Shown: in pieces, positions 1 to 32,000 of the stretch | How positions within the stretch are numbered: position 1 is the first letter of the stretch | Layout: the number at the start of each line of letters is the position of its first letter | NCBI RefSeq assembly: GCF_001457595.1 | Contig: NZ_LN831039.1 | Location: 5,730,001 to 5,762,000 of the forward strand | Source: Mycolicibacterium smegmatis | GTDB taxonomy: Bacteria > Actinomycetota > Actinomycetes > Mycobacteriales > Mycobacteriaceae | Direction of reading: 5' to 3' | Length of the DNA: 32,000 nucleotides | Made by a program: the position numbers and the translations under genes | Notes under the pieces: generated by a model | Told to the model about the DNA's origin: nothing | Database searches by the model: none | What the model saw: the letters and a program-made list of their open reading frames with translations, nothing else

Positions 1-543
1 GTCGACTTCCTGATCAACAACGCCGGTGTCGGCAGCCCCAAACCCCTGCACGAGACCGACGACGAATCCCTCGACTATTTCCTGGGTCTCATGCTGCGCG
101 CGCCGTTCCGCCTGGCGCGCGACGTGATCCCGCACATGGGGCCGGGTTCGGCGATCATCAACGTGACGTCGACGTTCGCGGTGGTCGGCGGTCTGCGCGG
201 CGGCGCTTACTCGGCCGCCAAGGGCGGACTCACCGCGCTCACCACCCACATCGCATGCCAGTACGGTGCACAGGGAATCCGCTGCAACGCCGTCGCACCC
301 GGCGTCACCCTCACCCCGATGGTCGCGACGCGACTGGAAGACGACCGGTTCCGAAAGATCAACACCGAGATGACCCCGCACCAGCGCCTCGGCCGCGTCG
401 AGGACGTCGCGAGCACCGTGGCGTTCCTGTGTTCTGAGGGCGGCAGCTTCATCAACGGGCAGACCATCGTCGTCGACGGCGGGTGGAGTTCGACGAAGTA
501 CCTGTCCGACCACGCACTGAACTCGGATTGGGTTCCGCGGTGA
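1..543 (+). CDS. short-chain dehydrogenase/reductase (SDR), 5' end cut by window edge
   Basis: Frame 1 is open from base 1 ([10 protein letters not shown]...). It has the NNAG motif, the catalytic Y-x3-K (YSAAK) and a C-terminal [10 protein letters not shown] typical of classical SDRs. Stop is TGA 541-543. Confidence 0.85.
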
Positions 544-2012
544 ACCTTTTCGGCCTGCTGGATCAGACCGCGGCACGCCACGGTGACCGGGGTGCGGTGT
601 TCTGTGGTGAGCGTGAGCTGTACACGTGGACACAACTGCGTGACCGCGCGGCCCGTCTGGGTTCTACGCTCACCGAACCCGGCACACGCGTCGCGGTGGC
701 GAGTGAGAACCGGCCCGAGATCATCGAGATCATGTTCGGGGTGTGGGCCGCCGAGTGTGTGTACGTGCCCATCAACTACAAGCTGCACCCGCGGGAGATG
801 GCCGACATCCTCGCCGATTCCGGTGCGGCGCTGGTGTTCGCGTCACCGAAGATCGCACCCGGGCTTTTTGAGGTCACCGACGTTCCCGTCGAGGTCGTCG
901 GCACCGACGCCTACACGCAGCGGTTCGAATCCGAGCCGGTGCCGGCGCCGCTGACCGATCCGGCCGAGCTCGCGTGGCTGTTCTACACGAGCGGCACCAC
1001 CGGTAAGTCCAAGGGCGCCATGCTCTCCCACCGCAACCTCATGGCGATGACGGTGGCGCATCTGGCGGATTTCGACGCGCCCGACGAGTTCTGCAGCCTG
1101 GTGCACGGCGCGCCGATGTCCCACGGGTCGGGGCTGTACATCCCGCCGTACGTGCTACGCGGTGCGCGCCAGGTGATCCCGGAATCGGGCGCGTTCGAAC
1201 CCGACGAGTTCCTGGACCTGTGCGATCACCATCCCGGTTGCAGCGCGTTCCTGGCACCGACCATGGTGCAGCGGCTCATCCAGACCGGACGGCCGAGGCC
1301 CGCGAATCTGCGGACCGTGGTCTACGGCGGCGGGCCGATGTACGTCGACAGCCTCAAGAAGGCGCTCGCGGCGTACGGGCAGATCTTCGTGCAGCTCTAC
1401 GGGCAGGGCGAGGCGCCCATGACCATCACGGGCCTGCGCCGCGACGACCACCTCGATGCCGACGACGCGACGCTGGGCTCGGTGGGGTATCCCCGCTCGG
1501 GTGTCCAGGTTGCGGTGCTGCGCGCCGACGGCACGCCCGCCGACATCGGCGAGATCGGCGAGATCGTGTGCCGCGGTGACGTCGTCATGAGCGGTTACTG
1601 GAACAACCCGGAGGCCACCGCAGCCACGCTCAAGGACGGGTGGCTGCACACCGGCGACATGGGCTCGTTCGACGCGCGTGGCCACCTCACACTGCGCGAC
1701 CGGTCCAAGGACGTCGTGATCAGCGGCGGCAGCAACATCTATCCCCGCGAGGTCGAGGAGGTCCTGCTCGAGCACCCCGGCGTGGTCGAGGCCGGCGTCG
1801 TCGGCGCGCCCGATGCCGAGTGGGGCGAGATCGTGGTGGCGTTCGTCGTCACCAACGGGACCCCGGTGGACGCGGCCGCACTCGACGCGCACCTGCTGGA
1901 ACGCATCGCGCGGTTCAAGCGCCCCAAGCGGTACGAGTTCATCGATGCGCTGCCCAAGAACAGTTACGGCAAGGTGCTCAAGCGTGAACTCCGCGAGCGG
2001 GTTACAGGCTGA
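540..2012 (+). CDS. AMP-dependent acyl-CoA synthetase/ligase (FadD-like)
   Basis: Adenylate-forming signatures are present: [33 protein letters not shown] and a terminal [14 protein letters not shown] prefer the GTG at 540, which overlaps the SDR stop as GTGA, over the ATG at 483, which lies inside the SDR gene. Confidence 0.9.
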
Positions 2013-2016
2013 TCTC

Positions 2017-2460
2017 TCAGGTCGCGGACGGGGCGTAGAGCTGCTTGAAGCGGTTGAGCGACTCCTGGATGTCGCTCTTGAGCGCCGCGGCCACCACCAT
2101 GCCGATGGGCCCGAACAGGGCCGGGCCGCCGAGGTGCAGGTCGAAGCCCACCGTCGCGCCGTTGTCGGTGGGCTTGATCTTGCCGATCAGCTTGACCTTG
2201 ACCCCACCGCGGCCGTCACCGTTGAGTGTGAGCGCCTGCGGGGGCTTGTAGTGGACCAGCGTCCACCTGACCCGGTTGAGCATGCCCTTGACCTCGACGA
2301 TCGACTCGATCACCGTGCCCTTCTCCAGGGTCTCGGGCAACTTCGAGCGCCAGGCCCGGTGAATGCTGAGCCACTCGTGGTACCGGGACAGATCGGAGGC
2401 ATACTCCCACGCCTGCTCCGGCGGCAAAGGAACTTCGACAGAGACGGAAAGTTTGGCCAT
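2017..2460 (-). CDS. SRPBCC (START/polyketide-cyclase-like) family protein, Rv0910-like
   Basis: 147 aa with an SRPBCC-like sequence (LSVSVEVPLPPEQAWEYASDLSRYHEWL...). It is the last gene after ctpE and the MT0933-type small protein, as in the M. tuberculosis Rv0908-Rv0910 order. Confidence 0.8.
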   Translation of the reverse strand: MAKLSVSVEVPLPPEQAWEYASDLSRYHEWLSIHRAWRSKLPETLEKGTVIESIVEVKGMLNRVRWTLVHYKPPQALTLNGDGRGGVKVKLIGKIKPTDNGATVGFDLHLGGPALFGPIGMVVAAALKSDIQESLNRFKQLYAPSAT

Positions 2461-2469
2461 GTGCGTGTG

Positions 2470-2658
2470 TTACTGCTGTGGTTCTTGAGGGTCGTCTTTG
2501 CGGATGGCGTTCTTCGCGGCGTCCTGCGCCTTGTCGACGTGCTGGGCGTACTTGCCCTGCGTCTTCTCGTCGATCATGTCGCCGGCCTTGTCAATGACGG
2601 TGTCCACCTTGTCGGCGTTCTGCGACAAGAGGTCTTTGGCCTTGTCCAGGAATCCCAT
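2470..2658 (-). CDS. MT0933/Rv0909-like small 'antitoxin' family protein
   Basis: 62 aa, highly charged helical protein (MGFLDKAKDLLSQNADKVDTVIDKAGDMIDEKTQGKY...) characteristic of the MT0933-like family. There is a 9-nt gap to the SRPBCC gene. Confidence 0.75.
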   Translation of the reverse strand: MGFLDKAKDLLSQNADKVDTVIDKAGDMIDEKTQGKYAQHVDKAQDAAKNAIRKDDPQEPQQ

Positions 2659-2683
2659 GGGCTCAGCCTAACGCGTCGACCAG

Positions 2684-5059
2684 CTATCTCCACACGCGCC
2701 GTTCCTCGCCCAGCACGCGCCCCTGCACCCACCACAGCACCTCGATCAGCGCGGCCCCGGCCAGCCCGATACCGAGGGCCACCGATGTGACCTTCATATT
2801 GGTGGGATCCAGCATGAACAGTTCCTGCGCCAGCGGGATCGAGAAGATCAGGACGTACGCCAGCATCGAGCACGCGACCAGCAAAACGCGCCACCACTGA
2901 TACGGCCGGGCCACCACCGCGAGCACCCACAGCGACGACGCCAGCAACGTGATGAGCGCCGCGGTGGACGCCTGCGTCTGCTCGACGGGCGTGGCCTCAC
3001 GGCCCTGGTACGCCACGAGATAGGACACGAACGTCGCGGTGCCGACCACCAGGCCCGACGGCAGCGCCGCCGTCATCACGCGACGCACGAACCCCGTCTT
3101 GGCGCGCTCGTTGTTGGGCGCGAGCGACAGGATGAACGCCGGGATGCCGATGGTGAACCACGCCGCGATGGTGACGTGGATCGGCTGGAACGGGAACAAC
3201 AGCGGATCCGTGCCGAAGATCTCGGCCGACAGGCCGCCGATGCCGACCAGGATCGCCAGAAGCACCGAGTACACGGTCTTGGTGAGGAACAGGTTGGAGA
3301 CCCGCTCGATGTTGCCGATCACGCGCCTGCCCTCGCCCACCACGTACGGCAGCGTCGCGAACTTGTTGTCCAGCAGCACGATCTGCGCGACCGCGCGTGA
3401 CGCGGAACTACCCGAGCCCATCGCGACGCCGATGTCGGCGTCCTTGAGGGCCAGCACGTCGTTGACGCCGTCTCCGGTCATCGCGACCGTGTGCCCGCGC
3501 GACTGCAGGGCATGCACCATGGCACGCTTCTGATCGGGGCGCACCCGCCCGAATGTGGTGCACTCCTCCAGCGTCTCGGCGAGTTCCTCGGGCTGTTCGG
3601 GCAGACGCCTGGCGTCCATGGTCTCGCCGTGCAGGCCGAGTTTGCCGGCCACCGCGCCCACCGACACCGCGTTGTCACCCGAGATGACCTTGACCGAGAC
3701 GTGTTGCGACGCGAAGTAGTCGAGCGTGTCCCCCGCGTCGGGCCGGATCCGCTGCTCGAGCACCACCAGCGCTGCGGGGGTGACCACACCCGGCGCGTCG
3801 GGCGCATCGACACTGCGGTCCGACGATCCCAGCAACAGCACCCGCAGACCCTGTGCGCCGATGCGTTCGGCCTCCTCGGCCACCGGGGACGCGGGGTCGA
3901 GCAGCACGTCGGGCGCACCGATCACCCAGTTGCCGTGCTCGCCGTAGGACGTGCCGCTCCATTTGGTGGCCGACTTGAACGGCGCGGTCGCGGTCGCGGA
4001 CCACCCCGGCGGCGTCTGGTAGGCCTCGGCGATGGCGGCCATGCTCGCGTTGGGCCGTGCGTCGTCGGACGCCAACTGGGCCAGCACATCAGCGACGTGG
4101 CCCTCGGTGAGGGACTTGAGATCGCTGACACGCATGCCGTTCTCGGTGAGCGTGCCGGTCTTGTCCGCGCACACCACGTCGACGCGTGCGAGGCCCTCGA
4201 TCGCGGGCAACTCGTTGACCAGACACTGACGCCGCCCGAGCCGCACCACGCCGACCGCGAACGCGATCGACGTCATGAGCACCAGGCCCTCGGGCACCAT
4301 CGGCACCAGCGCCCCGACCATGCGCAGCACGGCCTCGCGCCATCCGGCGTCGGTGGTGAACAACTGCGTGTAGATGGTCAGCAGGCCCGCGGGCACCAGC
4401 AGGTAGGTGATGAACTGCAGGATCTTGTTGATGCCGTTGCGCAGTTCGGATTTCACCAGCGTGAACTTGGAGGCCTCCTCGGCGAGCTTGGCCGCGTACG
4501 CCTCGCGGCCCACCTTGGTGGCGCGGTACGCACCGCTGCCCGCGACGACGAAGCTGCCGGACATGACGGGATCGCCCGCGTCCTTGGCGATGGGATCGGC
4601 CTCGCCGGTGAGCAGCGACTCGTCGACCTCGAGGTTGGTCTCCTCGACCACCTCGCCGTCCACCACGATCTGATCGCCGGGACCCAACTCGATGATGTCG
4701 TCGAGCACGACCTCGCTGGGCAGCACGGCCCTGGTCCCCGACTGCCTGCGCACCGTGGGCTTGGCCTGCCCCACGATCGCGAGCTTGTCCAGCGTCTGCT
4801 TGGCGCGGATCTCCTGGATGATGCCGATCGCGCTGTTGGCGATGATGAGCAACCCGAACGCGCCGTTGATCACCGAACCGGTCGACAGCACGATGACGAA
4901 CAGCACACCGAGGATCGCGTTGATGCGCGTGAACACGTTGGCACGCACGATCTCGGACACCGTGCGCGCGGCGCGGGTCGGGACGTCGTTTGTCTTGCCC
5001 TCGGCGATCCGCTGTGCGACCTCGGCATCGGTGAGGCCGGCGGCAGCCATCGTCGTCAT
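2684..5059 (-). CDS. ctpE: P-type cation-transporting ATPase, CtpE-type (Ca2+/metal)
   Basis: 791 aa with the P-type motifs LTGEADP (TGE), the DKTGTLT phosphorylation site and [22 protein letters not shown] (hinge). It has multiple TM segments. Its size and synteny (beta-lactamase-like upstream, Rv0909/Rv0910-like downstream) match M. tuberculosis ctpE (Rv0908). Confidence 0.9.
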
Positions 5060-5072
5060 TTGGTGAAAACCG

Positions 5073-6680
5073 TCATCTGGTGAACGTCCCCGTCCCGTCC
5101 TCGTCGAAGTACTCCAGTGTCAGCTTGTCACCGGCGAAGGTCGCCTTGGAAATGGTGCCAGGCGGCGCGTTCTCGCTGACGAAACGGAACGTGAACACAT
5201 CGCCGTCCCAGTGCGTGAGCCGAGCCTTGAACTTCGGGCCGAGCGCGAGTTGCAGCGCACCGTCCTGCTCGGTGACCGTCGCCGGGCCCCAGTAGTCGTT
5301 GCGGTACACGCCCACATAGTCCGGAAGCGGTCTGGCCGGGGCCGGCACGGCCGGCGGTTTCTTGCCCACCAGTTCGCCCTCGGGACCGTCCATCGACGCG
5401 AACGCGTCGGCGTAGAGCTTGCGCCAGTCCTGTCTGACCTCGCCGAACTGCACGAGGTCGGCGAACTCCGCGGTGAGGGTCTCCGGGATGCCCGCGGGTG
5501 TCCCGTTGGTGAGCGCGACGATCCCGACGTCGGCCGACGGCAGGATCACGAAGTTGGTGGCCGCGCCGAGTTCGAAGGCGCCCGAGTGGCTCAGCTGCGT
5601 ACGCGCGGCCGACGTGGTGCCGACGTTGAAGCCGTAGCCGTAGAAGCCCGAACGCATCGCCGGCTGTGACGCACGGTCCGACACCACCTGCGGTGTGATC
5701 GCGGGCAACAGCGTGGACTCCTCGACGATGCGCTCGCCCTCGAACACGCCGTCGCCCAACACCATCGCGAGCCAGCGGGTCATGTCGTCGACCGACGCGC
5801 TCACACCCCCGGCGGGTGTCTGCGCGTCGGCGTTGCGCACATACTGCGGTTCGTAACGGCCGTCGACGCGGATGTGTCCCACGGCGCGGTTCTGCGTGGC
5901 CTCGTAGTCGGCGAAACGCGAACTGGTCGAGTTCATTCCGAGCGGGCGGTAGAGCACGTCGCGCGCGAGGTCCTCCCAGCTGCGGCCCGCGGCGGCAGCC
6001 ACGGCCTCGGCAGCCGCGGTGAGCCCGAAGTTGGTGTACGCGTAGGAGATCCGGAACGGATCCAGCGGCAGCGCCCGCAGGTGCTCGAGGATGTAGCGCC
6101 GGTCGTAGCCCAGGTCCTCCAGCTGATCGCCCGCGTGATCGGGCAGACCCGAGCGGTGCGCGAACAGGTCGCCGACCGTGACCATCCTGGTGGTCACCGG
6201 GTCCGAGAGCGCGAACCACGGCAGATGCTCGACCACCGGGGTGTCCCAGCCGATCGCGCCGGTGCCGACCTGATGTGCGACGACGGTGGCCGCGATGGGC
6301 TTGGACAGCGACGCGAGCTGGAACACCGTATCGGGGTCGACGCGGTTGGACTCGACATCGCCGTTGCGCACGTCACGTACACCGAATCCCTTGGCGTACA
6401 CGGTCTTCCCGCCGTGCACCACCGCCACGGCCATGCCGGGGATCCCCGAGCTGCGCATGAGATCCTCGGCGATGCCGTCGAGTTTGGCCACGGCGTTCTC
6501 GACCGCGTTCTCGGGCAGCGCCATCGCCGGGACGAGGGGTGGCGGCTCGTCGGCAAACGTCTGCGACGGTTGCGCGGAGCGCTGCGCGTCGGCGGTGTCG
6601 TCGCCGCCGGCGCAGCCGCTCACTGCGAGACCCACGACCAACGCCGAACCCACGGCTCTGGCGAACACCGACCTGCGCAT
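5073..6680 (-). CDS. serine hydrolase / class C beta-lactamase-family lipoprotein (Rv0907-like)
   Basis: The S-x-x-K motif is present (ASLSKP). I chose the start at the internal ATG (6680) because it gives a signal peptide with a lipobox ([23 protein letters not shown]). The ORF-track start at 6782 adds 34 Arg/Cys-rich residues. Confidence 0.85.
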
Positions 6681-6735
6681 GCTGTACACAACACGGCAGT
6701 ATGCCTGCAAACAGGCGCAAAGTCGGTGCAATGGG

Positions 6736-7851
6736 TTACAACTGCCACCACGGGTCGAGCACCGGCGAGCCGCCGTCGACACGCTGCCCTGGTTTGGGCA
6801 CCGCGACCTGCACCCCGGCCGGATCGGCCGCGGCGAGCAACCGTCGTACCGGCTCGGCCCACGGGTGCGGCGCCAACCGGAACGTCGCCCAGTGGATGGG
6901 CACCAGCAACCCGGACTCGGTCATGTCCAGGTGCGCCCGCACCGACTCCTCGGGGTTCATGTGGATGTCGGGCCACCCGGGGTTGTAGGCACCGACCGGC
7001 AGCAGCGTCAGGTCGAAAGGCCCGTGCTCGGAACCGATTTCGGAGAAGCTCTTGGTGTAGCCGGTATCGCCGCCGAAGAACGCGCGGTGGCCGGGCCCGA
7101 TCACCACCCACGACGCCCACAGCGTCGTGTTGCGCTGCAGGAACCGCCCGGAGAAGTGCCGCGCGGGTGTGCACACGATGGTCAGATCGCCGATGCGGTG
7201 ACTCTCGTTCCAGTCGAGTTCGACGATGCGGGCCTCCGGGATGCCCCACTTGCGCAGATGCGCACCGATACCCAGCGGCACGAGGAACGGCGCACGCTGC
7301 GTGCGTGCCAGGCCCCGGACGGTGTCGATGTCGAGATGGTCGTAGTGGTCGTGGCTGATCACGACCGCGTCGACCGCGGGCAGCGCCTCCAACGGCACCG
7401 GCGGCGCGTGCAGGCGGCGCGGACCGACCACGCGCGACGGCGAGCAGCGGTCACTCCAGATCGGATCGGTGAGCACGCGGTAGCCGTCGACCTCGATCAG
7501 GGCCGAGGAATGGCCGTACCAGGACACCGCGCACGGCTTGGCCTCGGCGGTCTCTGCCTCGGTGGGTTCGGCGAGCGGGATCTCCCCCGGCGGCCAGCTC
7601 GCGCCCTTCGAGCCGAACATCTCGGCGAACAGCCGGCGCCGCTCTTCGCGGTCCAGGTTGATACCGGGCGACGCGGGCTCGATGTTGACGAAGACCTTGC
7701 CGTCGAACTGCGGCGACCGCGTCGCCACCGGCTTGATGTCGCGGGGCTGGGCGCCCACCGACGCGTACGTACCGCGCAGCGCCCCCAAGAGCCAGCCGCC
7801 GGCCAGCAGGCCGGCCGAACGCGTCGTCAACCGCAGCGCCGCGCGCAACAC
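6736..7851 (-). CDS. MBL-fold metallo-hydrolase (Rv0906-like, NAPE-PLD-like)
   Basis: It carries the metallo-beta-lactamase H-x-H-x-D-H motif (ISHDHYDHLD) and an N-terminal hydrophobic segment. The GTG start at 7851 lies 1 nt after the echA6 stop. Confidence 0.85.
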   Translation of the reverse strand: MLRAALRLTTRSAGLLAGGWLLGALRGTYASVGAQPRDIKPVATRSPQFDGKVFVNIEPASPGINLDREERRRLFAEMFGSKGASWPPGEIPLAEPTEAETAEAKPCAVSWYGHSSALIEVDGYRVLTDPIWSDRCSPSRVVGPRRLHAPPVPLEALPAVDAVVISHDHYDHLDIDTVRGLARTQRAPFLVPLGIGAHLRKWGIPEARIVELDWNESHRIGDLTIVCTPARHFSGRFLQRNTTLWASWVVIGPGHRAFFGGDTGYTKSFSEIGSEHGPFDLTLLPVGAYNPGWPDIHMNPEESVRAHLDMTESGLLVPIHWATFRLAPHPWAEPVRRLLAAADPAGVQVAVPKPGQRVDGGSPVLDPWWQL

Positions 7852-7852
7852 G

Positions 7853-8584
7853 TCAGGCCCCGGTGAACCTGGGCGGACGCTTCTCGATGCGCGCCACCTG
7901 GGCCTCGATCACGTCAGGTGACTTCCAGGCCCGGTCGAACAACTCCTTGTGCGCGGGCCACGGCTCTTCGTAGGCGCCGTCGTCATTGAGGACACGCTTG
8001 GCGTGCTGCAGTGCCAGCGGTGCGAACCCCGCGATCTCGGCCGCCCACTTCTGCGCGTCGGCCAGGGTGCCGATGCGGTTGGCCATGCCCGTCTGCAGCG
8101 CGGTCTCGGCGTCGAGCTTCTCCGCGGCCAACAGCATGCCCCGCGCGCGGCCGTAACCCACCAGCGACGTCAACCGGCGGATGCTCCAGTTGTCCAGCGC
8201 CAGCCCGTATTTCGCGACCGGAAACTGGAAGTACGCCTCCGGCACCACGACCCGCAGATCGCAGATCATCGCGAGGATCACGCCCGCGCCGATCGCGGGC
8301 CCGTTGATCGCGCCGATCACCGGCACCGGGGCCTTGTCGATCGCGAGGTTCAGCGCCGTCGCCTTGTCGGGCAGTTCGGCGGCGAACGCGTCACCGGACA
8401 GGTCGGCGCCCGCGCTGAACACCGACCCCTGGCCGGTGAGCACGATCGCGCGGATGTCCTCGGACGCGGCGTTCTCGACCGCCTCACGCAGGCTGTCGAC
8501 GAGTTCGCAGTTCAGCGCGTTGCGCCGCTCGGGACGTTGGAGCTCCAGGGTCAGGACATTGCCGTCTCGGGTGACACCAATCAT
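7853..8584 (-). CDS. echA6: enoyl-CoA hydratase/isomerase (crotonase) family, EchA6-like
   Basis: 243 aa with crotonase-fold motifs ([29 protein letters not shown]). Its position between accD3 and the MBL hydrolase matches Rv0905. Confidence 0.85.
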
Positions 8585-8610
8585 GTCGCCAGCCTAACCA
8601 TGGGTGCTGT

Positions 8611-10737
8611 TCAGCTCTCGGCGGTGCTCAGCTGCCAGTCGCCGGGCAGGCCCGTGACCTTTGCCACCGTCCCCTCCGCCTCGACCGCCACCGTGGCCGA
8701 GCCGAGCCGCAGATCGGTCAACGCCACGCGACCCCAGGCGGCGGGCAGGTGCGGGCGCACGGTGAGCTTGCGGTGCGGGACGTCGGGCTCGAGACCGAGG
8801 AAGGCGCGCACCAGCAGCAGCGGCGCCGCGCTGGCCCATGCCTGCGGCGAACACGACGTCGGGTACGGCACCGGCGAGGCGAACTGCGACCGGTGGAACC
8901 CGCAGAACAGCTCGGGCAGCCGGCCGCCGAACGCGTCGGCCGCGTCGAGCAGGCCGAGCGCGAGCCGTTCGGCGAGTTCGACGGCACCCGGCACGTGGCG
9001 GTAGCGCAGCAGCCCCGCGACCGCGATGGCCGTGTCGTGCGGCCACACCGAGCCGTTGTGATAGCTCATCGGGTTGTAGGCGCCCATGTCGGCGGCCAGC
9101 GTGCGCAGCCCGAAGCCCGAGTCCATCTCGGAGGTGCCCAGCTTCTCGACGATCCGCGCGGCGTGTTCGTCGGTCGCGATACCCGCCCACAGGCAGTGCC
9201 CGACATTGCTGGTCAACGAGTCGACCGGGCGCTTGTCGCCGTCCAGGGCGAGCGCGTAGTAGCCGCGGTCGGGCAACCAGAACTTCTCGGCGAAGCGCTT
9301 CTTCAGCGTCGCGGCCCGGTCGCGCATGCGCTTGGCGGTCGCGGGTTCGCCGAACGCGTCGGCCAACTCCGCCCGGGCCCGCAGTGCCGCGTACTGGTAG
9401 GCCTGCACCTCGCACAGCGCGATCGGCGCGTCGGCGCGGTGGCCCGCCGCGTCGGTGATCGCGTCGAAGCTGTCCTTCCAGCCCTGGTTGAGCAGGCCGC
9501 GGTCGGTCGCGCGCTTGTACTCGATGAACCCGTCGTCGTCGCGGTCGCCGTAGCGGGCCGCCCAACTCAACGCGGCGTCGGCCGCGGGCAGCAGTGCCCG
9601 TACCGCGCCCTCGTCGGCGCCCCACCGCCAGCATTCGGCCAGCAGCATCACGAACAATGGCGTCGAATCGGCCGACCCGTAGTAGACCGAGCCGCCCAGC
9701 ACGTCGGTGCTCGCCGGGCCGCGGCGGATCTCGTGCATGATCCGCCCCGGCTGCTCCTCGGTCAGCGGATCCACGCGGCGCCCCTGCGAGTCGGCCAGGC
9801 GCTGCAGCGTGCCCACCGAGAGCCCGACGTCCAGCGGCAGCGACATCCACGCCGTCAACAGACTGTCGCGGCCGAACAGCGTCATGAACCACGGTGCGCC
9901 CGCCGCGACGTACGGACGCTCGTCGGTCTCGTCGCGGATCAGCAGCGCACCCAGATCGCTCTCGCTGCGCTGCAGTGTCGCGGCCAGCGCCCGCAGATCG
10001 GTCTCGACCGTGGTGGTGGTGCCCCGCCAGGCCTCGATCTTGCGGGCCGGTGCGCTGGCCTCCAGTTCCTCACCCGTGCGGAACCGGGTCTTCACGCTCT
10101 GGTTGGCCCATGTCGGCTCCGCGACCACCTCGGCCTGCCACGTGCCGCGCGGCGGCACCACGACGCGCCACCGGAACACCCCCGGCGTGACCACCGGCGA
10201 ACCGGACGCCGTGATCTTCACGCCGCGAACGCGATTCGACCGGTCGTTGAGCACCAGCTCGTTGTCGACGAGCGATATCTCGGCGCCCCCGATGGGCGCG
10301 CGGCCCTCCTTGACGGCGAACAGGTCCGCGAAATCGGCGTCGACGAGCAGCTCTAGAGACACCACGGTGGGCTCGTCGGCCAGGTTGTACAGCGATATGG
10401 TCTCGCGCAACCCGTCGGCGATCAGGCGGTCACGCACCAGCAGCAGTGTGCTGTCGGCAACCCCGGCACGCGGTGTGCGGCGCATGATGAACTGCGCGGC
10501 AAAGGCTTCCGGGGTCTGCACGGTCAGCGACTCGGGTTCACCGCCGTCGACGTGCAACTGCCACCGCGACAGCACGCGCGCATCGCGGAAGAACAGGCCG
10601 TGCGACCGGCCCGCCAGCACGTCGCCGTGGCGGTCGGACAGGCAGAAGGTGGCACCTTCCACGAGTGTCACTGTGCCACCGCCGAATCCGATGCTGGCGG
10701 GCTCGCCACCATTGAGAATGGTCGGCGTCACGGTCAT
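8611..10737 (-). CDS. amylo-alpha-1,6-glucosidase / glycogen-debranching-enzyme-like glycoside hydrolase
   Basis: The N-terminal GDE_N-type region (TLVEGATFCLSDRHGDV...GLFFRDARVLSRW) is followed by an (alpha/alpha)6 GDE_C-like region (PWFMTLFGRDSL, YHNGSVWPHD). The start is taken at ATG 10737, which overlaps the upstream stop as ATGA. The ORF-track extension to 11067 is Arg/Gly-rich and overlaps the GT4 gene. Confidence 0.85.
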   Translation of the reverse strand: MTVTPTILNGGEPASIGFGGGTVTLVEGATFCLSDRHGDVLAGRSHGLFFRDARVLSRWQLHVDGGEPESLTVQTPEAFAAQFIMRRTPRAGVADSTLLLVRDRLIADGLRETISLYNLADEPTVVSLELLVDADFADLFAVKEGRAPIGGAEISLVDNELVLNDRSNRVRGVKITASGSPVVTPGVFRWRVVVPPRGTWQAEVVAEPTWANQSVKTRFRTGEELEASAPARKIEAWRGTTTTVETDLRALAATLQRSESDLGALLIRDETDERPYVAAGAPWFMTLFGRDSLLTAWMSLPLDVGLSVGTLQRLADSQGRRVDPLTEEQPGRIMHEIRRGPASTDVLGGSVYYGSADSTPLFVMLLAECWRWGADEGAVRALLPAADAALSWAARYGDRDDDGFIEYKRATDRGLLNQGWKDSFDAITDAAGHRADAPIALCEVQAYQYAALRARAELADAFGEPATAKRMRDRAATLKKRFAEKFWLPDRGYYALALDGDKRPVDSLTSNVGHCLWAGIATDEHAARIVEKLGTSEMDSGFGLRTLAADMGAYNPMSYHNGSVWPHDTAIAVAGLLRYRHVPGAVELAERLALGLLDAADAFGGRLPELFCGFHRSQFASPVPYPTSCSPQAWASAAPLLLVRAFLGLEPDVPHRKLTVRPHLPAAWGRVALTDLRLGSATVAVEAEGTVAKVTGLPGDWQLSTAES

Positions 10738-11885
10738 GCGCTCGCCCGCTCGGCCACACCGGGTGGCTCGGTCAGCACCTCGCGCAACGTCATCCGCGTG
10801 CGCTGACGCAGCACGTTGCGGTAGATCTGCTCGTATCCCGCGCCGAACCGGCCGACCCCGAAGTGCGCCGCGACGTGCCTGCGGCACGCGGCGGGGTCGA
10901 GATGCGTGGCCTTTTCCATCGCCGCCGGAAGTTCCTCGGGCACATCGCAGATCACGCCCGTGACACCGTCGACGATCACCTCGGGCACCGCGCCGCCACG
11001 CAGCGCGACCACCGGTGTACCGCAGGCCATGGCCTCGATCATCACCATGCCGAACGGCTCTTCCCACTGGATCGGGAAGACCAGGCAGCGGGCCTCGGCG
11101 AGCAGCTTGCGCTTGGCCTGCGCGTCGGCCATGCCGAACACGTGATCGCTGTCGGTGAGCAGCGGTTTCACCTGCTCGTCGAAGTACGCGATCTCGGGCG
11201 GTTCACTGCACTTGCCTGCCAGGACCAGCGGCATGCCTGCGGCGTGCCCGGCCTCCAGCGCGAGGTGCGCACCCTTGTACGGCGCGTACCGGCCGAGGAA
11301 CAGCGCATAGTCCTTCTTCACGGTGTTGAACGGCCAGTCGTCGATACGCAGCGCATTGTGCACGCGGCCAACCCAATTCAGGTCGGGAGCGAGCTCACGC
11401 TGGCGGTCGCTGATCGCGATCAGGCCGATGTCGTCGCCGAGTTCGCGGTAATAGGGGTACAGGTCCTCGTCGATCGGGCCGTGCACCGTGACCACAGTGG
11501 GCAACCCGAGCTTGCGGTAGAACGGAGCGTTGAGCGGGCCTGCGAACGTGTGATCGTGCACGATGTCGACGCCTTCGGTGGCGGCGATGCGCTCGATGGC
11601 CTTACGCACCTTGAGCGCGTGCATGATCTCCGGGTACGGCTGGCCCAGACGATCGGGAAGTGTGCGCTCCCACAGGGGTTGGAAGCGCGCAGCAGTCCCC
11701 GGTGCTCCTGCACCCAACACCGTCACGTGGTGGCCGCGGGCGGTCAGCGTATCGGCGAGATCCGCGACGACGGCTTCGGTGCCGCCGTAGCCCTTGGGGG
11801 GAATGTCGAAGTAGGGCGGCGCGACGAGCACGATCCGCAGCGGATCGTCCACATCGGCCGGGGCGAGGATATCGTTGCCGCTCAC
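10734..11885 (-). CDS. GT4-family (group 1) glycosyltransferase
   Basis: It has the GT-B/GT4 N-terminal motif (RIVLVAPPYFDIPPKGYGGTE) and the C-terminal E-x7-E region (WEEPFGMVMIEAMACGTPVV). The GTG start has a strong SD, AGGAGG (11894-11899, minus strand), 8 nt upstream. Confidence 0.9.
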   Translation of the reverse strand: MSGNDILAPADVDDPLRIVLVAPPYFDIPPKGYGGTEAVVADLADTLTARGHHVTVLGAGAPGTAARFQPLWERTLPDRLGQPYPEIMHALKVRKAIERIAATEGVDIVHDHTFAGPLNAPFYRKLGLPTVVTVHGPIDEDLYPYYRELGDDIGLIAISDRQRELAPDLNWVGRVHNALRIDDWPFNTVKKDYALFLGRYAPYKGAHLALEAGHAAGMPLVLAGKCSEPPEIAYFDEQVKPLLTDSDHVFGMADAQAKRKLLAEARCLVFPIQWEEPFGMVMIEAMACGTPVVALRGGAVPEVIVDGVTGVICDVPEELPAAMEKATHLDPAACRRHVAAHFGVGRFGAGYEQIYRNVLRQRTRMTLREVLTEPPGVAERASA

Positions 11886-11922
11886 GCTGTCAACCTCCTA
11901 CTCACTCAATTGCGCGGCCGCG

Positions 11923-11949
11923 TTAGCACTCTCATCCGACGAGTGCCAA
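11923..11949. promoter_or_regulatory. CIRCE-like inverted repeat (candidate HrcA operator)
   Basis: TTAGCACTC-tcatccgac-GAGTGCCAA matches the CIRCE consensus TTAGCACTC-N9-GAGTGCTAA at 17 of 18 arm positions with the exact 9-nt spacer. It lies in the 128-bp divergent region between the GT4 gene and accD3. Confidence 0.65.
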
Positions 11950-12013
11950 TTATGGTCAAGCCAACCCACTTTCGGCAACCGGAACTCGTCGACGCGTCGG
12001 CTAACCTTCGAAT

Positions 12014-13483
12014 GTGAGTCGGATCGGCGCTCTGGCGCTTCGGGATGCAGTGCTGGACGAGGGCTCGTTCCGCAGCTGGGACACGGCGCCCCTGGACGTC
12101 GGCGCCGACGACGAGTACCGCCGTGAACTGGCCGAGGCCTCGGCCAAGACCGGGCTGGACGAATCAGTGCTGACCGGCGAGGGCACGGTGTTCGGCAGGC
12201 GCGTCGCGGTGGTGGCGTGTGAGTTCGACTTCCTCGCCGGATCGATCGGCGTGGCCGCGGCCGAGCGCATCACCGCGGCCGTGCAGCGCGCGACCGCCGA
12301 ACGCCTGCCACTGCTGGCGTCGCCGAGCTCGGGCGGCACGCGCATGCAGGAGGGCACGGTCGCGTTCCTGCAGATGGTCAAGATCGCCGCGGCCGTCGAG
12401 CTGCACAAGCAGGCCCATCTCCCCTACCTCGTGTACCTGCGTCATCCCACGACCGGCGGGGTGTTCGCGTCGTGGGGATCGCTGGGCCACGTCACCGCGG
12501 CCGAACCGGGCGCGCTGATCGGCTTCCTCGGCCCGCGCGTGTACGAGCACCTCTACGGCGAACCGTTCCCGTCTGGCGTGCAGACCGCCGAGAACCTGCA
12601 CGCCCACGGCGTCATCGACGGTGTGGTGCCGCTTGCGCTGCTGCGCGAGACGCTCGACCGGACCCTGCGCGTGGTGGCCGACCCGCCGGGACCTGCGCCT
12701 GCCGTCATCGAGACCGAGGACCTGCCGGACGTGCCGGCCTGGGACTCGGTGATCGCGTCGCGTCGGCCCGACCGCCCCGGCGTCGGCTTCCTGCTGCGCC
12801 ACGGCGCGACCGATCAGGTGCTGCTGTCGGGCACCGAACGGGGCGAGGCCGCGACGACGCTGCTCGCGCTCGCCCGGTTCGGCGGTCAGCCCGCCGTGGT
12901 GCTGGGCCAGCGTCGTATCGTCGGCGGCCTGGTGGGCCCCGGCGCACTGCGCGAGGCCCGCCGCGGCATGGCGTTGGCCGCCGGACTGCAGCTACCGCTC
13001 GTGCTGGTGATCGACACCGCCGGGCCCGCGCTGTCGACCGAGGCCGAGCAGGGCGGGCTGGCCGGTGAGATCGCGCGCTGCCTGGCCGAACTCGTCACGC
13101 TCGACACCCCGACCGTGTCGGTGCTCATGGGTCAGGGCAGCGGCGGGCCGGCACTGGCGATGGTTCCCGCCGACCGCGTGCTCGCGGCGTCCAACGGCTG
13201 GCTCGCGCCACTGCCGCCCGAAGGTGCGAGCGCCATCGTCTACCGCGACACCGAGCATGCCCCCGAACTCGCTGCCGCACAGGGTGTCCGGGCCGTCGAC
13301 CTGCTACGCCACGGCATCGTCGACGTCGTCGTCGCCGAGAAACCCGATGCCGCCGACGAGCCACGCGCCTTCACGGCCCGGTTGTCCACCGCGATCGCCG
13401 CCGAATTGCACAACCTGCGTGCCGTTCCCGACGACGAGCGTCTGCAGACGCGGTTGCAGCGGTACCGCCGGATCGGGTTGTAG
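12014..13483 (+). CDS. accD3: acetyl/propionyl-CoA carboxylase carboxyltransferase beta subunit, AccD3-like
   Basis: 489 aa with the carboxyltransferase core (CEFDFLAGSIGVAAAERI, SSGGTRMQEGTVAFLQM, HPTTGGVFASWGSLG). Length and synteny match Rv0904c. The start codon is GTG. Confidence 0.85.
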   Translation: MSRIGALALRDAVLDEGSFRSWDTAPLDVGADDEYRRELAEASAKTGLDESVLTGEGTVFGRRVAVVACEFDFLAGSIGVAAAERITAAVQRATAERLPLLASPSSGGTRMQEGTVAFLQMVKIAAAVELHKQAHLPYLVYLRHPTTGGVFASWGSLGHVTAAEPGALIGFLGPRVYEHLYGEPFPSGVQTAENLHAHGVIDGVVPLALLRETLDRTLRVVADPPGPAPAVIETEDLPDVPAWDSVIASRRPDRPGVGFLLRHGATDQVLLSGTERGEAATTLLALARFGGQPAVVLGQRRIVGGLVGPGALREARRGMALAAGLQLPLVLVIDTAGPALSTEAEQGGLAGEIARCLAELVTLDTPTVSVLMGQGSGGPALAMVPADRVLAASNGWLAPLPPEGASAIVYRDTEHAPELAAAQGVRAVDLLRHGIVDVVVAEKPDAADEPRAFTARLSTAIAAELHNLRAVPDDERLQTRLQRYRRIGL

Positions 13484-13500
13484 TTCTTGCGCCACTTCGC

Positions 13501-13556
13501 CGCTCGTAACGCCACGGCGGAATTTTCGCGATTTTTCCGCCGTGGCGTTACGAGCG
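13501..13556. repeat. 56-bp perfect palindrome, copy 1 (22-bp stem, 12-nt loop); probable accD3 terminator
   Basis: CGCTCGTAACGCCACGGCGGAA-ttttcgcgattt-TTCCGCCGTGGCGTTACGAGCG begins 18 nt after the accD3 stop. There is no downstream T-tract. Confidence 0.85.
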
Positions 13557-13590
13557 CGGAGTTGTCGGTGCCCCTCGGCACACTCCTGCC

Positions 13591-14427
13591 ATGGGGGAAC
13601 CATTCATCGGAAGTGAGGCGCTCGCGGCGGGCACGCTGACGCGTCATCAACTGCGCAGCCGCTTCATCGCGGTCTATCAGGACATCTACGTCGCAAAGGG
13701 CACACTGCCCACGGCGATACTGCGAGCCAAGGCGTGCTGGCTGCGGTCGAGACGACGCGGTGTGCTGGCCGGATACTCCGCCGCGGCCTTGCATGGCGCC
13801 CGATGGATTGACCCCGGTCTGCCTGCCTACATCCTGGACACCAACCGTCGCCCGGCGCGCGGCGTGGTCGTCTGGAGCGACGCGATAGAAGACGACGAGA
13901 TCTGCCTGATCGGCGACATGCGCGTCACCACGCCGGTGCGCACCGCCCTCGACCTGGCCTGCAAGTTTCCCGAGGACGTCGCGGTACCGGCCATCGATTC
14001 ACTGGCCAGGGCCGCGAAACTCAAGGTGGCCGACATCGAGCTGGCCGCCGAGCATCACGCGGCACGAAGAGGAATCCGGCAGGCGCGCACCATCATCGCC
14101 CTCGTCGACCCCGGTGCCGAATCACCGCGCGAGACCTGGTTACGGCTCGTGGTCGTGCGTGCCGGATATCCGCCACCACAGACGCAGTACGCGGTGCTCA
14201 ACGAGTACGGCGCACTGATCGGGGAAGTCGACATGGCCTGGCCCGAGCTCAAGATCGCGCTGGAGTACGAGGGGCAACACCACACGGATCCGGTCACGCT
14301 GCGCAAAGACATCCAGCGGGCGGACGAGATGATGGAAAACGGCTGGATCGTGATCCGCGTGACCGCACGCGACGGCGAAGCAACCGTGCTCAAGCGGGTC
14401 GCGAAGGCATGGGCCTCGCGCTCGTAA
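13591..14427 (+). CDS. DUF559 / PD-(D/E)xK (Vsr-like) endonuclease-domain protein with AbiEi-like N-terminal domain
   Basis: The C-terminal motif D-x-AWPELKIALEYEGQHH...RKDIQRADEMMENGWIVIRV is typical of DUF559. The N-terminal region (GTLTRHQLRSRFIAVYQDIYV) resembles AbiEi-type wHTH regions. The TAA stop (14425-14427) lies inside palindrome copy 2. Confidence 0.75.
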   Translation: MGEPFIGSEALAAGTLTRHQLRSRFIAVYQDIYVAKGTLPTAILRAKACWLRSRRRGVLAGYSAAALHGARWIDPGLPAYILDTNRRPARGVVVWSDAIEDDEICLIGDMRVTTPVRTALDLACKFPEDVAVPAIDSLARAAKLKVADIELAAEHHAARRGIRQARTIIALVDPGAESPRETWLRLVVVRAGYPPPQTQYAVLNEYGALIGEVDMAWPELKIALEYEGQHHTDPVTLRKDIQRADEMMENGWIVIRVTARDGEATVLKRVAKAWASRS

Positions 14428-14474
14428 CGCCACGGCGGAAATTTCGCGATTTTTCCGCCGTGGCGTTACGAGCG
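14419..14474. repeat. 56-bp palindrome, copy 2 (differs from copy 1 by one loop base); bidirectional terminator position
   Basis: CGCTCGTAACGCCACGGCGGAA-atttcgcgattt-TTCCGCCGTGGCGTTACGAGCG lies between the convergent DUF559 gene (stop inside the repeat) and the yhgE/pip-like gene (stop 5 nt away). Confidence 0.85.
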
Positions 14475-14479
14475 GCGCA

Positions 14480-16486
14480 TCAGACTTCGATCGGGGGCCG
14501 CAGGCGGTCCATGGTGTACTGCCGGTTTCGTCTGGCGGCCCACGCACTGCCTGCCAGTGATACCGCGAGCAGGCCCGTGAGCACCACGATCGCGATCCAC
14601 AACCGCGAGTCGACACCGCCCACGATCACCTGCCGAAGACCGTTGACGGCGTAGGTCATCGGGTCGACGGGGTGCAGGATCTGGAACGGTTTGGCCGTGG
14701 TCTCGACGGGATAGATGCCGCCCGCGGACACGAGCTGCAGCATCAGGAACGCCAGGGTGACGACGCGGCCCACCGACACCCCGAACAGGGCATTGAACGC
14801 CTGGATGAGCGCGAGGAACGTCGCCGCGACGAGGATCAGGAACCCGACCGTGGCGAGCGGGTACTTCGCCTGCAGACCGACGCCGAAGTGGACCACGACG
14901 TACATCACCACGACCTGGCACACCGCGATCAGCAGGCCGGGCCAGTAGGACGCCAGCACGACGCGCAGCGCGCCGAGGCCGTTGACGACGGGCCGGGTCT
15001 GCAAGGGCTTCAACAGCATCCAGATGATCAGCGCGCCGATGAACAACGCCAGCGGCAGGAAGAACGGGGCAAACCCGGTGCCGAACGTGACCGCGGGGTT
15101 GTGGGTCTCGATGTCCAGCGCGACGGGCGCGGACAGGGTCCGGGCGACCTCGGTGCGCTGCTGCGGGGTCCACGACGGCACCTGGGTCGACCCGTCGCGC
15201 AGCGCGGTGGCCAACTGCCGGCTGCCCGTCTCGAGCTTCTCGGTGCCCGCGGCGAGTTCGTTTGCGCCGTTGGACAGTTGACGTCCACCGTTGGTCAGCT
15301 GCACGAGCCCGCTGTTGAGGGCCTGGGCCCCGCTGTTGAGCTGTTGGGCACCGTCGCGCAGCTTGACGACGTCGGCGCGCAGACCGCCGTTGAGGGCCTT
15401 GGTGATGAACGTGCGCATCTTGCTGTTGGGATCGCCGAGTTCGTTCTCAAGCTCGGCCGCGCTGTCGCGCAACTTGATCAGGCCGTCGTCGGTGGTGGGG
15501 TCGATACCGCGCGAGGTCAGGATCCGGTGGGCCCCGGCCAGGAACTCGCCGGTGTCGCGGGCCGTGGGGTCGGGGCTGTTGCGCAGGAAGTTGACGGCCT
15601 GGTCGACGATCGCGGCGGCCTGCGCCTGATCGATGTTGAGCGCCGCGATGCGATCGGTCGTCGAGCGCACGGCACCCGACAGGCGCTGTGCGGCACGGCC
15701 GACCTCGTCGGGATCGAGGCCGAGATCGCCGACACGGTCGAGCACGTGCAGCAGCGGATCGGTGGCGGTGGTGACGGCCGTCGACAACTGACGCGTGCCC
15801 GCGGCGAGCTGCGCCGAACCGTCGCGCGCGGTCACCAGACCGGCGGTCAGCGCGTCGGCGCCCGAGGCCAGGCGTTGCGCGCCGTCGTTGGCCGCGGCGT
15901 TGCCGTCGGCGAGTTGCTGGGCGCCGTCGGCGGCCTTGATCAGGCCCTCACCGGCGTCGGTGAGCCCCGTGAGCACCGTGCCGACCGTGCGCTCGCCGAT
16001 CCGGGCGTTGATCTGGTTGATCACCTCACGCGCGGCGTTCTGCCCGATGATCGAGCCCAGGTAGTTGTTGGCGTCGTTGAACGTGAAGCGCAGCGTGGCC
16101 TGCTGCGGCGAGTCACCCGACGGCGACGCGATGGCCTCGCTGAAGTCCTCGGGCAGCGTGATCGAGAAGTAGTACCTGCCGCTGGACACACCGTCGGCGG
16201 CCTCGTCGGCCGAGACCCGGTGAAGCTGCAACTCCCCCGAGTCGACCAGGGCGTCGGACACCTCCTGGCCCGCGTTGAGCCGCTCGCCCTGCGCGACGGC
16301 ACCCTTGTCCTCGTTGACCAGGGCGACCGGGACCTTGTCGACCTCGTTGAACGGGTTCCAGAACGCCCACAGGTACATCGCGCCGTACAGCAGCGGCATG
16401 AAGATCACGATGACCAGCGCGATGCGTGGCATGGCGCCGCGGGAGAACCGCTTGAAATCGGTGCCGAGAGACATTCCGGCGAGCAC
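14480..16486 (-). CDS. YhgE/Pip-domain membrane protein (ABC-2-type permease-like)
   Basis: 668 aa. An N-terminal TM segment is followed by a large extracytoplasmic helical domain with reiterated x-x-x-L-x-x-G heptads (GAQQLADGNAAANDGAQRLASGADALTAGL..., GAQQLNSGAQALNSGLVQLTNGGRQLSNGANELAAG) and a C-terminal bundle of about 5 TM segments. GTG start at 16486; an alternative ATG is at 16474. Confidence 0.85.
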   Translation of the reverse strand: MLAGMSLGTDFKRFSRGAMPRIALVIVIFMPLLYGAMYLWAFWNPFNEVDKVPVALVNEDKGAVAQGERLNAGQEVSDALVDSGELQLHRVSADEAADGVSSGRYYFSITLPEDFSEAIASPSGDSPQQATLRFTFNDANNYLGSIIGQNAAREVINQINARIGERTVGTVLTGLTDAGEGLIKAADGAQQLADGNAAANDGAQRLASGADALTAGLVTARDGSAQLAAGTRQLSTAVTTATDPLLHVLDRVGDLGLDPDEVGRAAQRLSGAVRSTTDRIAALNIDQAQAAAIVDQAVNFLRNSPDPTARDTGEFLAGAHRILTSRGIDPTTDDGLIKLRDSAAELENELGDPNSKMRTFITKALNGGLRADVVKLRDGAQQLNSGAQALNSGLVQLTNGGRQLSNGANELAAGTEKLETGSRQLATALRDGSTQVPSWTPQQRTEVARTLSAPVALDIETHNPAVTFGTGFAPFFLPLALFIGALIIWMLLKPLQTRPVVNGLGALRVVLASYWPGLLIAVCQVVVMYVVVHFGVGLQAKYPLATVGFLILVAATFLALIQAFNALFGVSVGRVVTLAFLMLQLVSAGGIYPVETTAKPFQILHPVDPMTYAVNGLRQVIVGGVDSRLWIAIVVLTGLLAVSLAGSAWAARRNRQYTMDRLRPPIEV

Positions 16487-16488
16487 GG

Positions 16489-17217
16489 CTACTTCTCACC
16501 CTTCTGTGCTGAGGCCAGCTCGGCCGGTGTGGTGTTCGGTACCGCGATGTGGGTCACGGCAGGGTTGCTCACCGGGTTGACCGTGGCGGTGACGACGGTT
16601 TGCTGCTCGCCGAGCGCGATCAGGCGTTCTGCGAGCAGTTCGCGGTTGCGGTCGTCGGTGACGTGGTCGAAATCGCCGACCACGAGCAGCGGCGGTCTCG
16701 ACGTGTTGGCCAGCGCGATCCGCAGCAGGACCCGGTCGAGTTCGGTGAGTTCGTCGAAGTACTCACCCAGCGGAGGCAGGGGCAGGTCACCGAACACCGG
16801 GCCGCACAGTGCGGCGAGGTCGTCGGCACCGGCACGCGGCACGCGCCGGTACCACGGCGCGTCCCACCGGCGCTGCTCGGTGATGACGTCGGCCACGGTC
16901 ACCGACTCGGGGACGGCGTCGATGTCCTCCACCGCCGCGACTGCCGAGATGTCGAAGATGTCCTTGGCGCGGGTGCGGCCGAGCACCGTCACCTCGCCGG
17001 ACTGCGGTTTCATCCGCCCGGCCAGCGTGAGCAGCAGCGCGGTGCGGCCCGCACCCGACGGCGCCACCAGCGCGGTCACGCCGCCTTCTGCGATGTCGAG
17101 GTCGACGGGCCCGTACACCGGGCCGAACGGCCCGCGCATCGTGATCTCCCGCGCGGTGATCGCCGGCGGTTTTTGCTCGTCGGCGTCCGGATCAGGCTCG
17201 GCAGTTAGCTGAGGCAT
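16489..17217 (-). CDS. ABC-transporter ATPase-like protein with degenerate catalytic motifs
   Basis: 242 aa with an NBD-like layout. Walker A is APSGAGRT (Arg instead of Lys, codon 17044-17046). LTELD stands where LSGGQ is expected. The Walker B region is LLVVGDFD (16666-16689) instead of hhhhDE. Its stop is 2 nt from the yhgE/pip start. Confidence 0.75.
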   Translation of the reverse strand: MPQLTAEPDPDADEQKPPAITAREITMRGPFGPVYGPVDLDIAEGGVTALVAPSGAGRTALLLTLAGRMKPQSGEVTVLGRTRAKDIFDISAVAAVEDIDAVPESVTVADVITEQRRWDAPWYRRVPRAGADDLAALCGPVFGDLPLPPLGEYFDELTELDRVLLRIALANTSRPPLLVVGDFDHVTDDRNRELLAERLIALGEQQTVVTATVNPVSNPAVTHIAVPNTTPAELASAQKGEK

Positions 17218-17380
17218 GCGTCAATCTCATCACACGCGTCACGCTGTCGCGCACAGGCGAGCACATGTCGCGCGTCCTGCCGGTTCCTGTGTGAATGCCG
17301 CGGACTTGCGGTCCACTGGCACAACCCATTTGGGGACCGGTTTCCGACAGCCGTGAAACTCAGTTGCTCGGCACCGCATG

Positions 17381-17386
17381 TACAGT
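17381..17386 (+). promoter_or_regulatory. candidate -10 hexamer (TACAGT) for the M-box transcript
   Basis: It fits the mycobacterial TANNNT pattern and lies 15 nt upstream of the first aptamer base. No convincing -35 element was seen. Confidence 0.3.
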
Positions 17387-17400
17387 GTCAAATGAAAACC

Positions 17401-17568
17401 GCGCTTCGTTAGGTGAGGCTCCTACACGAACACAGGCCACTGATCCGACGACGTCGAGAGACGCCCAGGGTTAGGACAGATCTTCCCGGCCTAAGGGATG
17501 ATCCGAAGTGGCTTCCCACCTCAAGGTGGGACACGTCGTGCAGTGCCAAAGCTCTGATGAGGAAGTGC
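17401..17568 (+). promoter_or_regulatory. M-box (ykoK leader) Mg2+-sensing riboswitch aptamer
   Basis: It contains the near-invariant M-box strings CUUCGUUAGGUGAGGCUCCU (5' side), AGAGACGC, UAAGG and CAGUGCCAAAGCUCUGAUGA (3' side). These are closed by P1 GCGCUUC/GAAGUGC. The length of about 168 nt is comparable to the Bacillus subtilis mgtE M-box. Confidence 0.88.
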
Positions 17569-17680
17569 TCGCGCCACTCGGCGCGTCCGGCCATGTGCCC
17601 GACTTCCTCTTCAGCGCGCATCTGACGGTTGCGTGCAGAACAGCTGCGCCCCGTGCGCCCGGTAGCGAGGAGGTGACGAC

Positions 17681-17764
17681 ATGACGTCATGTGACGGCCC
17701 GTATCCCAGTCCGATTCGAAAACGTTTGTTTGTGAACACCTCTCCGCTTTCGGTGACGTCCTAG
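17681..17764 (+). CDS. 27-codon ORF MTSCDGPYPSPIRKRLFVNTSPLSVTS (leader peptide or N-terminal stub of the lost mgtA)
   Basis: The ATG is preceded by a strong SD, AGGAGG (17668-17673), with a 7-nt spacer. The SD is complementary to an upstream anti-SD in the riboswitch expression platform. The ORF is too short for the ORF track. Confidence 0.35.
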   Translation: MTSCDGPYPSPIRKRLFVNTSPLSVTS

Positions 17765-17862
17765 GTCGACGCGGAGAGCTCCACAGTGAGATGGAGAATC
17801 CGATGCAGCACAACACCTTTCTTCGTCATGCCCGCAGCGCGGTCAAACGCCCCATCGCGTGG

Positions 17863-18104
17863 ATCCACACACGTGCGTCGCTGACCCCGCAGGAGCGGCA
17901 CAACCTGAGGATGAGCAACACCCCGGTGGCGGTCCTGACCGCGTCCCTGGGAGGCGGCTCGCACACGGCCCGTTAGTTTCACACCCGCGCCACCACCAAC
18001 CACCGACGTACTTCGGCTGGCTGGTCGCGACGCTGACCTGCTACTGCGTGGTCGTCCAGACCGTCAAGACCGTCTACATCCGCAGGTTCGGCCGGTGGTT
18101 CTGA
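17863..18104 (+). pseudogene. mgtA: 3' relic of an mgtA-type Mg2+-importing P-type ATPase
   Basis: The last 35 codons (18000-18104, PPTYFGWLVATLTCYCVVVQTVKTVYIRRFGRWF) align with the enterobacterial MgtA C-terminus (LPLSYFPWLIAILVGYMTLTQLVKGFYSRRYGWQ). Upstream, in another frame, IHTR...PVAVLTASL lies at the distance expected for the IRTR...TM9 region, which implies a frameshift near 17975. No P-type ATPase core (DKTGT, GDGxND) is present. Confidence 0.6.
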
Positions 18105-18114
18105 GCGTCTGACG

Positions 18115-18153
18115 TGCCACCGGCTGCGCCGGGGGGCGGCGCAGCCGGTGGCA
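18115..18153 (+). terminator. perfect 16-17 bp GC-rich hairpin after the mgtA relic
   Basis: TGCCACCGGCTGCGCC-ggggggc-GGCGCAGCCGGTGGCA begins 11 nt after the relic stop codon (TGA 18102-18104). It has no T-tract. Its 3' arm abuts the ATG at 18153. Confidence 0.5.
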
Positions 18154-18857
18154 TGCTGGGATCTGTGGAACCTCTGTGGCACTTCGCAGGGAACTTCTGG
18201 TGGTTGATCTTCCCGCTCGGAGGAATGATCGGCGGCGGTATCAGGGCTGTGGCCGCCGCCAATGAACGGCGCGCCGAACGACGCCTGGAGCGCTACCGCA
18301 TCAAGCAGCAGACCAAGGTCGAGATGGCGCGGGCGGCCGAGGCCGTGAGAGCCGCCGACGCCGGCTACGAACGTGAACTCACGAAGGTGCTGCAACGCCA
18401 CGACCACACCAACGCCCGCTGGCTCGACTACGAGATCGACGTCGCGAAGCTCCTGGACTTCCCGTTGATGACGGACATGCGCGATCCGCTGACCATCGCG
18501 TTCCACAAGGCTCGCGGCCGCGCCGATCTGCTGCGGCCCGACAACCCGGCCGACATCCTGGGTGACCGGCCCGCGCAACTCGAATACCGCGACGCCGTGC
18601 ACGAATACGTCACGGCGTTCGACATCGCCGAGACCGAGGCGATCCGCAGGCGCCGCAGCGACTTCTCGGCCGAGGCGCAGGAACGCCTGGCCCGTGCCCA
18701 ACAGCTGCTGCGCCTCGCGTCCGACGAGGGCGCCACACCGCAGGAACGCCAGAGCGCCTACACGCGGGCGCAGAGAGAACTCGACGGGCTCATCGTGCTG
18801 CCTGCGACCACCCGCGCGAGCATCGAACGCAAGATCCTCGGCGAACTCGAGGCCTGA
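18153..18857 (+). CDS. hypothetical membrane-anchored protein (one N-terminal TM, long charged helical C-terminal part)
   Basis: The ORF is open over 18114..18857. A TM-like segment (FWWLIFPLGGMIGGGIRAVAAA) is followed by Arg/Glu-rich helices, and codon usage is typical of the window. The start is uncertain (GTG 18114 inside the hairpin, ATG 18153 or GTG 18165). I recognise no family. Confidence 0.65.
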   Translation: MLGSVEPLWHFAGNFWWLIFPLGGMIGGGIRAVAAANERRAERRLERYRIKQQTKVEMARAAEAVRAADAGYERELTKVLQRHDHTNARWLDYEIDVAKLLDFPLMTDMRDPLTIAFHKARGRADLLRPDNPADILGDRPAQLEYRDAVHEYVTAFDIAETEAIRRRRSDFSAEAQERLARAQQLLRLASDEGATPQERQSAYTRAQRELDGLIVLPATTRASIERKILGELEA

Positions 18858-19250
18858 TCAGGCGGTGACCGAGCGGTTGCGCGTGCGGCAGTACAGGACC
18901 GTTCCGGCGATCGCGGCCTCGGTGAGCGCCAGCAGCACCGTGAACATCATCAGGTTCGACGGGCCGGACATGTGCGCACCGGTTCCGTGGTGGTGGGCAG
19001 GCATGGGTGTGTGCAGCGCGACCATCGCGAGGTTCATCAGCGCGACCGTGCACCACACCGCCGGCGTCCCACGCCGCCACAGGTCCCGTGCGCACCACAG
19101 GCACGCGACGATCATGACTGCCAGCAGACCGCCCGCGACCGCGTTGCCCGCGTGCGTGAGCATGAAGACATGCAGGACTGCCGAGGACGCCGCGAGCAGG
19201 GCACACGCCCGCCGTCCGAGGACGGCGGGCGCGTACACGACTGACATCAC
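18858..19250 (-). CDS. small integral membrane protein with His/Met-rich loop
   Basis: 130 aa with about 4 hydrophobic segments and a loop HTPMPAHHHGTGAHMSG. Its stop abuts the convergent gene's stop (TGATCA at 18855-18860). Confidence 0.6.
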   Translation of the reverse strand: MMSVVYAPAVLGRRACALLAASSAVLHVFMLTHAGNAVAGGLLAVMIVACLWCARDLWRRGTPAVWCTVALMNLAMVALHTPMPAHHHGTGAHMSGPSNLMMFTVLLALTEAAIAGTVLYCRTRNRSVTA

Positions 19251-19366
19251 TCAATCCTCGCAGCGTTGTGCCCAACCTGCAGTCGGAGCGACCGAATTTC
19301 ACTCACACCATGTAGATCGCCTGCGGACGCGAAATTCATCGCGGTGAGCGTTCAAGGCGTAGCAGC

Positions 19367-20980
19367 TTACGCTTCGAGCCCGAGAAGTGCGACGGTCTCC
19401 TCGCGCATCTGCACCTTGCGGATCTTGCCCGTGACCGTCATGGGGAACTCGTCGACGACGTGCACGTAGCGCGGGATCTTGTAGTGCGCGAGCTTGCCCG
19501 ACGCGAACTCGCGGACCTTGTCGGCGTCCAGCGGCGGACGGCCGGGTTTCATCCGGATCCACGCGCAGATCTCCTCGCCGTAGCGCTCGTCGGGTACGCC
19601 GATCACCTGAGCGTCGTCGATGTCGGGATGCGTGTACAGGAATTCCTCGATCTCGCGCGGGTAGATGTTCTCGCCGCCGCGGATCACCATGTCCTTGATG
19701 CGGCCGACGATGGTGCAGTACCCGTCCTCACGCATGACCGCGAGATCCCCGGTGTGCATCCAGCCGTCGGCGTCGACGGCCTCACGGGTCTTCTCGTCGT
19801 CGTTCCAGTATCCGAGCATCACCGAATACCCACGCGTGCAGAACTCGCCGGGTTGGCCGCGCTCGACGGTCTCTCCCGTGTCGGGATCGATGATCTTGAT
19901 CTCGACATGCGGGTGGGCGCGGCCGATGGTCGCGGTGCGCCGGTCCAGATCGTCGTCGATCAGGGTCTGGCACGACACCGGCGAGGTCTCGGTCATGCCG
20001 TAACAGATCGCGACCTCGGCCATGTGCATATCGGCCACAACACGTTTCATCACCTCGATCGGGCACACCGAGCCGGCCATGATGCCCGTGCGCAGCGACG
20101 ACAGGTCGAAGTTCGCGAAATCCGGATGCCCGAGCATCGCGATGAACATCGTCGGGACCCCGTACAGACCCGTGCACTTCTCGGATTCCACAGCCGACAA
20201 CGTGATCCCGGGATCGAACCCGGGTGCCGGGATCACGATCGTGGTGCCGTGCGACACCGCACCGAGTGTGCCCATCACCATGCCGAAGCAGTGGTAGAAC
20301 GGCGGCACGATGCACAACCGGTCGTCGGGCCCCAACGCGATGAGTTCGGTGACGAAGAACCCGTTGTTGAGGATGTTGCGGTGCGACAGCGTCGCTCCCT
20401 TGGGGAAACCCGTTGTGCCCGAGGTGTACTGGATGTTGATCGGATCGGTGTTGGCCAGCGTGGCCATCCGCTCGCGCAACGCCGCGTCGTCGACCTGGTT
20501 GGCGCGCAACCGATCCCAGTCGTCGTTGTCCAGGAAGACGACGTGCAGCAGGTCCGGGCACTCGGGCCGCACCTCGGCGATCATCGAAGCGTAGTCCGAG
20601 GTCTTGAACGACGATGCCGAGACCAGCGTGCGCACCCCCGACTGCCGCAGCACATAGGCGACCTCGTGCGTGCGGTACGCGGGGTTGATGTTGACCAGGA
20701 TGGCCCCGACCTTGGCGGCCGCGAACTGCGTCATGATCCACTCGGCGCAGTTCGGCGCCCAGATGCCGACGCGGTCGCCCTTGTCGACGCCGAGCGCCAT
20801 CAAACCCCGTGCGGTGGCGTCGATCTCGTCGTTGAGCTCGGCGTAGGTCCAGCGGCGGCCGGTGGCCACCTCGACCAGCGCCTCATGTTCCGGATAGGTG
20901 GCCGCGATGCGCTCGAAGTTGGCCCCGATGGTCTCTTCGAGGACCGGTGCACCGGTGGGTCCCGCGTCGTATGACTTCAT
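19367..20980 (-). CDS. AMP-dependent acyl-CoA synthetase (FadD35/ACSF2-like)
   Basis: 537 aa with the motifs [38 protein letters not shown] and a terminal MTVTGKIRK. Its ATG overlaps the upstream stop as ATGA (20977-20980). Confidence 0.9.
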
Positions 20981-22665
20981 CCCAGCAGATCCTCGTATCG
21001 GTATTCGGTAGGAATCTCCTTGCCCGTCTGATGTGCCTCGTCCTCGCGCTTGCGCAGTTCGACGCGACGGATCTTGCCGGAGATGGTCTTGGGCAGGTCG
21101 AAGAACTCGACGCGTCGCACCTTGAGGTACGGCGCCAGGTGATCACGCGCGTACTCCATGACCGCTTTCGCGGTGTCGGCGTTGGGTTCCCACCCTTCGG
21201 CCAGCGCGACGTACGCCTTGGGCACGGCGAGGCGGGTGTCGTCGGGCTGGGGCACCACGGCGGCTTCGACCACCGCAGGATGCTCGATCAGCACGCTCTC
21301 CAACTCGAACGGCGACACCTTGTAGTCGCTGGACTTGAACACGTCGTCGGTGCGGCCGATGTAGGTGATGTAGCCTTCGGCGTCGCGCGATGCGACGTCG
21401 CCGGTGTGGTAGTAGCCACCGGCCATGACAGCCGCGTTGCGTTCCGGATCGCCGAGGTAACCGGTCATCAGGTTGCGCGGACGCTTGCTCAGGTCCAGGC
21501 AGATCTCGCCCTCGTCGGCGGGCTCGCCGGTGATCGGGTCGACCAGCACCACCGGCACACCGGGCATGGGCCTGCCCATCGAGCCCGGCTTCACCGGCTG
21601 CCCTGGGGTGTTGCCGACCTGCAGGGTGGTCTCGGTCTGGCCGAACCCGTCGCGGATGGTCAGCCCCCAGGCCTTCTCGACCTGGGCGATCACATCGGGG
21701 TTGAGCGGCTCACCGGCGCCGAGGATCTCGCGCAGCCCCTCGGGCCTGGCGCCCAGGTCGGCCTGGATCAGCATGCGCCACACCGTGGGCGGTGCGCAGA
21801 ACGTGTTGACTTTGGCGCGGCGCAGCTGGTTCAGCAGCGCCGGGGCGTCGAAGCGGCGGTAGTTGTAGACGAAGATCGTCGCCTCGGCGATCCACGGCGC
21901 GAAAAAGCAGCTCCACGCGTGTTTGGCCCAGCCGGGCGAGCTGATCGCCAGGTGCACGTCGCCGGGCTTCACGCCGATCCACGCCATCGTCGACAGATGC
22001 CCGACGGGGTAGCTGACCTGCGAATGCTCGACCAGCTTGGGCTTGCTGGTGGTGCCGGAGGTGAAGTAGATGAGCATGGTGTCGTCGACCGTGGTGGCAC
22101 TGGCGAACCGCTGCGGCTGCACCTCGGACGCGTCGGAGTAGGCGTGCCAGCCCTCCACGGCCTCGCCCACCACGATCCGCCCGTAGTCACCTTCGACCGC
22201 CGCGAACTTGTCGGTGTCGGACGCGTTCGCGATCACGAACCGCGCGCCGCCGCGCGCGATGCGGTCCGCCAGATCGGCCGGGCCGAGCGCCCCGGTGGTC
22301 GGCATGATGACCGCGCCGAGCTTGGCGATGCCGAGCATCGCCTCCCACAACTCGACCTGGTTGCCGAGCATGAGGATCACCCGGTCGCCCTTGCCGACGC
22401 CGAGAGCCGCCAACCACGTCGCGACCCGGTCGGAGCGCTCCGCCATGTCGGCGAAACTCACCTGCGTCTCGGCGCCGTCCTCCTCCACGATCCACAGCGC
22501 GGGACGGTCGTTGCCCCTGGCGATCGCGTCGAACCAGTCGATCGCCCAGTTGAAAGTGCCGGTCAGCTCCGGAAACGCGAATGTCTCGACGGCCTTGTCA
22601 TAGTCGGCGATGGTCGCGACGAGCTGATCACGGGCACTACGGTAGAGATCGGCGTTACCACTCAT
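20977..22665 (-). CDS. AMP-dependent acyl-CoA synthetase (medium-chain/ACSM-like)
   Basis: 562 aa with the motifs [25 protein letters not shown] and a terminal [14 protein letters not shown]. It is the first gene of a two-ligase operon. Confidence 0.9.
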
Positions 22666-22722
22666 GGCAGCTATGCTCTACGTCACAATTGTCGACCGCT
22701 ACCCCCGAAAGAGGGTGACCGC

Positions 22723-23565
22723 ATGCGCTCGCCGCTGCTGCGGCCACGTGACGCCGACGCCGTACGGGCCGCGCTTCGCCAGATGGCCACCATTACCGAG
22801 CTTCCGTTGACCTTCGGCGGTGAGGTGCACAGCGGAACGCTGCTGCTCACGGAGTTCTTCGGGACGAGAACGAGCGCGATGCGCGGGCTTGCGGTACGCC
22901 CGAGCGCGGGTCTCGGCGGTGCGACGGTGGTGGCGCGTCGGCCCATCTCGGTGCCCGACTACCGGCGCTCGTCGAACATCACCCACGACTACGACGGGCC
23001 GGTGCTCTCCGAGGGCATCCGCTCGATCCTCGCGGTGCCGGTGGTCGTCGAGGGCAAGGCACGCGCGGTGCTCTACGGCGCCTACCGCACCAGCGCGCCG
23101 ATCGGCGACCGCACCGCGGCCGCGATGGTGGACTCGGCGCGCCGGCTGAGCGAGGAACTGCGCATCCGCGACGAGGTGGACCGGCGGATGCGCATGCGCG
23201 AAGCGCAGCTAGCACAGTTCGGCGCCGACGTGGCCAGTGCCGAGCAGATCCGCGAGGTGCACGCCGACCTGCGCAGGATGGCCGCGCGCGCGTCCAGACC
23301 GCTGGCCACACAGCTCGGCGAGCTGGCCGACCGGCTGGCCCGCGCACTGTCCGGTGACGCCCCGGCGGCCACACCGCTGACCGCGCGCGAGATCGACGTG
23401 CTCTCGCAGATCGCCTTGGGCTGCACCAATGCCGAGGCAGCCCAACGCCTTTCGCTGAAGCCGGAAACCGTCAAGAGCTATCTGCGCAGTGCGTCGAGCA
23501 AACTCGGCGCCCACAGCAGGCACGAGGCGGTGTCCAAAGCCCGGCGGCTGCGTCAGATTCCCTGA
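22723..23565 (+). CDS. LuxR-family transcriptional regulator with GAF-like N-terminal sensor domain
   Basis: The C-terminal LuxR HTH is LTAREIDVLSQIALGCTNAEAAQRLSLKPETVKSYLRSASSKLG. The N-terminal region of about 150 aa is GAF-like. The ATG at 22723 is preceded by GAGGGTG. The rest of ORF 20947..23565 is antisense to the ligase gene. Confidence 0.8.
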   Translation: MRSPLLRPRDADAVRAALRQMATITELPLTFGGEVHSGTLLLTEFFGTRTSAMRGLAVRPSAGLGGATVVARRPISVPDYRRSSNITHDYDGPVLSEGIRSILAVPVVVEGKARAVLYGAYRTSAPIGDRTAAAMVDSARRLSEELRIRDEVDRRMRMREAQLAQFGADVASAEQIREVHADLRRMAARASRPLATQLGELADRLARALSGDAPAATPLTAREIDVLSQIALGCTNAEAAQRLSLKPETVKSYLRSASSKLGAHSRHEAVSKARRLRQIP

Positions 23566-23578
23566 CCGACCAAGCCCG

Positions 23579-24616
23579 CTAAGGCAGGAAATCCAGCAGC
23601 GCCCCGAGGAACTGGTCGCGGCCGCGTTCCGGACGATCCAGGTGCACGTAATGTGTGGCCTGCGGGAGCACGACCGTACGGACACCCGCGGCGTGCACCA
23701 GATGTCGACGCATGTCCTCGACGTCCTCGGGACGCGACCAGAAGTCGAGTTCGCTTCTGATGATCAACGTTTCGGCGGTGATCAACGAGGCGTCCCACAG
23801 TTGCCGCCCGGTGGCCAGGTAGTGGCTGTCCTCCATCGCCCCGTTGGGCGCCCGAAAGCTCGCCGGTGTGCGGCTCTCACTGGTCGGGTCGCTGGCGAGC
23901 GCTTCGCGCTGATAGGCCTCGGCCACCCGCGGATCCCGCCACAACGTCACATCCGACGCCGGAATCGACCGGTCCCACGAGGTCAGAAGCGACGGACCGT
24001 CGGACAGCCGGTACGGCCCGGATTCCGGATCGAACACGGCGAGGGTCGGATGGCCATCGGCGGCGCCGTACAGGCTGTTGTAGATCACGAGGTGGCTGAC
24101 CCGGTCGGGATGCGTCGCCGCATACATGCCGGCCCAGTGCCCGCCGGTCGCCCATCCCACCAGCGCCACGCGTTCGGCACCGGTCGTGGCCGCGACGTGC
24201 TCGACGACCGCGTGGATGTCTTCGACAACTTCGTTCGAGCGCACCAGCGGCCGTCCCGTCCCCGGATCGCCGTCCATCTCCGCCGGCCGCGACGACCCAC
24301 CGTAGCCGCGCGCATCCATGATGAAGGTGGGGTGACCGGCCCGAACGAGATCCTCGGCCAGCGAGTACCCGGGGACGGGCAGATCGAACGACGCGATCCC
24401 GGGGACCCGGGCGCCGTGCAGCAGAATCACCGGCACACGGTCGGCGGATTCCGTTCGCAGCGCCCGGACCGCGACCTCGACGCCGGGTGCACTGCCCACC
24501 CTCGTGTCGGTTCTGGACAGCTCGCCGGTCGACTCACCGGACCTCGTCTCACATGCGGTCGCAAACATCACCGCCAGGAAAGTCGCGGCCACGGCCAGTC
24601 GGTTGGCAGCTCTCAT
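23579..24616 (-). CDS. secreted/lipoprotein alpha/beta-fold hydrolase-like protein with non-canonical nucleophile elbow
   Basis: It has a signal peptide with a possible lipobox (FLAVMFATAC) and the alpha/beta-fold landmarks VILLHG, DARGYGGS, SELDFW and ATHYVHLD. The nucleophile elbow reads GWATGG (24140-24157), with Ala (GCG, 24149-24151) where Ser is expected. Confidence 0.8.
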   Translation of the reverse strand: MRAANRLAVAATFLAVMFATACETRSGESTGELSRTDTRVGSAPGVEVAVRALRTESADRVPVILLHGARVPGIASFDLPVPGYSLAEDLVRAGHPTFIMDARGYGGSSRPAEMDGDPGTGRPLVRSNEVVEDIHAVVEHVAATTGAERVALVGWATGGHWAGMYAATHPDRVSHLVIYNSLYGAADGHPTLAVFDPESGPYRLSDGPSLLTSWDRSIPASDVTLWRDPRVAEAYQREALASDPTSESRTPASFRAPNGAMEDSHYLATGRQLWDASLITAETLIIRSELDFWSRPEDVEDMRRHLVHAAGVRTVVLPQATHYVHLDRPERGRDQFLGALLDFLP

Positions 24617-24714
24617 GGCGTCCGACGGTAGAGCCGGCTGTCGATAAGCGCCAATAGTGTTATTGCATCCACTTATCGGATTGAGTTATCAATGAGGGTG
24701 TGTGGAGCCTCGAC

Positions 24715-25584
24715 ATGCGACACCTGCGCTGCTTCGTCGTCCTCGCCGAGGAACTGCACTTCGGGCGGGCGGCACAGCGCTTGCACGTGGCACAACCCGC
24801 GCTGTCCCAGTTGATCCAACGCGTCGAACGGGAGCTGGGCGCACAGCTGTTCCTGCGTACCCGGCGCACGGTCAGCCTCACCGAGGCCGGTCAGACCCTG
24901 CTGCCCGAGGCGCGGCGCATACTGCGTGACGCCGACCGGGTGACGCAAGCGGTGCGAGCCGTCCACCGGGGCGAAACCGGAAGTGTCACCATCGGTTTCG
25001 TGGGGTCCGCGGCCGACGACGTGCTGCCGCGGTTGGTCGCCGCGCACCGCAGACATCATCCGGGTGTCTCGATCCGGCTGGAGGAAGGAACGACCGCGCA
25101 ACAACTCGAATGGCTGCGCGATCAGCGCATCACCGTCGGCCTGGGCCGCACACCCATCGACGACCCTGCGGTGTCCACCGTTGTGCTCGCCCGCGAATCC
25201 CTGGTCCTGGCGGTGCCCGACAGCCACGCGCTGTCCGGCGCAGAGTCCGCCGAACTCGCCGGGCTGGCCGAAGAACCGTTCATCATGTTTCCCCGCCACC
25301 TCGGCCCCGGCCTCTACGACATCATTCACAGTGCTTGCGCCGCAGCGGGTTTCACCCCGTCCGTCGTCTACGAGACGGTGCGTATGCAGACCATCGTCGG
25401 ACTGGTCTCCGGCGGCCTCGGGGTGGCACTGGTACCGGAGTCGGTCCGCAACCTCGGCCGCAAAGGTGTTCGATACGTGCACCTCGCCGATGCCCCGCCC
25501 GCCATCGAACTGTCGATGATGTGGCGCAACGACTGCGAGTCACCGCATCTGCAGCCGCTCAGGAAGACTGCCCGCCATCTGTGA
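24715..25584 (+). CDS. LysR-family transcriptional regulator
   Basis: The N-terminal LysR HTH is MRHLRCFVVLAEELHFGRAAQRLHVAQPALSQLIQRVERELG, followed by a substrate-binding domain. It is divergent from the alpha/beta-hydrolase gene. An alternative GTG start is at 24700. Confidence 0.85.
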   Translation: MRHLRCFVVLAEELHFGRAAQRLHVAQPALSQLIQRVERELGAQLFLRTRRTVSLTEAGQTLLPEARRILRDADRVTQAVRAVHRGETGSVTIGFVGSAADDVLPRLVAAHRRHHPGVSIRLEEGTTAQQLEWLRDQRITVGLGRTPIDDPAVSTVVLARESLVLAVPDSHALSGAESAELAGLAEEPFIMFPRHLGPGLYDIIHSACAAAGFTPSVVYETVRMQTIVGLVSGGLGVALVPESVRNLGRKGVRYVHLADAPPAIELSMMWRNDCESPHLQPLRKTARHL

Positions 25585-27046
25585 GCGAAGCGGTACCGGC
25601 GCCGGTCCGGGGCGACGCGAAACTCACCGCCTCGAAACCGTGCTCGCGGGCATCGCTTTGCGCCTTGGCCTGTTCGGCGGCCAGATCCAGAGATCTCGCC
25701 ATCAGCAGGTAGGCGACCGCGGACGCGAACAACCCCACGAACAGCGCGACGTCGACGCCACCGAGCGCGTTGGCGACCGGACCCGTGTACCAGACGGTGA
25801 CCACGAACGGGATCATCGCGATGATCCCGATCGCGTAGGCGGCCAGACCCCGCCACCCCCAGGTGCCGTACACGCCGCCCCGTGGCACGAAGATCTCGCC
25901 GATGGCATAGCGTCCGCGGCGGACGAAGTAGTAGTCGACGAGGTTCACCGACGTCCACGGCACCAGCAGGTACAACAGGATCACCAGGAAACTGCCGAAG
26001 TTGTCGAGGAACTCACCGGTGCTCAGCACCGCGCCCAGCAAGCCGGCCAAACCGATCACCACACATGCGCCCACCCTGAGCCGCCGGGTCGGCGACACCG
26101 CGCGGAACGAGTCGATGATCGTGATCAGCTCGATCGACGACGCGTAGATGTTGACCGTGATGACCGTGACCAGGCCGGGCAGCGCCGCCACGAGCAGCCA
26201 CAGACCCGCACCCGGCAGGATGCCGTCGGCGGCCTGCCTGACCGCCTCAAGCGGTGAGACGTCGGCGAACAGCGCCGCGACGAACGCCCCGAGGATCATC
26301 AGCCAGGAGCTACCGACGAACACCCCGCCGTAGGTGTAGAACAGCGCCTTGCCCGGGCTGGTCTGCGGCGGCAGGTACCGGGAGTAATCGGAGACGTACG
26401 GAGCCCAGCCCAGTGCGTAGGCCGCGGCGGCGGCGAACTGGACCAGGAAGGCAGGCCAGCTGAACCCGGCGAAGCCGAACTGCCCGTGCGGCAGGTGCAG
26501 CGTGACGAGCGCCACCACCGTGAACACCCCGAAGGTCGCCAAAAACAGCCAGGTGAGCCAGTTTTGGACGCGGTGGATCCAGTGGTAGCCGTAGATCGCG
26601 AGGGCCAGCGCGAGGGCGGTGATGATCACGAACCACAGATTGCGGGCATCGACGCCGGTGGTCATGGTGAGCACATCACCGGCGAGGATCTGATTGAAGA
26701 TGTTGAAGCCCACGATGCTGAAGATCACGACGGCGCAGATCACCACGACGCCGCGATACCCGAACTGCGCGCGCGACTGGATCATTTGCGGTAGGCCCAA
26801 CTGTGGGCCCTGCGCGGAGTGGAACGCGGTGAACACCGTCCCGACGGCGGCGCCGAGCACGATGGCCACCAACGACGTCAGGAACGACGCGCCGAGGGAC
26901 GCACCCACCATGCCCGTCGCGAGCGTAGTGAGGTTCGCATTCGACATGAACCACAGCGGAAACAGCATCGAGGGCTTGCCGCGGCGTTCGCCGAGCGGAA
27001 TCCAATCGATCGACTTCGATTCGACCGTCGCAGAGTCGGTGGCCAT
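25559..27046 (-). CDS. NCS1-family permease (purine/cytosine/hydantoin/allantoin-type)
   Basis: 495 aa with about 12 TM segments and an N-terminus typical of NCS1 (IDWIPLGERRGKPSMLFPLWFMSNANLTTLATG). It is the last gene of a 3-gene operon. Confidence 0.85.
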   Translation of the reverse strand: MATDSATVESKSIDWIPLGERRGKPSMLFPLWFMSNANLTTLATGMVGASLGASFLTSLVAIVLGAAVGTVFTAFHSAQGPQLGLPQMIQSRAQFGYRGVVVICAVVIFSIVGFNIFNQILAGDVLTMTTGVDARNLWFVIITALALALAIYGYHWIHRVQNWLTWLFLATFGVFTVVALVTLHLPHGQFGFAGFSWPAFLVQFAAAAAYALGWAPYVSDYSRYLPPQTSPGKALFYTYGGVFVGSSWLMILGAFVAALFADVSPLEAVRQAADGILPGAGLWLLVAALPGLVTVITVNIYASSIELITIIDSFRAVSPTRRLRVGACVVIGLAGLLGAVLSTGEFLDNFGSFLVILLYLLVPWTSVNLVDYYFVRRGRYAIGEIFVPRGGVYGTWGWRGLAAYAIGIIAMIPFVVTVWYTGPVANALGGVDVALFVGLFASAVAYLLMARSLDLAAEQAKAQSDAREHGFEAVSFASPRTGAGTASLTDGGQSS

Positions 27047-27058
27047 GAGATCTCGTTC

Positions 27059-27904
27059 CTAGTCAGGGATATCGGTGGCGGCCTCGCCGGATTCGACAAG
27101 GTCGCGGTACAGGTCGGGTCGGCGATCGGCCAGTGCGTCGTTGCGGTCGCCGATCGCCTTGCTGTCGGTCAGGTCCAGGACGGCTGTCGCGATCGTCTCG
27201 TCGCCCTGTGGTGTCGCCTTGATCCAGCCGTCCGGGCCGATCACCGCGGTCCCGCCGGTCCACCGGACACCACGCTCGGTGCCGCGGCGGTCGGCGATCA
27301 CGGTCGCCAGTTGCGACGACCGCGCGGCAGCCATCGCCTGGATGGTTTCGGGGGCATGCTCACCCTCCGGCCGGTCCACCAGCGGCCAGTTCACCGGCAG
27401 GGCCAGCACCTCGGCTCCGCGCAGGGCGAGTCGTCTTGGCAGCTCGGGGAATTCGTTGTCGTAGCAGATCGCGACCCCGAGCCGGCAGATCGCGGTGTCG
27501 ATGACCGTCCCCGCTTCGACGCCGGTCGCGAAGATCTCCGGTTCGGCCGCCCACAGGTGCGCTTTGCGGTAGGTACCGACCACTTTGCCGTCACCGATGA
27601 CGATGGCCGAGTTGTATAGCGTGTCACCGTCGACCTCCGCGAAGCCCACCACGGCGACGCAATCCGCCGGGACGTCATCGGCCAGTGCGGTCAACCGTGC
27701 ATCGTCGGCGCGCAATGACAGGGCTCGGGCCTCGTCGATGTCAGTGAAGACGTACCCGCTGGTGGCGAGTTCGGGCAACACCGCCAGGTACGGGCCGGTC
27801 CACTCGATGGCCCGCAGGGCATTGTGCAAACGTGCGAGGTTGCCATCGAGATCGCCGATGACGATGTCGGGCGTGACCGCCGAGACGCGCAGCTTCCGGT
27901 TCAT
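27059..27904 (-). CDS. carbon-nitrogen hydrolase (nitrilase-superfamily amidohydrolase)
   Basis: The nitrilase-superfamily E-K-C triad context is present: LPELATSGY (Glu), YRKAHLW (Lys), VAICYDNEFPE (Cys). The start is taken at ATG 27904 (MNRKLRVSAV...). The ORF-track extension to 28069 overlaps the upstream gene. Confidence 0.85.
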   Translation of the reverse strand: MNRKLRVSAVTPDIVIGDLDGNLARLHNALRAIEWTGPYLAVLPELATSGYVFTDIDEARALSLRADDARLTALADDVPADCVAVVGFAEVDGDTLYNSAIVIGDGKVVGTYRKAHLWAAEPEIFATGVEAGTVIDTAICRLGVAICYDNEFPELPRRLALRGAEVLALPVNWPLVDRPEGEHAPETIQAMAAARSSQLATVIADRRGTERGVRWTGGTAVIGPDGWIKATPQGDETIATAVLDLTDSKAIGDRNDALADRRPDLYRDLVESGEAATDIPD

Positions 27905-27917
27905 CAGACCGTACCCG

Positions 27918-29273
27918 TCATCGGCGGCTCGCCGCCGGCGTACCGTCGAAAACCGCTGAGTCACGGCCGATCTCCTCGATTCTGATCGTGGCCGTCGCCT
28001 CATGGGCGGCCAGTCCCTCGAATGCCGAGATGCGCTCGACGGCGGGTGCCAGTGCGGCGGTCGCCTCACGGGCCGCGCGCTGATAGGTCAGCGGTTTGAC
28101 GAATCGCGAAACCGAGAGGCCTGCGTTGTAGCGGGCCGTCTTACCGGTCGGCAGCACGTGGTTGGTGCCCGCGATGCCCTTGTCGGAGTAGGCGACGGTG
28201 CTCCACCTGCCCAGGAACAGGGACCCGTAGTTGCGCAGCCGCTTGAGGAAGTAGTCGTCGTCGGCGGTCTGCACTTCGAGATGCTCGGGTCCGAGGACAT
28301 CGGCGATCGCCGCGGCCTGTTCGGCATCCGAGGCGACGAGCACCGACCCGAAATCGCGCCACGCAGGCCCGGCGACCTCGCGGGTCGCCAACGTCTCGAG
28401 CTGCCGGTCGATGGCCTCGATCACCCTGCGGCCCAACGTCTCCGACGTCGTGATCAGGGCGGCCGGCGAGTTCGGTCCGTGCTCGGCCTGACCCAGCAGG
28501 TCGGCGGCGACCCATTCCGGATCTGCCGTCTCGTCGGCGAGCACGGCGACTTCGGAGGGACCCGCGAGCAGGTCGATGCCGACCCGGCCGAACAGCTGAC
28601 GTTTGGCTTCGGTGACGAAGGCGTTCCCCGCGCCGACGAGCATGTCGACCGGCCCGTCACCGATGAGCCCGAATGCCATGGCGCCCAACGCCTGTACACC
28701 GCCGACGGCGAACACCGAATCGGCGCGCGACAGGTAGGCACCGTAGAGCACCGCGGGATGGGCACCGTGCTCACCCGACGGCGGTGTGCAGGCCAGCACC
28801 GTGGGCACGCCGGCTGCCTTGGCGACACCGACGGTCATGAACGCGCTGGCCAGAAGCGGGAAACGCCCGGCGGGCAGATAGGCCCCGACCCGGTTGACCG
28901 GTACGTACTGAACGCCGCCGGTCACCCCAGGCGCGAGTTCGATCTCGAAGTCGGTGAGCCGGGCACGTTGTGCCACCGCGAACCGGTTGGTGCGCTCGTA
29001 GCCGAGCTCCAGCGCCTCACGAAGATCGGCCGGGAGGGCGTCGCCGCTCTTGCGCAGTTCATCGGCGCCGATCTCGAGCGGGCCGGACCACCCGTCGAGC
29101 TCTCGGGCGTAGGCACGCACCGCGTCGAGGCCTCTGCGTTCGATGTCGAGCAGCATCTGCGACACGCGTTCGACGACCTTCGGGTCGCGCTGCGCAGGCG
29201 GGCCGTCGACTGCGGGTTTCTTCAGCCAGGTGAAAGGGCCGAGGGTGCGAGCTTCATCGGTCGTGATCTGCAT
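27918..29273 (-). CDS. histidinol-dehydrogenase-family (HisD-like) NAD-dependent dehydrogenase, non-his-operon paralog
   Basis: 451 aa with HisD-family motifs (YVPVNRVGAYLPAG, GAGNAFVTEAKRQLFG, GPSEVAVLAD, QAEHGPNS, NHVLPTGKTARY). No other histidine-biosynthesis gene is nearby. Confidence 0.85.
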   Translation of the reverse strand: MQITTDEARTLGPFTWLKKPAVDGPPAQRDPKVVERVSQMLLDIERRGLDAVRAYARELDGWSGPLEIGADELRKSGDALPADLREALELGYERTNRFAVAQRARLTDFEIELAPGVTGGVQYVPVNRVGAYLPAGRFPLLASAFMTVGVAKAAGVPTVLACTPPSGEHGAHPAVLYGAYLSRADSVFAVGGVQALGAMAFGLIGDGPVDMLVGAGNAFVTEAKRQLFGRVGIDLLAGPSEVAVLADETADPEWVAADLLGQAEHGPNSPAALITTSETLGRRVIEAIDRQLETLATREVAGPAWRDFGSVLVASDAEQAAAIADVLGPEHLEVQTADDDYFLKRLRNYGSLFLGRWSTVAYSDKGIAGTNHVLPTGKTARYNAGLSVSRFVKPLTYQRAAREATAALAPAVERISAFEGLAAHEATATIRIEEIGRDSAVFDGTPAASRR

Positions 29274-29357
29274 GCCGGCGACGGTAGGCCGAAATCAGAC
29301 AAAGGACTAGATGGGCAACTCCTGCACAAACCAAAGGACAACCCTGTATGTGCTGGT

Positions 29358-30314
29358 TCAGCGCCCCCGACGCGCGATCAGCGGCGCAACTTCGTCGGGG
29401 CCGGACAGCGCCGATGGGATGTGCAACTCGCGAATCGTGTCCTCGGCGAGGCGTGCGAACTCACGGGTGGCGTTGGACAGCGGGCGAGCGCGATGCTGCG
29501 CGAGGGCGATCACGTCGTACAACGGCTCGGCGAACGGTGCGGTGTGCAGGGCGGCCGGGAACGCATCGCTGTCGATCACGGCGCCGCTGGCGATGGTGTC
29601 GCCCACCTTGCCCGCGGCCAGTTTCAGCGCGGCCTCGACGTGTTCGATCTCGATCATCGGCTCCAAGCGCAGACCGGCCAGTTGTGCACGCTCCGCCAGT
29701 TGCCTGCGGGTCGGATCCTTCCACCCGTAATGGGCGTCGTAGAGCACCAGGTCGGCCTCGGAGAACTGTTGTATGGTAACGGGTTCCGCGGCGCGCGCCG
29801 GATCCGCCGTCACGTAGAAGACCTCGTCGCGCAGCAGGGGGCGAACCGTCAGATCCTCGTCGTCGATCGGTAGGATGAGCATCCCCGCTTCGATCTCGCC
29901 GGCCTGTATCGCCGCGGCGGTCTCGGCGGAGTTCTGCCCGACCAACCGCACCCGTACCGCGGGATAGCGCATGTGAAAGGTCTGGACCAGGCTGGACAGC
30001 AGGTAGTAGTCCGCGTTGCGGGGCATACCGAAGGTTGCGGTTCCGCCACCGAGCGAGCCGAGTGAGCGGACCGCGTGCACGCCGCCGTCGGCCGCGTGCA
30101 CGGCCTGCTCCGCATACGGCAACAACTCCTGACCCGCGGCGGTGAGCGCGAGCCTGCGGCTGCCGCGGACGAACAACTGGGCGTCGAGCTCTTCTTCGAG
30201 ACGACGCACCAGTTCGGAGACCGACGCCTGGGCGACGGCCAGCGCATCGGCGGCAGCGGTGAACGAGCCAAGGCGGTGCGCTTCGACGAAAGCCCGAAGT
30301 TGATTGAGCGTCAT
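29358..30314 (-). CDS. LysR-family transcriptional regulator
   Basis: The LysR HTH is MTLNQLRAFVEAHRLGSFTAAADALAVAQASVSELVRRLEEELD. The start is taken at ATG 30314. The remainder of ORF 29358..31487 is antisense to the epoxide hydrolase gene. Confidence 0.85.
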   Translation of the reverse strand: MTLNQLRAFVEAHRLGSFTAAADALAVAQASVSELVRRLEEELDAQLFVRGSRRLALTAAGQELLPYAEQAVHAADGGVHAVRSLGSLGGGTATFGMPRNADYYLLSSLVQTFHMRYPAVRVRLVGQNSAETAAAIQAGEIEAGMLILPIDDEDLTVRPLLRDEVFYVTADPARAAEPVTIQQFSEADLVLYDAHYGWKDPTRRQLAERAQLAGLRLEPMIEIEHVEAALKLAAGKVGDTIASGAVIDSDAFPAALHTAPFAEPLYDVIALAQHRARPLSNATREFARLAEDTIRELHIPSALSGPDEVAPLIARRGR

Positions 30315-30332
30315 ACCGTGCAGTATTGACCC

Positions 30333-31445
30333 ATGACCGACTCGTTGATCCGCCCGTTCCGCATCGCCGTACCCGACGCCGATCTCGACGACCTCAAGAG
30401 CCGCCTGTCCCGCACCCGCTGGCCCGAGCCGGAAACCGTCGACGACTGGGGTCAGGGCATACCGCTGGACTACACCCGCGAGCTCGCCGAGTACTGGGCG
30501 AACGGCTACGACTGGCGCGCCCGCGAACAGGCGCTGAACCGCTTCGACCACTACGTCACCGAACTCGACGGGCTCGACATCCACTTCATCCACCAGCGCT
30601 GCGCACGCCCCGACGCGTTTCCCCTGCTGCTCACCCACGGCTGGCCCGGATCGATCGTCGAATTCCACAAGGTGATCGAACCGCTCACCGAGGCCGGGTT
30701 CGACGTGGTCTGCCCGTCGCTGCCCGGCTACGGCTTCTCCGGCAAGCCCACGACGACCGGGTGGGGCATCGGCAGGATCGCCCAGGCGTGGGACACCCTC
30801 ATGACCCGGCTGGGCTATGACCGCTACGGCGCGCAGGGCGGCGACTGGGGCGCGGCCGTCACGACGCAGATCGGCCGCAACGTGGGCAATTGTGTTGGCA
30901 TTCATGTGAACATGCCGATCGCGCGGCCACCCGCCGAAGGCGTCGGTGAGATGACCGAGGAGGTGCGACAGGCGCTGGAACGGATGCAGTACTACCGCAA
31001 ATGGGATTCCGGCTACATGAAGCAGCAGTCGACGCGGCCGCAGACCGTGGGCTACGGCCTGGTCGACTCGCCCGTGGGGCAGCTGGCTTGGATCGTCGAG
31101 AAGTTCTGGTCGTGGATGGACTGCGACGGCCACCCCGAGAACGTGCTGAGCCGCGACGAACTGCTCGACAACGTGATGCTGTACTGGGTCACCGCGTCGG
31201 CGGCGTCCTCGGCGCGGCTGTACTGGGAGAGTTACGACACCTTCGCAGGTGGCGACTTCGTGACGCTGCCCACCGGCGTGGCGTCGTTCCCCAAGGAGAT
31301 CCTGCGCGCGCCGCGGGCCTGGTGCGAAAAGGCGTACAACGTCACGCATTTCACGATGATGCCGCGCGGTGGGCACTTCGCGGCGTTCGAGCAGCCCGAG
31401 CTTTTCGTCGAGGATGTCGCGAAATTCTTCGACAGCGTGCGCTGA
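30333..31445 (+). CDS. epoxide hydrolase (microsomal-type, EHN N-terminal domain + alpha/beta fold)
   Basis: It has the EHN domain (IRPFRIAVPDADLDDLKSRLSRTRWPE), the oxyanion motif HGWPGS, the Asp nucleophile elbow GGDWGA and a C-terminal GGHFAAFEQP. Confidence 0.9.
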   Translation: MTDSLIRPFRIAVPDADLDDLKSRLSRTRWPEPETVDDWGQGIPLDYTRELAEYWANGYDWRAREQALNRFDHYVTELDGLDIHFIHQRCARPDAFPLLLTHGWPGSIVEFHKVIEPLTEAGFDVVCPSLPGYGFSGKPTTTGWGIGRIAQAWDTLMTRLGYDRYGAQGGDWGAAVTTQIGRNVGNCVGIHVNMPIARPPAEGVGEMTEEVRQALERMQYYRKWDSGYMKQQSTRPQTVGYGLVDSPVGQLAWIVEKFWSWMDCDGHPENVLSRDELLDNVMLYWVTASAASSARLYWESYDTFAGGDFVTLPTGVASFPKEILRAPRAWCEKAYNVTHFTMMPRGGHFAAFEQPELFVEDVAKFFDSVR

Positions 31446-31457
31446 GCTTTTCTTTCG

Positions 31458-31515
31458 CGAGCAGACGTAAAACTGCCTATTTTGCAAGGAAATTGGGCAG
31501 TTTTGCGTCTGCTCG
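31458..31515. terminator. long hairpin (20-bp stem with one G-T pair, 18-nt loop) between convergent genes
   Basis: CGAGCAGACGTAAAACTGCC-tattttgcaaggaaattg-GGCAGTTTTGCGTCTGCTCG is flanked by partly complementary TTTTCTTTCG / GCAGAAGAAAA. It lies between the epoxide hydrolase stop (31445) and the ABC gene stop (31527). Confidence 0.6.
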
Positions 31516-31526
31516 GCAGAAGAAAA

Positions 31527-32000
31527 TCAGGCCAGCGAGTCGACCCAGGCACGGTGCAGCGCCGCGTAGGCACCGTCGGTGCGGCCGATCAGATCGGCGG
31601 GTGAGCCGTCCTCGATGATGCGGCCGTGTTCGAGCACGAGCACCCGGTCGGCGATCTGCACGGTCGACAACCGGTGGGCGATGACCAGTGCGGTGCGGTC
31701 GGCGAGCACCGTCTCCAGTGCACGTTGCACCATGCGCTCGCTGGGGATGTCGAGCGAGGACGTGGCCTCGTCGAGGATCAGCACCGCCGGGTCGGCGAGG
31801 AACGCCCGCGCGAACGCGATCAGTTGGCGCTGCCCCGCCGACAGGCGTCCGCCGCGCTTGGCGACGTCGGTGCCGTAACCCTCGGGCAGCGTCGCGATGA
31901 ACCGGTCGGCGCCGACGGCCTCGGCCGCCGCGCGCACCTGCGCATCGGTGGCGTCGGGCCTGCCGAAGCGGATGTTGTCGGCGACGGTGCCCTCGAACAT
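31527..32000 (-). CDS. ABC exporter ATP-binding domain (C-terminal part; gene continues beyond window)
   Basis: It has the signature LSAGQRQ, Walker [13 protein letters not shown] and the H-loop IAHRLST. It is open to the window edge. Confidence 0.85.

Follow-up and report, generated by a model that had tools for sequence, protein, structure and literature searches.

We identified a CIRCE inverted repeat, a predicted HrcA operator, at positions 11923-11949 (minus strand) of the window, by which we mean the whole 32-kb stretch of M. smegmatis DNA that was analysed and that corresponds to MSMEG_5636-5642. This element is a real CIRCE and very probably a functional HrcA operator. It is highly likely that it acts on the promoter of a bicistronic operon, MSMEG_5641-MSMEG_5640, which encodes a GT4 glycosyltransferase and a GH176 glycoside hydrolase, and we infer that HrcA binds the site and that the operon is induced by heat. 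The gene for the repressor lies outside the window and is MSMEG_4505, which PMC12709188 (Suppl. Table 5) lists as 'heat-inducible transcription repressor'. Our search of the literature found no prior report of MSMEG_5641-5640 as an HrcA target.

The sequence at 11923-11949 reads TTAGCACTCTCATCCGACGAGTGCCAA. Its arms, TTAGCACTC-N9-GAGTGCCAA, compare with TTAGCACTC-N9-GAGTGCTAA in the canonical CIRCE, so that 17 of the 18 arm positions match the consensus and the spacer is exactly 9 nt. Read in the orientation of the GT4 gene, the element is TTGGCACTC-gtcggatga-GAGTGCTAA. It is the sole CIRCE match in the window, even when up to three mismatches are allowed, and none of 100 dinucleotide-preserving shuffles of the window contained any match, giving a chance expectation of about zero. 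The original prediction had described a near-consensus element with one arm mismatch and a 9-nt spacer, very unlikely to arise by chance in 32 kb, and both statements agree with these results.

In a comparison of orthologous regions, 37 related loci belonging to four actinobacterial orders have a CIRCE with 0-2 mismatches immediately upstream of their GT4 orthologue, also where accD3 is lacking. Among 80 GT4 loci, 34 carry the element with at most two mismatches at 30-250 nt upstream of the GT4 gene, and further positive loci were found in M. avium subsp. paratuberculosis, M. shinjukuense and M. phlei. Elsewhere in the 80 loci, which amount to about 0.74 Mb, there are no other CIRCE-like sites with up to three mismatches. 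The source genome is not one of the loci retrieved, of which the best match shows 80% identity. The CIRCE-positive loci belong to Mycobacteriaceae, Pseudonocardiales (10/10 loci), Micromonospora, Pilimelia, Actinopolymorphaceae and one Nocardia subclade, and they occupy deep branches of the GT4 tree. Across 38 loci the two arms hold 1.83 and 1.90 bits of information per position, compared with 0.55 bits for the spacer and 0.2-0.3 bits for the flanks. Conserved arms around a spacer that is not conserved are the footprint expected of a dimeric DNA-binding protein.

The element is absent from most Nocardia loci and a few others, which retain the GT4 and GH176 genes, and HrcA control is therefore dispensable for the cassette. 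Upstream of the cassette in these CIRCE-less loci we found no HspR operator (HAIR, CTTGAGT-N7-ACTCAAG) that might act as a substitute. The cases in which the element has been lost or has decayed while the genes were kept, in many Nocardia loci and a few metagenome-assembled genomes (MAGs), could be taken to mean that the match in M. smegmatis is itself a non-functional relic or a chance palindrome. We give this possibility almost no weight. The chance expectation is about zero, and four orders share the position, the spacing and the arm sequence although spacer and flanks diverge freely, a pattern which on comparative grounds effectively refutes both a relic and a chance match. The loci also illustrate how an operator can travel through genomes as one unit with its genes, and how it decays in some lineages.

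The layout of the intergenic region would place the operator at the start of the GT4 transcript. The element lies within a 128-bp gap between the GTG start codon of the GT4 gene at 11885 (minus strand) and the GTG start codon of the divergent carboxyltransferase gene accD3 at 12014; these positions, together with a Shine-Dalgarno sequence at 11894-11899, had been given in the original prediction and are correct. On the minus strand a predicted -10 hexamer, CATAAT, is found at 11949-11954. It is of the ANNNT type, in line with the published M. smegmatis SigA -10 motif (ANNNT/TANNNT), and the CIRCE begins with its final T. A (C/T)ATAAT hexamer is kept in the same register in mycobacterial loci and in the CIRCE-positive Nocardia loci. 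The promoter scan also gave a -35-like hexamer, TTGCCG, at 11973-11978 (minus strand) with a spacer of 18 to CATAAT, and TTGnnn occurs at a comparable distance in many orthologous loci; this is weak evidence for a -35 box, as a strong consensus at -35 is lacking in mycobacterial SigA promoters. Downstream of the repeat stands the Shine-Dalgarno sequence AGGAGG (cctcct on the plus strand; 11894-11899, minus strand) of the GT4 gene. Across orthologous loci a GGAGG followed by a start codon is conserved 25-40 nt after the CIRCE, and the whole order of (C/T)ATAAT, CIRCE, Shine-Dalgarno sequence and start codon is repeated. Since the -10 box overlaps the first CIRCE base, the predicted transcription start of MSMEG_5641 (about 11940-11944, minus strand) falls inside the repeat, and bound HrcA would cover it.

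The same overlap bears on whether the repeat acts mainly as RNA, that is, as a stem-loop in the 5' UTR through which the stability or the translation of the mRNA is controlled. Action at the RNA level has been reported for the CIRCE of Rhodobacter capsulatus and, in part, for that of B. subtilis, and CIRCE hairpins in 5' UTRs have been discussed as mRNA stability elements. Several variant arms in our comparison (TTGGCACTC, TTAGCACTT) also retain G-U pairing with the opposite arm. However, the fold of the predicted 5' UTR is no more stable than those of shuffled sequences (z = +1.15), and it is the sequence identity of the arms that is conserved (1.8-1.9 bits) and not mere pairing, as recognition by a protein predicts. 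Moreover, with a conserved -10 box that reaches into the repeat by one base, transcription is expected to begin within the left arm, and the mRNA would be without the full hairpin. A search of the intergenic region against Rfam returned no known RNA family. We regard a role mainly in RNA as very improbable, and prefer the reading of the repeat as an operator recognised by HrcA on DNA.

Judged by the comparison of loci, the CIRCE is an operator that would serve the minus-strand pair of MSMEG_5641 and MSMEG_5640. The genes flanking the CIRCE-GT4-GH176 unit vary among loci (accD3, MFS, sulfatase, SDR, epimerase and others), and the element therefore belongs to the GT4-GH176 cassette. GH176 is paired with GT4 in about 74 of the 80 loci. 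The minus-strand array from echA6 to ctpE and beyond was considered as a single CIRCE operon and rejected, as no genes other than GT4 and GH176 keep company with the element across loci. HrcA control reaching down to ctpE and the SRPBCC gene, as suggested originally, is thus not upheld; in the one expression dataset found, MSMEG_5639-5636 also change in the opposite direction, in an RNA-seq comparison in which MSMEG_5641 and MSMEG_5640 are not among the listed genes. Of the roles first suggested for the element, a sugar-modifying one is that of the controlled pair, and the statement that no chaperone gene is nearby holds for the Pfam annotation of all large ORFs in the window.

The divergent gene accD3 (MSMEG_5642) was likewise considered as the regulated gene and rejected, as the CIRCE accompanies GT4-GH176 in loci without an accD3 neighbour. 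Repression of accD3 in M. smegmatis, in addition to or instead of the GT4 operon, could come about in two ways. HrcA might occlude a plus-strand promoter, for which a -10-like TATGGT adjoins the element at 11951-11956 and the repeat would contain the matching -35, or it might act as a roadblock to a long plus-strand transcript. For the latter, the TSS entries of Martini et al. 2019 include a plus-strand start, antisense to MSMEG_5641, 482 nt upstream of MSMEG_5642, and a transcript from there must therefore cross the palindromic site. The original prediction had noted -10-like hexamers on both strands, and both are present, but TATGGT is for the most part just the conserved minus-strand -10 in reverse complement, and three loci that all have accD3 adjacent (L002, L006 and L083) do not keep its final T. 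MSMEG_5642 is also absent from the differential-expression entries listed where MSMEG_5641 and MSMEG_5640 rise 6-fold. We consider control of accD3 improbable. Of the two locations proposed for the element, the transcription start or 5' mRNA end of the GT4 gene agrees with the promoter layout and its conservation, and a role over the -35 region of accD3 is not supported.

Expression data point in the same direction as the preferred assignment to the GT4-GH176 pair. In an RNA-seq study of M. smegmatis in stationary phase (PMC12709188 Suppl. Table 5), knock-down of CarD raised MSMEG_5641 6.6-fold and MSMEG_5640 6.1-fold, together with groEL1 (3.7-fold), groEL2 (3.0-fold), groES (2.9-fold) and hrcA (1.7-fold), while the HspR-type targets clpB and hsp20 went down, as did groEL3. 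The two genes thus co-vary with the HrcA regulon in this one dataset, a circumstantial observation because very many genes are differentially expressed upon CarD depletion. We found no genome-wide heat-shock transcriptome of M. smegmatis in the literature.

The first gene of the operon, MSMEG_5641 (10734-11885, minus strand; 383 aa), has the N- and C-terminal GT4 domains of a GT-B fold according to Pfam, and the protein encoded in the window is 100% identical to that of M. smegmatis. Among characterised enzymes it is most similar to TeGSS (tll1591), a published cyanobacterial glucosylsucrose synthase, with 38% identity over 352 residues (E=3e-63) and 199 bits, compared with at most 76 bits to any other solved GT4. 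The catalytic and UDP-binding residues Tyr18, Arg179 and Lys184 of TeGSS are conserved, and in the comparison of the two proteins KGYGG aligns with PAYGG and FLGRYAPYKG with FLGRLSPEKG. By its sequence, MSMEG_5641 is a relative of an alpha-1,2-glucosyltransferase, and its product may be an alpha-1,2-glucoside. The cyanobacterial enzymes, TeGSS and alr1000, are connected with stress. The alpha-1,2-glucosylsucrose products of the cyanobacterial family are published to rise 4-20-fold under heat or salt stress, and in Fischerella PCC 9605 the gene sits among HSP70 and HSP20 genes.

There are also clear differences. TeGSS Trp10, which stacks on the fructose of sucrose, is a Tyr in MSMEG_5641. The cyanobacterial genes adjoin a gene for sucrose-phosphate synthase (SPS), with sucrose as the primer, and an SPS-like neighbour is present in the cyanobacterial loci L084 and L086, whereas the actinobacterial GT4 loci, including that of MSMEG_5641, have none. 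Because of the 38% identity, the change of Trp10 to Tyr and the lack of an adjacent SPS gene, the acceptor and even the linkage are only putative. No conserved third gene that would reveal the acceptor stands beside GT4-GH176 in the loci compared. Unlike the cyanobacterial enzymes, MSMEG_5641 has a GH176 partner and predicted CIRCE control: in the three cyanobacterial loci examined no GH176 gene is found next to the glucosylsucrose synthase gene, and the only CIRCE-like site upstream of it is a weak one with four mismatches in Leptolyngbya.

The second gene, MSMEG_5640 (8611-10737, minus strand; 708 aa), contains GDE_N_bis, GDE_C and MGH1-like domains. Its ATG overlaps the stop codon of the GT4 gene (ATGA), and GT4 and GH176 are therefore translationally coupled. 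The protein had been called a GDE-like hydrolase, which is right as to hydrolase and can be made more precise: a full-length match to TgAMY (PDB 7VMA; E=1.9e-80, residues 27-663), the founding GH176 member, places it in family GH176. It shares with TgAMY and the A8F5 enzyme an N-terminal beta-sandwich and an (alpha/alpha)6 barrel, and its signature blocks are conserved with TgAMY. The GH176 enzyme of Arthrobacter humicola A8F5 has been published as a specific alpha-1,2-glucosidase, and such a specificity would fit the linkage that a TeGSS-like GT4 forms. In its description the A8F5 enzyme is a kojibiose hydrolase of a rare, catabolic kind whose sequence cluster is small, in contrast to MSMEG_5640, which is known here from its sequence, belongs to a widespread actinobacterial group and stands in an operon with a synthase. 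To express a synthase along with a hydrolase that cleaves the bond it makes would seem futile, except where the hydrolase trims or recycles the product.

It may also be that the operator is real but that the two enzymes act on storage alpha-glucan, which they would remodel, and not in making a protective solute. The GT4 protein would then be glycogen-synthase-like, GH176 would act as a debranching enzyme (amylo-alpha-1,6-glucosidase), and heat shock would mobilise or restructure glycogen. TgAMY has been reported as a starch or maltodextrin debranching enzyme, annotation pipelines label MSMEG_5640 'amylo-alpha-1,6-glucosidase', and there are Pfam and NCBIfam matches to glycogen debranching enzyme and to glgA_Coryne, which are weak and well below the cut-offs. 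On the other hand, alpha-1,6 activity of TgAMY was never directly shown and its active site keeps all kojibiose-binding residues. The GT4 protein scores 199 bits against TeGSS and just 83 bits against glgA_Coryne (cut-off 302). Mycobacteria already possess dedicated glycogen enzymes, which also counts against this role. We regard glycogen remodelling as rather unlikely.

Our best overall explanation, which we consider likely, is an HrcA operator on the GT4-GH176 operon that works as follows. As long as the temperature is normal, GroES/GroEL would keep HrcA (MSMEG_4505) active, and HrcA would bind the inverted repeat, which starts with the last base of the -10 box and includes the predicted transcription start, and would block RNA polymerase there. 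Once GroEL is titrated by heat or by unfolded proteins, or HrcA is degraded, the SigA-type promoter would fire and the two translationally coupled enzymes would be produced alongside the chaperonins. The GT4 enzyme, by homology, would add alpha-1,2-linked glucose from UDP-glucose to an abundant cytoplasmic sugar; trehalose as this acceptor is a guess, and sucrose is unlikely. The product may be a short kojioligosaccharide-type compatible solute that serves as a chemical chaperone, and GH176 would trim or recycle it. The enzyme specificities and the protective role of the product are suggested by homology, and that the cassette makes an alpha-1,2-glucoside thermoprotectant is in our view plausible, with somewhat less than an even chance.

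The original prediction took CIRCE/HrcA control to be classically confined to groES/groEL (and to dnaK operons in Firmicutes). This needs correction: the published HrcA regulon of M. tuberculosis includes one non-groE gene, Rv0991c, and a CIRCE has been published upstream of hrcA itself. HrcA of BCG has also been published to shift CIRCE-containing fragments of groES and groEL2 in EMSA. The operator described here resembles the mycobacterial groES-groEL1 and groEL2 operators in its 9-N9-9 consensus, in its predicted location at or just downstream of a SigA-type promoter and in the presence of hrcA in the genome. Unlike them, it is a single operator that would overlap -10 and +1, and the genes under its predicted control are not chaperones, as in the typical CIRCE regulon (groE/dnaK operons), but carbohydrate-active enzymes. 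In M. tuberculosis the long leader of groES contains CIRCEs in tandem. Rv0991c (ruc) is a precedent for direct repression by a mycobacterial HrcA of a gene other than groES or groEL. Later work showed that its product is a protein chaperone under redox regulation, and Rv0991c therefore still fits chaperone expression, whereas the MSMEG_5641-5640 operon is enzymatic. M. tuberculosis presumably lacks the GT4-GH176 cassette, with accD3 and echA6 adjacent there.

HrcA/CIRCE is usually viewed as governing a small chaperonin regulon, of which the documented mycobacterial members are groES, groEL1, groEL2, Rv0991c and hrcA. If enzymes with so deeply conserved an operator belong to it as well, HrcA control would extend into carbohydrate metabolism, and there would be a concrete and testable role for the uncharacterised TeGSS-like GT4 and GH176 enzymes. 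Both occur widely, in Mycobacterium (M. avium subsp. paratuberculosis and relatives of M. tuberculosis among them) as well as in Nocardia, Amycolatopsis and other genera. M. smegmatis is genetically tractable, which makes the hypothesis easy to test. On our best reading, the operon is an ancient non-chaperone arm of the HrcA regulon, one that may make an alpha-1,2-glucoside "chemical chaperone". More tentatively, we suggest that in at least four actinomycete orders an ancient and portable cassette of CIRCE-promoter, GT4 and GH176 may put the synthesis and turnover of an alpha-1,2-glucoside under HrcA, the thermosensor repressor of GroES/GroEL, in a regulon that would pair chaperones with a small-molecule thermoprotectant. 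The finding suggests that many actinobacteria, when they turn on their protein chaperones, begin to make a protective sugar as well, and it points to a possible stress metabolite new to mycobacteria. If true, this thermoprotectant, possibly based on trehalose, would be for actinobacteria what glucosylsucrose is for cyanobacteria.

The sequence TTAGCACTCTCATCCGACGAGTGCCAA at 11923-11949 matches the canonical CIRCE element, the HrcA operator (TTAGCACTC-N9-GAGTGCTAA), with one mismatch and a spacer of exactly 9 nt. No second match with up to 3 mismatches exists in the 32-kb window, and dinucleotide-preserving shuffles gave none (0/100). The element lies in the 128-bp gap separating two divergent genes, with the minus-strand GT4 glycosyltransferase gene on the left (GTG 11885, SD 11894-11899) and a plus-strand AccD-type carboxyltransferase gene on the right (GTG 12014). 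A Mycolicibacterium smegmatis protein matches the GT4 protein with 100% identity, and the length and domain boundaries of the GT4 protein fit the published description of MSMEG_5641. The carboxyltransferase MSMEG_5642 is known as AccD3, the region covers MSMEG_5636 (ctpE) to MSMEG_5642 (accD3) and further, and hrcA is MSMEG_4505. By Pfam annotation the other large ORFs of the window encode acyl-CoA ligases, a P-type ATPase, beta-lactamase-fold proteins, ABC transporter parts, a LysR regulator and others, with no chaperone among them. The original prediction of a near-consensus CIRCE in this divergent gap, away from any chaperone gene, therefore holds. Elsewhere in the window we observed a full-length M-box (Mg2+) riboswitch aptamer at 17398-17571 (plus strand; Rfam RF00380, 136.7 bits, E=6e-31), and Pfam matches none of the plus-strand ORFs downstream of it (for example 18114-18857). 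In the LysR ORF at 29358-31487 (minus strand, 709 aa at longest) the HTH and substrate domains span residues 394-683 only; its translation probably begins well past the earliest in-frame start codon.

For a comparison across species-representative genomes we used 80 loci with GT4 relatives of 62-80% identity. A CIRCE with 0-2 mismatches is found in 34 of them, each time ahead of the GT4 start by 30-250 nt, and these loci (about 0.74 Mb) hold no further CIRCE-like site with up to 3 mismatches. Exact-protein look-ups added three genomes with the element at the same place, namely M. avium subsp. paratuberculosis, M. shinjukuense and M. phlei. The site is thus conserved at orthologous loci, which excludes a chance match or a relic. 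A GDE_N_bis/GDE_C hydrolase gene lies next to GT4 in about 74 of the 80 loci. accD3 adjoins the pair in a subset of mycobacteria only, and other loci are flanked by an MFS transporter with a two-component system, a sulfatase, an SDR, an aldose epimerase, a SpoIIE phosphatase and others. The operator is therefore part of a cassette that is complete in itself and consists of the CIRCE-promoter, GT4 and the hydrolase.

In a neighbour-joining GT4 tree, deep branches to either side of the root carry the CIRCE-positive loci. They comprise Micromonospora and a Pilimelia, all ten Pseudonocardiales loci (Amycolatopsis, Lentzea, Prauserella, Pseudonocardia), the main mycobacterial clade, an Actinopolymorphaceae MAG and one Nocardia subclade. 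Two series show the site decaying: one runs from L037 through L046 (4 mismatches, about 3895-3921) to its sister L062, where the site is lost, and the other from L004 to L007 and L008 (about 3938-3965), which keep the left arm and spacer but miss one base of the right arm (GA-AGCTAA). The simplest reading of this distribution would be an ancestral operator that was lost repeatedly, chiefly in Nocardia. We found no HspR (HAIR) operator gained by the CIRCE-less loci. As natural loss-of-operator variants, L007, L008, L046 and L062 could serve in comparisons. Two genomes, of M. shimoidei (L015 and L025) and Nocardia transvalensis (L035 and L038), contain two GT4 copies each. In both, CIRCE and GH176 (the hydrolase family) accompany one copy, whereas CIRCE is missing from the other; L038 is without GH176 as well. 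This suggests duplication or transfer followed by diverged regulation.

A promoter scan places TTGCCG-18-CATAAT on the minus strand, and the final T of the CATAAT -10 is base 1 of CIRCE in gene orientation. SigA promoters of M. smegmatis are marked chiefly by ANNNT/TANNNT at -13 to -6, so together with this overlap the transcription start is predicted inside the repeat, at about 11940-11944. From its sequence, the arrangement looks like the classical repressor-over-+1 layout. The site alignment shows a (C/T)ATAAT -10 in the same register across mycobacteria and CIRCE-positive Nocardia, GGAGG and a start codon 25-40 nt past CIRCE, and a spacer that varies freely between loci. Per position, the arms carry 1.83 and 1.90 bits of information, against 0.55 for the spacer and 0.2-0.3 for the flanks, a pattern that reads as the footprint of a dimeric DNA-binding protein. 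It is unlikely that the element acts mainly at the RNA level, since transcription should begin within the left arm and the 5' UTR shows no unusual structure. CIRCE might also control accD3 in M. smegmatis, though with low probability. An entry in Table S7 of Martini et al. 2019 gives a plus-strand start with an alternative-sigma motif (#5) at NC_008596 position 5729610, 482 nt upstream of MSMEG_5642, and a transcript from there must read through the palindrome, but accD3 control has no comparative support. Assuming the accD3 start at 12014, this listed start maps to about 11532, inside the GT4 gene, and its transcript is antisense to MSMEG_5641 and crosses CIRCE.

The GT4 stop overlaps the hydrolase ATG (ATGA at 10737-10734), so the translation of the two genes is coupled. 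Only 26 nt separate the hydrolase stop from echA6, and echA6 and the genes past it are not conserved with the cassette in the 80 loci. In M. tuberculosis, accD3 (Rv0904c) adjoins echA6 (Rv0905) directly, and the species is not known to have the cassette. In published RNA-seq of exponential-phase CarD knock-down, the rows listed show MSMEG_5639 to MSMEG_5636 (echA6, MBL-fold, beta-lactamase-like/PBP4, ctpE; minus strand, 7853-8584 and 2684-7851) falling together, with log2FC of -0.9, -1.2, -1.05 and -0.5; MSMEG_5641 and MSMEG_5640, the hydrolase gene, are not among these rows. This suggests that MSMEG_5639 to MSMEG_5636 form their own transcription unit beginning 26 nt after the GH176 stop. Both this expression pattern and the lack of conservation set them apart from the cassette and speak against the earlier view that CIRCE heads the whole array to ctpE and beyond.

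A literature search found no heat-shock or hrcA-mutant transcriptome of M. smegmatis. The informative dataset was the stationary-phase CarD knock-down in PMC12709188 (Supplementary Table 5), where MSMEG_5641 (log2FC +2.72, p = 2.5e-57) and MSMEG_5640 (+2.61) rise with the canonical HrcA targets groEL1 (+1.88), groEL2 (+1.57), groES (+1.52) and hrcA (+0.74), whereas the HspR-type targets clpB (-0.86) and hsp20 (-1.39) fall. The third groEL paralogue, groEL3, is at -1.12, and MSMEG_5642 is not among the rows listed. Both genes of the pair thus move with the HrcA set rather than with the HspR set, which is circumstantial but specific evidence.

The closest solved relative of GT4 is TeGSS (tll1591), the glucosylsucrose synthase of Thermosynechococcus (199 bits; 38% identity over 352 residues, E=3e-63), with other GT4 structures at 76 bits or less. 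In cyanobacteria, salt and heat stress raise the products of TeGSS 4-20-fold. MSMEG_5641 keeps Tyr18, Arg179 and Lys184, which hold the UDP diphosphate and acceptor O2 in TeGSS, but has Tyr at the position of Trp10, the residue that stacks against the fructose moiety of sucrose. MSMEG_5640 matches the GH176 founder TgAMY (PDB 7VMA) over about 640 residues (E=1.9e-80) with conserved signature blocks. According to a 2026 preprint, a bacterial GH176 enzyme acts strictly as an alpha-1,2-glucosidase, with kojibiose, kojitriose and selaginose as substrates, and TgAMY, whose reported alpha-1,6 activity was never directly shown, has all kojibiose-binding residues. With a TeGSS-like GT4 beside a relative of this glucosidase, the two are probably maker and breaker of the same rare bond; a role in glycogen remodelling instead of a protective solute seems rather improbable to us.

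The GSS gene adjoins a sucrose-phosphate-synthase-like gene in Thermosynechococcus and Leptolyngbya. In Fischerella sp. PCC 9605 (L085 3111-6786) it lies among heat-shock genes: HSP70 and HSP20 are located upstream on the other strand, and a further HSP20 follows directly downstream. This genomic context hints independently at a tie between the GT4 family and heat stress. None of the three cyanobacterial loci places GH176 beside the GSS gene or shows a convincing CIRCE. Leptolyngbya sp. NIES-2104 has a weak CIRCE-like site (GTAGCACTC-N9-GAGTGGTGT, 4 mismatches, L086 4829-4855) 172 nt upstream of its GSS homologue, which may be due to chance (about 0.04 expected per 11-kb locus by estimate). 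The actinobacterial loci have no SPS-like neighbour and no conserved third gene, and therefore the GT4 acceptor must be a common metabolite. Trehalose is the dominant actinobacterial disaccharide, and would be our guess.

We propose that HrcA, kept active by GroES/GroEL, would occupy the repeat over the -10 and +1 and block initiation. Heat or unfolded protein would inactivate HrcA, which the Pup-proteasome system may also remove in mycobacteria. The SigA promoter would then fire, and the coupled GT4 and GH176 would be made with the chaperonins and, judging by homology, build and trim an alpha-1,2-glucoside serving as chemical chaperone or compatible solute. Motif, geometry, conservation, homology and co-variation are what the analysis shows, whereas HrcA binding, heat induction, the chemistry and the role in the cell are inferred. 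As an operator, the site is a textbook CIRCE of an already known kind; the target is new. Mycobacterial HrcA targets in the searched literature are groES, groEL1, groEL2, Rv0991c and hrcA, and none of it links the GT4-GH176 cassette to HrcA or CIRCE. The association of operator and cassette is old, wide and specific, and can be tested directly in M. smegmatis. It also connects the chaperonin regulon with what may be a small-molecule protectant.

Follow-up and report, generated by a model that had tools for sequence, protein, structure and literature searches.

An M-box riboswitch in Mycolicibacterium smegmatis, probably kept for two small open reading frames after deletion of mgtA

The M-box of pe20 in M. 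tuberculosis has been studied experimentally, and both its SD1 / anti-SD / SD2 / uORF2 design and its Rho termination have been shown (D'Halluin et al., RNA 2026; PMC12810186). The single M-box of M. smegmatis was already catalogued there, as 'mgtE-type' (PMC12810186), and a literature search found no study of the M. smegmatis locus apart from this entry. The ykoK (mgtE) M-box of B. subtilis belongs to the same aptamer family (RF00380), which M. smegmatis matches at full length with 136.7 bits. The Bacillus element has an intrinsic terminator, whereas a terminator scan found none after the aptamer in M. smegmatis, where the expression platform looks translational.

The locus described here lies within a window of 32,000 nucleotides (the whole stretch of DNA that was analyzed, to which all coordinates refer) from Mycolicibacterium smegmatis mc2 155. 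We think it likely that M. smegmatis has here its version of a conserved Mycobacteriales leader module, from which mgtA has been deleted and in which the riboswitch has been kept for two small ORFs. The order of the module is a promoter, the M-box aptamer, SD1 / anti-SD / SD2, a 27-codon uORF, a 57-codon gene (ORF57) and a divalent-cation transporter; the transporter of the M. fortuitum/smegmatis group is mgtA. The M. smegmatis lineage lost ~2.8 kb by deletion, which left 34 mgtA codons, a stop codon and a downstream hairpin.

The aptamer and the loss of mgtA

17364..17393, + strand: probable promoter of the M-box transcript, placed from a conserved block 5' of the aptamer in 12 relatives
17398..17571, + strand: M-box (Mg2+) riboswitch aptamer (RF00380, 136.7 bits)

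The riboswitch is intact, as the earlier note on this DNA had claimed. With the Rfam search suggested there, the full RF00380 model (positions 1-169 of 169) was matched at 136.7 bits and E 5.8e-31, where the gathering score is 44. This was the sole Rfam match within the window, and its score falls inside the 135-144 bits spanned by the M-boxes of eight relatives. Of the 164 conserved columns in the aptamer, 3 have changed privately, and two of these changes form a compensatory pair (17480/17502). In the promoter block, 9 of the 32 columns conserved among relatives have changed privately in M. smegmatis. A -35-like TTGCTC (17364-17369) stands where the relatives have TTGACA, and the -10 could be either TACAGT (17381-17386) or TCAAAT (17388-17393). 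Consensus scans for promoters and terminators over 17150-18300 called neither a sigma-70-type site nor a terminator. The region is lower in G+C than its surroundings, again in agreement with the earlier note (0.58-0.62 across 17200-17900, versus 0.65-0.77 in the flanks).

An M-box pattern scan of genome contigs returned mostly Firmicutes and 12 usable mycobacterial loci, with M. smegmatis not among the matches. A word-indexed protein search with the 81-aa ORF that ends the region matched only itself, and relatives were reached by DNA. Twelve related Mycolicibacterium loci are syntenic with the M. smegmatis locus in DNA alignment, which runs without a break in these loci from the ABC ATPase gene on the 5' side, across the leader, to positions 17960-17976. 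At the syntenic place, 5 of the 12 relatives have a complete mgtA (904-924 aa), and a further 3 have a long ORF that starts where mgtA does and runs past the edge of the compared block. The relatives' 906-aa ORF is MgtA (TIGR01524, 1377 bits against a cut-off of 611). Thus, an intact M-box-mgtA arrangement, which had been predicted to exist in close relatives, is found at the equivalent locus.

17977..17999, + strand: deletion junction, filler without alignable homology
18000..18104, + strand: mgtA 3' relic of 34 codons and the stop, corresponding to MgtA residues 873-906 (the final part of the last transmembrane helix, and the tail), from tblastn and DNA alignment
18115..18153, + strand: 17-bp perfect hairpin (inverted repeat I1) after the former mgtA stop, a possible operon terminator without a U-tract

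Homology on the left stops at 17976, and on the right it begins at 18000 in protein and at 18007 in DNA, where the alignment resumes with the last ~100 nt of the 904-924-aa mgtA ORF and then the hairpin. Relative to the other species ~2.8 kb is missing, made up of the spacer after ORF57 (roughly 100-150 nt) and mgtA codons 1-872. mgtA was lost from M. smegmatis by deletion, and its collinear 3' end was left behind. With an intact mycobacterial MgtA as the tblastn query, the sole matching part of the window was 18000-18101 (residues 873-906, 73.5% identity, E 1e-14), so the homology to the MgtA C-terminus that had been noticed in the last ~35 codons is real and covers 34 of them. The DNA of the relic and hairpin is collinear with the last ~100 nt of mgtA in five relatives (81-84% identity), with synteny on both flanks, and the relic therefore has what defines a pseudogene remnant, collinear 3' homology to an intact orthologue at a syntenic locus. 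A full-length MgtA would have actuator, phosphorylation and nucleotide-binding domains and ten transmembrane helices; residues 873-906 are all that is present, and the relic is non-functional.

The 81-aa ORF carries the GenBank name 'Magnesium-translocating P-type ATPase'. It matches residues 848-896 of E. coli MgtA (PDB 8uy7; phmmer, E 0.0011) and has no Pfam match; Pfam and NCBIfam searches of the 81-, 61-, 57- and 27-aa ORFs gave nothing informative. The GenBank CDS needs correction, since only its last 34 codons are derived from MgtA. M. senegalense, Mycobacterium sp. URHD0025, Mycolicibacterium sp. 050232 and M. syngnathidarum have the leader module with neither mgtA nor a relic, and in these four species the absence of mgtA may be ancestral.

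The expression platform and the two small ORFs

17559..17567, + strand: SD1 / anti-anti-SD (GAGGAAGTG), overlapping the 3' strand of helix P1, conserved in 13 species
17602..17615, + strand: pyrimidine-rich anti-SD (ACTTCCTCTTCAGC), conserved
17667..17675, + strand: SD2 (GAGGAGGTG) of the 27-codon uORF, near-invariant in 13 Mycolicibacterium loci
17681..17764, + strand: 27-codon uORF (MTSCDGPYPSPIRKRLFVNTSPLSVTS), a conserved ORF that fits the published description of uORF2/Rv1805A
17803..17976, + strand: ORF57, a 57-codon gene for a basic small protein (pI 12), recognized by purifying selection and family homology

SD1, the anti-SD and SD2 are all present and conserved, and SD2 occurs in Gordonia and slow-growing Mycobacterium loci as well. 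SD1 is complementary to 17602-17617 (inverted repeat I4, 16 nt, 88% complementary), a pairing that is also in the predicted fold. The predicted partner of the anti-SD depends on the 3' strand of P1, being SD1 if the strand is free and SD2 if it is sequestered, and the minimum-free-energy folds of the platform switch between two states as expected. A duplex-energy test with shuffled controls took in 15 of 19 loci. In 13 of the 15, SD1 and the uORF initiation region find their best duplex partners in overlapping parts of the anti-SD tract, and the SD1:anti-SD duplex is ~2 standard deviations better than the shuffled controls. The anti-SD:SD2 duplex was not more stable than shuffled-spacer duplexes in the 15 loci, and the case for this pairing is made by conservation and the M. 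tuberculosis precedent.

We postulate that at high Mg2+ the aptamer closes P1 and sequesters SD1, so that the CU-rich anti-SD would pair with SD2 and the uORF would remain untranslated; transcription would probably be stopped early via Rho. At low Mg2+, P1 would be open and SD1 would capture the anti-SD, allowing translation of the uORF and a transcript that reaches through ORF57. This transcript could continue into mgtA in the relatives, and in M. smegmatis it would pass through the relic to the hairpin only.

The 27-codon ORF at 17681-17764, already listed in the earlier note, has the same length and frame in 13 species, with a dN/dS of 0.42 versus about 1 in the other two frames. Pro7 and the N-terminus M-[TS]-x-[SG]-D-x-P occur in 13 Mycolicibacterium loci, 5 slow-growing or uncultured Mycobacterium-like loci and one Gordonia locus. 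The loci of M. celatum and M. kyorinense are among the carriers of Pro7 and the M-x-x-S/G-D-x-P N-terminus. A short ORF after SD2 and 3' of an M-box, with a conserved N-terminus and Pro7, is what characterizes uORF2/Rv1805A (PMC12810186), and the 27-codon uORF fits uORF2/Rv1805A by this description.

The approximately 540 nt that had seemed to contain no full-length gene hold, besides this conserved ORF, the conserved 57-codon gene. ORF57 has an SD (GGAGA at 17793-17797), and its length and frame are conserved among relatives. For the whole gene dN/dS is 0.19, falling to 0.04 in the core (codons 17-53), with off-frames at about 1 or higher, and 18 of its 25 variable columns are third codon positions. 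The uORF and ORF57 follow the aptamer in 12 of 12 relatives, before mgtA where that gene is intact. Homologues of 57 aa are annotated as genes in many genomes, and the family motif is LTPQER(H/A)NL...TP.AV.TASLGG. ORF57 itself matches the family HMM with 83 bits (E 9e-24). Searches for the family gave 43 representative proteins at E<=0.001 and, at the looser E<=1, 756 clusters. Members were found at 12 of 12 mycobacterial M-box loci and at 0 of 90 other M-box loci retrieved, and 7 of 9 distant loci have an M-box upstream of the ORF57 homologue. The family lies 3' of an M-box and a uORF2-like ORF in Gordonia, Rhodococcus and slow-growing Mycobacterium, with Nramp next in three loci; G. polyisoprenivorans and a Nocardia have ORF57 without an M-box. 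To judge from these comparisons of sequence, ORF57 is a constrained, widespread Mycobacteriales small-protein family, usually behind an M-box. AlphaFold gives a three-helix model of low confidence (pLDDT 62, pTM 0.27), and ORF57 is not evidently membrane-spanning.

The earlier note had taken part of ORF57, the stretch IHTR...PVAVLTASL, for MgtA and had proposed a collinear, frameshifted 3' fragment of ~80 codons. The deletion and the collinear 3' end in that proposal were correct; the frameshift and the ~80-codon span were not, as the relic is 34 in-frame codons. If the 57-codon region were a frameshifted remnant of MgtA transmembrane helices 9-10, one would point to a superficial likeness (IHTR for IRTR, and PVAVLT), whose spacing to the stop roughly fits, and to the phmmer match with E. 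coli MgtA, which reaches residue 848 but does so in the frame of the 81-aa ORF and not that of ORF57. However, direct searches found no MgtA similarity in this stretch (at E<=10, 0 matches to PDB MgtA, and 0 to a mycobacterial MgtA with a word size of 2), and its DNA aligns with the leader 5' of intact mgtA in the relatives, where it is the ORF57 core. Thus, the relic is 34 codons and not ~80. Also against such a remnant, ORF57 is in frame, is under purifying selection and lies 5' of intact mgtA in the relatives and 5' of Nramp elsewhere. The conservation of ORF57 ahead of intact mgtA and the lack of a tblastn match refute the frameshifted-MgtA reading, and we give it practically no credence. 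A likeness to a protein C-terminus within a leader region may mislead.

Retention of the riboswitch

The riboswitch is not orphaned, because the conserved uORF and ORF57 remain 3' of the aptamer, and these conserved small genes probably explain why it has been retained. We suspect that it has been kept for control of the uORF and ORF57, above all of the strongly constrained 57-aa protein. The earlier note had offered two explanations for a well-preserved riboswitch without its gene, a very recent deletion or a leader that had acquired another role, for example through a small ORF. The second came close to the truth as regards the small ORFs, except that their role would be ancestral and not newly acquired. 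The first is unlikely. The deletion is shared by each of the twelve loci examined from M. smegmatis strains or samples, which argues against a very recent event, and of 90 relic columns that do not vary in the relatives 11 carry private substitutions, 8 of them at codon positions 1-2.

A related possibility is that the M-box and leader are functionless leftovers of a recent deletion, decaying but too young to have decayed far. The transporter cargo is gone, and private substitution rates are raised in the -35-like hexamer and in the uORF, where 10 of 70 conserved columns have changed, a proportion as high as that in the relic (11/90). In one M. smegmatis strain, CP089233.1, the leader is interrupted by an insertion sequence that lies between the uORF and ORF57. 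Strain diversity at the locus is low (99.7-100% identity), so species-wide fixation by itself does not prove great age. Against decay, private changes are fewer than in the relic both in the M-box (3/164, two of them compensatory; Fisher p 0.0009) and in ORF57 (6 in 138 conserved columns; Fisher p 0.038), with no amino-acid change in the ORF57 core. In addition, four other species have retained the module without mgtA, and several other genera have ORF57 homologues behind M-boxes with other cargo or none. We consider simple decay of an orphan riboswitch quite improbable, although part of the leader module, with its degraded -35-like hexamer and the private changes in the uORF, may be under relaxed constraint.

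Alternatively, the leader could have been re-purposed for a downstream gene of 230 aa (about 18168-18857) that the deletion brought near, its start now being ~60 nt past the relic stop. The intervening hairpin, which lacks a U-tract, may fail to terminate transcription, and in M. porcinum the 230-aa gene is next after mgtA. The terminator scan (17150-18300) did not call the hairpin at 18115-18153. However, relatives have the hairpin too, with changes in one arm compensated in the other (GGCTG/CAGCC versus GACCG/CGGTC), a pattern that points to a functional terminator or processing signal. The 230-aa gene has no Pfam or NCBIfam match, and it is missing at the equivalent position in M. septicum, Mycobacterium sp. 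48b and M. senegalense and is thus not a consistent part of the operon. Re-purposing for this gene seems to us unlikely.

If the riboswitch is indeed kept for the small ORFs, ORF57 could still be a regulatory leader ORF, whose translation tunes expression of the transporter and whose product has no function of its own. Its position between the riboswitch and transporter genes, its small size and low-confidence predicted fold (pLDDT 62), and a conserved motif near the C-terminus, like that of some arrest peptides, would all be compatible with such a role. However, the invariant core persists at loci that have no transporter behind ORF57 (M. smegmatis, M. senegalense and Gordonia jinhuaensis), ORF57 occurs without an M-box in G. 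polyisoprenivorans and a Nocardia, and its amino-acid conservation spans genera. We regard a purely regulatory ORF57 as rather unlikely. The riboswitch and small-ORF module stays under selection after loss of the adjacent transporter, which argues that the small products act on their own. We tentatively propose, as a possibility somewhat short of an even chance, that the 57-aa family consists of M-box-regulated Mycobacteriales proteins with their own role in Mg2+ or divalent-cation homeostasis, and that this is the reason the riboswitch outlives the transporter. Modulation of transporters or of ribosomes at low Mg2+ would be examples of such a role.

The role of small ORFs behind mycobacterial M-boxes (uORF2/Rv1805A and neighbors) bears on the adaptation of M. 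tuberculosis to Mg2+. M. smegmatis is a non-pathogenic and genetically tractable background for the function of the module without co-transcribed mgtA. If ORF57 does have a role of its own, this species would be a natural background without the adjacent mgtA for the whole module of M-box, uORF2 and small protein.

Comparison with known systems

The mgtA leader of enterobacteria has an Mg2+ sensor RNA, the proline-rich mgtL and Rho-dependent termination, and so resembles the relatives' leader RNA and short Pro-containing ORF before mgtA, although its aptamer class is unrelated to the M-box. The N-terminus of the uORF (M-T-S-x-D-x-P-Y-P) loosely resembles MgtL (MEPDPT...; bioRxiv 10.1101/2021.02.02.429294), which we take as a lead only. 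In Mycolicibacterium the uORF has D, E or P at 2-3 of the first six residues, below the published criterion of 4 of 6 for ribosome-destabilizing sequences, and an MgtL-like action of this kind is likewise only a lead. Enterobacteria also have small proteins that are co-regulated with Mg2+ or Mn2+ transporters, namely MgtS, MgtR, MgtU and MntS. ORF57 differs from these in being basic and not evidently membrane-spanning, and no sequence similarity to them is expected.

The M. smegmatis locus has several elements in common with the pe20 and rv1535 leaders of M. tuberculosis (Rv1805A / 'Rv1535A'): an SD-like 3' end of the aptamer, a CU-rich anti-SD in the middle of the platform, an SD2 under strong conservation, a short uORF whose N-terminus is conserved and includes Pro7, and then a small gene ~400 nt from the transcript start. 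The equivalence of ORF57 and Rv1535 is positional only, both starting ~400 nt from the leader start, and Rv1535 is not named among the best 120 matches of the ORF57 family. The two species differ in that the M. smegmatis cargo was mgtA, which M. tuberculosis does not have and which has now been deleted, and in that the M. smegmatis locus is known from sequence alone.

The M-box and the remnant of mgtA

The M-box (Mg2+ riboswitch aptamer) described in the earlier note is intact. It lies at 17398-17571 on the plus strand, covers RF00380 model positions 1-169 (cmscan versus Rfam, 136.7 bits, E 5.8e-31, gathering score 44), and is the sole Rfam match in the whole window. The low G+C of the region is likewise borne out (0.58-0.62 over 17200-17900 versus 0.65-0.77 in the flanks). 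That note had read the DNA behind the aptamer as a 3' relic of mgtA, the Mg2+ P-type ATPase gene. This was partly confirmed: the outline stands, and what does not stand is the extent of the relic, its frameshifted piece, the absence of a gene and, probably, the recency. The features are:

17559-17567 (+), SD1, GAGGAAGTG, within the helix P1 3' strand
17602-17615 (+), conserved CU-rich tract (anti-SD), ACTTCCTCTTCAGC
ahead of the uORF (+), SD2, GCGAGGAGGTGA, nearly invariant
17681-17764, the 27-codon uORF, present as claimed
17803 (ATG) to 17974-17976 (TAG) (+), ORF57, a 57-codon gene, with SD GGAGA at 17793-17797
18000-18104, mgtA relic, 34 codons and stop
18115-18153, perfect 17-bp hairpin after the former mgtA stop, kept in relatives with compensatory changes
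about 18168-18857 (+), ~230-aa gene, its product with an N-terminal hydrophobic segment, FWWLIFPLGGMIGGGI

One genome per species was scanned with a three-anchor M-box pattern, which gave 102 loci; the 12 from mycobacteria belong to M. peregrinum (two), M. septicum, M. porcinum (two), M. setense, M. senegalense, M. syngnathidarum and four further species. M. smegmatis itself is not among the 102, though the window fits the pattern exactly. All 12 are syntenic with the window, with a continuous blastn alignment that takes in the divergent ABC-transporter ATPase gene (16413-17217), the intergenic region, the M-box and the leader up to 17960-17976. Aligning these relatives uncovered an intact M-box-mgtA at this locus: an ORF of 904-924 aa begins 540-650 nt past the aptamer in five loci, and in three more a long ORF with the same start position runs past the end of the sequence examined. 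In Mycobacterium sp. 48b the ORF has 906 aa and encodes MgtA (NF011702, 1651 bits; TIGR01524, 1377 bits, cut-off 611).

With this MgtA as tblastn query, window 18000-18101 corresponds to residues 873-906 (73.5% identity, E 1e-14), which upholds the C-terminal similarity; no further MgtA match appears in the region, even at E<=10 with word size 2. The relic is therefore 34 codons long, not about 80. From 18007 the window re-aligns with the last ~100 nt of the relatives' mgtA and the hairpin behind it (81-84% identity), and 17977-17999, which aligns to neither flank's homologous sequence, contains the junction. Leader homology up to 17960-17976, followed only by MgtA 873-906, shows that about 2.8 kb (the post-ORF57 spacer and mgtA codons 1-872) was lost in M. 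smegmatis. The short arrangement is common to 12/12 M. smegmatis strain or sample loci (99.7-100% identity), including genomes that differ in downstream gene content, so the very recent deletion, one of two options in the earlier note, is probably wrong.

An 81-aa ORF (17859-18104) matches the very end of E. coli MgtA (PDB 8uy7, residues 848-896, E 0.0011), so the core of the earlier observation is real. An M. smegmatis MC2 155 protein in GenBank, 'Magnesium-translocating P-type ATPase', is 100% identical to it. That CDS is an annotation artefact, because only its last 34 codons are MgtA-derived and its first 39 overlap ORF57 out of frame. Elsewhere in the window, a 791-aa ORF at 2684-5059 (-) encodes a different P-type ATPase, 26% identical to MgtA across 566 residues (tblastn E 2e-31).

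The M-box-uORF-ORF57 module also occurs without mgtA in M. senegalense, where a convergent membrane-protein gene is the next feature, and in Mycobacterium sp. URHD0025, Mycolicibacterium sp. 050232 and M. syngnathidarum, where an asparaginase gene lies close behind. Blastn and tblastn detected no relic in these four. A 400-nt contig of 'Streptomyces millisiae' (NZ_JAVREM010000401.1) matches the mycobacterial M-box leader at 88% identity across 390 nt and is probably mycobacterial contamination.

The hairpin behind the relic lacks a U-tract, and the terminator scan called no terminator there. The ~230-aa gene has no family match in Pfam or NCBIfam; in M. porcinum it lies behind mgtA, a position it does not occupy in M. 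septicum or Mycobacterium sp. 48b. Leader control of this gene is possible, and conservation gives it no support. Further downstream, M. smegmatis strains diverge (L104, L105, L106, L109, L113 and L114 versus L103, L107, L108, L111, L112 and window 19367-22665), and some carry copper amine oxidase and amino-acid permease genes in place of the two AMP-binding (FadD-like) genes of mc2 155.

ORF57 and its family

The claim that no full-length gene lies downstream of the aptamer fails at ORF57. Its start and length are common to 12 of 13 species (55 codons in the remaining one), and residues PIAWIHTRASLTPQERHNLRMSNTPVAVLTASLGGGSH are nearly constant. This conserved length and a dN/dS of 0.19, against at least 1 in the two alternative frames, show that ORF57 is a protein-coding gene. 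In the core (codons 17-53), dN/dS is 0.04 (summed pairwise Nei-Gojobori) and 18 of 25 variable columns are third codon positions. The 'IHTR...PVAVLTASL' stretch, previously taken for frameshifted MgtA, is this core: it aligns with the relatives' leader ahead of intact mgtA, which rules out the frameshift, and MgtA has no match there at E<=10. Gene callers already list the product as 'hypothetical protein [Mycolicibacterium smegmatis]'. It is basic (pI 12), and its AlphaFold model, of three helices, has only low confidence (pLDDT 62).

Searched with a profile, 1.84 billion representative proteins yielded 43 matches at E<=0.001, of which 41 are 45-107 aa in length; a word-indexed search gave 756 clusters at E<=1. 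The family motif is R-x-x-L-T-P-Q-E-R-(A/H)-N-L ... P-x-A-V-x-T-A-S-L-G-G. Named members among the matches listed come from Mycobacterium, Mycolicibacterium, Gordonia, Rhodococcus and Nocardia, nearly all labelled 'hypothetical'. An M-box lies 200-300 nt upstream in seven of nine distant members (Gordonia jinhuaensis, a Mycobacterium MAG, two metagenomic contigs, M. celatum, M. kyorinense and Rhodococcus maanshanensis) and was absent from G. polyisoprenivorans and a Nocardia. A uORF2-like ORF (e.g., MSPSDSPYP...) intervenes in all six checked of the seven. The next gene encodes an Nramp transporter in M. celatum, M. kyorinense and one contig. In R. maanshanensis, divergent M-boxes at 3122-3295 (-) and 3522-3695 (+) lie ~230 nt apart; one of them faces a P-type ATPase gene, the other an ORF57-family gene with a 289-aa gene and then an MFS gene behind it. 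The family HMM matches all 12 mycobacterial pattern-scan loci and none of the remaining 90 (Firmicutes, Chloroflexota and Amycolatopsis among them).

Constraint after the loss of mgtA

Substitutions private to M. smegmatis per column conserved among relatives (Fisher p versus relic)
M-box: 3/164, p 0.0009
Expression platform: 4/73, p 0.18
27-codon uORF: 10/70, p 0.81
ORF57: 6/138, p 0.038
mgtA relic: 11/90, reference
Promoter block: 9/32, p 0.051

With fewer private changes than the relic, the aptamer and ORF57 have remained constrained on the branch along which the relic drifted. A compensatory G-C to A-U pair (17480/17502) accounts for two of the three M-box changes; the other, at 17541, gives an A.C mismatch. 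Private substitutions cause zero amino-acid changes in the ORF57 core, and codon positions 1-2 hold 8 of the 11 in the relic. Constraint looks weaker on the promoter and on the C-terminal part of the uORF. Since 9/32 conserved columns of the promoter block (17364-17393) are privately changed, the promoter may have been weakened or re-tuned; its -35-like hexamer reads TTGACA in the 12 relatives and TTGCTC in M. smegmatis.

In one M. smegmatis genome (CP089233.1, 3835-4958), a ~1.1-kb insertion sequence encoding a minus-strand DDE_3 transposase sits exactly at the uORF stop codon and parts the M-box and uORF from ORF57. Bases equivalent to 17761-17764 flank it on both sides, an apparent 4-base target-site duplication.

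The best explanation, we suggest, is an ancestral, predicted Mg2+-responsive leader module that would still regulate two small ORFs, the uORF and ORF57, after loss of the transporter. The predicted regulation of the constrained ORF57 would explain why the riboswitch is retained. The aptamer family, the uORF2 concept and the mgtA-fragment annotation are already known, and the M. smegmatis M-box is on record (PMC12810186). New here are the deletion junction and its species-wide fixation, ORF57 as a constrained gene of a widespread, usually M-box-linked family, and its constraint as an argument for riboswitch retention.

The expression platform and the pe20 M-box

The uORF is constant in length and frame in 13/13 species, with a dN/dS of 0.42 (about 1 in alternative frames); its peptide begins MTSSDSPYPSPIRKRLSIN... 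in relatives and MTSCDGPYPSPIRKRLFVN... in M. smegmatis. A ~57-nt spacer after the uORF stop in 12/12 relatives, holding a GC-rich hairpin (CCACCCCGGACACCCGCGGTGG), is missing from M. smegmatis (17764/17765). In the window, CTCTCCGC (17740-17747, uORF 3' end) pairs perfectly over 8 bp with GCGGAGAG (17771-17778, ahead of ORF57), a pairing that could link uORF translation to ORF57 expression. At the sequence level, both tracts are largely kept in relatives.

In the duplex test, SD1:CU-tract pairing is ~2 SD better than shuffled controls and CU-tract:SD2 pairing is no better than them; the best partners of SD1 and of the uORF initiation side overlap on the CU tract in 13/15 loci. In minimum-free-energy folds, the P1 3' strand pairs with the CU tract when available, and the CU tract pairs with SD2 when that strand is withheld.

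D'Halluin et al. demonstrated, for the M. tuberculosis pe20 M-box, an anti-SD roughly mid-platform, an SD2 with a well-expressed uORF2 (Rv1805A) that has a conserved N-terminus and a proline at position 7, and Rho-dependent premature termination (PMC12810186). The M. smegmatis leader shares this layout, with putative SD1, anti-SD and SD2 elements and a short uORF. Judged from the published description of uORF2, the M. smegmatis peptide resembles it in having Pro7, and the folds of the M. smegmatis platform agree with the prediction of the pe20 model.
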